Virus genome (UHGV): UHGV-0036384 | DNA from: a virus | Strand: one strand, 5' to 3' | Length of the DNA: 64,000 bases | Part shown: positions 1 to 64,000 of the stretch, piece after piece | Position numbering within the stretch: position 1 is the first letter of the stretch | Layout of the letters: each line of letters starts with the position of its first letter | Position numbers and translations under genes: made by a program | The notes under the pieces: model-generated | Told to the model about the DNA's origin: nothing | Seen by the model: the letters and a program-made list of their open reading frames with translations, nothing else | Databases searched by the model: none

Positions 1-22202: not shown

Positions 22203-22931
22203 ATGAAAGGCGAAGTGAAAGAGCGCGGCATGATTTTCAACGATGAGATGGTCCGAGCCATCCTCGAAGGAAGGAAAACGCAGACGCGGCGGATAATGAA
22301 AAATCAGCCTGCGGAAGTTGGTCCAGAAGCACCAGTGATGGTTAGGGAAATTGGTGCAGGTTTTCAGTGGTACGGGGCTGATGGTGTAAGCAGTGTTTTC
22401 AATTGCCCCTTTGGTATCGTCGGCGATCGAATTTGGGTTCGTGAAACATGGGCGATATTAGGCAATGAAGATGGTTGCAGTGTGGACTGGAACGACAACC
22501 TTTGTCGTGGCGATGAGAAGAACGCAGCAAGGATTTATCGGGCCAGTTGTGAGCAAAAGCCTGGTGATTACGGTTTATGGTCGATACCCGATGATGCCGA
22601 CTGGAAACCTCACACTGTGAATGAAAAGTTTGATGGTGGGTGGCGTCCATCAATTCACATGCCGCGATGGGCATCACGCATCCTGTTGGAAATTACCAAC
22701 GTGCGCGTTGAGCGGTTGAACGATATCAGCGAATGCGATGCAAGGGATGAGGGCGTTCCGCCTGCTGGAAGTTTGCTTCCTGATCACCCGGGAACATTCC
22801 TTACTCCCAAGGGGGATTTCGCAATGGCCAAGGTTGCGTTCCAGCGTCTGTGGGAATCCATCTATGGTGAAGAAAGCTGGAACGCTAATCCCTGGGTGTG
22901 GGTAATCGAGTTTAAGCGCATTCAGGAATAA
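22203..22931 (+). CDS. ASCH-like phage protein, hypothetical (242 aa)
   Basis: GGGGGA SD before ATG; N-terminal FNDEMVRAILEGRKTQTRR resembles ASCH-domain proteins; inference. Confidence 0.4.
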   Translation: MKGEVKERGMIFNDEMVRAILEGRKTQTRRIMKNQPAEVGPEAPVMVREIGAGFQWYGADGVSSVFNCPFGIVGDRIWVRETWAILGNEDGCSVDWNDNLCRGDEKNAARIYRASCEQKPGDYGLWSIPDDADWKPHTVNEKFDGGWRPSIHMPRWASRILLEITNVRVERLNDISECDARDEGVPPAGSLLPDHPGTFLTPKGDFAMAKVAFQRLWESIYGEESWNANPWVWVIEFKRIQE

Positions 22932-23014
22932 ACCGTGAGTATGCATCAAATCGTCAGTTTTTCAGGTGGACGAGCATCGGCCTGTCTCGTTCATCTGTTC
23001 GAATAGGTAGTGGC

Positions 23015-23218
23015 ATGACAATCGTAAAAACCCATACCGGCACCGTGATCACCAAAGACGGTCCGCAGGTAAAAAAACTGCACCAAACAGAGCGGATGTG
23101 GGTCGTCGGCAAAAACGAGTTTTACCACAAAGAAACTGGACGCCGCCATTTTGCAGAAAATACGCGCCGCCGACTGCTGTTAGACACCATCAAGCCTATC
23201 GAGGTGAAGCATGTTTAA
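23015..23218 (+). CDS. small hypothetical protein (67 aa)
   Basis: ORF only. Confidence 0.3.
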   Translation: MTIVKTHTGTVITKDGPQVKKLHQTERMWVVGKNEFYHKETGRRHFAENTRRRLLLDTIKPIEVKHV

Positions 23219-23450
23219 ACAGAACGAAAAGGCTATCGCTCAAATTGCTGATTATATCCCGCGTGCGTGCCGGGGTATGCAGTTGCAGGAAGCCAAAGCG
23301 CGCCTGGAGAAAAAAATTGCGCTCTATATTGATGACGGCTGTGATGCTGCTGTTCTTAACGCAGCGTTCGCGCCAGCTCTTAACAGTCATACGCGGGAGT
23401 CTTTTTTTTCGCGCATCGCAGCGCAGATCCGTAAAGGAGGCAACCAGTGA
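23211..23450 (+). CDS. small protein ending in QIRKGGNQ (79 aa), cassette member
   Basis: C-terminus and stop/start junction repeated at the next gene boundary. Confidence 0.4.
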   Translation: MFKQNEKAIAQIADYIPRACRGMQLQEAKARLEKKIALYIDDGCDAAVLNAAFAPALNSHTRESFFSRIAAQIRKGGNQ

Positions 23451-24172
23451 GCGAAATTAACTATAAAGAACTGCGCGAGGCGGCGAAACAGGCAACGCAA
23501 GATGAATGGGTAGCATATATTTTGCCGGGTCATAACGGCATTTATCCTGCGCGCACGTCTGAGGGTAGGCATTGCGGATACTTTATTGACTGGCCTAGCG
23601 TCTGTCAGGGGCGGGAGAGCATCAACATGAGCATCAGAACCTACGCAGTGAATTGCAATGACGCATGGCTAAACACCGAAGGTGATGACATCTCCGGCTC
23701 ATACGTTAAGTACAAAGACCATCAGGAAGTGGTTGCCGCTCTTGAGGCCAAGTGCGCGGCGCTGGCGGCGGAGAATGAGCTGGCTCGTAAGGCAGTTCAG
23801 GCATTCTGCGATGTTGTTGGCGACAACACCGAGGTTATCGCTGAGGAGGTTGGGCGAGATGGCGTTCTGGTTATTTTGGGGGCCATGAAGGCAACAGGAA
23901 ATATTTCAGCCACCGATGCTTTTCTGGCTGAAATTCGTGCGGAAGCACGCAACGAGGGGATTAACTATACCGCCAGCCGTCTTGCTGCTGCGTTCAATCA
24001 CGGATTTATCAATAAGTCTTTGCGTGAAGTTTTCGACGTTACGCGCATGATTCTGTCAGCGAAAGAAGAGTTGGCTAATGAACCGTACCCGATTGATGGC
24101 CTGTCCGGTGAATATGCGGAGAAATCCCTTGAAGAATGGGCGGAACAGATTCGCAAAGGAGGCAACCAGTGA
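23447..24172 (+). CDS. modular paralog (GTG start, MSEINYKELRE..., ends EQIRKGGNQ; 241 aa)
   Basis: Conserved AAAGGAGGCAACCAGTGAGC junction supplies SD plus GTG start; shares N-terminal module with the next gene and C-terminal module with the previous one. Confidence 0.45.
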   Translation: MSEINYKELREAAKQATQDEWVAYILPGHNGIYPARTSEGRHCGYFIDWPSVCQGRESINMSIRTYAVNCNDAWLNTEGDDISGSYVKYKDHQEVVAALEAKCAALAAENELARKAVQAFCDVVGDNTEVIAEEVGRDGVLVILGAMKATGNISATDAFLAEIRAEARNEGINYTASRLAAAFNHGFINKSLREVFDVTRMILSAKEELANEPYPIDGLSGEYAEKSLEEWAEQIRKGGNQ

Positions 24173-24867
24173 GCAAGATTGACTATCAGGTACTGCGTGA
24201 AAAGGCAGAAAAAGCAACGTGTGGTGAGTGGTCTCTCGAATATGGAGAGAGCCGATTTGATGGTGATGATGCACTAATTCATCGTGAAGTTGCTGGATAT
24301 ATTCCCATTTGCAGAATTGAAGGAGCGCATCCAGAAAGCCGTTTCTATGAAGATTTCCAAATGGAGCAGCAGGCCAATGCTGAATTCATCGCCGCAGCCA
24401 ATCCAGCTACCGTGCTGGCACTGCTGGATGAACGGGAAAGAAACCTGCAATACATCAAAAGCCGCGATCAGGAGAACGAGGATATTGCGCTTACGGTTGG
24501 GAAGCTGAGAGTTGAGCTTGAGGAGACAAAATCAAAACTCAACGAGCAGCGTGAGTATTACGAAGGTGTTATCTCGGATGGGAGTAAGCGCATTGCTGAA
24601 CTAGAGGAGCGGGAAATAAAACCAGCCAAAGGTGAAGTTCTGGTCGTTGTATCTGGTTTTACTGGTTGCGGAAAAAGCGCCATTGCCGGGGAAATAGAAA
24701 TCGCGATGAAGGCTATTGGTGTACCGGTTAAGTGGACTAATGGCGATGCAGAAAAGCGCATGACTGGCGCTGACTGGCTGACTGCGATTGAGATGTACAA
24801 ACCAACTGTGCGCATCGTGGAAGTTAATGTGCCACGCGCCCCTGGCATTCGCATCAAAGGAGAGTGA
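24169..24867 (+). CDS. modular paralog (GTG start, MSKIDYQVLRE...; ~232 aa)
   Basis: Same conserved junction and paralogous N-terminus. Confidence 0.45.
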   Translation: MSKIDYQVLREKAEKATCGEWSLEYGESRFDGDDALIHREVAGYIPICRIEGAHPESRFYEDFQMEQQANAEFIAAANPATVLALLDERERNLQYIKSRDQENEDIALTVGKLRVELEETKSKLNEQREYYEGVISDGSKRIAELEEREIKPAKGEVLVVVSGFTGCGKSAIAGEIEIAMKAIGVPVKWTNGDAEKRMTGADWLTAIEMYKPTVRIVEVNVPRAPGIRIKGE

Positions 24868-24868
24868 T

Positions 24869-25078
24869 ATGGCTATCGCTGCAAGTTACACCATGCATCT
24901 CTATTGTGACTGCCGCCAGTGTACGGAAGGTGTATATCCAGTGCCAGACTTCGGTGAGTATATCGGTACGTCATGGTCTGGTTGTGCAAAAGAGGCCCGT
25001 AAAGACGGGTGGCGAATAAGTAAAGACAAAACACGTGCTTTTGCGCCCGGGCATAAAGTTTTGAGGATTAACAAATGA
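24869..25078 (+). CDS. small Cys-rich protein (69 aa)
   Basis: AAAGGAGAG SD before ATG; CDCRQC...C motif. Confidence 0.4.
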   Translation: MAIAASYTMHLYCDCRQCTEGVYPVPDFGEYIGTSWSGCAKEARKDGWRISKDKTRAFAPGHKVLRINK

Positions 25079-26250
25079 CCACTATTACCAAAGAACGTAT
25101 CGAATTATTCATTAAAAATCCGCTTGATAACGGGCTTACCCGTGGCGAACAAATGGAACTGGCACGAATTGCACTGGCCTCGCTTGAGGCAGAGCCAGTT
25201 GGTGCATTCCACATTGCTGAACAGCAAGTTGACGGCACAAGTGACTACATCAAGGATGGAGAGTGGCCTATTGATAATGGGATTATTGAAGTCTACGCCG
25301 CTCCGCCAGTACCGGTAGTACCTGCTGCATTACCTGAGAACGACGATGAGGACGGGCATGACATTGATTATCTTGAGCCATCTGAAGTTTACGCGCTTGG
25401 GCGAACAGCTGGATGGAACGCCTGCCGCGCCGCCATGCTTCAGTCCGGAAACTTTCGGGAAAACAAGAATTCGTCAACCAATAATTTTCGGGAAATCGCG
25501 GAAACGTCAACCAACTATCCGGTAATTCCTAGTGAGGTGTTGTCCGCAATCCTGAAGGTTGCCAAGATTCGTGCCGATTTCGATGATTTTGACGGTGACA
25601 GGCGAGGTATCGGTGATTGTCTGGATGAGGCTGAGCAAGAGCTTATCGTTACCATTAACAAATATGCCAGTCAGTTGGCAGCAGAACCGATAGCGACTAA
25701 TGACGTTCGAGAGCAAACAGCCGTTCCGCCAATACAGGCTGATGTCGCGCAAGCAATTGAAAATCTCAAGCAGAAGTTAGTGGAATGCAATCGCTATAAC
25801 TACTGCGCAGATGCAGTGAAGAACGTAGAGGATGCCTGCCGTGCTGTTAGCTATAGCCAAGCCGACAATCAGCCAGCATCTGGCAACCAGGCTGCCGAAT
25901 CCAATCGCGGTAATGAGTGGACTGGCAATCCTGATATTGATAACGCCATCATCATGCTCGACCGCATAGATACGCTGGAAAATTGCGATGATGACCGTAT
26001 TGAGGCTGTTAAGGCTGTTTTGCGTAGACTGGCTGGCAACTCTCCGGTAACTCCGGATAGTTGGATAAGCTGTAGTGAGCGAATGCCCGCTCAAGATGAT
26101 TGGATTTTAATTTATTCAAAGCACGGCGAGTATATGGCAGGCCAGGTGCAAGGGGAATACGTGGAGTTGAGCGACGGCACTTTATCGTGGTTAGGGAACG
26201 CCTTGTTCTGGATGCCGCTACCAGAACCGCCGCAGGAGGTGAATCAATGA
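25075..26250 (+). CDS. acidic hypothetical protein (391 aa)
   Basis: ORF translationally coupled to neighbours. Confidence 0.45.
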   Translation: MTTITKERIELFIKNPLDNGLTRGEQMELARIALASLEAEPVGAFHIAEQQVDGTSDYIKDGEWPIDNGIIEVYAAPPVPVVPAALPENDDEDGHDIDYLEPSEVYALGRTAGWNACRAAMLQSGNFRENKNSSTNNFREIAETSTNYPVIPSEVLSAILKVAKIRADFDDFDGDRRGIGDCLDEAEQELIVTINKYASQLAAEPIATNDVREQTAVPPIQADVAQAIENLKQKLVECNRYNYCADAVKNVEDACRAVSYSQADNQPASGNQAAESNRGNEWTGNPDIDNAIIMLDRIDTLENCDDDRIEAVKAVLRRLAGNSPVTPDSWISCSERMPAQDDWILIYSKHGEYMAGQVQGEYVELSDGTLSWLGNALFWMPLPEPPQEVNQ

Positions 26251-26330
26251 GCTGGCCTGAAGCATTCACCACGGTAGGAATTGTGATGGCGGCAGCACTG
26301 GGTTTGTATTCAATTTGTCGCTGGTGGTAA
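26247..26330 (+). CDS. 27-aa hydrophobic peptide (MSWPEAFTTVGIVMAAALGLYSICRWW)
   Basis: Strong AGGAGG SD 7 nt upstream; ATGA overlap with the upstream stop; single TM-like helix. Confidence 0.35.
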   Translation: MSWPEAFTTVGIVMAAALGLYSICRWW

Positions 26331-26566
26331 CGATGGGAAAAATAACTTTTGTAGTCGAATTTGAGGATGGCAAAGAGCCACCTGTTAGCGCCAATCTTGA
26401 TGTTGCTGGTGGCAGGCTTGTTTCGGTTCTATTTGGTGACTACCGAGATGACTTCTTCCAACCAGAAGAAGTTGATGTAGTGCGAGAGGCATTAAACGAG
26501 TTAAGTGTTGATAACGATGATGCTCATGCGGAAATCATCCAAAAAATGGAACTGCTAACTCACTAA
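26315..26566 (+). CDS. small acidic protein (~77-83 aa)
   Basis: ORF only. Confidence 0.35.
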   Translation: MSLVVTMGKITFVVEFEDGKEPPVSANLDVAGGRLVSVLFGDYRDDFFQPEEVDVVREALNELSVDNDDAHAEIIQKMELLTH

Positions 26567-26744
26567 ATTATCAATTATGGTGCTATCACCTACGACACCG
26601 AGAGAAAATTTATAATGTCAAAAGTAAATGTTTTGATTTTTTCAGCAATTGTTGGCTTTGGTTTTACTGCCGGAGTGCAGATTTATATTACGTGGGAAAA
26701 AATCATCAACTACGCATGGAGTTGTTTTATTAAGTGAGGTAAGT

Positions 26745-27038
26745 ATGTGGAGAGGTAATAGTCATGGCAAAAGCCAGATGATACTTACCGAATATCAGTT
26801 TGACCATAAAACCAATAAATCACGTTCAGTATATTTGCTTCGGCACAATAGCCGCGTAAGGAATACCGTGCTGGAGCAAAATCTGACTGTTGAAATAGAT
26901 AATTACGGGGGCTTCAAGCCAACAATTTCGCTTGATGATTTTCCTCGTGGTTTAAGCGAAAGAGAAGCAATGCTGAAATTAGCAGAATGGCTACAAAGAT
27001 TAAGCATTGCTATTGAAGATAACTGGTCTGAACCTTAA
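26745..27038 (+). CDS. hypothetical protein (~97 aa)
   Basis: GAGGT SD before internal ATG at 26745. Confidence 0.35.
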   Translation: MWRGNSHGKSQMILTEYQFDHKTNKSRSVYLLRHNSRVRNTVLEQNLTVEIDNYGGFKPTISLDDFPRGLSEREAMLKLAEWLQRLSIAIEDNWSEP

Positions 27039-27044
27039 ATTTAT

Positions 27045-27419
27045 ATGATGACACTAAAACATTTTCTTGACCGCCCATTATGGGCGGCAGCCGCAGGCTA
27101 TGACTTTAATTATATGGATTGCATGTCTTATACCGCCAATGCATACGACTATTCCTTCAGTCTGCTGCTTAATTCTTTAAGAATATTGCCGCAAACAGAA
27201 GTTGGAGAGCTTCATTTATGGCTATTGGGCTTTATCGCGGCTGGAGTTGGTATTGCTGTATGGCCTTTTATTTTCTGGCTGGTGGCTGTTGTAGTGTGGT
27301 TTAAGTGCAAGACGTACCGGAGAAAGTATTTCTTAGGTGATGGAATGACTGATATTGCCAAAATGAACATTGAAAGATGGACTAAGGAATGTGAAAAGAA
27401 ATGGCGCAAAAAGAAATGA
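27045..27419 (+). CDS. membrane protein (124 aa)
   Basis: Two hydrophobic helices (LWLLGFIAAGVGIAVWPFIFWLVAVVVWF). Confidence 0.45.
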   Translation: MMTLKHFLDRPLWAAAAGYDFNYMDCMSYTANAYDYSFSLLLNSLRILPQTEVGELHLWLLGFIAAGVGIAVWPFIFWLVAVVVWFKCKTYRRKYFLGDGMTDIAKMNIERWTKECEKKWRKKK

Positions 27420-28333
27420 CCAGAATCACTGAAGAGCGTATATCAGAGATTATTTCCCGTATCGAAATGTATGGTCACGGTGCTGGATATACGGCAGATG
27501 AAGTATTGGCACTTGCCCAAATGGCTTTGGCGGCTTGCAAAGATGATAAAAAAATGAAGTTTATCGACTTGTTAGTGAAGGAACTGCCTAAGTGCGGCGG
27601 GTGGCCTGATGGAATGAGTTATTGTTACCTACCCAGTGTCAATTTAATGGCACCATGCGCGACTTTTGCTTTTGGCTCAGACCACAAAAAAGACACTTTC
27701 TTTGGGCGCAATTTTTGTTGTGAGATTGAGCTTCCAATTGGTGACCTTGATAGCGATGAATACCAGTCAGTTGTCACTCGCGAACAATACGAATCAGCTC
27801 TCATAGCGTCGCAGAAAGTCGAGTTCAATGGTGATGAACTTGAAAGTAAGACTTACAGGTTGGATTTTGGGCAATGGCTGGAACAGCAACGCGGGAAAAT
27901 CGATGTGGACTGTGGTTGTGTGTCCACTGAAACATTCATGCACTGGCTGCGGGTAGCTTACGAGGCTGGCAACTATCCGGATATTCCGGATAGTTCGGTG
28001 CCAGCACCAGGAAAGGGCGTCACCGGTGAACGTATCCGAATTAAGCCGCATGTTTATCGCGAACTGGTTAACCGTCTCCACGATACAGCGATCAAGTGTG
28101 CTGGCACCCAGCAATTACGAGAAAGAATTAGCCGTGTTTTGGGCGACGTTATTACACCAGATCATCATAAACAAGCCGAGAAAAGTGGCCTGGAAAGGTG
28201 TCACCTTGAGGCGGCATTAAACATTAAGCCGGGGCATACGCTTGGCATTATTGATGCACTATTGGTTCATAAGATGGCCAGGGCTTTATTGCCGCTGGTG
28301 GATGCTGGCGATACAAGCGAGGGTGAAGTATGA
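27401..28333 (+). CDS. hypothetical protein (310 aa)
   Basis: ORF coupled to neighbours; Cys-rich segments. Confidence 0.45.
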   Translation: MAQKEMTRITEERISEIISRIEMYGHGAGYTADEVLALAQMALAACKDDKKMKFIDLLVKELPKCGGWPDGMSYCYLPSVNLMAPCATFAFGSDHKKDTFFGRNFCCEIELPIGDLDSDEYQSVVTREQYESALIASQKVEFNGDELESKTYRLDFGQWLEQQRGKIDVDCGCVSTETFMHWLRVAYEAGNYPDIPDSSVPAPGKGVTGERIRIKPHVYRELVNRLHDTAIKCAGTQQLRERISRVLGDVITPDHHKQAEKSGLERCHLEAALNIKPGHTLGIIDALLVHKMARALLPLVDAGDTSEGEV

Positions 28334-28692
28334 GAGTTGCAGATCACATCAAACACCTTGAAAGAATTATCGAAAACGGTGAACTCTTAAGAGATCAGAT
28401 GAGACGCACGGCAGAAGTCAGAGAGGCGATAATCCGCAGTCAGGCTGGTAAATTAAAGCAATTATCAGAGATTAACGCGCTATACAAGAACAGACGTAAC
28501 CGGGCGGCGCTGCGGCTTCAGAAAGCACGTAATGAAATTAAATTGGTGGAGGCAAAACTGAAAAAACAGATTCAGCGTTACGATCAGCAAGATGCTTTTT
28601 ATGCCGCCATCAAGGCGGCTGCTAATGAAATAGGCATCTGGAAGTTGCTGGTGGAGAAAGCAAAGACGAAGTTAAATGCCAACGAAAGCTGA
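28330..28692 (+). CDS. coiled-coil protein (120 aa)
   Basis: ORF with ATGA overlap to the upstream gene; heptad-rich. Confidence 0.45.
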   Translation: MRVADHIKHLERIIENGELLRDQMRRTAEVREAIIRSQAGKLKQLSEINALYKNRRNRAALRLQKARNEIKLVEAKLKKQIQRYDQQDAFYAAIKAAANEIGIWKLLVEKAKTKLNANES

Positions 28693-28766
28693 ACTACAGG
28701 TACCCACCAGCACATACAGAAAATGATTGTTTCCACATCAAGGAGATTTTAATGTTTCACTGAACA

Positions 28767-28904
28767 TTAAGTAAGCCAGTGCATAATTCCATTTTTTACT
28801 GACCTTAAAAGCAAAATCAAAACGATGATGAGGATGATCGCCAGAATCTGGCTAATAACAGGCGCATCTAAAAATGCACTCAGGAACTGAAAAAAAGCAG
28901 TCAT
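28767..28904 (-). CDS. 45-aa hydrophobic peptide (MTAFFQFLSAFLDAPVISQILAIILIIVLILLLRSVKNGIMHWLT), toxin-like
   Basis: Not in the supplied ORF track (under 60 aa); AAGGAA SD about 8 nt upstream; one strongly hydrophobic helix with basic C-terminal flank. Confidence 0.3.
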   Translation of the reverse strand: MTAFFQFLSAFLDAPVISQILAIILIIVLILLLRSVKNGIMHWLT

Positions 28905-29353
28905 TAAGGTGGTTCCTTGTCAAATGTAAAGGAGCACTTGCTCACGTTGACGTAGAAACCCAACCCCTATATAGTTGGATTCGGTGAAAGAAAGTCGTTA
29001 ACGTGAGCTTACGGCACATGTTTTCGGAACAACATCAGGGAACGGCTAATTCCTTGATGCGGATGGGGTCTGTAATGCAGACCCTATCTATTAACGTCAT
29101 GATTGCATCTCAAATTTTCTCCTTATCTTCATTAATCAAAATTCATTTCATTTGTGAAACATCACAATATTTAGAAAATGGCCCTCTTGCAAGTGCATAA
29201 CTTTGTGGATAAATCAGGAAGAAAAAAGTTGATTCTGCGCACGGCAAGGCAGATAAGCTGTGCACAAAAATCAATGGGAAAAGAAAAAAAATTAAAAGTT
29301 ACTTTGCTGGTTAAATAATAGTCGTTACGCAATTGTTCTGGATGGGATTTGAT

Positions 29354-29605
29354 ATGCACGATTGGAATATTGCAGCTAAAAGTCAGGAAGAACGGGATAA
29401 GGTTAACGTTGATCTGGCTGCCAGCGGTGTGGCGTACAAAGAGCGATTGAACATACCTGTCATAGCTGAACAGGTAGCCCGCGAGCAACCAGAGAATCTG
29501 CGCACCTATTTCATGGAACGGTTACGGCACTATCGGCAGTTAAGCCTCCAGTTGCCAAAAGGGAGCGATCCGGTGTATCAGAACGAGGATGCACCAAAAA
29601 AATAA
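29354..29605 (+). CDS. hot: homolog of DNA polymerase III theta subunit (HolE-like, Hot)
   Basis: [43 protein letters not shown] aligns with E. coli HolE as recalled. Confidence 0.8.
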
Positions 29606-29690
29606 CGGCAAGATGGGGGAGAAATGTGATTAGCCCCCAGCGTGGCGCGCCTACAAACCCCGCTTTCACAAACTATGCCTTTTCAATGTA

Positions 29691-29710
29691 TACTGTATGA
29701 ATAAACAGTA
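29691..29710 (+). promoter_or_regulatory. LexA (SOS) box upstream of humD
   Basis: TACTGTATGAATAAACAGTA matches CTGT-N8-ACAG. Confidence 0.75.
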
Positions 29711-29728
29711 TCATTGAGGTAAAACGCT

Positions 29729-30118
29729 ATGGGCTTCCCTTCTCCTGCGGCGGATTATGTTGAAAGCCGAATTTCTCTTGATCAGCAGATAATTAGACAT
29801 CCTTCAGCGACCTACTTCATGCGGGCAGCTGATAGCCATCACCGTGAGGGAATATTGCAGGGTGCTTTGCTGGTGGTTGATTCCTCGCTTACTCCGGTTG
29901 ATGGTTCTCTGCTTGTGTGCGCTATGGAGGGTGAATATCGCATAAAGAGATACAGGAAGTATCCGCGCCAGCACCTGGAGGATTTAAGCACCGGGAAGAA
30001 AGAGGCGTTACCAGTAGATGACGATGGATACACGGGCAGTAATGCTGTTTTTGGTGTGATCACTCATGTCATCAATGATGCCCGAAGTGGGGAATTTGAT
30101 GATTGTCCGGTTATTTAA
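29729..30118 (+). CDS. humD: UmuD'-like protein HumD (129 aa)
   Basis: UmuD/LexA C-terminal fold signature (ATYFMRAADS, LLVVDSS, GEYRIKRY). Confidence 0.85.
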   Translation: MGFPSPAADYVESRISLDQQIIRHPSATYFMRAADSHHREGILQGALLVVDSSLTPVDGSLLVCAMEGEYRIKRYRKYPRQHLEDLSTGKKEALPVDDDGYTGSNAVFGVITHVINDARSGEFDDCPVI

Positions 30119-30190
30119 GCTGCAAAGTGCTGGTGCTTTATGCCTGTGAAGTTTATAATTGTGTACACATAACGAGTACACGAGGTGTTT

Positions 30191-30412
30191 ATGCAATCCA
30201 TTAACTTCCGTACCGCGCGTGGCAACCTTTCTGAAGTGCTCAACAATGTTGAAGCCGGGGAAGAGGTTGAAATCACCCGCAGAGGCCGTGAGCCAGCAGT
30301 AATTGTCAGCAAGGCTACTTTCGAAGCCTACAAAAAAGCGGCGCTGGATGCTGAATTTGCATCCCTGTTTGACACCCTGGACTCCACCAACAAGGAACTG
30401 GTTAACCGATAA
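30191..30412 (+). CDS. phd: Phd antitoxin (73 aa)
   Basis: [49 protein letters not shown] matches P1 Phd as recalled. Confidence 0.9.
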
Positions 30413-30792
30413 TGAGGCATATATCACCGGAAGAACTTATTGCGCTTCATGATGCGAATATAAACCGCTACGGCGGCCTGCCGGGAATGTCTGATCCGGG
30501 CAGGGCAGAGGCCATTATCGGGAGAGTTCAGGCCAGAGTTGCCTACGAAGAGATCACCGACCTTTTCGAAGTCTCCGCCACCTACCTGGTGGCTACAGCG
30601 AGAGGGCATATATTCAATGATGCCAATAAGCGTACCGCGCTAAACAGTGCGCTGTTATTTCTACGCCGTAACGGGGTGCAGGTATTTGATTCACCTGAAC
30701 TGGCAGACCTTACCGTAGGGGCTGCGACCGGAGAGATATCTGTATCTTCTGTCGCCGACACGTTACGTAGATTGTATGGTTCTGCGGAGTAG
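30412..30792 (+). CDS. doc: Doc toxin (Fic-fold kinase, 126 aa)
   Basis: [22 protein letters not shown] with Fic-like HxFxDANKR motif ([11 protein letters not shown]); ATGA coupling with phd. Confidence 0.9.
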
Positions 30793-30796
30793 ATTA

Positions 30797-30976
30797 ATGG
30801 CACGCAAATACAACAAATTGTCCCGTGAAGCGTTAAAGATGCTTCTTGATGGCGTGAGTCGCCGCGAGGTAAAGCAATACCTGGCTGGTAAGCAAATTGG
30901 TGCCAGGACCGCTATTGCTGTGTTATGCCGTCAGGAAATGGTTGTGCTTAAACAGAGAATGCCGGGCAGCAGATAA
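30797..30976 (+). CDS. small basic protein (59 aa)
   Basis: GGAG SD before ATG 30797. Confidence 0.35.
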   Translation: MARKYNKLSREALKMLLDGVSRREVKQYLAGKQIGARTAIAVLCRQEMVVLKQRMPGSR

Positions 30977-31003
30977 AGCCCAATCAGTGATTAAAGGTGT
31001 GAT

Positions 31004-32047
31004 GTGAAAGCCGTAATTACTCCCTTTGTACAGAAAGAGCTTGGCCTCGCCACGTTCAAAGTGGATCAGGAGGTCAGAAAGCTGGTGGAGGCTGGCCGTA
31101 AATTTATTATGGAGCCGGTGCCGCGTGAGTTAATCGAGCACATGGAAGACGGCCTCGTTGTTACCGAGCAAACCATGGCAACAAATGAGGCGTTGCAGCC
31201 GTTTTTTAACAGCGATGAACTGTTTCGCCGTATTGGTGGAATTGACGCGCTGGTGGCGTGGTTGCGTAGGAAAGAGGGTCAATGCCAGGCCGCAGATCGT
31301 AGTTGGTGTGACAACCATATTGTCCACGCTGAACGAGACAATAGCGCGGTGTTGTTGTGCTGGCATCACGATAACCATTACCGGATGCGTGGTTTTAATG
31401 AGCTGAAAGAAACGCTGCACAATAATCGCGTTAACTGGATACTGGATGTCGCCCGTCAGGAAATGGGCCTTTCAAATAGCCATGATTTAAGTATTCAGGA
31501 GCTGTGCTGGTGGGCTTTCATGCGCAACATGATGCACCTGATGCCGGAAGAAGTCTGCCGCATATCAATAAATAAGATGAAGGCTACTCCGCAGGATAGC
31601 GGACCTCTGAAAGAGGCGGATATTCGCCCGTATGACGATCGCGCTACAGCATATGTTCAGATGATGGAAGAACGCGCCGCGCCGATGCGTGCAAAAGTAT
31701 GCCCTGTGGATGTTGACGCCGACCCTGGCATGGCGCATTTCAAAATACCAAAACTTCAATCGCTAAAATTGCCCGAGTACATGGATTTTGTGGCTTCCCG
31801 TCCATGCTGTGGCTGTGGAGCTGCGGGAGCTGGCGCTCACATTACGCCTTATATCGTTCGTCATAGTCGATTATGCGCGCATGACATTTATGCTGTTCCT
31901 CTGTGCCAGTCATGCCAGCGTGATATTGAGCGTGACCGCGATAATTGGGAGAAGACGCACGGTAGGCTGGCGATGCATCAACGATTGTTCTTTGATTACG
32001 CGCTTGGAGTCGGCGCTATCACAAGTCATTCGTCGAGCGTTAGATAA
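31004..32047 (+). CDS. Cys/His-rich hypothetical protein (347 aa)
   Basis: Clusters CWHHDNH and PCCGCG...CQSCQ suggest metal binding. Confidence 0.45.
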
Positions 32048-32064
32048 AATTGCTCTAATGTATT
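32048..32064 (+). promoter_or_regulatory. C1 operator-like site upstream of lpa
   Basis: ATTGCTCTAATGTATTG, about 13/17 match. Confidence 0.45.
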
Positions 32065-32135
32065 GCTATTTCTTTAATCGAGGGTATTATATTCGACGTT
32101 GATTAGTTGACATGGGCTAATCAGTAGGTGACAGG

Positions 32136-32588
32136 ATGTTACTTAACTGGCAGGGACGCCACTTCATGGAAATAAATCACTCACGAATAACATCGTACGA
32201 GATTGCGGATTACATGATCCGCACTAAATCTCTTCTATCAGCGAAAGATCTCGCAGCAATTCTTGAAAAGGAATACCCGCATCTGGATGTCGATAAGCGC
32301 GATGTTTATCTGCGCTTAAAGGCTATCGCTGTGTCTAAGTATTCGTCTGTTTTGATTGATGACAGTACACGCCCACGTAGATTTCAGATCCACTCTCTGA
32401 ATCCTGAATTCTTTCGCCGCAGCCGCGCTCCGCGCCGGTTTGATGAAAAACTCCAGAACGAACTCTATATGACGCAGGACGAAAAGGAACGCCGGGAGCA
32501 CCAGCCTTGGGTGATGGCGCGTCAACTTTTCAATAAGGTGGTCCGTCAGCACCGTCATTACGGTAATGCCACATCCGCACGTATCTGA
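32136..32588 (+). CDS. lpa: late promoter activator Lpa candidate (150 aa)
   Basis: Synteny-based: ORF between a C1 operator and pacA, where P1 gene 10 (lpa) lies; no motif verified. Confidence 0.55.
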   Translation: MLLNWQGRHFMEINHSRITSYEIADYMIRTKSLLSAKDLAAILEKEYPHLDVDKRDVYLRLKAIAVSKYSSVLIDDSTRPRRFQIHSLNPEFFRRSRAPRRFDEKLQNELYMTQDEKERREHQPWVMARQLFNKVVRQHRHYGNATSARI

Positions 32589-32674
32589 TTGATTGCTTGC
32601 CCGTTCCGGGCCTTTTGACATGTGACTTTCGTTACCCTCGCGTCAAAAAGAGTTTTATACGAAAGGAAGCATAA

Positions 32675-33868
32675 GTGACCTGGGACGATCACAAGAAGAA
32701 TTTTGCTCGCCTGGCGCGAGATGGTGGTTACACCATCGCACAATATGCCGCCGAGTTTAATCTCAACCCAAACACCGCACGTCGTTATCTCCGTGCATTC
32801 AAAGAAGACACCGGAACAGCGGACAGCCGTAAGCCAAATAAGCCTGTCAGAAAACCACTAAAAAGCATGATCATTGATCACGCTAATGATCAACGTGCAG
32901 GTGATCACATTGTGGCTGAAATGGCTGAAAAACAAAGAGTTAATGCTGTTGTCAGTGCCGCAGTCGAGAACGCGAAGCGCCAGAATAAGCGCATAAATGA
33001 TCGTTCTGATGATCATGACGTGATCACCCGCGCCCACCGGACCTTACGTGATCGCCTGGAACGCGACACCCTGGATGATGATGGTGAACGCTTTGAATTC
33101 GAAGCTGGCGATTACCTGATAGATAACGTTGAAGCGCGGAAGGCCGCGCGCGCTATGTTGCGTCGGTCCGGGGCCGATGTTCTGGAAACCACTCTTCTGG
33201 AAAAGTCTCTTTCTCATCTCCTTATGCTGGAGAACGCCAGGGATACGTGTATTCGCCTGGTGCAGGAAATGCGCGATCAGCAAAAAGACGATGATGAAGG
33301 TACTCCGCCTGAATACCGTATCGCGAGCATGCTAAACAGCTGTTCCGCGCAGATAAGCAGCCTGATCAACACCATTTACAGCATCCGGAATAACTATCGA
33401 AAAGAAAGCCGGGAGGCGGAAAAGCACGCTTTGTCTATGGGGCAAGCTGGCATTGTTAAGCTGGCATACGAACGAAAGCGTGAAAATAACTGGTCAGTGC
33501 TGGAAGCAGCTGAATTCATCGAGGCGCATGGCGGGAAAGTGCCGCCCCTGATGCTGGAGCAAATCAAAGCCGATCTGCGTGCTCCTAAGACCAATACCGA
33601 TGATGAGGAAAGGCAAACAGCCGTCGGTGGCCCTTCTCTTGAAGATCTGGACAAAGTTGCGCGAGAACGGGCCGCCAACCGCCGCGCCGATGCCGCATTG
33701 TGGATTGAGCAGCGTAGGGAAGAAATCGCCGATATCGTTGATACAGGCGGTTATGGAGATGTTGATACTGAAGGTGTATCAAACGACCCATGGCTGGAAC
33801 AAGACCTGGACGAAGACGAGGAGGAAGACGAAGAAGTTACCCGCAAGCTATACGGGGATGATGATTAA
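32675..33868 (+). CDS. pacA: terminase small/pac-recognition subunit PacA (397 aa, GTG start)
   Basis: Gene contains the hexanucleotide pac site; acidic C-terminus; immediately upstream of pacB with ATGA coupling. Confidence 0.85.
32868..33026 (+). other. pac packaging site (4 + 3 TGATCA/G hexamers, Dam-methylatable)
   Basis: TGATCA at 32868, 32875, 32887, 32902 and TGATCG/TGATCA at 32998, 33010, 33021, matching the published 4+3 architecture of P1 pac. Confidence 0.85.
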
Positions 33869-35352
33869 TGGCCAGAAGTTGCGTAACGGATCCACGTTGG
33901 CGCGAGCTGGTGGCGCTATATCGTTATGACTGGATTGCGGCCGCTGATGTTTTGTTCGGCAAAACACCTACCTGGCAGCAGGATCTGATTATTGAGTCTG
34001 TGCAGGAACAGGGTAGCAAGACATCTGTTTCGTCTGGTCACGGTACCGGGAAATCAGACATGACTTCTATCATGATCATGTTGTTCATAATCATGTATCC
34101 AGGTGCCCGTGCCATTATCGTTGCGAACAAAATTCAGCAGGTAATGACCGGTATATTCAAGTACATCAAGATAAACTGGGCTACTGCCACCAGCCGTTTC
34201 CCATGGCTTGCTGATTATTTTGTTCTGACAGAAACCGCTTTCTATGAGATTACTGGTAAAGGTGTATGGACTGTAGTACCGAAGGGCTTTCGTCTGGGAA
34301 GTGAAGAAGCTCTCGCCGGTGAACACGCAGATCATCTTCTGTATATTATCGATGAAGCCTCCGGTGTCAGTGATAGAGCTTTCGGTATCATCACCGGTGC
34401 TCTTACCGGACAGGATAACCGCATCTTATTGCTGTCACAGCCTACACGCCCAAGCGGCTATTTCTACGATACACACCATAAACTGGCCAAGCGTCCTGGT
34501 AACCCTGATGGCGTTTATACGGCGATCACGCTTAACAGTGAGGAATCACCGTTGGTAACGCCAGCATTTATCAAAATGAAGCTGGCGGAGTACGGCGGGC
34601 GTGATAACCCTATGTACATGATTAAGGTACGCGGCCTATTCCCTAAATCACAGGATGGCTTCCTTCTTGGACGTGATGAGGTTGAACGTGCAACGCGGCG
34701 GAAAGTCAAGATTGCAAAAGGATGGGGCTGGCTTGCATGTGTGGACGTTGCTGGTGGTACGGGACGGGATAAGTCCGTTATCAATATCATGATGGTGTCC
34801 GGCCAGCGAAATAAACGCCGTGTAATCAACTATCGAATGCTGGAATACACAGACGTTACAGAAACGCAGCTTGCCGCCAAAATTTTCGCAGAATGTAATC
34901 CTGAGCGATTCCCAAATATCACCATAGCGATAGACGGCGATGGCCTGGGTAAAGCAACGGCGGATCTGATGTACGAGTATTATGGTATTACCGTACAGCG
35001 TATACGCTGGGGTAAAAAGATGCATAGCCGTGAAGATAAGAGCCTGTACTTTGATAAACGTGCTTATGCCAACGTTCAAGCCGCAGAGGCCGTAAAATCT
35101 GGTCGTATGAGACTGGATAAGGGTAATGAAACTATTGAGGAAGCGTCGAAAATCCCTGTAGGGATTAACTCCGCAGGTCAATGGAAGGTGATGAGTAAGG
35201 AGGATATGAAGAAAAAACTCAACCTGCACTCACCAGACCATTGGGATACATATTGTTTCGCTATGCTGGCTGATTATGTTCCCCAGGATGAAGTGCTTAG
35301 CGTCGAAGACGAAGCGCAGGTTGATGAAGCTCTGGCATGGCTTAATGAATAA
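33868..35352 (+). CDS. pacB: terminase large subunit PacB (494 aa)
   Basis: Walker [10 protein letters not shown], Walker [12 protein letters not shown]-terminal nuclease-type domain. Confidence 0.85.
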
Positions 35353-35376
35353 CTCATTGACCATGCCGGATAGAAA

Positions 35377-36228
35377 CTATTGCGCGCTTTCGGGGTTGTC
35401 GTTTACTGGCTGCCCCTTCTTAGTTTTACGGCTGCGCGTAACTGATGCGGCTGATTTGACCTTTTTCTCTTCGCGAGTGATGGCAATTTGTTTTTTTACA
35501 TTTTCAATATCTGCCAGGCGATATATTTTTGCCTGCGGCCAGCGGTCGCAGATGATCGGTTTTATAGAGTCATAAAGGCTAAATTTTGCTTTCTCGAATT
35601 CACCGTTGATGATGATTCCATCACGGAGAGTTTCATCGCAGATAAACACACCACACAGCGGCACATGGTAACTAACTGATTTACCATCATTGTAGTTAGG
35701 GCTACTGGAAATGTAGTGGACGCGCAGCATTGTTTCGCTAAAGCCGTGTACACGCATACGGAATTTTTCATCCTCCGGGTACTGCTTCATTAGCTCTTTT
35801 GTTGCTTCCAGGTTCTCTATGTATTTCGCACTGTGCTCATTGATCCCCGCGCTTTTCTGGATGCGAATGTCCTTATCAATCAGATGAATAATGCGGCCAG
35901 CGGTCATGTTGACGCTGTTCACAGCTTCTGTCTGATAAGTCGTAACCTTACGCACACCGCGAAGGATGTTAGGCACAGGATATAAAATAGTCTTTGGGAT
36001 ATTGAGGTCTGGGTACTGTTCCAGTTCCCGCGCCATTAAAGTCCATTTATCAATTTCAGCCTGAATGCTGTCCGTTTCTTTGAACGGCAGAACGACAACC
36101 GGGCGTACAGGACGACCGTCGCTGGCGGCATCAACGTGTTGGGCGCGTGCAACAGCTTTTTTTAGAAAGAGATCCCTGAAGCTGACGAACTCCTGGTACA
36201 GTTGTTCGCCGTAGACATAATTTATCAT
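35377..36228 (-). CDS. c1: C1 master repressor (283 aa)
   Basis: Length and N-terminus MINYVYGEQLYQEF match P1 C1 as recalled; cognate operators throughout the window. Confidence 0.9.
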   Translation of the reverse strand: MINYVYGEQLYQEFVSFRDLFLKKAVARAQHVDAASDGRPVRPVVVLPFKETDSIQAEIDKWTLMARELEQYPDLNIPKTILYPVPNILRGVRKVTTYQTEAVNSVNMTAGRIIHLIDKDIRIQKSAGINEHSAKYIENLEATKELMKQYPEDEKFRMRVHGFSETMLRVHYISSSPNYNDGKSVSYHVPLCGVFICDETLRDGIIINGEFEKAKFSLYDSIKPIICDRWPQAKIYRLADIENVKKQIAITREEKKVKSAASVTRSRKTKKGQPVNDNPESAQ

Positions 36229-36322
36229 TGATCCTCCTCCAGAATTGACATGGCCAACAACTCACAGCGGATTACACTGGGAGTTGTTGGCCACCATTAT
36301 AGAAGGATCCAACGAAAATAAT

Positions 36323-36339
36323 AGATTTATTAGTGCATT
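36323..36339 (-). promoter_or_regulatory. C1 operator in the c1 promoter region
   Basis: AGATTTATTAGTGCATT (reverse orientation) between coi and the c1 start. Confidence 0.55.
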
Positions 36340-36548
36340 TATTGTGAGTCTGGCTGGTTAGTGGCCATGAGATATTCGATTGTGTCAGTGAGATCATCCA
36401 GGTCGTCTTGGGTGATGCGGTACTCCTGATTGGATATCTTTGAGTAGTGTTCAGCAATGGCGCGGGCAGCGTCGGTTTCGGCGGGGTCTACAGATAAAGC
36501 GTTAGAGCAATGTCTAACGTCGTCGATGGTTGGTGGAATGAAAGCCAT
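36339..36548 (-). CDS. coi: C1 inactivator Coi (69 aa)
   Basis: 69-aa acidic ORF directly upstream of c1; position and length as in P1. Confidence 0.75.
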   Translation of the reverse strand: MAFIPPTIDDVRHCSNALSVDPAETDAARAIAEHYSKISNQEYRITQDDLDDLTDTIEYLMATNQPDSQ

Positions 36549-36786
36549 AATTATGCCTCACTGTATTGACAACACAGAGCCTGAAGCTCTGACCTACTGT
36601 TTCACCCATGATCCATGCTGGGGTAATCTAACAACATTGCGCTGTGTGTAAGATGAGCAATGCATAGCTGTAATGCCGTTGTATAAGGTTTCCCTGTTTG
36701 CTCATTTCCTTCTGAGCCGCTCTACAACGCTGAAGACACATTAAATAGTGAATCCAAAGTCGTATTACGAAACGGCGGCAAAACTA

Positions 36787-36802
36787 TAATTTATTAGAGC
36801 AA
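36787..36802 (-). promoter_or_regulatory. C1 operator
   Basis: AATTTATTAGAGCAAT, perfect reverse-complement core. Confidence 0.6.
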
Positions 36803-36869
36803 TTGTCAAACAACTATGAAAAACAATCCAGTTTTTGGCTGGTGGAGTGGGATTTTTCTCTCAAAATTT

Positions 36870-36886
36870 ATTGCTCTAATAATTCT
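36870..36886 (+). promoter_or_regulatory. C1 operator
   Basis: ATTGCTCTAATAATTCT. Confidence 0.6.
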
Positions 36887-36929
36887 TGATTTTTATGCGC
36901 AGCTGGACGTAAACTCCTCTTCAGACCTA

Positions 36930-36963
36930 ATAACTTCGTATAGCATACATTATACGAAGTTAT
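36930..36963 (+). other. loxP site-specific recombination site
   Basis: Exact 34-bp ATAACTTCGTATA-GCATACAT-TATACGAAGTTAT. Confidence 0.99.
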
Positions 36964-36982
36964 CTTAAGGGTTATTGAACAT

Positions 36983-37055
36983 GATCAATTTACCTGTAAA
37001 TCCATACAGTTCAATACCTTATCAGGTCAAATAGTGATCACTTGATCATTTGATC
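36983..37055 (+). promoter_or_regulatory. cluster of Dam GATC sites in the cre promoter region
   Basis: GATC at 36983, 37036, 37044, 37052; cre promoters are known to be Dam-sensitive. Confidence 0.5.
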
Positions 37056-37381
37056 AAGGTAGCGCTACGTAAAATCTGCGAAATGTTGGCGGTGTTAGTC
37101 CTACAGATTTCGCGTAGCGCACTTAGCACCACCAATCAATCAGAGGTGAAAAATGGGATATTCAGCTGCCAAAGTGTCCACTCATCTTGAGCTTGAGAAA
37201 AACCGTGGTTACTGGCGGGCAAAAGGGTTTGATCGTGATAGTTGTCAACTGTCATTATCGCGCGGTGAAGAGAAAATAGAACGCACGCGCGGTCGCTGGC
37301 GTTTCTATGACGAGAACCATAAACAGGTAAAGGCAGAGCCGATCCTGTACACTTTACTTAAAACCATTATCTGAGTGTTAA

Positions 37382-38413
37382 ATGTCCAATTTACTGACCG
37401 TACACCAAAATTTGCCTGCATTACCGGTCGATGCAACGAGTGATGAGGTTCGCAAGAACCTGATGGACATGTTCAGGGATCGCCAGGCGTTTTCTGAGCA
37501 TACCTGGAAAATGCTTCTGTCCGTTTGCCGATCGTGGGCGGCATGGTGCAAGTTGAATAACCGGAAATGGTTTCCCGCAGAACCTGAAGATGTTCGCGAT
37601 TATCTTCTATATCTTCAGGCGCGCGGTCTGGCAGTAAAAACTATCCAGCAACATTTGGGCCAGCTAAACATGCTTCATCGTCGGTCCGGGCTGCCACGAC
37701 CAAGTGACAGTAATGCTGTTTCACTGGTCATGCGACGGATCCGAAAAGAAAACGTTGATGCCGGTGAACGTGCAAAACAGGCACTGGCGTTCGAACGCAC
37801 TGATTTCGACCAGGTTCGTTCACTCATGGAAAATAGCGATCGCTGCCAGGATATACGTAATCTGGCATTTCTGGGGATTGCTTATAACACCCTATTACGT
37901 ATAGCCGAAATTGCCAGGATCAGGGTTAAAGATATCTCACGTACTGACGGTGGGAGAATGTTAATCCATATTGGCAGAACGAAAACGCTGGTTAGCACCG
38001 CAGGTGTAGAGAAGGCACTTAGCCTGGGGGTAACTAAACTGGTCGAGCGATGGATTTCTGTCTCTGGTGTGGCTGATGATCCGAATAACTACTTGTTTTG
38101 CCGTGTCAGAAAAAATGGTGTTGCCGCGCCATCTGCCACCAGCCAGCTATCAACTCGCGCCCTGGAAGGGATTTTTGAAGCAACTCATCGATTGATTTAC
38201 GGCGCTAAGGATGACTCTGGTCAGAGATACCTGGCCTGGTCTGGACACAGTGCCCGTGTCGGAGCCGCGCGAGATATGGCCCGCGCCGGAGTTTCAATAC
38301 CGGAGATCATGCAAGCTGGTGGCTGGACCAACGTAAATATTGTCATGAACTATATCCGTAACCTGGATAGTGAAACGGGGGCAATGGTGCGCCTGCTGGA
38401 AGATGGCGATTAG
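37382..38413 (+). CDS. cre: Cre tyrosine recombinase (343 aa)
   Basis: Sequence MSNLLTVHQNLPALPVDATSDEVRKNLMDMFRDRQAF...MVRLLEDGD matches Cre as recalled; start 436 bp from the loxP spacer. Confidence 0.98.
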   Translation: MSNLLTVHQNLPALPVDATSDEVRKNLMDMFRDRQAFSEHTWKMLLSVCRSWAAWCKLNNRKWFPAEPEDVRDYLLYLQARGLAVKTIQQHLGQLNMLHRRSGLPRPSDSNAVSLVMRRIRKENVDAGERAKQALAFERTDFDQVRSLMENSDRCQDIRNLAFLGIAYNTLLRIAEIARIRVKDISRTDGGRMLIHIGRTKTLVSTAGVEKALSLGVTKLVERWISVSGVADDPNNYLFCRVRKNGVAAPSATSQLSTRALEGIFEATHRLIYGAKDDSGQRYLAWSGHSARVGAARDMARAGVSIPEIMQAGGWTNVNIVMNYIRNLDSETGAMVRLLEDGD

Positions 38414-38430
38414 CCGTTCATTTGCGCTTG

Positions 38431-38447
38431 ATTGTTCTAATAATTTG
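38431..38447 (+). promoter_or_regulatory. C1 operator-like site
   Basis: ATTGTTCTAATAATTTG upstream of the next ORF. Confidence 0.5.
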
Positions 38448-38463
38448 ATATTTATGGTGACAC

Positions 38464-38775
38464 ATGCGGAAGGATTTCAAAATAGACGGAAAATATGTGG
38501 TGCTGTCTGTAAGCTCTCAAATTCAGTCACCATCTGTCATTGTCACCGTAAAGTTGAGCGATAGGATGCCTGATATCGACTCGATATCTGTTGCGTTCCC
38601 CGTTAAAAGTATGCGGAGTGCTGAACATTTTGTGATGAATGCAACGGAGGAGGAAGCGCGGCGCGGGCTTACTAGAGTGATGGTGGAATTTGGCGAACTC
38701 CTGGGTAAGGTAAACAATGCCCTTTCAATCAGTTCAGCAAGATCCAAAGCGTTAACAGCTTCCATGATGAAATAA
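38464..38775 (+). CDS. cra: cre-associated small protein (Cra candidate, 103 aa)
   Basis: Synteny-based: first ORF downstream of cre. Confidence 0.45.
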   Translation: MRKDFKIDGKYVVLSVSSQIQSPSVIVTVKLSDRMPDIDSISVAFPVKSMRSAEHFVMNATEEEARRGLTRVMVEFGELLGKVNNALSISSARSKALTASMMK

Positions 38776-38906
38776 AAAAAGCCTGGCAAGGAGCCAGGCT
38801 GCACAAAAGAGCGGGTTTGTATTCCGCATCCAATCAATCAAGAAGGAGTATAGCACACAGGTACTGAAGTGAAAAAATGTGATTCGCGATTAACAAAATA
38901 TCTACC

Positions 38907-38923
38907 ATTGCTCTAATTGATTG
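38907..38923 (+). promoter_or_regulatory. C1 operator overlapping the ref promoter
   Basis: ATTGCTCTAATTGATTG followed by TATAAT. Confidence 0.55.
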
Positions 38924-38990
38924 CTATAATTAAGCCGCAGTTTTTGTCAACTACGAAGACGTTGCCATTACTTAACTCCTTGACATCATT

Positions 38991-39016
38991 GGCGGCCATT
39001 AGGCCGCCTTTTTTTT
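38991..39016 (+). terminator. GC-rich hairpin with T8 run ending 5 nt before the ref start codon
   Basis: GGCGGCC-ATTA-GGCCGCC-TTTTTTTT; leaves no Shine-Dalgarno for ref. Confidence 0.6.
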
Positions 39017-39021
39017 GCCAT

Positions 39022-39582
39022 ATGAAAACAATCGAACAAAAACTTGAACAGCGCCGCGAGTGGCAGAAGGCAGCCAGAGAACGAGCGATCGCTCGGCAAC
39101 GGGAAAAGTTGGCTGACCCCGCCTGGCGAGAATCGCAATATCAGAAAATGCGGGATTCTATCGACCGCCGTATCGCTAAACAGAAAGAGCGCCCACCAGC
39201 CAGCAAAACGCGGAAAAGTGCGGTAAAGATAAAATCTCGTGGCTTGAAGGGGCGAACATCGACAGCGGAGGAACGGAGCATCGCCAATGCTCTTGGCGCT
39301 CTCCCCTGCATTGCCTGCTACATGCATGGAGTAATATCTGAAGAGGTATCTCTGCACCATATCTCCGGTCGTACCGCGCCGGGTTGTCACAAAAAGCAAT
39401 TGCCCCTTTGTAGATGGCACCACCAGCATGCAGCACCGGCTGAAGTAAGAGAAAAATACCCCTGGCTGGTACCTGTTCATGCCGATGGTGTGGTTGGAGG
39501 CAAGAAAGAATTCACCTTGCTGAACAAGTCAGAGATGGAGTTGCTGGCTGACGCCTATGAGATGGCAAACATCATGCACTAA
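39022..39582 (+). CDS. ref: Ref recombination enhancement function (HNH endonuclease, 186 aa)
   Basis: HNH motif CIACYMHG...HHISGRTAPGCHKKQLPLCRWHH; length equals P1 Ref. Confidence 0.85.
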   Translation: MKTIEQKLEQRREWQKAARERAIARQREKLADPAWRESQYQKMRDSIDRRIAKQKERPPASKTRKSAVKIKSRGLKGRTSTAEERSIANALGALPCIACYMHGVISEEVSLHHISGRTAPGCHKKQLPLCRWHHQHAAPAEVREKYPWLVPVHADGVVGGKKEFTLLNKSEMELLADAYEMANIMH

Positions 39583-39591
39583 TAAATATAT
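39575..39591 (+). promoter_or_regulatory. C1 operator-like site overlapping the ref stop
   Basis: ATGCACTAATAAATATA. Confidence 0.5.
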
Positions 39592-39732
39592 TATTTTTAA
39601 TCTGAAATAATTGACAACTGACAAGTGACTTCAGTCAGAATCATCACATGCCCGGTACGGATGGATCCCTTTTCAAATATTCCATGGACGGCACAGTCTG
39701 AGTACCGGGCGCTACCTTCAGTTGTATTGCTA

Positions 39733-39759
39733 AGCCGCCGCTGGTGGCTTTTCTTTTTT
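39733..39759 (+). terminator. terminator-like hairpin containing a Chi octamer
   Basis: AGCCGCC-GCT-GGTGGCT followed by TTTCTTTTTT. Confidence 0.5.
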
Positions 39760-39770
39760 GTAGGGGCGCT

Positions 39771-40412
39771 ATGGATAAGAAAATATGCGTTGTGTCGATG
39801 AGCGTCGGCAAACCGGCGTCAATGACTGCTGCATGGATCAATAACGAGCTGATAATGGCTGAGCGGACCAGCTACCCTGAACGCCGCCGCGATATGGAAC
39901 TCCAGCTGCTGCGCGAATTGCGAGAAAAAGAGGAAAAGGGTTTTATCGTGCTGGTGGAAGAGGAAAACAGCTTTATTACTGGTCGAGTTGGCCAGCGTGT
40001 AAGGTTGCGCGATCCCTTCATGAACGGCAGGCCGGTACTAATTGAGGCAATGCAGATTTATAAGGAGCTGGAACGCCAGAAAGCAATCAAGTTACCGCGC
40101 AAGGAATCCGGCAAATACATTCTCCACCAAAGCATCTTCGATTCCGAACACGATAAAAAAGGCGATGAATTTTTCAACATCAACTGGAGCGAAATAACGA
40201 CAGAGCATGTTCTGACGTTACTATGTTGCTTTGCGACGGAATACAACAACGTTGCCAGCGCCGACTACATCAGGGCAATGGCTGGAGAAGTTGAGGCCCG
40301 CCAAGAACCATCGTTACTAAGTCCACTGATTAACATAATTCTGGGCACCCAGATACTGGAACAAAAAAAAGTGCCGAAAGGGGTATTAACAGGCAAGCAT
40401 AATTATTTTTAA
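39771..40412 (+). CDS. mat: hypothetical protein, Mat candidate (213 aa)
   Basis: Synteny-based: ORF after ref, where P1 mat lies; AGGGG SD before ATG 39771. Confidence 0.45.
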   Translation: MDKKICVVSMSVGKPASMTAAWINNELIMAERTSYPERRRDMELQLLRELREKEEKGFIVLVEEENSFITGRVGQRVRLRDPFMNGRPVLIEAMQIYKELERQKAIKLPRKESGKYILHQSIFDSEHDKKGDEFFNINWSEITTEHVLTLLCCFATEYNNVASADYIRAMAGEVEARQEPSLLSPLINIILGTQILEQKKVPKGVLTGKHNYF

Positions 40413-40505
40413 CAATTACATACAGTAATTTTGTGGTTACATTCTCCATTGATTTTCTAACCGCTTTATCATTAGATGTAACAGCATGTAAATCATTTAA
40501 AATGG

Positions 40506-41642
40506 ATGAAAGCAATGGGGAATGAAGTTTATCAAAGTCAAAAATGCAAGTTGAAATATTCAAAATCTCAAATTGATAGGGCTGCTCAATTGATAAGGCA
40601 CGGGTGTAGTGACGAAGAAAGGCAGCAATCTATTGAAATGATACAAAATTTCCGTGAGCTGCATCTTTATCCATTAATGCTCATGAAAAATCATTTAGCA
40701 AGAGCAGCTGCTAAGGTTGACAAGGACAAAAAGATTCTCGTTGCAAGAAGACTTAAGCGACTTTCTACCATAATAGATAAACTAGAGCGTCCTAGTCTTG
40801 ATGGAGGCAGAACTAGCAATGCAATTAAATTAACACGGATGCAGGACGTTGGCGGATGTAGGGCCATTGTCAGAAACTTAGACCAGTTGATACAGCTAAA
40901 GGAACGTCTTTTAAAAAGCAAATCTGTTCATAGGATTGTTAAAGAGTATGATTATCTTACTCCCAAAGACAGCGGCTATAGTGGAATCCACCTTGCATAC
41001 AGTTGCTTCGATCAGAAAGAGGATCAATATCCGTGGCGAAAAACAAAGATTGAGATACAGTTAAGAACTCAATTGCAGCATGCTTGGGCTACCAGCCTTG
41101 AAATAATTGATACCCTTGAAGGTATCAAGCTGAAAACTTCAAGTGAAGGGCATCCAGAATGGAGACGATTTTTCTATCTAGCCGGATGTCTTGTAGCGCA
41201 CGACGAAAAAGCCTGCACTCTTGATGAGCTAGTTGTATCTCAGTATGAAGGCGAGCTTAAAGAGCTGGAACGGACTTTATCTGTACGGAGGAAACTAAGC
41301 ACATACACCATCGCCTTAAATTTAACTTCTGACGCGAATTTGATTAAGAAGTTGCCAAAAAATCATAAGGGGCATTACTTAGTAACAATGAGAAATGCAG
41401 AAAACAAGCCCAATACAAAAAACAAAAAAATGTTCCTAGTGTCTGTTCGCGCATTTAAAACAAAAGAAGCAGATGAAGCCCTTGAGGCCTTAAATAAAGA
41501 CGATTCTAATCCTAATGTATTGATATCTGTTCTCGTTGCTACAGATAACATTAAGTCACTAAAAAAAGCCTACCCCAACTATTTTGGCTCAACAAACCAG
41601 TTTACAAAATTCTTAGATAAGCATCTTCGTAACGAAGGATAG
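40506..41642 (+). CDS. RelA/SpoT-like nucleotidyltransferase with C-terminal extension: candidate fused toxSAS toxin-antitoxin (CapRel-like), 375-378 aa
   Basis: Synthetase-domain motifs in order: DVGGCRAIV, DSGYSGIHLAY, EIQLRTQLQHAWA; about 190-aa C-terminal extension; no adjacent small antitoxin ORF; AT-rich; start may be Met4 (40515). Confidence 0.75.
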   Translation: MKAMGNEVYQSQKCKLKYSKSQIDRAAQLIRHGCSDEERQQSIEMIQNFRELHLYPLMLMKNHLARAAAKVDKDKKILVARRLKRLSTIIDKLERPSLDGGRTSNAIKLTRMQDVGGCRAIVRNLDQLIQLKERLLKSKSVHRIVKEYDYLTPKDSGYSGIHLAYSCFDQKEDQYPWRKTKIEIQLRTQLQHAWATSLEIIDTLEGIKLKTSSEGHPEWRRFFYLAGCLVAHDEKACTLDELVVSQYEGELKELERTLSVRRKLSTYTIALNLTSDANLIKKLPKNHKGHYLVTMRNAENKPNTKNKKMFLVSVRAFKTKEADEALEALNKDDSNPNVLISVLVATDNIKSLKKAYPNYFGSTNQFTKFLDKHLRNEG

Positions 41643-41650
41643 TTGCTTAA

Positions 41651-41675
41651 TTTTGCCCGGTAATTCCGGGCAAAA
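41651..41675. terminator. bidirectional terminator between convergent CapRel-like gene and lxc
   Basis: Perfect palindrome TTTTGCCCGG-TAATT-CCGGGCAAAA. Confidence 0.75.
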
Positions 41676-41678
41676 TTG

Positions 41679-41927
41679 TCAATCTGCATTCAGGAGCAAT
41701 GCGTTATCTATGATGATCTGCTCCCATTCTTCGAATGCCCGATCGCGGACGCCCTGGGGAACACTGTTAGTTTTGAAATCGACCACCGTCCGCCATTTCC
41801 CGTCCGGGCGGTACATGCGCAGAGCTTTACTTCCCCCTTCCCTGCGCACCTCAACGTTATGCTTATCAGCAAACTCTTGTAATGCTCGTAGCGTCCCATG
41901 CTTTACTGTGTAGTATCGCTTTTTCAA
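41679..41927 (-). CDS. lxc: Lxc candidate (C1 co-repressor, 82 aa)
   Basis: Synteny-based: last gene of the darB-ulx-lxc leftward operon. Confidence 0.5.
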   Translation of the reverse strand: MKKRYYTVKHGTLRALQEFADKHNVEVRREGGSKALRMYRPDGKWRTVVDFKTNSVPQGVRDRAFEEWEQIIIDNALLLNAD

Positions 41928-42364
41928 GTTTTCTCTCCAGCCTGTGCCAAGGCTTCAACTTCCAAATCGTAAGACTCAAACTCATAGTCCTGGTCGTCAA
42001 CTTCTTCAGGCACTGGCAGTAAATGCCAGGCTGAGTATATCTGACCATTATCAAAACGCTCCTGGCTGTAGAGCGTCGCGGCTATGAGTGTTAGCGCCGG
42101 GCGGTCATAACGGTAAATTTTGCGAACGTCACGGTCAACGAGACGACCGAAATTACCATAACCGCGCTCCAGTAATAATTTTTTAATTTCCGGCCAGTAT
42201 GGGCCATAGCTGCGGTACAGGCGGGGATTTTTCAGTAATCGCCCGCGTAGCCCTGACAGGAAGAAATCAACGTATTCGTCTTCTGTCTTTCCTAACAATG
42301 CCGTACGCAGTACCGCCTCAAGATATGTTTTATTCGGTTTTATTGTATCAGATAGTGTGGCCAT
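41924..42364 (-). CDS. ulx: Ulx candidate (146 aa)
   Basis: Synteny-based: between darB and lxc; ATGA overlap with lxc. Confidence 0.45.
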   Translation of the reverse strand: MATLSDTIKPNKTYLEAVLRTALLGKTEDEYVDFFLSGLRGRLLKNPRLYRSYGPYWPEIKKLLLERGYGNFGRLVDRDVRKIYRYDRPALTLIAATLYSQERFDNGQIYSAWHLLPVPEEVDDQDYEFESYDLEVEALAQAGEKT

Positions 42365-42397
42365 ATTATGCGACGCCCGGCGAACCGGGCGCTCCTG

Positions 42398-45300
42398 TTA
42401 TGCGTATTGTTGGATGACGGCCAGAACGTCCGCCACGTTGTGTTTTGTCTCGATAATCCACCAGTTACCCGGGAAATCGCTGTTCTTCGCCTTCGCTGGC
42501 AGCCAGCGAGCGCCGAATTTCGCCTTGATTGCGTCTTTCGCACGGAAAAGAACGCCTTTCATGCCTGAGGCTTCCTGAAGCCCAAATACCTCGCCAGCGG
42601 CGAATTTTGGTGCGTACATCATCTTCAGGTCGGCGGTGGATACGCGATAATTCAGACCAAGAGACTGAGCTATGCTGGTGGCATCACCCTGTATTGATGA
42701 TAACTCTTCTTGTTTCTCGTTTCTGGCGGCAATTTCTTCCTCCGTGATGTTGCCAAGGGCCAGGTTTATCCGATCAGCGTCGGCCTGTTTCTCTTCATCG
42801 GTGCGTCCGGCAAGAACCGTGTTAACTCTCTGCAATATCTCCACATGATTCTTGCGCATGCTGAGCAATTCCGGCGTAACCTCGTTAAGATCCACCAGCC
42901 CAAGGATGGCAAGGTCGGAAAACATTGATACCAGGTTGTAGGTCATGCGATAGCTGAGTTGACCATAGGCTGATGGCAACTTCACCGCATCCATTTGATA
43001 GGCATCCATAAATTTAGAGCCGTCGTTTACGACATCCGCAATTGCCGGTGTGATTTTTCCTGTGGTGGCGGCCTCCCTGATTGCTGTTACCCACGATTGA
43101 GTCAGCGCGGCGACTGCATGATTCAGATTGGCTTTCCGTTCTGCTGCAATGCGCGCACTTGCTGCGTCCATTGCCTGCTTGATCTCGTCTTTATTGCTGT
43201 AAATGCCAATGGTGCCAAACTGTGCTGTGGTGATCTCATAATCTGACGCCCGGAACTCATTGGTACCGAAAATGGCATTGGTGACTTCAAGTTCAGAATC
43301 CCCGTTACGAGTAGACCCCTGGCTTGTTTTTTCCGGCATTCTGGCGATCGCATCCGCTATTTTCTCCTGAATTGCTTCAGGGGATAGCGTATCTCCGTAT
43401 GACGCGATTACATCGCCATAATTGGAGCCAAACAATTCAACCAGGAATGTTTCTGCCGAACGGATCTGGCGGTTATTCCCTTCCGACATCATACCAAGCA
43501 CCCATTTTGCAATTGACGACTTCAGCGCGCCGTCACGGCGATCCGGGTAAACCGCATGCTTCAGTGGGTCCGTATAGGTGCCAACAAAATCAATGCTATA
43601 GCCTGACTCTGTAGTCTGAACGCCGTATGAGTCAGTGATTTTGATCATGCCGCGCTGCTGGAAACGGTAGAAATCGTCACAGGAAATGATGTCGTTAATC
43701 CCGGCGATGGAGACGCCACCACTGATTTTCTGCATAACAGCATCTTCATCGGGAGTTACATCCACCTGTTTATCCAGCGTCTTCACATCCCAGTTACCCG
43801 ATTTGGTGCCTTTGAAGGTAAAGATGATCTCCACGTCTGCGCGCTGGCTGTCGAAGTCCAGCGACTTAATGCGAACGATATCACCGGCACAATCATAGTA
43901 TTGGCCTACACGCCATGAGCGATCGCCGATAACAAGGAACTCATTCGCATGGTTAACCAGATCAGGATCAACATCCAGAATGCCTTTATTTATTGCATCC
44001 TCCACCAGCGGGCGCAGGCGTTTGATATCCGTCGCGGCCTTCTGAGTACGGTTCAATAATTTCTCATAGCGGGAGATGGCCTGAGAGATATTAGCCTTGC
44101 GCTGAATGGCGCTTTTCAACGACGCGCGATACTGTGCTAACAACATACGGTCTGTGTGATGGACGCTACCCCAGCGGGCTTTCCAGTCTGCGTTATCAGC
44201 TGCTTTGGCCATTACCGCCTGTTTGAATTTGGCGACGTCGGCGGTGGTCTTTTCAAGTTCCGCTTTGCTTCGCTCCAATTCAGCGGTAAGTACCTCCACA
44301 TCCTCACCAGCTGCGTGCTGCGCCTTGATGTAGTTCTGAAGGTCGATAGTAGCCTGTTCTTTCTGGCGAGCGCGTTTCGCAGCTTTCGCCTTATCCATTT
44401 GAACCTGCATCATTACCAGACGTTCGCCGTCATCCTTCGCGGTATACATCTGCATTTCGATCATGTCATTGGCGTCGGCGTTCTCCATTTCTGACTTATC
44501 TGAACGGAGGATATCGGAGATCCAGCCTGCTTTACGCTTCAGCGTCTTCAGTCGGTATTCATCGAAAGACCCCTTGCCGCAGTAGTAGTGAACGCGAACG
44601 CTTGCACGGTTGGAGCCAACTCGTGCACCGCGACCGTTACGTTGTGCGATACTGGCTGGTGTCCACGGCAACGTCAGGTGGTGGATATCCGTCGTTCCTC
44701 GATGCAGGTTGATACCCACCTCTGCCTTTTTGTTGCAGATGATGATCGGAGTCCGGCCCTCCTGGAAGTCGGCTGCAATCTTTTCCAGACCGCCCAACGA
44801 CATTTCATTTTGCTGCGCGATATAGGCGTCATACAGAGCCATTTGCTCGTTGTATTTCGCTATCTGTGCATCTGTTGGTTCATCCGGTAGCTCTTTCGGC
44901 GGTTTAACCGCTTTCAGTTTCTTACCGGTTTTACCTGCCTCGGCAACCGTCTGAGCATTCAGGATCCCCACCTTTGAAGGTTCAAGGTTTAGAGCATTGC
45001 AGATAATGCGCTTGAGCTTCTGGTGCTGCGTTTTTTCATCGGTGAAGATGATTTGCTTACCTTCCGGGAAAAACTCCTTCAGCGTGGCGATCAGCTTCGC
45101 GTATTTCGGCGTAACGGGGTGAGTTACGGTCTGTTCGTCAATGCCAAACCTGGCCAGGCGATTATTCACTTCCTGCTCAAATGCTTCCGGTACCTGCAAC
45201 TGAATAAACTCGCCCTTATCTATCAGGGAGTATTGCGATTGCTGCGTGATCGAATCATCACTGTCGTCGTCTTCGCTGGTGGCTTGTTTAGGCAAACTGT

Positions 45301-48300
45301 CCGCCAGCTGCTGCACCGCATCGGCGTACTCCGGCAGGAAACGATAGGTGATCCTGCGATAGTACAGGTCCATGTCAGTACATACGCGGTCCATATCCCT
45401 GATTATTGAGAAGATCGGACGGGCTTTCTCGTGCTCAATCACGCCGTCTTCATTGACCGAGGTCGTTACGCCATTGTTGGCTTTGGCTGCCGCTTCCGCC
45501 TGCTGACGCAATTCTTCATACGCCGCCAGTTGTTCTTCCGTAAGTGGTGCATCCTGCTGGTGTTCGTCCAGTTCCGGGATCTCCACGGTATCCTTAACGT
45601 CTTCCGCCGTTTTAAGCGTTGTCCAGCGATGGAATATGCCGCGCAGCGCATCAAGGTTTTCAAAGCCCACCAGCGCCATTTTTTCTTCAACTTCACCGCT
45701 GATTTTCTGTACCGTTTCCAGCCTGGTCTTGCCGAAGAATTTAACGAAGTCATCAGGACCGTAGATCCCCATCTTCTGCCAGTATTCCTTCGGCAGCACA
45801 TGAGAAAGCATGTTGTATGCATCGATCGGGGTGTTAACGACTGGCGTTGCAGTCAGGAGAACCGGTCCGCGCCCACCATTCTTTTTCATCAGGTACGCGT
45901 TTTTAATTGCCATATCCCGCGCCGATTGCGCCACCGCGCTGGTGGGCAGATAGGCCAGTTGTGACGCTTCGCGACCATTTTTATAGCTATTGCGGTAGTT
46001 GTGACCTTCGTCAGCGATCACACTATCGAAGCCCATATCCTCAAAGTACGGATACTTCTCTGCTTTTTCGGTGCCGGTATCTGAATACTCCGACAATACC
46101 CGGCGACGCGCGGCCTCTTTGCGGTGGGAGTCGGAGTCCATTGCGCTGGCTACGCGCCCGGCGGCAACGAAGTCATAAAGCATATCCTGTGCATGCTCAT
46201 CTACGGTGTCATCACGTAGCGGAATGCGGGCGTATTGTTCTTTGGTAAACACGACTGCACGGTAATTTGAGTGCGGGATCGCGTTCATCCGCGCCGTGAT
46301 AGTGGCTTCATCTGCCAGTTTTAGGGCATCGCGCATAACTGGAGTGCCATCAGTACCAAGAACAGGTTTACCGTTCTCATCGAGCACCGGCACCTGGCGA
46401 ATCTGATCGCCATCCATCAGCACATCAAGACCGACGAACAGGTAGTTACTGAATGCCTCTTCACTCAGGAATTCTTTTGCTTCGTAATACCAGTTTTCCA
46501 GCACTGATTTAGGCACTACATACGCAGTACGGGTGGAGCGACCGTTCTCATAGTTGAACGCCTCAAGCGCCAGCGCGGTCGTAGTTTTACCCAGCCCGGT
46601 GCCGAAGCCCAGGATGCCGCGCCCATCTTCGGACAGTCGGCGCACTTCGCTATTCTGGTAATCAAATGGCTGGCGCTTACCGCTTAATCCCTTCAACCCA
46701 AGCGGATCGCCAGAGTGTTCATACGGGATATTGCTATTGAACACATCGTTGTATTTGGCAACCAGTTCATCGTAGCGATCGTGCGTCTTGATCCACTTAT
46801 TGAACTGGTCCTCAAGCAGTGCCATCTGCTCGCGGTAGCCGTTCGCCGTCGCGCTATCTTTGCCACCGATACGCGCACCATTGAGATACTTTTCCAGCTG
46901 TGCCGGGAACCCGGTCGCGTTTTCACCTGATTTACGGTCCCACTCGTAGCGGATCTCGCCTGTTTCTTTATCCTTGCGCTGGACGACACCGTATCGGTGC
47001 CCGACGAACAGGCCATCACCACCGTGATAGGTGTCAGAAACCATTTCGTCGCCTTCCAGCTGCACTGACTGCACATAGCGCAGATCCGGATAGCCGTTTT
47101 CCTGCAAAAACTCCAGAATGACGGAACGGTCGAACCAACGGCTATTGAGCTTAAAGCGGATATTCTCTGCTGGCGTCTTGATGCGCTTCTCTTCGATCGC
47201 TGCCAGCTGATTAAGGACGTTGTTCTTTACTGGACCGTCGGGGAGCGTGGCGAGGAATTCCTGTTTTGGAGCCACTATCTCGTTAATGTCGCCGCTGGTG
47301 GCGCGGGCGAACGGAACAATCCCGCCATACGGAGAAACCGCAATACCAGGGGTGCTGGCCAATAAATTGAGTAACTCTTCATCACTGGCTGGCAGTTCGC
47401 CGGTAAACGCAAGGCGGAAATCATCGAGCTGGATTGGATCGCGGGTAAGATCGCTATAGAGATAACGCAGGGTATCCTGATAGCTGGTGGAGTCATAACT
47501 GGCGCTGGAATCATGCGTAACCAGCTTTCCTGTCAGCTCGTCAGAAATAGTGCCATCCAGCTTAATTGCACCACGGAAAGCAAACCAGGCGCGCGCACCG
47601 CTTCCCGATAATTTAGCTATCGGACCGCGACCGGGGTTACCAAAATGGTCAATCTCTGCCTGCAAACGGGACACCAGAGAAAGGCGCTGTTGTTCGATTT
47701 GTTCAGCACTATGCCCGGCGGCCTTCATATCCTGATATTCAATTAACATCCGGCCAATCATCGCCCCGCGATACAAGCGTTCACGGTATTTTTCAGGCTG
47801 GCTGTTAATCCAGTCCACCAGCTGCACCATATCGTCGCTGATTGATGTGGTGTACTTATCGCGGACATTTGCCATCTGGGTAAATGTCATGCCGAGACGG
47901 CCTTCTGTTGTAGTCAGGTTACGCTGAAGAGCCTCCCAGCTATCCGCGCCATAACTGGCAGCATCGATCTTAAGTTCCTTCCCGGCATCAGCTTCAATCC
48001 AGCGACCACCAGCATATTTTTGCCATACACCATTAATCAGGCGCATTTCCCCTTCACCAACAACGTCTGCGGTCGGTGACGGTTCAGCCATATCGAGCAA
48101 AGACCAGTCGATACGGCTTTCGAAACGATGAATCAGCTTCGCTTTAAGAGCCTGGTTATCAATCTGACCGTCGGCACGAACCTCAATACGCCCCTGGAAG
48201 CCCTTTTCCTGGGTGCCATGAACAAACCGGCGGCCATCCTTTTCAAACCACTTGCCAGAAATAAACGTTGGCCAAAGCACATTTGCCGATTCAAGAGTGC

Positions 48301-49165
48301 CTTCATCCACCAGGGGGATTTTCTCAGCCATCTCTGCCGGATGTTTGCGCATCAGCACCACATCAACGACTGTACTGGTCCCGTTTGCGTCAAAAGTACC
48401 GGTAGGCAAGCGGTGAGCGCCAAGAAATTCAGCTTTCCGTGATAGGCGCAGGCGTAACCGCTTCATGTTTGAACCTGAAACAATGGACGGCGGCACAATC
48501 ACGCACATGAATCCGCCTGGCTTTATCTTGTCCAGCATGCGGAGCATGAAGTAAGAACCCATGTCCGTTTCTTCTGCGTAAGGCTTATCGATGTTGCGTG
48601 TGTTATCACGACCGCCGAACGGAACGTTACCCACAACATGGTCGAATGAATCGTTAGGTGTGCTTATAGCCAGCTGTTCGAACGGGGAAATCTGTACGCT
48701 GTCTTCCGGGTGTAACAACTGGTTTATACGACCGGAAACACTGCTGATCTCAGTCGCGGTCATCACCGTACCAACCGGTTTTGTCTCATTAAAAACGCCG
48801 GTTCCCGCCGATGGTTCCAGAGTGTTACCTACGTCCGCGCCGTAGAGCTTCATGATCTCCCAGACACCTTCAGCGATCGGCTTTGGTGTGTAATATTCGG
48901 AGACGGACCCGCCAATGCCGCCTTCACCGGTGTACCCAGCCAGGATCTGGCGCTGTTCATCTGTCAGTGTCACGCCGTCCACCAGCGAATTAAGCAAATC
49001 TATCGCCTTCTGATTCGCCTCCCGGCGTAGTCGGTCATAGCTTTTGCCTTCCACCTTTTCCACGCCGTATCTAATCGGCGCTCGGTGAGATGTTATTGCC
49101 CTAATGTATTTCAATATTTCGCTGACACTTGAACAGCGAAACACCCCCATAGATAGCTTGTTCAT
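42398..49165 (-). CDS. darB: DarB antirestriction protein (methyltransferase + SF2 helicase domains, 2255 aa)
   Basis: Giant ORF with MTase motifs (LEPSAGTGVF, NVPFGG) and helicase motifs (GTGLGKTTTA, ADEGHNYRN); length equals P1 DarB. Confidence 0.85.
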   Translation of the reverse strand: MNKLSMGVFRCSSVSEILKYIRAITSHRAPIRYGVEKVEGKSYDRLRREANQKAIDLLNSLVDGVTLTDEQRQILAGYTGEGGIGGSVSEYYTPKPIAEGVWEIMKLYGADVGNTLEPSAGTGVFNETKPVGTVMTATEISSVSGRINQLLHPEDSVQISPFEQLAISTPNDSFDHVVGNVPFGGRDNTRNIDKPYAEETDMGSYFMLRMLDKIKPGGFMCVIVPPSIVSGSNMKRLRLRLSRKAEFLGAHRLPTGTFDANGTSTVVDVVLMRKHPAEMAEKIPLVDEGTLESANVLWPTFISGKWFEKDGRRFVHGTQEKGFQGRIEVRADGQIDNQALKAKLIHRFESRIDWSLLDMAEPSPTADVVGEGEMRLINGVWQKYAGGRWIEADAGKELKIDAASYGADSWEALQRNLTTTEGRLGMTFTQMANVRDKYTTSISDDMVQLVDWINSQPEKYRERLYRGAMIGRMLIEYQDMKAAGHSAEQIEQQRLSLVSRLQAEIDHFGNPGRGPIAKLSGSGARAWFAFRGAIKLDGTISDELTGKLVTHDSSASYDSTSYQDTLRYLYSDLTRDPIQLDDFRLAFTGELPASDEELLNLLASTPGIAVSPYGGIVPFARATSGDINEIVAPKQEFLATLPDGPVKNNVLNQLAAIEEKRIKTPAENIRFKLNSRWFDRSVILEFLQENGYPDLRYVQSVQLEGDEMVSDTYHGGDGLFVGHRYGVVQRKDKETGEIRYEWDRKSGENATGFPAQLEKYLNGARIGGKDSATANGYREQMALLEDQFNKWIKTHDRYDELVAKYNDVFNSNIPYEHSGDPLGLKGLSGKRQPFDYQNSEVRRLSEDGRGILGFGTGLGKTTTALALEAFNYENGRSTRTAYVVPKSVLENWYYEAKEFLSEEAFSNYLFVGLDVLMDGDQIRQVPVLDENGKPVLGTDGTPVMRDALKLADEATITARMNAIPHSNYRAVVFTKEQYARIPLRDDTVDEHAQDMLYDFVAAGRVASAMDSDSHRKEAARRRVLSEYSDTGTEKAEKYPYFEDMGFDSVIADEGHNYRNSYKNGREASQLAYLPTSAVAQSARDMAIKNAYLMKKNGGRGPVLLTATPVVNTPIDAYNMLSHVLPKEYWQKMGIYGPDDFVKFFGKTRLETVQKISGEVEEKMALVGFENLDALRGIFHRWTTLKTAEDVKDTVEIPELDEHQQDAPLTEEQLAAYEELRQQAEAAAKANNGVTTSVNEDGVIEHEKARPIFSIIRDMDRVCTDMDLYYRRITYRFLPEYADAVQQLADSLPKQATSEDDDSDDSITQQSQYSLIDKGEFIQLQVPEAFEQEVNNRLARFGIDEQTVTHPVTPKYAKLIATLKEFFPEGKQIIFTDEKTQHQKLKRIICNALNLEPSKVGILNAQTVAEAGKTGKKLKAVKPPKELPDEPTDAQIAKYNEQMALYDAYIAQQNEMSLGGLEKIAADFQEGRTPIIICNKKAEVGINLHRGTTDIHHLTLPWTPASIAQRNGRGARVGSNRASVRVHYYCGKGSFDEYRLKTLKRKAGWISDILRSDKSEMENADANDMIEMQMYTAKDDGERLVMMQVQMDKAKAAKRARQKEQATIDLQNYIKAQHAAGEDVEVLTAELERSKAELEKTTADVAKFKQAVMAKAADNADWKARWGSVHHTDRMLLAQYRASLKSAIQRKANISQAISRYEKLLNRTQKAATDIKRLRPLVEDAINKGILDVDPDLVNHANEFLVIGDRSWRVGQYYDCAGDIVRIKSLDFDSQRADVEIIFTFKGTKSGNWDVKTLDKQVDVTPDEDAVMQKISGGVSIAGINDIISCDDFYRFQQRGMIKITDSYGVQTTESGYSIDFVGTYTDPLKHAVYPDRRDGALKSSIAKWVLGMMSEGNNRQIRSAETFLVELFGSNYGDVIASYGDTLSPEAIQEKIADAIARMPEKTSQGSTRNGDSELEVTNAIFGTNEFRASDYEITTAQFGTIGIYSNKDEIKQAMDAASARIAAERKANLNHAVAALTQSWVTAIREAATTGKITPAIADVVNDGSKFMDAYQMDAVKLPSAYGQLSYRMTYNLVSMFSDLAILGLVDLNEVTPELLSMRKNHVEILQRVNTVLAGRTDEEKQADADRINLALGNITEEEIAARNEKQEELSSIQGDATSIAQSLGLNYRVSTADLKMMYAPKFAAGEVFGLQEASGMKGVLFRAKDAIKAKFGARWLPAKAKNSDFPGNWWIIETKHNVADVLAVIQQYA

Positions 49166-49231
49166 TGGTAATCCTTAACAAGTGACTAGTGTTAAATTCC
49201 GTTCAAACACGATGCGAATTATTCTAATTAA

Positions 49232-51962
<2,731 letters not shown>

Positions 51963-51973
51963 CCATCAAAAAT

Positions 51974-51995
51974 AACCCCGGCGGCTGCCGGGGTT
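51974..51995. terminator. bidirectional terminator
   Basis: AACCCCGGC-GGCT-GCCGGGGTT between convergent pro and lysis genes. Confidence 0.7.
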
Positions 51996-52006
51996 CTCGT
52001 TAACTA

Positions 52007-52261
52007 TTATCGCCTTCGTCTGCGTGCCATATATTTTCGCACCGCGCGACGTGGGCAATCTGAAGCGGTTTCTTTCTGCTGCATCAATCTTGCAGCCATG
52101 CTCAAAAATGTCAGGCACAGCCGAAGCCCGGCATATAATAGCGGTTCCAGTGGCCACGTCTCATTGAGCACATATACCGCCATGAAAATCGAGTCGAAAA
52201 CTATCGCCGCCAGCGATAACTTCATTGTCGAAAGTCGGCGGAGCTGCCGGAGTTTATTCAT
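52007..52261 (-). CDS. lysis-associated small membrane protein (holin/antiholin-like, 84 aa)
   Basis: Immediately downstream of lyz in the same operon; hydrophobic helices and highly basic C-terminus. Confidence 0.4.
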   Translation of the reverse strand: MNKLRQLRRLSTMKLSLAAIVFDSIFMAVYVLNETWPLEPLLYAGLRLCLTFLSMAARLMQQKETASDCPRRAVRKYMARRRRR

Positions 52262-52811
52262 TGACCAGTCCCGTCAGGCAAAGCTGGCGTTCTTTTTCAC
52301 GGCGAATCTTTAAACCTCGCAGGGGCACGCCGTTACTGTTCACGAAATCAGGGAGATGGTTACACATATTCACCCATTCTCCTTTCTGCGCCCACTTGTG
52401 GATGGACGTTTCTACTCGCATGCCTCGCGCTTTGCTGTAGTAGGTCCGTAAACTATTGCATCCCATATTGAATGCCGCGCTTGTCATTGCGCTAAAGGCA
52501 TTATCGGGCATGTCTTTGCCCCGGAAGTGCTGGTTAATACAGCGTTCAGCGATCAGGATATTCTTTTCCCAATCAGCGGCGATTTGCTGGTCGGTTTTTC
52601 GCACGCCCGGCGTTACCCCGTGTGTATTACCAATCCCGTCAGTCCATACACCCGCCGGGCACATGTATGGGTCACGTCGGCAACCTTCAGCGTTTCCGAT
52701 AAGCTCAAGCCCCGCCTGGTTGGTTCGCACATTGCCATTACCCATCACGATGGTAATCATCACCGCGATAGCGCAAATTGCACCGCCTCCTGCGGCTGTT
52801 TTTCCCTTCAT
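52254..52811 (-). CDS. lyz: SAR endolysin (T4-lysozyme-like muramidase, 185 aa)
   Basis: N-terminal signal-arrest-release helix (AICAIAVMITIVMG) then GH24 catalytic motifs (GLELIGNAEGC, GIGNTHG). Confidence 0.85.
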   Translation of the reverse strand: MKGKTAAGGGAICAIAVMITIVMGNGNVRTNQAGLELIGNAEGCRRDPYMCPAGVWTDGIGNTHGVTPGVRKTDQQIAADWEKNILIAERCINQHFRGKDMPDNAFSAMTSAAFNMGCNSLRTYYSKARGMRVETSIHKWAQKGEWVNMCNHLPDFVNSNGVPLRGLKIRREKERQLCLTGLVNE

Positions 52812-52943
52812 AAAGACCTCATAAGCGAATTTTTACGCTCCAGGACAAACACCCATTCACAGCCAATACCGACTGACTCGATCCCTTTAGAAAACACAGG
52901 ATAATGCAAATCACTTGTTAGCTACGTTTCAAAGATATACATT

Positions 52944-52960
52944 ATTGCTCTAATTAATTT
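52944..52960 (+). promoter_or_regulatory. C1 operator upstream of ssb
   Basis: ATTGCTCTAATTAATTT. Confidence 0.6.
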
Positions 52961-52979
52961 ATTTTATTAGGTAAGATAA

Positions 52980-53468
52980 GTGGCACAACGCGGTGTAAAC
53001 AAAGTCATCCTGATTGGTACCCTGGGGCAAGACCCGGAGATCAGGTATATACCAAATGGCGGCGCGGTCGGAAGACTCAGCATCGCAACGAATGAATCAT
53101 GGCGCGACAAGCAAACGGGCCAACAGAAAGAGCAAACAGAATGGCATAAAGTCGTTTTGTTCGGAAAACTTGCTGAAATTGCGAGTGAGTATTTACGAAA
53201 AGGTTCTCAGGTCTACATCGAAGGGAAACTTAAAACCCGTAAGTGGACAGATGACGCCGGTGTAGAACGTTACACGACGGAAATTATCGTCAGCCAGGGC
53301 GGCACCATGCAAATGATCGGCGCTCGCCGCGACGATTCACAGTCCTCAAATGGCTGGGGGCAGTCAAACCAACCTCAAAACCACCAGCAATACAGCGGTG
53401 GTGGCAAACCTCAGAGCAGCGCCAATAACGAACCTCCAATGGACTTTGAAGACGATATTCCGTTTTAG
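52980..53468 (+). CDS. ssb: single-stranded DNA-binding protein (162 aa, GTG start)
   Basis: Very high similarity to E. coli SSB including C-terminal DFEDDIPF tail. Confidence 0.95.
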
Positions 53469-53670
53469 AGTTTATGAGTAAAAAACGACTGAAAGAAAAG
53501 CGGTGGTCCAAACGCCAACAAAAGCACGAACTCGCTAAAAAACGCCAAAGTTGGCAATGGAACGCGTTTTTAACGAACAGAACACCCCGAGATATTGCTT
53601 TCGCTGGTGGGATAACATTCCTGACCCACCTGAAGGCGCAATACATCAGTTTTTAAGCAGAGAAAAGACT

Positions 53671-54459
53671 ATGGCAGCACAAAATACTAAAACAATTCAA
53701 TACCGCCTGCGTAATGGCCAGAGTGTCGAAGTGACCATCAATAATGATGGTGTACCTGGCGAAAAGGTTTCTATCTCCGATCTGGCTATCGAAAAAACCA
53801 TCATGTGCCACCTTGGCTTTACTGAAGAAGTGAGCAAAAAGCATGGTGTAGCAATCTGGAGCGCAATGGATACTGGTATGCGCAAATTCATTACTGCTCG
53901 TACCCCAGGGATGACCATGATGGACCTCATGCAGATTGCGCCGCTGTTTGAATGTGAGCCTTTAGATGTATTCAGCAATCCAGCTATCTGCCAGCAGTTA
54001 TATGGTGAGATGAAACTCGCGGTTACCCCCATTGTGCTGCATGAAGGATCGCTTGCTGGCGTGTGGAAAGTGGAGCGTATTTCAAGCTACATGCCTTTCC
54101 ATGTCAACGGCGTAATCACTGGTGAAAATCAACCTGTTTCCGTTATAAAGTCAGACCTCAAGCGCGCAATTCTTGAAGCAAGTTGTCGAGTTGTCGGCCT
54201 GGGCAAACAGTCTTATGTTTCCTTCCCGGCTGGCCCTGAAGGCCCGGCAGAAATTCTGATTATGGATGCCGATCTGCTATGGCAAATACAGTTTCTGATT
54301 GGCAAAAGCATCATCCGCGCTGAAGAACTCGATCAGTACATTACCTGCACGATGACGGATGAAGTCAAAAGTGTGGCTATAGCCAATGCCCGGAACCTAT
54401 GTCGTGCTGCATTAACAGAACTGCAAGAAAACACCACGGAAGAGGTGGAAAGTGATTAA
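53671..54459 (+). CDS. hypothetical protein (~263 aa)
   Basis: ORF; start chosen at internal ATG 53671. Confidence 0.4.
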   Translation: MAAQNTKTIQYRLRNGQSVEVTINNDGVPGEKVSISDLAIEKTIMCHLGFTEEVSKKHGVAIWSAMDTGMRKFITARTPGMTMMDLMQIAPLFECEPLDVFSNPAICQQLYGEMKLAVTPIVLHEGSLAGVWKVERISSYMPFHVNGVITGENQPVSVIKSDLKRAILEASCRVVGLGKQSYVSFPAGPEGPAEILIMDADLLWQIQFLIGKSIIRAEELDQYITCTMTDEVKSVAIANARNLCRAALTELQENTTEEVESD

Positions 54460-55546
54460 TCGTATACAGAATGAATCTGCCTGGTTAGCACTGATAGAAC
54501 GGTATAAAGACAATTGGGAACTGGCAGCAAAAGAGTTGCTTGATATTGAGTTAACACCTCATCAAGCAAAAATTATTAACGCGATAAAGAACACCGGAGC
54601 CAAAGTCACTGCCACCACACCACATGGTATTGGGGAAACCTCTATTGTGGCAGTGATTAGCATCCTGCAAACAATACTGTATTCGTGTTCCCGTACAGTG
54701 GTTGTTTCTCCTGCGATTAACGATAGTCGAAAAACAATAATTGACTATATGTTCCGTTATTGGGAGCGAGTTACCCAAAAACACCCTTTTCTTGGCAATT
54801 ATTTCAGAATACACCCTGACAAAGGGTTGGTGCATATCAGTGAAACATGGGGATGCGTCTATATAACCTATTGTCTGAATAACGAAGAGTCTCTGGCTGG
54901 TTTTACTGGACCGCACGATCTTTTCATCGTTATTAACTCGGCGGAAATCAGCGATCGCGCTCATGCAGTGATAACTGGCAATTTAACCAATTATGACTCG
55001 CGCCTGCTGTTGCTGTCGAAACCATCGGAACGCGAGAAAGGGTACTTTTATGATTCGCATCACCGGTTGGCCCATAGTAAAAACAATCCTGCTGGTTTTT
55101 TCACGGCGATAACTCTAAACACAGAGGATTCACCTCTCGTTTCTGAAGCATATCTTGAATTCAAAGCCAAAGAGTTTGGTGGGCGCAATAGCGATGAATA
55201 TCGCCGATTGATCTTGGGGAAATTCCCCGGGATTCGGGAGTTGATGGAAAAGTCATCTGTTCCCCGTAATATGCACTTCACAATGACTGACGGTAGTAAA
55301 TGGGTAGTGCCTACGATCGTGATCGCCAAACACCATGCGAAACATCACGCTCAAAAACACAACTCCAGCACATTAGACTGGCTGAAGGCCTATACAATAC
55401 CGTTATTCTCGGCAAACCATAACGCTATAACTGAATGGGCTAAACAAATCCCCTGGCAGGATGTGGCTGAAGAGGCATTTGTCGAAAAACCACCAAGAGA
55501 TTTGCACGAGCACTGTTGGCTGACATCAGAAAAAAGCTTCTCGTGA
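54452..55546 (+). CDS. terminase-large-subunit (PacB) N-terminal paralog with degenerate Walker motifs (364 aa)
   Basis: Collinear similarity to PacB residues 30-260; Walker A GKS replaced by GETS, Walker B DEAS replaced by NSAE; no nuclease domain. Confidence 0.5.
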   Translation: MINRIQNESAWLALIERYKDNWELAAKELLDIELTPHQAKIINAIKNTGAKVTATTPHGIGETSIVAVISILQTILYSCSRTVVVSPAINDSRKTIIDYMFRYWERVTQKHPFLGNYFRIHPDKGLVHISETWGCVYITYCLNNEESLAGFTGPHDLFIVINSAEISDRAHAVITGNLTNYDSRLLLLSKPSEREKGYFYDSHHRLAHSKNNPAGFFTAITLNTEDSPLVSEAYLEFKAKEFGGRNSDEYRRLILGKFPGIRELMEKSSVPRNMHFTMTDGSKWVVPTIVIAKHHAKHHAQKHNSSTLDWLKAYTIPLFSANHNAITEWAKQIPWQDVAEEAFVEKPPRDLHEHCWLTSEKSFS

Positions 55547-55551
55547 GGTAA

Positions 55552-55575
55552 AAATCCCGCCGATTGGCGGGATTT
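55552..55575. terminator. bidirectional terminator
   Basis: AAATCCCGCC-GATT-GGCGGGATTT between convergent operons. Confidence 0.7.
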
Positions 55576-55577
55576 CT

Positions 55578-55886
55578 TCAATATACGATCTGGTCTACAT
55601 GATCACCAAAATCATCGTCGTCGTCCTCATCGCCACCATCTACTGCTGGCCAATCAACAAACCAGCCAGCGTAAAGATGCAGCGTTCGGAGAACATCACT
55701 TGCGGGAGCATCAAGGGTGTTAACGAATCCCATATAGCTATTGGGATTTGCCCCAGCTATGGCTTCAGCGATCATGTCCTCGGTAATGTCACCGGAGATA
55801 ATGCTTAAACGCCCGGAAACTTCTTCATTATCATCAAATTCGATAATGGCATCTCCACCTAATGGCGCTGCGATTTTAATCTGCAT
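55578..55886 (-). CDS. acidic small protein (102 aa), last gene of the dar operon
   Basis: ORF with C-terminal poly-Asp tract. Confidence 0.4.
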   Translation of the reverse strand: MQIKIAAPLGGDAIIEFDDNEEVSGRLSIISGDITEDMIAEAIAGANPNSYMGFVNTLDAPASDVLRTLHLYAGWFVDWPAVDGGDEDDDDDFGDHVDQIVY

Positions 55887-58863
55887 TATTTAGCTCCTTT
55901 GCCACACCTAATAACAGTTCCAGCAATCCGTCACCATTCATCAGTGATGCGGCAGCGGCCTCTTTGTCATGATACAACTGAAGAGCCATAGAGAATACTT
56001 CCGTTGCTGACGTTTTGGAAATAGTCGGTGATTTCTGCCGAATTTTCCCGGTGTTACTTACTGAGGCTGGCGGGTATACCTTCGCCATATAAATATTACT
56101 CAATCGAGATCTGAAGCACCATTCAGGCTTGCCACGCCCACCGATATTGACGAAAGATGGCTTATCCCCTTCAACATTGGCCTTCAGGAATGACCGGGCT
56201 TTCTCTAACAAACCAGGGTTACTGTACTCAAGATGATGACCCAGCTCGTGCCACAGTGCACTTGCATTTTCATCGTTCAAATTGACAGCAACAACACCAT
56301 TTAGATTTGCATATGCCCTTCCCTGGTGGTGAACTACCTTTGATAAGGTCGATATTTTCCCGCCAGTCAGGCGATAAATATCAGCAAGTTCCTTGCGCAG
56401 GTCTATCCCACCATTCTGTCCAGCGCGGGCTTCTTCCACTTCTTCTGTGATAAAAGAGTCGGCCCACTCAAGAGCTTTTTCTTCAGATACGGATGAGTTT
56501 GCGATCGCACTGTTCATGGCAGATAACACTTTCTCGTGGACCGAACCCATACTTCGCTGATTCATTTGCCAGCGTGTCTGCGGGTTATATGAGAATCGCT
56601 TAAGTAGTTGGTCAAGCTGCTCAAGTTCTTCTTCACTGACATACTTTTTAGCCTCACCAATAATGCCAGGGAGAATATTGCCGTTAGGATTAAACGCTCG
56701 CGAAAGGAAGAGTTTCAGCGCCCCCATGCCCTCCGATGCTTCAATATCACCAATAACCCGGTTAACAATGGCCGCACTCTTCGGATTAGCATCTGCCAAC
56801 GCTCTGGCTACGATTTGCAGGGACGATACGACCTCACGCTGCATATCAGTCCTGATCTCATCAATAAACTCTGGCGTTATGCCGTGCTCTTTAAGGATAT
56901 CCCGGCCTTCCGCCGTTACCCCATCGATATCACCGACATGTTTATTAACACGACTTTGCAATGCCTTAAATGCCTTCAGAATTCCACGGGCATCATCCGC
57001 TTTACTAACGGCCTTCCTGAATGCTGGCAAGAAGTCTGAGTTAACCTCATTTTGTTGATCGGCCCACTGAATGGAGGCTTCTTTCATCTCGTCCAGAGTC
57101 AGATCACCCAACGCGGTATGGTCTGTGAATATGAGCGACAACCTCTGAACCATTTCTGCCAATGGTGATGCCGAATGCGCCGCGCTAAGGAATGCTTTCA
57201 CCCTGGTTGGGCGAATGGAAAACCAGTCAATAGCTGGTGGCATATCTCCGTTTTTTATCGCCTGCGCTATCTCGTCAAAGCCATCGCGCCCAAGGGAGGA
57301 TGCGTGATTTAACAAGCCGCGAAGTAACGAATTGCTGATACCGAATAATCGGCACCATTTTTTCACGTCGGCAACAGGCATTCGAACAAAATGCGCAAGC
57401 ACTTGTACAAGCTGTTCATCCTGGGGATCTGTGCGGGAAAGCAGCCTGATCAGATGAATAATGTCTTTGATGCCGGATGCCCGATGTAATAGCAAACTGG
57501 TATACGGAGCAACACCGTTGTAACTACCGCCGGAAACGGACTCGAAAAGACCGCCGGATATCCCTTGCATGCCTTCGTTTTCCAGTTCCTGAGACACCTG
57601 GCGAAGGATATCCTGTAACGACACATCGCCGCCGCCAAACATATCCCCCAGCGCCTGGCCCTGGTGCTGTAACTCATCATTGATACGTTGAGCCATCAAC
57701 TTAAAGGCGGTGGCCATACGCTTCGCGCTACGGTTATTCGCGACGATGAACAACGCGAGTGCTTTCACTTCCGGGGCCGTTTCGCTGAACATATCCCCCT
57801 GAGCAATAACATCGGTAATATGCTGGCCTGACTCCTTCGATTGCCTTACCAGGTCTACCGCATCTTTCAATGCCGCCAGCGCCTTTTTATCGAGGCAATC
57901 CGCTGTCTCAATGCCATCAACAATAGTTGTCACAGCCTGCTTGTGCGCTTCTCCTGATAAAGCCTGCATCTGGACAAAATCATTGGCTGCCGCATTAAGC
58001 GCCGTCAGAACATTACGCATATCCGGATCAGGTTCTTCTGCAACCATCCTTACCAGGCGCGCATCCTTATATGCCTTGGCAAAGATCGCGTTTTGTATAC
58101 GGTCTACAAGTTGCCGTGTTGGTCGCCCATCTTCAGTTACAAGGCCAGCCGCCTGTGTGGCACCAACTTGCGTCATAAATCCGCGAATAAACGCGTCATT
58201 ACTGCGGCTAAGCAGATCTCCACTTTCTGACGGGTTAAACAACGCCATCATCGCCGGTGTTATGCTGTCGGCATCAACAAAAGCCTTTTCACTGGCTGCC
58301 ATTTCCTGGAGATCAGAAATATTTGAGTCCTTGGCAAACTGAACACGGTCAACCTTCGTTAACCGGCGGCGCACCAGTACCGGAGCCGTCATTGATTCAA
58401 CCTTTTCAGGCCGTATGCCGAATTCGGTCGCATGTTCAATCAGGTACTCCCGATACCGATCCGCATTACCGTCCTGATAGGCTTTAATGATCCCCATGGT
58501 CCGCCCATTACCTGACTCAACGGTATTGTCCTCACCAATTATTGGCGCACCATGGCTGGATAAACCGGAATCAGTAAGCTGAGCTGGCCGCAAATCTTTG
58601 GATATCTGGTTAACCTGAAGAAGGCTGGATGCGCGGGTCCGGTCGCGCGGCTGAAGTTCCTGGGGATAGTCAGGATTAATTTTCCCATCCAGAGTATTGG
58701 ATACCAAAAGAGCTGAGGCATCGACGATATCAAACGCTGTTTTTACCTCGTCTCCCTTCGCTGTCACCACATACGAAACCCGCCCATAATCGGGCAGGTT
58801 CTTTAGCAGCTCGATCAGCGTTTCTATGCTGGTGGCCATTACCACCTGATCGCTTAAGCTCAT
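55876..58863 (-). CDS. ddrB: large dar-operon protein, DdrB candidate (995 aa)
   Basis: Synteny-based: two genes downstream of the DarA-sized ORF; C-terminal HExxH-like motif (WHELGHHLE). Confidence 0.45.
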   Translation of the reverse strand: MSLSDQVVMATSIETLIELLKNLPDYGRVSYVVTAKGDEVKTAFDIVDASALLVSNTLDGKINPDYPQELQPRDRTRASSLLQVNQISKDLRPAQLTDSGLSSHGAPIIGEDNTVESGNGRTMGIIKAYQDGNADRYREYLIEHATEFGIRPEKVESMTAPVLVRRRLTKVDRVQFAKDSNISDLQEMAASEKAFVDADSITPAMMALFNPSESGDLLSRSNDAFIRGFMTQVGATQAAGLVTEDGRPTRQLVDRIQNAIFAKAYKDARLVRMVAEEPDPDMRNVLTALNAAANDFVQMQALSGEAHKQAVTTIVDGIETADCLDKKALAALKDAVDLVRQSKESGQHITDVIAQGDMFSETAPEVKALALFIVANNRSAKRMATAFKLMAQRINDELQHQGQALGDMFGGGDVSLQDILRQVSQELENEGMQGISGGLFESVSGGSYNGVAPYTSLLLHRASGIKDIIHLIRLLSRTDPQDEQLVQVLAHFVRMPVADVKKWCRLFGISNSLLRGLLNHASSLGRDGFDEIAQAIKNGDMPPAIDWFSIRPTRVKAFLSAAHSASPLAEMVQRLSLIFTDHTALGDLTLDEMKEASIQWADQQNEVNSDFLPAFRKAVSKADDARGILKAFKALQSRVNKHVGDIDGVTAEGRDILKEHGITPEFIDEIRTDMQREVVSSLQIVARALADANPKSAAIVNRVIGDIEASEGMGALKLFLSRAFNPNGNILPGIIGEAKKYVSEEELEQLDQLLKRFSYNPQTRWQMNQRSMGSVHEKVLSAMNSAIANSSVSEEKALEWADSFITEEVEEARAGQNGGIDLRKELADIYRLTGGKISTLSKVVHHQGRAYANLNGVVAVNLNDENASALWHELGHHLEYSNPGLLEKARSFLKANVEGDKPSFVNIGGRGKPEWCFRSRLSNIYMAKVYPPASVSNTGKIRQKSPTISKTSATEVFSMALQLYHDKEAAAASLMNGDGLLELLLGVAKELNNAD

Positions 58864-58875
58864 CCCTGTTACGCC

Positions 58876-59241
58876 TTATGCTGCCTCTTTAATGTTGGCG
58901 GCTATCCATGCCGCAGTGTGCTGTTTAACCTGGTCCAGGTCGATGTATGTGCCAACATATTGACTCAAATCCTGCAAGGTACCGATAAATGCATCGGTGC
59001 TCTGATCGACGAATTTATCAGCCAGGAAATCAGCAACCAGTTTTGGCACACCATCATGTTCCGAAGGTTGTTTTTCCTCGCCACTACCACCGCCGGACGC
59101 GCCGTACCCCATCTGTTGCATGATCTGGTCAATTTCATCGCTGATATCCAGCAACTCCATGCCACTCGCGGTAGCCGCTTTGGACATCAGAGCATCCAAC
59201 TTATCGCTGAGATCCATTAACTCAATAGCTGATAGTGTCAT
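58876..59241 (-). CDS. ddrA: small acidic protein, DdrA candidate (121 aa)
   Basis: Synteny-based: between the DarA and DdrB candidates. Confidence 0.4.
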   Translation of the reverse strand: MTLSAIELMDLSDKLDALMSKAATASGMELLDISDEIDQIMQQMGYGASGGGSGEEKQPSEHDGVPKLVADFLADKFVDQSTDAFIGTLQDLSQYVGTYIDLDQVKQHTAAWIAANIKEAA

Positions 59242-61157
59242 GCCGCTACCCCCGCTTTCTGGATTGCTACCAACAGATCAGCCAGGTGGCGAGCTGCGCC
59301 GTTAACCAGCTCTTCGTTTTCCTCAAAACGTCCGGCAGCCTGAAGGGCTGCAATCGCTTCCCGGACATTGCCCCGGGCGTTACGGATCTCCGCCATGTCA
59401 GTGCTTTGTATATCCATCACGTTATTGAGATATTCAATGGCTTTATTAGCCTCTGCATCTGCTTCGCTAACCGTTTCATCAGGCTGTGCCGGGGCCGGTT
59501 CTGGCTGAGGAATCTCACCGACTTCGGCCTGCAATGCATTGATCATGCTCTGCACCATTTTCTCGGTGCCAGCGCCCCCAGGAAACGCAATATTGGGGAA
59601 AGTTTTTTGAAACTGAGTTTTCAGCATTACGCGGAACTCGTCTGGTGAGCTGGTGGCCAGCTCCAGAGCTTTTTGTGCATATTTGCCAAACGGACCATTA
59701 GTAAGTGTCTTCGCCAGGAAGTCGAAAGAATCCTCGCGAGGCAATAACTTCAGGTCGTACTCACTCATTTGCTGATCAGAAAGCGGGGTATCGTAAGTAG
59801 CAATGCCGTAGCGTGCATATTCATAATACGGGTCACCTTCATCAGGGCGCGGCAGAATTGCTTTGTTACCTTCAGGTATTGCGCCAGGGGCCGCCGGACG
59901 CATTTGCAGGGCATATCGATATGCACCTACAGAGACTTCTGGTTCAGGCGAAGAGCTACCGGCATCCTCCGCTGGTTCAGGTTCGACGTTTTCCGGTTTA
60001 TGTTCTTCTGGTTGGACCAGGTATTCCGATACATTACCCGCTTTATAGGCTTTAAACAGCTTGCCGATCGCATCTGCCATGTCCACACCCTGTATGGATT
60101 TAGCCTTGATCATGTATACGCTGCCATCCGGATCGGTTAACTGGATATACCCTTCGCCGCCCCCAATGAATTGCTTCATTGATGCACCATTACTGAGCGT
60201 CACTTCCCCGTCCATATGCATACGATTTTTGATACTGGCAAGGCGATCCGTCAGCGCGCGAGAGTGCCCACCAGTCATCCCCGCTGGAGCAATGGTATCG
60301 CGCCCACCAGTGCGATTGAGCTGATCAATCTCCGTCTGCAAACGCTCATTCTCTTCATAAAGAGAATCCGCTTCCGATGCAACAGCGTTAATTTTCTGCT
60401 CCAGATCTGCCTTCTGCCCTTCTACCGCTGCCACCTGATCCGCGAGGTCGCTCATGGCATCCTCTTTCTGGTCACTGTCAGCCTGTAGTTGGGTTATTTC
60501 ATCAACAAGGGCTTTTTTCTTCTTCTGCGCACGCTGGAATTTTGCCGAGTTTTTCTCTGCAAGGTTGGCAAGTTTCATGGTGACCTGCGCCAGCGTCATA
60601 TCACGTCCACTCATCGGAGCAACGGTGTGAGTAACGTCTTTTTTATTCAGTAAGAACTGGAAAGCAACCAGCGTATCGCTATTGGTGATCCGGTTTTCCG
60701 CTGTCGGGCTATGAAACAGAATGCTGATAGTCTGACCATCACTGAGCGGAATAATGGCTGGCAAGACCGGCAGCCCGTTAACGTTACGTGCCCGGCCAAT
60801 TTCAGCGCCGCCGATCGCGCGCGCGCCGCTCTGGGCCACATCCCCCGTTTTATCACTCCCCGCAGAGATTCCGGTACCATTCAGCTTCTGGTTCAATGCC
60901 CGGACAAATGCCTGCATGGTCCGGTGTAACTGCAAACGAGTAGAACTAATCGCCTCCAGTAAATCCGTAGCACACCAGTGGATCGGCGTGTCATAGAAGA
61001 ACGTAGCCTCGATTTCCTCCAGGGTGTTGGATTCCGTCATCAGATAGCGGTCCTCACCGGCCATTAATGCGCGATATTCATCATCAGTCACTGGCGGGGG
61101 AAGCACGTCAAGCCCAGGCTTGATCGTCACCCCTTTATTGATATTGAACTGTTCCAT
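59238..61157 (-). CDS. darA: DarA antirestriction/internal head protein candidate (639 aa)
   Basis: Synteny-based: 639-aa ORF in a leftward operon starting with holin-like genes. Confidence 0.55.
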   Translation of the reverse strand: MEQFNINKGVTIKPGLDVLPPPVTDDEYRALMAGEDRYLMTESNTLEEIEATFFYDTPIHWCATDLLEAISSTRLQLHRTMQAFVRALNQKLNGTGISAGSDKTGDVAQSGARAIGGAEIGRARNVNGLPVLPAIIPLSDGQTISILFHSPTAENRITNSDTLVAFQFLLNKKDVTHTVAPMSGRDMTLAQVTMKLANLAEKNSAKFQRAQKKKKALVDEITQLQADSDQKEDAMSDLADQVAAVEGQKADLEQKINAVASEADSLYEENERLQTEIDQLNRTGGRDTIAPAGMTGGHSRALTDRLASIKNRMHMDGEVTLSNGASMKQFIGGGEGYIQLTDPDGSVYMIKAKSIQGVDMADAIGKLFKAYKAGNVSEYLVQPEEHKPENVEPEPAEDAGSSSPEPEVSVGAYRYALQMRPAAPGAIPEGNKAILPRPDEGDPYYEYARYGIATYDTPLSDQQMSEYDLKLLPREDSFDFLAKTLTNGPFGKYAQKALELATSSPDEFRVMLKTQFQKTFPNIAFPGGAGTEKMVQSMINALQAEVGEIPQPEPAPAQPDETVSEADAEANKAIEYLNNVMDIQSTDMAEIRNARGNVREAIAALQAAGRFEENEELVNGAARHLADLLVAIQKAGVAA

Positions 61158-61158
61158 G

Positions 61159-61770
61159 TTAATTTCCTGCTTTCAGTTGCTTAAGACGGCGTTTGAGTTC
61201 GCCATTTCGGGCCTTTTCGTTATTGAGTCGGCCTGTCTCCTTATCCAGCTTCGCCCGCAAATCAGTGATCTGCTGTTGATTGAAAGACACCGAGTTCTGC
61301 GCTGATTTATAAGCGGCAACCACCTGAGCATTCCGCTGTTTTGCCTCTTGCAGGCGCTGAAAGTTGGATTTTACTGCCGGTTTCTTGTCTACCGGATTGG
61401 CAACACGTTTCGCTTTGGCGATCAGTGATTTCTGGAATTTTGCGGAGTTTTTGCGGGCCGCTTGCCCCATGACGGTACCAAGCGTCTTGATATCCGACGA
61501 TTGAGCGTTAGGAATAGCTTTTCCATTCAGCCTCACAGACGATATATCGCCAGTATCGTTTACCTGTATGGCAAGAATTTGTCCGTCGTTAAGAACCAGC
61601 TTTGCGGTTTTAACTTTAACGCCATCTTTCGTTGTTGCGCGGTTGCTGGAGTCAACCTCAATTACCGTAACACCGGTTTTATTGATCGCCGCGATAAGGG
61701 ATTTCAGCCCCTTTTCATTAACCTGGTCAAAATCGACCGTTGCATACTTATTTTTCGTCATCTGACACAT
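61159..61770 (-). CDS. hdf: Hdf candidate (203 aa)
   Basis: Synteny-based: immediately upstream of the darA candidate. Confidence 0.4.
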   Translation of the reverse strand: MCQMTKNKYATVDFDQVNEKGLKSLIAAINKTGVTVIEVDSSNRATTKDGVKVKTAKLVLNDGQILAIQVNDTGDISSVRLNGKAIPNAQSSDIKTLGTVMGQAARKNSAKFQKSLIAKAKRVANPVDKKPAVKSNFQRLQEAKQRNAQVVAAYKSAQNSVSFNQQQITDLRAKLDKETGRLNNEKARNGELKRRLKQLKAGN

Positions 61771-62191
61771 CCTGTGCGAGATTTATTACGTAACTTCTGC
61801 GGATTTGCTGAGTAACAGGGAAAATCCGATACAACGGGTTAATGAACGAGTCGCCATGCGTAACCATGACGTTGAAATGCCACAGTCGCTCTCCTTTACC
61901 CATATATTCAGTGGGTATGTACAACCATTCACTGTTTTCGCCCTGTTCAGCCGACGTCAAACAACGTTGTTCGCCTTCAATCACTGTCGTCGGCTTCTGA
62001 ACATCGCGGATCCAATATCTGACCGTTGCGCCGCGCAAAAACGGGAATTTAGACCGGTATTTGAACGGCACCCGGATGAAACCCGGTTTAATTTCCACAT
62101 CACCAAGTTCTAAATGCGTGATGTCCTTGCGTTTTAGCAAATAGCGATCGGCTAAGGCTAACGCAAGAACGCATACACCCCAGCCAATCAT
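61748..62191 (-). CDS. LydB-like lysis regulator candidate (147 aa)
   Basis: N-terminal hydrophobic segment then soluble domain; position after the holin-like gene. Confidence 0.4.
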   Translation of the reverse strand: MIGWGVCVLALALADRYLLKRKDITHLELGDVEIKPGFIRVPFKYRSKFPFLRGATVRYWIRDVQKPTTVIEGEQRCLTSAEQGENSEWLYIPTEYMGKGERLWHFNVMVTHGDSFINPLYRIFPVTQQIRRSYVINLAQDVSDDEK

Positions 62192-62517
62192 TTCCCGCCT
62201 CCCTTTTTCACCAAACTTGTAAGAACATTCAGAATGCTATCGATATTCACTCGTTTCATCCCTGAAATCACCTCATGACCGTTATTGCTGGCTATCGTTA
62301 CCATTAAGTACGTAATTGATAACTCCCAGCCCTCGTGTTGCCCCAATAGGTACGCCACCGCGCCAGCTGTCACTGCAACAAAGATCTCCGTAACCAATCC
62401 CAACAAATTGCCAGACTGGCGACCGTCTCGGACATCCATCAGGAACGTGCCTATCCCACCAATTACTGAAAGCAGGAGCGCAATAGCAACTGGAGCTAAT
62501 TCCTGTGTGTCAAGCAC
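62188..62517 (-). CDS. holin-like membrane protein (LydA-like, 109 aa)
   Basis: Three hydrophobic helices and charged C-terminus. Confidence 0.45.
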   Translation of the reverse strand: MLDTQELAPVAIALLLSVIGGIGTFLMDVRDGRQSGNLLGLVTEIFVAVTAGAVAYLLGQHEGWELSITYLMVTIASNNGHEVISGMKRVNIDSILNVLTSLVKKGGGK

Positions 62518-62591
62518 AAGTTCCCTCCTACGTTGTCAGGAGGTAATGGTATGCAAAGTAACTTCTCAACCGGTTATGTTGCATAAGAGAC

Positions 62592-62855
62592 TTACCTATT
62601 CAACCGACTTTTGGAACCTTCAATAATAAGCCTGCTATTGGCGCTGAAAATAAGAACCATGCAGCTCTGAAGGCTTTCATTCATATCCTTATATTCCGCG
62701 AGATACATGCCAATAAAGCCAGCAAGTACGGCGGAAATACATTCGGCCAGCAATTTCTTGCATGAAGACTCGTAACGGTTTTCACATAGCCCACTCAAAT
62801 ACGAATACACCCCACCAAGAAGGGATAACATCACGATATGTACATAAAATGTCAT
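62592..62855 (-). CDS. small membrane protein (87 aa), first gene of the operon
   Basis: Two hydrophobic helices. Confidence 0.4.
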   Translation of the reverse strand: MTFYVHIVMLSLLGGVYSYLSGLCENRYESSCKKLLAECISAVLAGFIGMYLAEYKDMNESLQSCMVLIFSANSRLIIEGSKSRLNR

Positions 62856-62982
62856 TTTTTACCTATACAACAGTAAGTTGAACAACATCTGAGAACGGTA
62901 TGCACTTTGTGATTTCCACACACACTGGTTTTGTTAATTAAAACCTGTAGCTTGCAATAAATAACGATAGTGGGCAGAAAAT

Positions 62983-63168
62983 ATGCTAATAGGCTATGTA
63001 CGCATATAGACAAATGAACAAAACACAGCTATGCAGTGAAAAGCACTTGAAAGCGCAGGATGTGAGCTAATTTTTGCGAATAAGGCGAGCAGCAAAAAGG
63101 CTGGGCACCCTGGGTTAAAAAAGGTTCTGCGTATGCTTTCCAGAGGTGATACCCTAGTCTCGGGCTAG
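62983..63168 (+). pseudogene. decayed serine-recombinase (Cin/Hin-family invertase) N-terminal fragment
   Basis: In-frame MLIGYVRI*TNEQNTAMQ*KALESAGCELIF...GDTLV, collinear with the Cin N-terminus but with two internal stops and truncation. Confidence 0.6.
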
Positions 63169-63290
63169 GGACAACATTTCGAGGACAGTTTTCATTAGCG
63201 GTCAGCAGGCGCTAGATACATCGAATTGATGTGCCGCGCGATAAATGTACCTATTCTATCAAGATAAATTACACCGACGCGGCATTAGAA

Positions 63291-63863
63291 TTACAGCTCA
63301 GATTGAGTTTGGCGCTTCTCTACAGGATGATAACGATAAATCGTCGATACACCGATATCGTAAATAATTGCCAACTGTTTCCTGCTGTAGCCATTTTCGA
63401 TCAACCTCGCTATTTGCTCATGTTGTTCTTTTGTCAACTTCGGGCGACGTCCGCCAATGCGTCCCTGTTCGCGTGCAGCTGCCAGTCCGGCCAGTGTTCT
63501 CTCAACAATTAATTCACGTTCCATTTCTGCTAAAGCCCCCATGACGTGAAAAAAGAAACGCCCCATGGGTGTTGATGTGTCAATACTGTCTGTCAGACTA
63601 CGGAAATTAACACCTTTTTCCCGCAACTCCTCTATAAGCGTGATAAGGTGTTTCATACTTCTGCCAAGCCTATCCAGCTTCCAGACAACCAGCGTATCTC
63701 CTTCTGATAACGTTCTGAGCAGCTTTTTCAAGCCTGGTCTGGCTGACTTTGTTCCGCTTATTTTATCTTCAAAAATCAGTTCACATCCTGCGCAGTTCAG
63801 TGCATTTCTTTGTAAATCTGTGTTTTGGTCATTTGTTGACACACGAATGTAGCCAATTTGCAT
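63291..63863 (-). CDS. cin: Cin-type serine DNA invertase (~190 aa)
   Basis: Serine-recombinase catalytic domain (GYIRVSTNDQ, VWKLDRLGRS) and C-terminal HTH; strong match to Cin/Gin/Hin as recalled. Confidence 0.85.
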   Translation of the reverse strand: MQIGYIRVSTNDQNTDLQRNALNCAGCELIFEDKISGTKSARPGLKKLLRTLSEGDTLVVWKLDRLGRSMKHLITLIEELREKGVNFRSLTDSIDTSTPMGRFFFHVMGALAEMERELIVERTLAGLAAAREQGRIGGRRPKLTKEQHEQIARLIENGYSRKQLAIIYDIGVSTIYRYHPVEKRQTQSEL

Positions 63864-64000
63864 GAAAAACAACCTCTTTGTTTAGTTAAAAATACATCGT
63901 TGGTATAGGTAGGGATTAAGACTAAAACGTTGGTTTGGGGGAAGGCTCTGCACTGCCCGTTGGCGTGCCCGTTCCGTGGCCATCAGCCACACCTCCAACG

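Follow-up and report, generated by a model that had tools for sequence, protein, structure and literature searches.

A fused CapRel-type toxSAS gene in the variable slot between mat and lxc of a P1-like phage-plasmid

We analysed a 64,000-nucleotide stretch of viral DNA (the window) that represents a P1-like phage-plasmid, with cre, c8, ref and mat upstream and lxc, ulx and darB downstream of a single capRel gene. Judged by its sequence, the encoded protein is a fused CapRel-type toxSAS, in which a RelA/SpoT synthetase is joined to a C-terminal autoinhibitory and sensor domain. We consider it highly probable, with regard to both family membership and general mechanism, that the gene is a single-gene anti-phage CapRel lodged in the variable slot between mat and lxc. 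Its family membership, architecture, residue conservation, purifying selection, position and allele frequency are documented below. CapRels are a known family with a described mechanism, and even their occurrence at this position of P1-like genomes has been reported; the window allele is an additional member. No publication mentioning the protein accession WP_000526244 was found.

ORF listing revealed a single intact plus-strand frame of 378 aa (40506-41642) between mat and lxc, in which the motifs MQDVGGCRAIVRN, KDSGYSGIHLAYS and IEIQLRTQLQHAWAT are all present. A preliminary description made from the same DNA had reported this frame, its three synthetase motifs (DVGGCRAIV, DSGYSGIHLAY and EIQLRTQLQHAWA) and a higher AT content than in the flanks, and each of these was recovered. 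In a GC scan, values of 0.33-0.43 were found over 40350-41700 versus 0.46-0.55 in the flanks, with 0.38 for the whole cassette. In-frame ATGs lie at 40506 and 40515. A start at the second (Met4) gives 375 aa, and the upstream start adds MKA. The RefSeq/NCBI start is Met4 (40515), and the protein is 100% identical to the 375-aa WP_000526244.1, whose cluster (P0001) holds 313 member sequences. The capRel gene of Salmonella phage SJ46 likewise possesses an in-frame upstream ATG, and the two codons that separate the ATGs carry non-synonymous differences between the window and SJ46, which mildly favours the Met4 start. Counted from Met4, the G-loop Tyr is residue 155, the same as in CapRel-SJ46; this numbering had been proposed beforehand and was confirmed by the SJ46 alignment. 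The features of the locus are as follows.

40515..41642, plus strand: capRel-like gene, fused toxSAS toxin-antitoxin, stop included (Pfam, PADLOC, PDB and RefSeq matches)
40515..41114, plus strand: N-terminal toxSYNTH (pyrophosphokinase) domain, about residues 1-200 (alignment to SJ46, model, Foldseek)
41115..41639, plus strand: C-terminal antitoxin/sensor region, about residues 201-375 (alignment to SJ46, model)
40413..40514, plus strand: upstream non-coding region of the cassette, with presumed promoter and RBS (comparison with SJ46)
41649..41677, no strand: perfect 12-bp inverted repeat with a 5-nt loop (folding, empty-slot comparison)
40313..40412, plus strand: last ~100 bp of mat, within the variable region (identity across cassette classes)

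The mat gene ends at 40412 and lxc at 41679, and the intergenic gaps on the two sides of the capRel frame measure 93-102 bp and 36 bp. They leave no room for a separate antitoxin gene, in agreement with the earlier statement that no antitoxin ORF adjoins it. An Rfam search of 39500-42500 gave no RNA family or antisense element at E up to 1. The upstream region (40413-40514) is about 70% identical to that of SJ46, with conserved blocks and a 10-bp indel. The candidate SJ46 promoter TTAACA-N16-TATAAT reads TTAACA-N16-TTTAAC in the window, a weaker -10 element. Neither a scan nor the comparison with SJ46 yielded a convincing sigma-70 promoter upstream of the capRel gene, and its expression in the lysogen is thus assumed. 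For SJ46, 100-200 bp of upstream DNA is enough for native expression (PMC9712102, Methods).

Three kinds of search place the protein in the CapRel family, as had been proposed. The Pfam RelA_SpoT profile (PF04607) scores 47.2 bits over residues 82-196 (cut-off 27; E 3e-12), the PADLOC single-gene candidate model PDC-S33 matches residues 14-374 (6.7e-86), and a PDB sequence search retrieves the CapRel-SJ46 structures 7ZTB and 9ERV over residues 4-374 (E ~4.9e-185). The PDB and PADLOC E-values rule out a chance match. End to end, the protein is 73.7% identical to the CapRel encoded in the SJ46 genome (375 vs 373 aa). Identity varies by region, from 79% in residues 1-200 through 71% in 201-269 and 62% in 270-340 to 73% in 341-373; it is 68% overall in the C-terminal region (about residues 201-375).

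An AlphaFold model built with 68 homologues (pLDDT 82, pTM 0.79) is consistent with this assignment. In the predicted N-terminal domain, beta-sheet and helices follow the pattern of small alarmone synthetases, and Foldseek matches include RelP/RelQ. The C-terminal region is laid out as linker helices, the anchor-1 helix alpha9, a pseudo-ZFD, a YXXY motif and a terminal helix. Structure prediction for this region, which had been suggested as a check, gives the pseudo-ZFD a beta-beta-alpha-beta order (strands 286-294 and 307-315, helix 316-330, strand 335-343), followed by helices in 346-371. The best Foldseek matches of the model are 9ERV ('CapRel bound to Bas11 Gp54') and 7ZTB ('Salmonella tRNA pyrophosphokinase CapRel'), with TM 0.70-0.76. 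Their rmsd is ~9 Å despite ~70% identity, as expected if the domain arrangement of the predicted model differs from that of the open crystal forms.

All 12 SJ46 residues with roles shown by mutagenesis are kept in the aligned window protein, so that the catalytic, autoinhibition and tested sensor residues are common to both. They comprise the ATP-stacking residues R79 and R116, the catalytic residue Y155, the interface residues A77, V338, L339, A341, A351, Y352 and Y355, mutation of which makes SJ46 constitutively toxic, and the capsid-sensing residues L280 and L307 (roles from PMC9712102). Besides ATP stacking, R116 is also grouped with the interface residues of constitutive toxicity. Y155, R79 and R116 are invariant in the 68 homologues. 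The neutralisation motif YXXY reads YPNY at residues 353-356, and the 15-residue block around it, IKSLKKAYPNYFGST, is the same in SJ46 and the window.

By analogy with experiments on CapRel-SJ46, CapRel-EcHT and CapRel-Ebc, we infer autoinhibition, a tRNA target, abortive infection and a protein trigger. [quoted passage not shown] When another phage infects the cell, one of its proteins, or a complex of phage and host proteins, would bind the C-terminal domain and keep the enzyme open, and the open enzyme would move pyrophosphate from ATP to tRNA 3' ends. The ensuing halt of translation would abort the infection, protecting sister cells and the resident plasmid prophage. Toxicity of the N-terminal domain alone and its neutralisation by the C-terminal domain have been shown for SJ46 only (PMC9712102), and SJ46 CapRel blocks translation (PMC9712102, PMC11578894).

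The conservation of tested residues is accompanied by divergence elsewhere in the sensor. Changes relative to SJ46 are concentrated in the beta6-beta7 loop, helix alpha10 and the last helix, and identity over alpha9 plus the pseudo-ZFD is 62%. The beta6-beta7 loop, ITKNGKDTGK at 296-305 of SJ46, is rewritten as ENKPNTKNKKM in the window, one residue longer. A second SJ46 trigger is Gp54 of phage Bas11. Among its contact residues (from PMC11578894), L270, D273, N275, L276 and K278 are kept in the window, and four are changed (K269N, S279K, R314K and K315T). These contact-residue changes and the rewritten loop suggest that the SJ46 trigger set may not apply to the window allele.

We extended the comparison to further characterised homologues, using the Ebc and EcHT constructs of Supplementary Table 4 of PMC9712102; clean C-terminal parts alone were compared, and one Ebc base was restored from primer TZ-91. 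The sequences in this table rule out that the window protein is identical to any of the tested CapRels SJ46, Ebc, Kp and EcHT. Identities in the sensor segment, from residue 260 to the end, were as follows.

Window and SJ46: 65%
Window and EcHT: 63%
Window and Ebc: 56%
SJ46 and EcHT: 58%
SJ46 and Ebc: 54.5%

CapRel-EcHT (E. coli HT2012018; Zhang et al. 2022) is a fused CapRel like that of the window. The two proteins are identical in alpha10 (KEADEALEAL) and anchor-1 (LIKKLPKN) but differ in the beta6-beta7 loop and the C-terminal helix. DNA upstream of the EcHT gene resembles that of Ebc and, unlike that of the window, does not resemble a P1-like element. CapRel-EcHT defends against Bas8, and escape mutants lie in the capsid protein (Zhang et al. 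2022). CapRel-Ebc (Enterobacter chengduensis) is likewise fused, with toxSYNTH and YXXY conserved as in the window. Although 70% identical to SJ46, it senses T7 Gp0.4 bound to FtsZ (PMC13423816), which shows that belonging to the CapRel family does not determine the trigger. The name CapRel itself stands for Cyanobacteria, Actinobacteria and Proteobacteria and has nothing to do with capsid (PMC9712102).

The trigger of the window allele is not inferable by homology, since homologues of similar closeness respond to unrelated proteins. One serious reading, to which we give somewhat less than even weight, is that this CapRel responds to something other than the major capsid protein, i.e. another phage protein, as with SJ46 and Gp54 of Bas11, or a phage-host complex, as with Ebc and Gp0.4-FtsZ. 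It draws on the sensor identities of the window to SJ46, EcHT and Ebc given above, on the recognition of unrelated proteins by homologues that are 70% identical overall, and on the almost wholly different beta6-beta7 loop of the window, the part that in the SJ46 model touches the capsid A-domain. Against it, L280 and L307, both required for capsid sensing by SJ46, are kept, and the anchor-1 helix alpha9, a segment that varies strongly across the family, is nearly that of SJ46. Moreover, SJ46 and EcHT are only 58% identical in the sensor, yet escape mutants from both map to the same capsid region (PMC9712102). Capsid sensing by the window CapRel is plausible.

We then considered the age of the divergence. 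Columns in which the window differs from SJ46 are those that vary within the family (mean entropy 2.35 vs 0.97 bits, Mann-Whitney p 5e-24). Synonymous sites between the window and SJ46 are saturated in every domain (pS 0.85) and dN is 0.16-0.27, so that each domain has a dN/dS far below 1, indicating old alleles under long-term purifying selection. Nucleotide identity to SJ46 is 70% in the gene and 91-99% in the flanks. A diverged gene within such similar flanks points to an old allele exchanged by recombination and not to recent rapid evolution. Fast diversifying evolution of the sensor since the split from SJ46 is ruled out by the gene-wide synonymous saturation and the low dN/dS.

The allele is also widespread. 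In PLSDB, 52 plasmids, all from Escherichia, carry the 1,266-bp interval with at least 99% identity. Of 5,426 complete E. coli genomes, 83 carry an intact copy of the window allele (at least 99% identity), almost always on a plasmid, and 14 carry the SJ46 allele, making the window allele about 6-fold commoner. The lxc-ulx backbone marker occurs in 699 of these genomes, and thus about 12% of the P1-like elements in complete E. coli genomes carry the window allele. In one plasmid (H34), an IS1 is inserted in the gene. In the record of phage vB_EcoM-673R5 the gene is split in two by a pair of homopolymer single-base deletions, most likely sequencing errors, and a real split was therefore rejected.

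These data bear on whether the gene could be a decaying or silent passenger, or serve plasmid maintenance only, with no defence role in the element. The lack of a clear promoter, the IS1 insertion and the split phage record might be read in this way. Such a role is nevertheless very unlikely given more than 80 genomes in which the ORF is uninterrupted with at least 99% identity, a dN/dS far below 1 against SJ46, and the probable sequencing errors behind the split record; as for plasmid maintenance, post-segregational killing would need an antitoxin that can be degraded on its own, which a fused toxin-antitoxin lacks. The protein is called 'GTP pyrophosphokinase' in several databases and its Pfam and NCBIfam matches are solely to generic RelA/SpoT and GTP diphosphokinase models, but a small alarmone synthetase whose (p)ppGpp or (p)ppApp would change host physiology for the plasmid prophage, instead of a tRNA-targeting abortive-infection toxin, is most improbable, because the catalytic domain is 79% identical to that of 7ZTB, deposited as a tRNA pyrophosphokinase and known as a translation blocker (PMC9712102, PMC11578894), the NCBIfam YjbM score of 35 bits is far below its cut-off of 320, and the protein as a whole, by its autoinhibitory domain and YXXY, is built like a fused toxin-antitoxin. 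The fused CapRel can also be set beside the bicistronic toxSAS PhRel/ATphRel of mycobacteriophage Phrann. The latter is likewise a prophage-encoded, anti-phage RelA/SpoT-like pyrophosphokinase, but its antitoxin is a separate gene, in contrast to the fused window protein with no adjacent small ORF.

The genomic position of the capRel gene was defined by comparison with other P1-like elements. Homology to P1 stops at 40413 and resumes at 41681, and the capRel interval stands in place of P1 3470-9751, which holds res, mod and IS5, as anticipated from the known EcoP1I res-mod genes of P1. The type III R-M system EcoP1I occupies this mat-lxc slot too and likewise serves defence, but its proteins and mechanism are unrelated to those of CapRel, and it consists of two opposite-strand genes over ~5.1 kb (6.3 kb with the IS5 in P1). 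In SJ46, the gene order is mat, CapRel, lxc, ulx and a darB homologue. CapRel-SJ46 (Zhang et al. 2022, 2024) and the window protein share architecture, slot and a Punavirus phage-plasmid setting, and the placement, which had been put forward as a point of interest, is uninformative and canonical for the family.

We fetched 80 P1-like IMG/VR loci with Mat as query and measured the mat-to-lxc distance; both anchors were found in 74 of the 80. The contents of the slot, with the gap and the number of loci, were as follows.

Empty slot: 36-46 bp, 10 loci
135-aa lipoprotein-like ORF: 592-594 bp, 3 loci
GNAT acetyltransferase: 879-922 bp, 10 loci
PIN_12 protein: 1051-1061 bp, 5 loci
DUF2971 / PDC-S31 protein: 1203 bp, 8 loci
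CapRel, window allele: 1273 bp, 3 loci plus 1 truncated locus
CapRel, SJ46 allele: 1278 bp, 8 loci
SIR2_2 protein (PDC-S25/ThsA-like), two alleles: 1409-1422 bp, 14 loci
YaaC plus nucleoside-deoxyribosyltransferase-like protein: 1705 bp, 3 loci
ANT, HTH and JukA: 3567-3574 bp, 3 loci
Type III R-M: 5089-5099 bp, 7 loci

Filled slots thus span 0.6-5.1 kb and fall into about ten unrelated sequence classes, every cassette being AT-rich (GC 0.35-0.43), and lxc is 100% identical in nearly all surveyed loci. The mat-lxc slot is a compact defence hotspot that has sharp boundaries and accommodates some ten types of cassette. A hotspot insertion had been predicted from the P1 reference, and the comparison bears this out, with P1 itself lacking capRel at this place. 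The further claim that CapRel replaced the R-M system holds only relative to the P1 reference, since the slot is multi-allelic and also found empty. Some of the cassettes (GNAT, YaaC with the nucleoside deoxyribosyltransferase-like protein, and the lipoprotein) have no assigned defence function. In a 2025 preprint, P1-like phage-plasmids of E. coli commonly carry CapRel or dGTPase and those of Salmonella carry type III R-M (10.1101/2025.09.12.675607). On the left, the boundary of the variable region falls within mat: the last ~100 bp of mat show 71-80% identity to the window in most other cassette classes, and 96-100% where the slot holds the same CapRel allele or GNAT.

At the right end of the slot, an inverted repeat (AATTTTGCCCGG/CCGGGCAAAATT, 41649-41677) forms a perfect 12-bp stem with a predicted stability of -22.4 kcal/mol (z -5.3). 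The preliminary description had called it a perfect bidirectional terminator. The perfect, stable stem was confirmed; the canonical terminator was not. On both strands a T-run lies 5' of the GC stem and an A-run 3' of it, and these runs only lengthen the stem, leaving no free U-tail. Consistent with this, a terminator scan did not call the 41649-41677 hairpin, and a canonical bidirectional terminator is ruled out. The core of the hairpin is not part of the cassette either. In one empty slot (L033), the mat stop is followed by AAGAT, GCCCGGTAATTCCGGGCAAAATTGTCAATCTG and then lxc, so that the GC core GCCCGG-TAATT-CCGGGC (41655-41671) and the sequence to its right belong to the backbone. The stem recurs with another loop in a second empty slot (L022), and in SJ46 the corresponding stretch between the capRel stop and lxc forms a perfect hairpin of unrelated sequence. 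The hairpin in the window may stabilise 3' ends or terminate weakly.

Cumulatively, these results describe the commoner of the two P1-borne CapRel alleles compared in E. coli, and the spectrum of phages that it acts on would matter for host range and for phage therapy against strains with P1-like plasmids. We propose, tentatively and at less than even confidence, that this predominant P1-borne allele, through its diverged pseudo-ZFD, recognises a trigger or phages other than those of SJ46, EcHT and Ebc. If true, a different trigger would represent a new sensor specificity for the CapRel family, and the protein would be a natural partner for mapping how the sensor loop is retargeted. The window allele, set against SJ46 and EcHT, constitutes a natural experiment on the retargeting of the sensor domain.

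In P1-like elements, the slot between mat and lxc (window 40413-41654) proved to be either empty or occupied by one of about 10 unrelated AT-rich cassettes, as seen in 80 loci from IMG/VR (L004-L083). Three of the cassette types found in this slot had no match in PADLOC:

GNAT acetyltransferase, 202 aa
YaaC plus a nucleoside-deoxyribosyltransferase-like protein
lipoprotein-like ORF, 135 aa

Each of the three may represent a defence or accessory module that has so far gone unrecognised.

A comparison of the last ~100 bp of mat (window 40313-40412) reveals 71-80% identity in loci of most other cassette classes, and 96-100% identity where the slot holds the GNAT cassette or the window's own CapRel allele. 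This class dependence indicates that the C-terminus of Mat moves with the variable region, of which it forms a part, and places the left recombination boundary of the slot within mat. Next to lxc, a GC-rich hairpin lies directly 3' of that gene (window 41655-41671). Its structure is kept across slot variants while its sequence or loop varies: the hairpin of an empty slot (L033, 10671-10687) is the same as that in the window, another locus (L022) possesses the same stem with a different loop, and Salmonella phage SJ46, the source of CapRel-SJ46, carries a perfect 11-bp stem (L001 7197-7221) unrelated to the window hairpin.

The region upstream of CapRel also differs from that of SJ46. A near-consensus sigma-70 promoter (TTAACA-N16-TATAAT, 11/12) overlaps the mat stop codon in SJ46 (L001 5931-5958), whereas the corresponding −10 hexamer in the window (40386-40416) is TTTAAC. 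On the basis of this hexamer, expression may differ between the two CapRel alleles, or transcription of mat may continue into the gene.

In phage vB_EcoM-673R5 (ON470615.2), the CapRel gene is annotated as two CDSs because of two single-base deletions in A-runs, equivalent to window positions 41016 and 41561; most likely these deletions reflect errors in sequencing and not a real pseudogene. The E. coli plasmid NZ_CP050045.1 has an IS1A element inserted within its CapRel interval, and the match there is split into two parts over a span of 2,042 bp. Partial cassette matches occur at four places in E. coli chromosomes (e.g., NZ_CP125883.1 3480475-3480924), one of them comprising only the last 36% of the cassette and annotated as a hypothetical protein. 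All four may be fragments of P1-like elements that have integrated or decayed.

The SIR2_2 cassette of the slot likewise exists as two alleles, with a DNA identity of only ~66% (L010 versus L029/L016), which parallel the two CapRel alleles at the same site. This mirroring of allele pairs suggests that old allelic lineages have been exchanged again and again at the mat-lxc slot.

Follow-up and report, generated by a model that had tools for sequence, protein, structure and literature searches.

We report that the 64,000-nucleotide stretch of the virus genome UHGV-0036384, a P1-like phage-plasmid, analysed here (referred to as the window) encodes, in addition to a genuine PacB, a second PacB-related protein, psiTerL, which is almost certainly a selected, non-catalytic paralog of the PacB ATPase domain. 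Specifically, psiTerL is an accessory gene in which the ATPase fold has been kept and a conserved C-terminal domain of ~100 amino acids has been gained. A previous reading of the same DNA, made from the sequence only, had placed between ssb and the dar operon a duplicate of the PacB ATPase domain with degenerate catalytic motifs, and our data support this. The coordinates of the features discussed are given in Table 1.

Table 1. Positions of psiTerL, its parts and the related features in the window
Feature	Position	Strand	Remarks
pacA	32675..33868	+	397 aa; partner of genuine PacB
pacB, genuine	33868..35352	+	494 aa; intact GTGKS, IIDEAS and SQPTR plus nuclease half; parent family of psiTerL
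C1 repressor operator Ossb, ATTGCTCTAATTAATTT	52944..52960	+	Overlaps ssb promoters; same sequence as the annotated P1 operator (NC_005856)
ssb	52980..53468	+	First gene of the presumed ssb-isaA-psiTerL operon
isaA	53671..54459	+	262 aa from ATG 53671; ORF open from 53551; phrog_2326; operon gene 5' of psiTerL
Shine-Dalgarno GAGGTG	54442..54447	+	6 nt 5' of the psiTerL GTG; read from sequence
psiTerL CDS incl. stop	54452..55546	+	364 aa; GTG start 54452, stop 55544-55546; ORF list
ATPase-like domain, TerL fold (aa 1-260)	54452..55231	+	AlphaFold2 and Foldseek
Walker A remnant PHGIGETS (aa 57-64)	54620..54643	+	Alignments; Glu62 at the P-loop Lys; GHGTGKS in PacB
Walker B remnant LFIVINSAE (aa 157-165)	54920..54946	+	Alignments; Asp-Glu replaced by Ile161-Asn162; LYIIDEAS in PacB
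Motif III remnant SKPS (aa 189-192)	55016..55027	+	SQPT in PacB; next Arg lost (R194 position)
GYFYDSHH (aa 197-204)	55040..55063	+	Strongest motif common to psiTerL and genuine PacB
C-terminal domain (aa ~265-364)	55244..55543	+	Unaligned to PacB; replaces nuclease domain
10-bp GC-rich hairpin, AAATCCCGCC-GATT-GGCGGGATTT	55552..55575	.	Read from sequence; between the convergent psiTerL and hxr stops

The psiTerL open reading frame has the length and position first assigned to it, and the proposed collinearity with the N-terminal half of PacB was recovered by BLASTP, which aligned residues 11-272 of both proteins with 95 identities over 266 amino acids (36%, E = 6e-55). This similarity far exceeds chance; the two shared blocks quoted in the previous reading, the one starting with LAG and RLLLLSKPSEREKGYFYDSHHRLAH, are present in psiTerL, and the Q-motif (Q37/Q38) and the N-terminal helices are common to psiTerL and PacB. 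The P1 and D6 PacB proteins are equally distant from psiTerL (35-37% identity), and in a representative library 746 relatives were detected at E≤1e-3, mostly terminases of ~500 amino acids. A terminase relationship was also seen among the PHROG profiles, where psiTerL matched phrog_2 (large terminase) at 3.6e-9 and phrog_5902, annotated as being of unknown function, at 1.6e-186. Pfam gave no match for psiTerL and none for genuine PacB either, and its silence is therefore uninformative; PADLOC and NCBIfam searches with psiTerL were likewise without match. Existing GenBank records name psiTerL "terminase large subunit", a label that can mislead phage typing and phylogeny based on terminases as well as pipelines for prediction of the packaging mechanism.

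Alignment with PacB showed that both Walker motifs are degenerate (Table 1). For Walker A, GETS had been read in place of GKS, and this substitution stands; the remnant lies between a predicted strand (residues 51-55) and a predicted helix (62-76) in the AlphaFold2 model. The P-loop Lys is present in 40 of 40 full-length relatives and in 0 of 12 nuclease-less relatives, among which this position is variously occupied by E, R, H, T, M, I or C. The loss of Walker B was also read correctly, but the register given for it (NSAE) is one residue off; in the model, the remnant comes after a predicted strand (157-161). In motif III psiTerL has SKPSE where PacB has SQPTR, and S189 and P191 alone are retained. 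All three signatures, GxGK[ST], [DE]E and [QN]PT, are kept in the 40 full-length relatives and are missing in the 12 nuclease-less ones. The absence of a nuclease domain was confirmed as well, with psiTerL ending at amino acid 364 and its residues 265-364, which belong to a separate domain family, not aligning to PacB residues 275-494. Judged from these residues, psiTerL should be unable to hydrolyse ATP or cut DNA, which suggests that it acts via binding rather than catalysis. The non-catalytic motifs GYFYDSHH, EDSPLV, YGGR..Y and LG.FP are kept. GYFYDSHH together with E225-S227-P228-V230 and G243-G244...Y250 constitutes a conserved lid region, which is nearly invariant in psiTerL-like proteins and genuine PacB; P1-type and D6-type psiTerL share 78% identity there.

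The AlphaFold2 model of psiTerL has a pLDDT of 86, with values mostly >90 over residues 11-260, and it matches solved ATPase domains of large terminases (TerL). Foldseek ranked Sf6 gp2 first (1e-9), followed by P74-26, D6E and T4 gp17 (top structures 4idh, 4znl, 5oe8 and 2o0j), and the BFVD matches were viral large terminases. On the basis of this model, the ATPase half is predicted to have the TerL-type ASCE ATPase fold.

The C-terminal domain is of a different origin. Stand-alone homologs are P0126 and gp35 of Cronobacter phage JK004, where the gene adjoins dmt and a gene for a DnaB-type helicase, and another homolog forms the C-terminal part of ORF36 (phrog_17928) in Xanthomonas phage CP2, where it is fused to a DUF1351-like protein. 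Since it is an independent protein in unrelated phages, we ruled out that it is a remnant of the nuclease domain. In its core (residues 273-335), P1- and D6-type copies share 67% identity, and the domain represents the best conserved large block of psiTerL. It had no match in Pfam and only one chance-level match in a sequence search of the PDB (E = 0.11), and its AlphaFold2 pLDDT is only 57-75.

The psiTerL gene is under purifying selection. The dN/dS values are 0.22 (L019) and 0.26 (L021) among P1-like copies and ≤0.2 relative to D6-like copies; 40 fetched copies are open over their full length, one of which (813R1) has an indel at the 3'-end. In a neighbour-joining tree, psiTerL groups with nuclease-less PacB paralogs that have dead Walker motifs, in a clade (phrog_5902; at least 11 members, bootstrap 80%) placed inside the PacB family and with 17 positions conserved specifically within this clade. 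Members are hosted by P1-like, D6-like and other PacAB-type phage-plasmids, and each locus for which sufficient flanking sequence was available also encodes a genuine PacB on its contig. Identical or near-identical psiTerL genes were found in 120 of 489 P1-like plasmids (about a quarter) and in three phage records, and homologs in 34 of 122 D6-like matches (likewise about a quarter), while a scan of species-representative genomes gave three loci only: a P1-like contig, a fragment that was probably mis-binned and, in Xenorhabdus, a genuine PacB with a frameshift. The distribution is patchy, with frequent loss. The divergence between P1-like and D6-like elements is comparable for psiTerL (52%), IsaA (48%) and PacB (57%), which suggests that psiTerL is old at its position and has frequently been lost.

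The genes next to the paralog differ among members of the clade. In D6-like plasmids its neighbours are dut, a Tad2-like gene and an IsaA homolog; the Tad2-like Thoeris anti-defence gene (PF11195, about 2e-22) is located directly 5' of isaA in these plasmids and in the P1-like SJ46, and is absent from the present window. In two loci (L059 and L060) a gene for a Ref-like RecA-dependent nuclease (PF16786, 1.9e-34) extends over the 5' end of the paralog, and further members adjoin a radical-SAM gene or the genes of a parM operon. We ruled out that IsaA is an obligatory partner, since IsaA occurs without the paralog in L077 and the paralog is also found after the Ref-like nuclease gene, after the radical-SAM gene, or alone.

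In the window, psiTerL has ssb and isaA on one side and the dar anti-restriction operon (hxr-ddrB) on the other. It is presumably the last gene of a C1-repressed ssb-isaA operon; psiTerL-type genes have terminal positions in early or accessory operons. The isaA stop codon (54457-54459), as read from the sequence, overlaps the psiTerL start, suggesting translational coupling, and a simple scanner detected no terminator-like site on the plus strand from ssb to the end of the psiTerL reading frame. The hairpin that follows psiTerL was missed by this scanner but is likely a bidirectional terminator, as judged from its sequence and position. Eight C1 operator-like sites were observed in the window, where 0.04 were expected. 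We infer that transcription from the C1-repressed promoter covers both ssb and psiTerL, and psiTerL would consequently appear soon after induction or infection, ahead of the late terminase; the source of the early timing is the annotation of P1. Almost every PacAB-type phage-plasmid locus that we retrieved has an isaA homolog. Protein comparison revealed no similarity between IsaA and PacA that would mark IsaA as a PacA-like small subunit; its AlphaFold2 model is weak (pLDDT 67) and had no Foldseek match at E<0.1.

The position of psiTerL corresponds to that of isaA-IS1-isaB in P1, and the suggestion that psiTerL sits roughly where P1 carries IS1 was thus correct with respect to the slot. Alignment of the ssb-ddrB interval showed that nucleotide similarity to P1 ends at 54460 of the window and restarts at 55580; blastn gave no match between 54461-55579 and the P1 interval, and P1 IsaB has no significant similarity to psiTerL (best E = 0.056). 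These two results rule out that isaB is a fragment of psiTerL left after splitting by IS1. IS1 did not simply split psiTerL, and P1 has a different cargo at this site, so that the further suggestion of an ancestral gene preserved intact did not hold in that form; in a looser sense, the present arrangement may be closer to the ancestral one. The slot is a known variable region of P1-like elements, described as RD-2 (PMC6906374) and as region 2 (PMC9603915), and no gene resembling a terminase is named in the passages of these two papers that we consulted. Our literature search, which covered sources other than the P1 genome paper, found no description of a terminase pseudo-paralog in P1-like elements.

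Few phage proteins are as conserved as large terminases, which several immune sensors of bacteria recognise directly. We tentatively favour that psiTerL is an early protein that mimics the terminase ATPase domain without its catalysis and would serve as a decoy in host-phage conflict; that P1/D6-type phage-plasmids encode such early, dead mimics specifically as decoys for Avs1-3 or Upx is a somewhat more doubtful proposal. According to this mechanism, psiTerL would pre-occupy host factors that recognise the terminase ATPase domain, with Avs1-3 or Upx, which are immune sensors in E. coli and Salmonella, as candidates. Sensors bound by psiTerL would not be presented with the ATP and active-site residues needed for activation, and the C-terminal domain might contribute another contact site or act as a steric obstacle. 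For EcAvs2 and Upx the terminase ATPase domain alone suffices as trigger, and SeAvs3 and EcAvs2 read bound ATP and active-site residues (PMC13601566). Moreover, T4 vs.8, a stand-alone paralog of the TerL ATPase domain, sits in the Avs2 pocket, and its authors suggest that vs.8-like proteins perhaps are anti-defence factors (PMC13601566).

The variable slot, the adjoining dar operon, the Tad2-like gene in relatives and the patchy distribution are consistent with a decoy, a mechanism in which our confidence is low, and the argument from anti-defence neighbours is guilt by association. Several points speak against it. By analogy with T4 vs.8, a protein that fits Avs would be expected to trigger the sensor and not to block it, and with ATP binding lost psiTerL may not bind the sensor at all. 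The variable residue at the P-loop Lys position is what would be expected from relaxed constraint and not from a tuned surface, and the Ref-like nuclease, radical-SAM and parM contexts of other members are uninformative on immunity.

A close rival of the decoy mechanism is interference with, or regulation of, packaging, where the dead ATPase would dock on PacB, PacA or pac DNA as a non-productive subunit, either holding back cleavage of the element's own pac until the late phase or poisoning the terminase of a P1/D6-type phage that competes within the same cell; we consider this possible but rather doubtful. Catalytically dead subunits of ring ATPases are dominant-negative in terminase motors, and a PacB paralog that keeps the most conserved non-catalytic lid motifs, accompanied by genuine PacAB on the same contig wherever the flanking sequence sufficed and in one case (L095) located only 2.5 kb from pacA, would fit such a role. 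However, psiTerL in the window is ~19 kb away from pacAB, not adjacent to pacA, outside the packaging module and in an early or accessory operon; approximately 75% of the P1-like elements, including P1, lack it and package normally, and a self-poisoning subunit would be costly. Its equal distance to P1 and D6 PacB gives no indication that it has been matched to a cognate partner. The N-terminal helices are 67% conserved between P1- and D6-type psiTerL while the PacA proteins of these elements are only about 21% identical, which argues against PacA as the partner. Finally, the nuclease half, which carries the portal contact in some terminases, is missing in psiTerL.

A role as an accessory factor in DNA metabolism, with the dead core as a DNA- or protein-binding scaffold unrelated to packaging, appears unlikely. 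Here psiTerL would partner early replication and recombination proteins (Ssb, the Ref-type nuclease, IsaA) and its C-terminal domain would be an adaptor. The ssb neighbour in the window, the dut, Tad2-like and IsaA neighbours in D6-like plasmids and the overlapping Ref-like nuclease gene in L059 and L060 agree with this, as do the JK004 and CP2 contexts of the C-terminal domain and its strong conservation. On the other hand, the neighbours change between lineages; IsaA (L077) and Ref (L063) without the paralog indicate that there is no fixed partner, psiTerL has no recognisable DNA-binding motif, and phage early operons mix replication and anti-defence genes. That psiTerL is a non-functional relic, i.e. 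a decaying pacB duplicate fragment carried along, would agree with the loss of all catalytic motifs and with its dispensability in most P1-like elements, but is highly improbable and already contradicted by the selection analysis: the 40 copies are open (apart from the 3'-end indel in 813R1), dN/dS is about 0.2 when P1-like copies are compared with one another and ≤0.2 when they are compared with D6-like copies, which are ~50% diverged, and the fold (pLDDT >90), the clade-specific positions and the appended C-terminal domain are all maintained.

We regard psiTerL as a candidate counter-defence against terminase sensing, or as a candidate packaging weapon or regulator. If the decoy mechanism is true, it would be the first anti-Avs/Upx counter-defence to be built from a duplicate of the very protein that is sensed.

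With respect to known systems, psiTerL resembles genuine PacB in that the whole ATPase domain is homologous, with the same fold, N-terminal helices, Q-motif and lid motifs. It differs in having lost the Walker A Lys, the Walker B Asp-Glu and the nuclease, in its degenerate motif III and unrelated C-terminal domain, and in being encoded in an early operon, not beside pacA, as an accessory rather than an essential gene. The P1 isaA-IS1-isaB region occupies the same slot between ssb/isaA and hxr-ddrB, where the cargo varies among P1-like elements, but in the window the cargo is a PacB paralog and not IS1 and isaB. Like T4 vs.8, psiTerL is a phage accessory copy of the terminase ATPase domain only, away from the packaging genes; vs.8, however, has intact Walker A and B motifs, activates EcAvs2 and, as described, belongs to the gp17 lineage, whereas psiTerL lacks the Walker motifs and is of the PacB lineage with an extra domain. 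Finally, by analogy with anti-defence decoys and sponges such as Tad2 and Ocr, psiTerL would be an early, accessory and patchily distributed gene beside anti-defence genes, encoding a non-catalytic mimic of a molecule recognised by immunity, although it has no homology to any known anti-defence protein.

The ORF psiTerL is a degenerate copy of the ATPase domain of PacB, the genuine large terminase encoded in the window, as the sequence-only reading had proposed. BLASTP aligns the two over 266 collinear residues (36% identity, E 6e-55); Walker A is changed from GHGTGKS to PHGIGETS (Lys is replaced by Glu62), motif III from SQPTR to SKPSE, and past residue ~265 there is no alignment with the PacB nuclease half. 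The loss of Walker B likewise stands, but the register first proposed for its remnant (NSAE) was one residue out, the Asp-Glu of PacB aligning with Ile161-Asn162. An AlphaFold2 model made from 54 relatives (mean pLDDT 86; >90 across most of residues 11-260) places the degenerate P-loop between strand 51-55 and helix 62-76, and the Walker B remnant at the end of strand 157-161. The first Foldseek matches of this model in the PDB were the ATPase domains of Sf6 gp2, P74-26, D6E and T4 gp17, and a viral-model search also returned large terminases. A Pfam search of psiTerL gave no match, which carries no weight because genuine PacB has none either; in PHROGs the family is already present as an unannotated cluster of unknown function (phrog_5902, 1.6e-186), and psiTerL also matches, less strongly, the large terminases of phrog_2 (3.6e-9). 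Given the motif losses, catalysis by psiTerL is predicted to be excluded, such that the protein would have to act by binding.

The gene order is lyz(-), ssb(+), isaA(+) and psiTerL(+), followed by hxr-ddrB, convergent genes of the dar anti-restriction operon (for coordinates, see the table). A GAGGTG Shine-Dalgarno sequence lies 6 nt ahead of the psiTerL start, which overlaps the isaA stop codon. P1-like phages and phage-plasmids match the interval at 96-100% nucleotide identity. In phage vB_EcoM-813R1 psiTerL is 99.5% identical, with an annotation 24 nt shorter and two tblastn pieces; its last part carries many apparent non-synonymous changes, which points to an indel or frameshift close to the 3' end. 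PGAP names psiTerL 'hypothetical protein', and two GenBank records (MH422554.1 and MH445380.1) label it 'terminase large subunit' beside the real pacB, which could confuse terminase-based typing.

Coordinates of psiTerL and associated features in the window and in fetched loci of relatives (L numbers)
Feature	Location	Coordinates	Strand	Remarks
pacA	window	32675-33868		genuine pacase gene, ~19 kb upstream of psiTerL
pacB	window	33868-35352		genuine pacase gene, ~19 kb upstream of psiTerL
psiTerL	window	GTG 54452 to stop 55544-55546	+	364-aa ORF
isaA	window	53671-54459	+	
C1-operator-like sites	window	2290, 5812, 5823, 16243, 22008, 36787, 36870, 52944		
Hairpin	window	55552-55575		perfect, 10-bp GC-rich, 4-nt loop; between convergent psiTerL and hxr
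C-terminal domain	window; L085; L086	55244-55543; 5010-5306; 3920-4300		~100 aa in psiTerL
Tad2-like gene	L084; L087	8337-9014; 1204-2049		annotated merely as DUF2829 protein or hypothetical
psiTerL of MH422554.1	L002	3459-4553		
psiTerL of vB_EcoM-813R1	L003	3453-4523		
Ref-like nuclease gene and 263-aa paralog	L060	19024-19698; 19695-20486		
ompD of JL22	L089	2645-3757	opposite	
psiTerL fragment	L091	3-644		
Xenorhabdus szentirmaii PacB homolog	L092	5527-6995		
Radical-SAM gene and P0007-type paralog	L093	5027-6795		
P0014-type paralog and pacA-pacB	L095	6001-6759; 9240-12247		

At window 52944-52960, over the ssb promoters, lies an unaltered copy of the 17-bp C1 operator known in P1 as Ossb, and the C1-operator consensus of P1 (≤2 mismatches) has eight matches in the window compared with 0.04 expected; none of the eight lies directly upstream of pacA. 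Since Ossb is kept and a simple terminator scan gave no terminator-like site on the + strand up to the end of psiTerL, the gene probably belongs to an early operon under C1 repression, ssb-isaA-psiTerL, and the protein would then be made before the late-expressed terminase. The same scan did not report the hairpin that fills the 31-nt gap between the psiTerL and hxr stop codons, which has its better T-run on the minus strand.

That this is the slot where P1 has IS1, as stated in the sequence-only reading, agrees with the P1 order: isaA, 94 bp, IS1, isaB and then hxr. The idea that IS1 interrupts psiTerL in P1 finds no support: similarity between the window and P1 ends 9 bases into psiTerL (54460) and restarts at hxr (55580), and IsaB is unrelated to psiTerL. 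The slot has already been described as variable region RD-2 or region 2 (PMC6906374, PMC9603915), and a CRISPRi screen of P1 classed neither isaA nor isaB as essential (PMC10695390). Other cargo comprises a Tad2-like gene with isaA only (SJ46), an extra 95-aa ORF (Ro157c2YLVW) and, in JL22, ompD, which encodes an outer-membrane porin, in opposite orientation and without isaA; the JL22 case illustrates free cargo exchange between ssb and hxr.

An exhaustive HMMER search gave 746 relatives, mostly ~500-aa terminases, along with shorter proteins of 244-444 aa. GxGK[ST], [DE]E and [QN]PT are kept in 40/40 aligned full-length relatives, and all three catalytic motifs are missing in 12/12 nuclease-less ones. 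Among 80 fetched viral loci the separation is complete: GTGKS occurs in each ~500-aa copy, with a hydrophobic-DEA match in all but one of them; the extra PacB-like copies all lack both. Eleven dead copies form a single clade within the PacB family (NJ bootstrap 80%), and on this alignment and tree psiTerL is assigned to a family and is not an accident. Conservation restricted to real terminases is seen at eight positions, among them Lys of Walker A, both acidic residues of Walker B (Asp and Glu), the Gly that follows DEAS and the Arg behind motif III; another 17 positions are conserved in the dead clade only, notably R251 and four in the N-terminal helices (W11, L14, W22 and A26). Both groups share the Q-motif, P-loop glycines, LAG, GYFYDSHH, ExSPxV and GG...Y. 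Outside the main dead clade, the 268-aa terminase-like protein P0042 (alignment A3) also lacks Walker A, Walker B and motif III (AQGAFDST / VVSKAAE / SKPI), and catalytic loss in stand-alone terminase ATPase domains may therefore have occurred more than once. A genuine PacB homolog (GHGTGKS, VDEASG) in Xenorhabdus szentirmaii, frameshifted into 318-aa and 201-aa ORFs, does not belong to the dead clade; it reflects either prophage decay or an error in sequencing.

Residues ~265-364 are modelled, with moderate confidence only, as a small beta-beta-alpha-alpha-alpha unit with conserved signatures (MxDxSxW..P..V.A and TxPLF...WA...W.DV), for which sequence searches of Pfam and the PDB gave no match. 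This domain also occurs on its own, as P0126 and as gp35 of Cronobacter phage JK004 (encoded downstream of dmt and a DnaB-type helicase), and it makes up the C-terminal end of ORF36 in Xanthomonas phage CP2 (phrog_17928, weak DUF1351). These occurrences mark it as a mobile domain and argue for an acquired module; a degraded nuclease was rejected on the same grounds. Other members of the dead clade lack the extra domain (P0006, P0007, P0009, P0013, P0014) or have a different one (P0010), which makes the ATPase-like part the common core.

In PLSDB the P1 portal gene is found in 489 plasmids and psiTerL in 120, about a quarter; only three P1-like phage records carry it. D6-like elements carry, in this order, pacA, pacB, (hypothetical), integrase, two hypotheticals, dut, Tad2-like, IsaA homolog and a 364-aa paralog whose start again overlaps the upstream stop, with convergent genes next; in sister elements (L077) this operon stops at IsaA, and the paralog is covered by only 34 of the 122 plasmids matched. 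P1-like and D6-like elements have diverged to a comparable extent in the paralog (52% identity), IsaA (48%) and PacB (57%), which fits an old, often-lost gene at this position rather than a recent transfer. IsaA, named solely for its IS1 neighbour in P1, has homologs in nearly every fetched PacAB-type phage-plasmid locus (L001-L084; 24-97% identity); those in D6-like elements lie downstream of pacB at a distance of ~5 kb. IsaA belongs to no Pfam family, and its weak AF2 model (pLDDT 67) has no PDB fold match. In another PacAB-type phage group (L059, L060) a 263-aa dead paralog overlaps (ATGA) the stop of a gene for a Ref-like RecA-dependent HNH nuclease (PF16786, 1.9e-34), present without a paralog in L063. 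The P0007-type paralog directly follows a radical-SAM gene, and the P0014-type lies 2.5 kb upstream of pacA-pacB, separated by a parM-like partition operon, with a C1-type repressor near. Because neighbours differ between loci, dead-clade paralogs have no constant partner gene; wherever the flanking sequence was long enough, genuine PacB lay on the same contig. A contig of 7 kb labelled 'MAG: Bacillota bacterium' bears a 100% identical psiTerL fragment; most likely it comes from an enterobacterial phage-plasmid and was mis-binned.

As to function, we tentatively rank first a decoy or mimic in host-phage conflict, although even this reading is less probable than its negation. It is favoured since psiTerL is a patchy accessory gene at operon ends in early regions, situated in a known variable region beside the dar operon, and since pTB423 (a D6-like plasmid) and the P1-like phage SJ46 have a gene for a Tad2-like (Thoeris anti-defence) protein (PF11195, ~2e-22) immediately upstream of their isaA homolog. 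Moreover, the terminase ATPase domain is by itself enough to trigger the immune sensors EcAvs2 and Upx, and what Avs3 and Avs2 sense is bound ATP and residues of the active site (PMC13601566), exactly the features that psiTerL has lost. The T4 paralog vs.8, described below, counts in favour of this reading as well. However, the Tad2-like gene is missing from this window (53468-53671 interval), and a protein fitting a sensor pocket might trigger rather than block. Interference with, or regulation of, packaging ranks second and is doubtful: homology to PacB itself, retained lid motifs and constant co-occurrence with PacAB speak for it, but a long distance separates psiTerL from the packaging module, most P1-like elements do without it, it is equally distant from P1 and D6 PacB, and its N-terminal part stays conserved between families in which PacA is only ~21% identical. 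A scaffold in early DNA metabolism would suit the ssb, dut, Ref and ban neighbourhoods, yet these vary from lineage to lineage, and we consider it unlikely.

psiTerL is under selection, judged by its dN/dS (Nei-Gojobori), which takes values of 0.22-0.26 in the P1-like pairs that differ most and ≤0.2 between P1-like and D6-type copies, where dS is saturated; the ORF is open in 40 copies from P1-like and D6-like loci, the 813R1 copy with its 3'-end indel among them. A decaying relic, ranked last, is highly improbable. The best-kept blocks between P1-type and D6-type copies (52% identity overall) are N-terminal helices 9-35 (67%) and GYFYDSHH (78%), followed by the lid end 232-260 (62%) and the C-terminal domain core 273-335 (67%).

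If the decoy reading is true, psiTerL is of high interest; in our literature search, no description of a Walker-dead paralog of PacB came up. The closest described counterpart is T4 vs.8, a stand-alone terminase-ATPase paralog that fits the Avs2 pocket, such proteins having been suggested as possible anti-defence factors (PMC13601566). Like vs.8, psiTerL is a stand-alone paralog of this kind; unlike vs.8, which keeps its Walker motifs, it has lost them and is predicted to be a pseudo-enzyme with an added domain.

Follow-up and report, generated by a model that had tools for sequence, protein, structure and literature searches.

Which inversion system does the crossover-like string beside the invertase gene at the right-hand edge of this DNA belong to, and does it border a region that is shuffled? 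The window (the whole stretch analysed, 64,000 nt) had been described in an earlier note as carrying, just upstream of the invertase start, a string that resembles the core of Din-family sites, interpreted as a possible cix site next to cin. The string is present: CTAAAACGTTGGTTTGGGGGAA occupies 63922-63943 on the plus strand, inside the interval 63919-63946 named in that note. It forms most of a 26-bp crossover site at 63918-63943, the outermost, invertase-proximal one, which lies 55 bp upstream of the invertase ATG (63863). On the plus strand the site reads AAGACTAAAACG-TT-GGTTTGGGGGAA, the central TT (63930-63931) being flanked by 12-bp halves that form an imperfect inverted repeat. On the minus strand, to which we assign the feature from the sequence read and from its identity to the published site mixMl''L', it is TTCCCCCAAACC AA CGTTTTAGTCTT. 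The half-site layout is of the Din type (TTCnnnnAAACC-like 12-bp halves and a 2-bp core), and the dyad is imperfect, being AAACG..GGTTT and not AAACC..GGTTT. The inner half is a full match to the family half-site; the outer half retains AAAACG and deviates in its outermost bases.

A scan of the window with the strict palindromic 'dix' consensus, allowing up to two mismatches, returned no match, since the invertase-side half departs from the consensus in its three outermost bases. We therefore turned to a weight matrix that holds no information from mix sites, derived from nine hix, gix, cix, pix and bix sites in the literature. When both strands of the 64-kb window were scored, the site was the top 26-mer, with 18.1 bits versus 13.4 bits for the runner-up, and no second crossover site was found by the matrix on either strand of the 64 kb. 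A score of 18.1 bits was attained anywhere in 11 out of 500 shuffles of the window. The resemblance of the site to Din sites is beyond chance.

The family was assigned by comparison with the Din-family crossover sites in Table 3 of PMC3241671, which were drawn from Sandmeier et al. 1990 and GenBank X62121. In its minus-strand reading, the window site is identical at 26/26 positions to the p15B site mixMl''L', given in that table (PMC3241671) as TTCCCCCAAACC AA CGTTTTAGTCTT. Identity is 17/26 to P1 cixL and 16/26 to cixR, and the P1 cix sequences (TTCTCTTAAACC AA GGTTTAGGATTG / ..GGTATTGGATAA) are not matched by the site; the pix sites share 19/26 positions with it, and the hix and gix sites 12-16/26 (hixR 12/26). 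We consider it very likely that the site, in a P1-like phage-plasmid, is the mix site closest to the invertase in a Min multiple DNA inversion system of the p15B type. The p15B Min multiple-inversion system ('Min shufflon') of E. coli 15T- was reportedly worked out by Sandmeier, Iida, Arber et al. in 1990-1992. The Min/mix system of the window is already known, and apart from a corrected annotation nothing is added here beyond that p15B work of 1990-1992.

The gene next to the site, at 63291-63863 on the minus strand, is an intact serine DNA invertase gene of the min type (190 aa), as judged by its ORF, domains and structure matches. The protein starts with MQIGYIRVSTNDQ, the presumed catalytic serine being residue 9, contains the Pfam domains Resolvase and HTH_7, and matches the Gin structures 4m6f and 3uj3 over its full length (E ~1e-92 to 4e-92). 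Its amino acid identity to P1 Cin is 74%. The sequence is exactly that of UniRef Q05517_ECOLX 'DNA-invertase' and is found on at least 1000 contigs. At the nucleotide level, the invertase gene of pJIE250-3 is 99.3% identical to the window gene; its product has 98.5% amino acid identity to p15B Min and was described as lying 'in reverse orientation' relative to P1 cin (PMC6906374). The window gene is transcribed away from the invertible region. Two promoter scans, one of them looser, covered the interval from the invertase gene to the site and on into the cassette head, and gave no convincing sigma-70 consensus promoter. Located in the leader/promoter region of the invertase, the site may possibly also act as an autoregulatory operator. 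On the other side of the gene, a terminator-like hairpin (ATGCCGCGTCGGTGT followed by a T-rich tail) is found at 63271-63285 on the minus strand (8472-8486 in the related plasmid L003), 6 bp downstream of the invertase stop and within the 130-bp spacer between min and psi-cin.

A presumed Fis-dependent recombinational enhancer, recognised by its homology to the P1 cin enhancer, lies at 63774-63845 on the minus strand. This candidate falls within codons 7-30 of the invertase gene, at the 5' end of its coding sequence, with its near edge ~85 bp from the site centre, and is identical without gaps at 58 of 72 positions to the annotated P1 element (NC_005856 31678-31749). According to the same record, NC_005856, the P1 enhancer is 83% identical to p15B nt 6463-6533.

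Further to the left, alignment to the 5' end of P1 cin revealed psi-cin, a truncated 5' remnant of a P1-type cin on the plus strand at 62983-~63160, with an in-frame TAG at codon 9. In the related plasmid L005 the same stretch is annotated by PGAP as 'DNA-invertase; internal stop; incomplete'. The window is ~94% identical to P1 at the nucleotide level up to 63160; both megablast and alignment show that the P1 homology stops abruptly at ~63160, inside the cin homologue, and the Min module starts ~130 bp further on. Here the P1 backbone is joined to a module common to P2-like prophages. The inversion module (63288-63998) is a horizontally exchanged unit and the rest of the window is P1-like; the P2-like resemblance of the module fits the known mosaic evolution of tail-fibre genes. 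The p15B layout of NAR 1991 is said to consist of psi-cin, a reversed min, a mix site, the invertible cluster and a tail-fibre gene with a repeat-built constant part.

As the earlier note had recognised, the window stops before any partner site, 57 bp past the site, and the array beyond it was read from close relatives and not from the source molecule of the window. No record identical to the window over 25 kb was present in the plasmid or E. coli complete-genome collections, the best being 99.8%; L005, one of the two closest relatives, is 99.8% identical over these 25 kb. Phage vB_EcoM-673R5 is 99.7% identical over 61000-64000, and several plasmids are 100% identical over 62800-64000, including L003 (NZ_CP076303.1), whose coordinates are converted to those of the window by adding 54799. 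L003 has seven sites, three in the orientation of the window site (9119, 9558 and 10058) and four inverted (11639, 12078, 12565 and 13079), the latter 2.5-4.0 kb to the right of the window site. Oppositely oriented sites are present in every relative examined, and the number of sites among close relatives ranges from 5 (673R5) to 8 (L010), with 6-8 in the plasmids; the sites closest to the invertase share one orientation, and the inverted ones are 2.5-4 kb to the right. All 7 L003 sites have the central TT and the right half GGTTTGG(G/A)GGAA (GGTTTGGGGGAA or GGTTTGGGAGAA). Every site of L003, L004, L005, L008, L009 and L010 has TT as its core when read in its own orientation, which corresponds to the AA of the published mix sites on the opposite strand. 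An identical asymmetric core dinucleotide in partner sites is needed for religation after a 180-degree rotation.

The DNA between the sites encodes tail-fibre ends. In L003, each right half is followed by ~200 conserved nucleotides encoding ..GLGEGSALPVGVPVPWPSATPPTGWLKCNG.., which is a Phage Tail Collar domain. At every internal site there is an overlap with the stop codon that ends the cassette before it (..FNYIVRAA, then stop), so that the cassettes are ~145-170 codons long (~0.45-0.5 kb) and have neither promoter nor start codon. The last inverted L003 site is inside the 974-aa tail-fibre gene S, at about residue 805, where the Collar domain begins; upstream of ~residue 805, S is made of Phage_fiber_2 repeats. 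The constant part of S contains ~300-nt tandem repeats in 6 copies, 87-100% identical except for one 62% copy, and 12 Phage_fiber_2 stretches (17908-19704 in the 673R5 record, L001; 12587-15508, minus strand, in L003). S is 2628-2925 nt long among the relatives in which it is annotated intact, and this difference in length suggests that the repeat number varies between relatives. A single Caudo_TAP tail-fibre assembly (chaperone) gene is located in the central invertible segment (L003 10578-11189, minus strand; L008 9033-9644, plus strand), directly downstream of cassette C4 only and antisense to S in some isomers.

At the window edge itself, 63944-64000 on the plus strand holds the first 57 nt of such a promoterless tail-fibre C-terminal cassette, identified by translation. 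The plus frame is closed upstream by an in-frame TAA at 63923-63925 and opens within the site; the cassette start reads ..VGLGEGSALPVGVPVPWPSATPPT.. and the frame continues to the window end as NVGLGEGSALPVGVPVPWPSATPPT. A minus-strand ORF ending in TAG inside the site was considered as a gene end and rejected, as the plus frame gives ..GLGEGSALPVGVPVPWPSATPPTGWLKCNG.. of the Tail Collar domain. The full-length version of this cassette in L003 is 144 aa long and has a Phage Tail Collar domain. The 57 nt stand as an exact copy beside the invertase in L003, L004, L008 and L009, and in L005 only behind the S constant part, inverted. The cassette beside the window site is silent.

Whether the sites recombine can be judged from the order of the cassettes. 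In six related plasmids we assigned cassette types from the variable C-terminal portions. With arrowheads for strand and Sc for the S constant part, the arrays are: L003, >C1 >C2 >C3 [U<] <C4 <C5 <C6 <C7-Sc; L009, >C1 >C5 >C7 >C3 [U<] <C4 <C8-Sc; L008, >C1 >C4 [U>] <C3 <C5 <C7 <C5 <C6-Sc; L004 (with L007 as its continuation across the record start), >C9 >C1 >C10 >C7 >C3 [U<] <C4-Sc; L010, >C11 >C3 [U<] <C4 <C6 <C9 <C12 <C7 <C5-Sc; and L005, >C6 >C12 ... <C10-Sc. The cassettes common to plasmids (C1, C3-C7, C9, C10 and C12) vary in order, rank and strand, and S is fused to C7, C6, C4, C5 or C10, different in each plasmid, the L009 junction being the truncated fragment C8. In L008 the C3-U-C4 unit at the centre has the opposite orientation. 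Both outer half-sites, AAGACTAAAACG next to the invertase and TTCTTAATTACC next to S, are fixed in all arrays, and the rearrangement breakpoints coincide with sites. In this comparison between plasmids, the cassette arrangements look as would be expected for the footprint of repeated Min-mediated inversion at pairs of oppositely oriented sites. Some of the rearrangements may owe part of their origin to homologous recombination in the conserved cassette heads of ~200 nt. In prophage Phi2 of E. coli EC958, inversion has been seen directly in PacBio data at closely related sites, TCCTCAATTACCTT GGTTTAGGAGAA and GAGAGATAAACGTT GGTTTGGGGGAA (PMC4134206).

L008 holds cassette C5 twice, and at least 12 intact cassette types occur in this small sample. 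In the 673R5 record (ON470615.2, L001), the invertase is split as 'Hin1'/'Hin2' at 14288-14859, and 3 of the 5 crossover sites have GGGG for GGGGG (14914-17915), which breaks the cassette frames. We rejected the reading of 'Hin1'/'Hin2' and the broken cassettes as real pseudogenes; they look like homopolymer sequencing errors. Frameshifted cassettes are also found in L005 and L006.

By analogy with Hin, Gin and Cin (cf. PMC3798978), an invertase dimer would bind the 26-bp site, and the site would pair with an oppositely oriented mix site 2.5-4 kb off on the same supercoiled molecule, the paired sites assembling at the Fis-bound enhancer within that invertase's gene. The catalytic serine (residue 9) would make 2-bp staggered cuts at the central TT/AA, the subunits would rotate by 180 degrees, and religation of the ends would leave the intervening DNA inverted. 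With several sites in each orientation, successive inversions would shuffle the short promoterless cassettes, each of which is predicted to encode the final ~145-170 tail-fibre residues. Expression would be limited to the cassette behind the S constant part, at the far outermost site, and the window site would be the fixed left boundary of the invertible region. A change of the receptor-binding tip would then change the host range. In the Min literature, the outcome is described as alternative tail-fibre tips and hence host range (PMC6109161). For the system of the window, we infer Fis dependence, cleavage chemistry and the host-range consequence from the related invertases. We further put forward, as a doubtful suggestion, that the Min arrays in this clinical E. 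coli/Klebsiella phage-plasmid lineage have outgrown the six sites of p15B; cassette exchange between co-resident elements and invertase action in trans could follow, since cassette heads and sites are common to P2-like prophages.

Three other readings of the site were weighed. The one proposed in the earlier note takes it as a cix site of the P1 Cin/C-segment system, in which a pair of sites bounds a single ~4.2-kb segment containing Sv/U and Sv'/U'. In its favour, the replicon is P1-like (nucleotide identity ~94% as far as 63160), the site is of the same Din family, and cin occupies the corresponding place in P1. However, the site itself speaks for p15B mix (26/26) over cixL (17/26) and cixR (16/26). 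The adjacent gene, which the note had called cin, is only 74% identical to Cin at the protein level and is reversed relative to P1 cin, whose 3' end is overlapped by cixL, whereas the true cin homologue in the window is the truncated pseudogene psi-cin. The anatomy disagrees as well: instead of a two-site C segment, the relatives have a cluster of 5-8 sites with short cassettes and a single chaperone gene. A P1 cix site is thus very improbable here, and this reading is refuted for practical purposes. Least probable is a chance origin, in which an AT-rich near-palindrome in the invertase leader would have no recombination role. It is true that the palindrome is imperfect and is missed by the generic dix consensus at up to two mismatches, and that an equal weight-matrix score arose somewhere in 64 kb in 11/500 shuffles. 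Nevertheless, the site is exactly identical to a characterised one and adjoins an invertase gene, the DNA adjoining it in relatives carries 5-7 further copies exactly at cassette boundaries and in both orientations, and the rearrangement breakpoints coincide with the sites. The identity to mixMl''L', the site copies in relatives and the rearranged arrays already refute this reading.

The remaining alternative is a relic: the site could be a true mix site by descent in a system that is dead here, without inversion, either through loss of its partner sites or through a silent or inactive invertase. The window stops 57 bp past the site, with the partner sites outside it, and the invertase has no recognisable promoter; moreover, in pJIE250-3, which has a Min-like invertase, the tail-fibre region is strongly reduced (PMC6906374), and several relatives have frameshifted cassettes. 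Yet many of these frameshifts are in homopolymers and are likely sequencing errors (e.g. GGGG for GGGGG in 673R5). In addition, the invertase ORF is intact, with its exact sequence on at least 1000 contigs, the site is conserved at 26/26 positions, and the closest relatives hold full arrays that are arranged differently. We regard a relic as unlikely, with a small chance of being correct, and retain a p15B-type mix site of the Min system as the preferred interpretation.

The earlier interpretation is thus partly supported: it named the kind of site correctly but was mistaken about the family and the anatomy. Its site proved to be a crossover site of a Hin/Gin/Cin-family invertase, with the full match to a published mix site and the top weight-matrix score, and the arrays in relatives show that it borders an invertible tail-fibre region; the inverted copies whose absence within a few kb to the right would, by the note's own test, have refuted it are found in relatives, as in L003 at 2.5-4.0 kb. 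The annotation is corrected in that the p15B Min shufflon, and not the P1 Cin switch, is the inversion system of this lineage of P1-like phage-plasmids. The tail-fibre tip in this lineage has many possible forms, not two, and genuine differences, or misassemblies, are to be expected across the inversion region when assemblies of these plasmids are compared.

Compared with known systems, the locus shares with Hin/hix, Gin/gix and Pin/pix a 26-bp site of imperfect 12-bp halves and a 2-bp core as well as a ~190-aa serine recombinase, and its candidate enhancer would likewise act in cis, but the site identity is only 12-19/26 (12/26 for hixR and 15-19/26 for the others), and Hin controls a promoter and not a coding cassette. 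The resemblance to P1 Cin/cix extends to the genomic position, the recombinase family (74% aa identity), the switching of tail fibres and a homologous, presumed enhancer in the 5' part of the recombinase gene. In contrast, P1 has two sites and not many, with 16-17/26 site identity; its cin points toward the C segment, with cixL overlapping its 3' end, and each P1 alternative comes with its own U/U' chaperone gene. P2-like prophages (P88, Fels-2 and SEN8) match window 63288-63998, i.e. the invertase, the site and the cassette head, at ~76-79% nucleotide identity, and the 3' site of EC958 Phi2, GAGAGATAAACGTT GGTTTGGGGGAA, has the common core and right half; these prophages, however, carry two-site, single-segment systems in a P2-type genome.

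The p15B Min system presumably also resembles the present one in having psi-cin next to the invertase and a tail-fibre constant part built of repeats. It (GenBank X62121) has the same invertase-proximal site (26/26), internal sites with the half TTCCCC(C/T)AAACC and a central AA (those here are 0-2 bases off the p15B internal sites), an invertase facing away from the region, and variable 3' cassettes fused by inversion; the Sc-junction site is nearly the same, differing by one base (TTCCCCCAAACCAAGGTAATTAAGAA here, ..AATCAAGAA in p15B). The differences are in extent: p15B has six mix sites, compared with 5 (673R5) to 8 (L010) in the relatives and one in the window itself, and the cassette repertoire of the relatives is partly distinct, with occasional duplicated cassettes.
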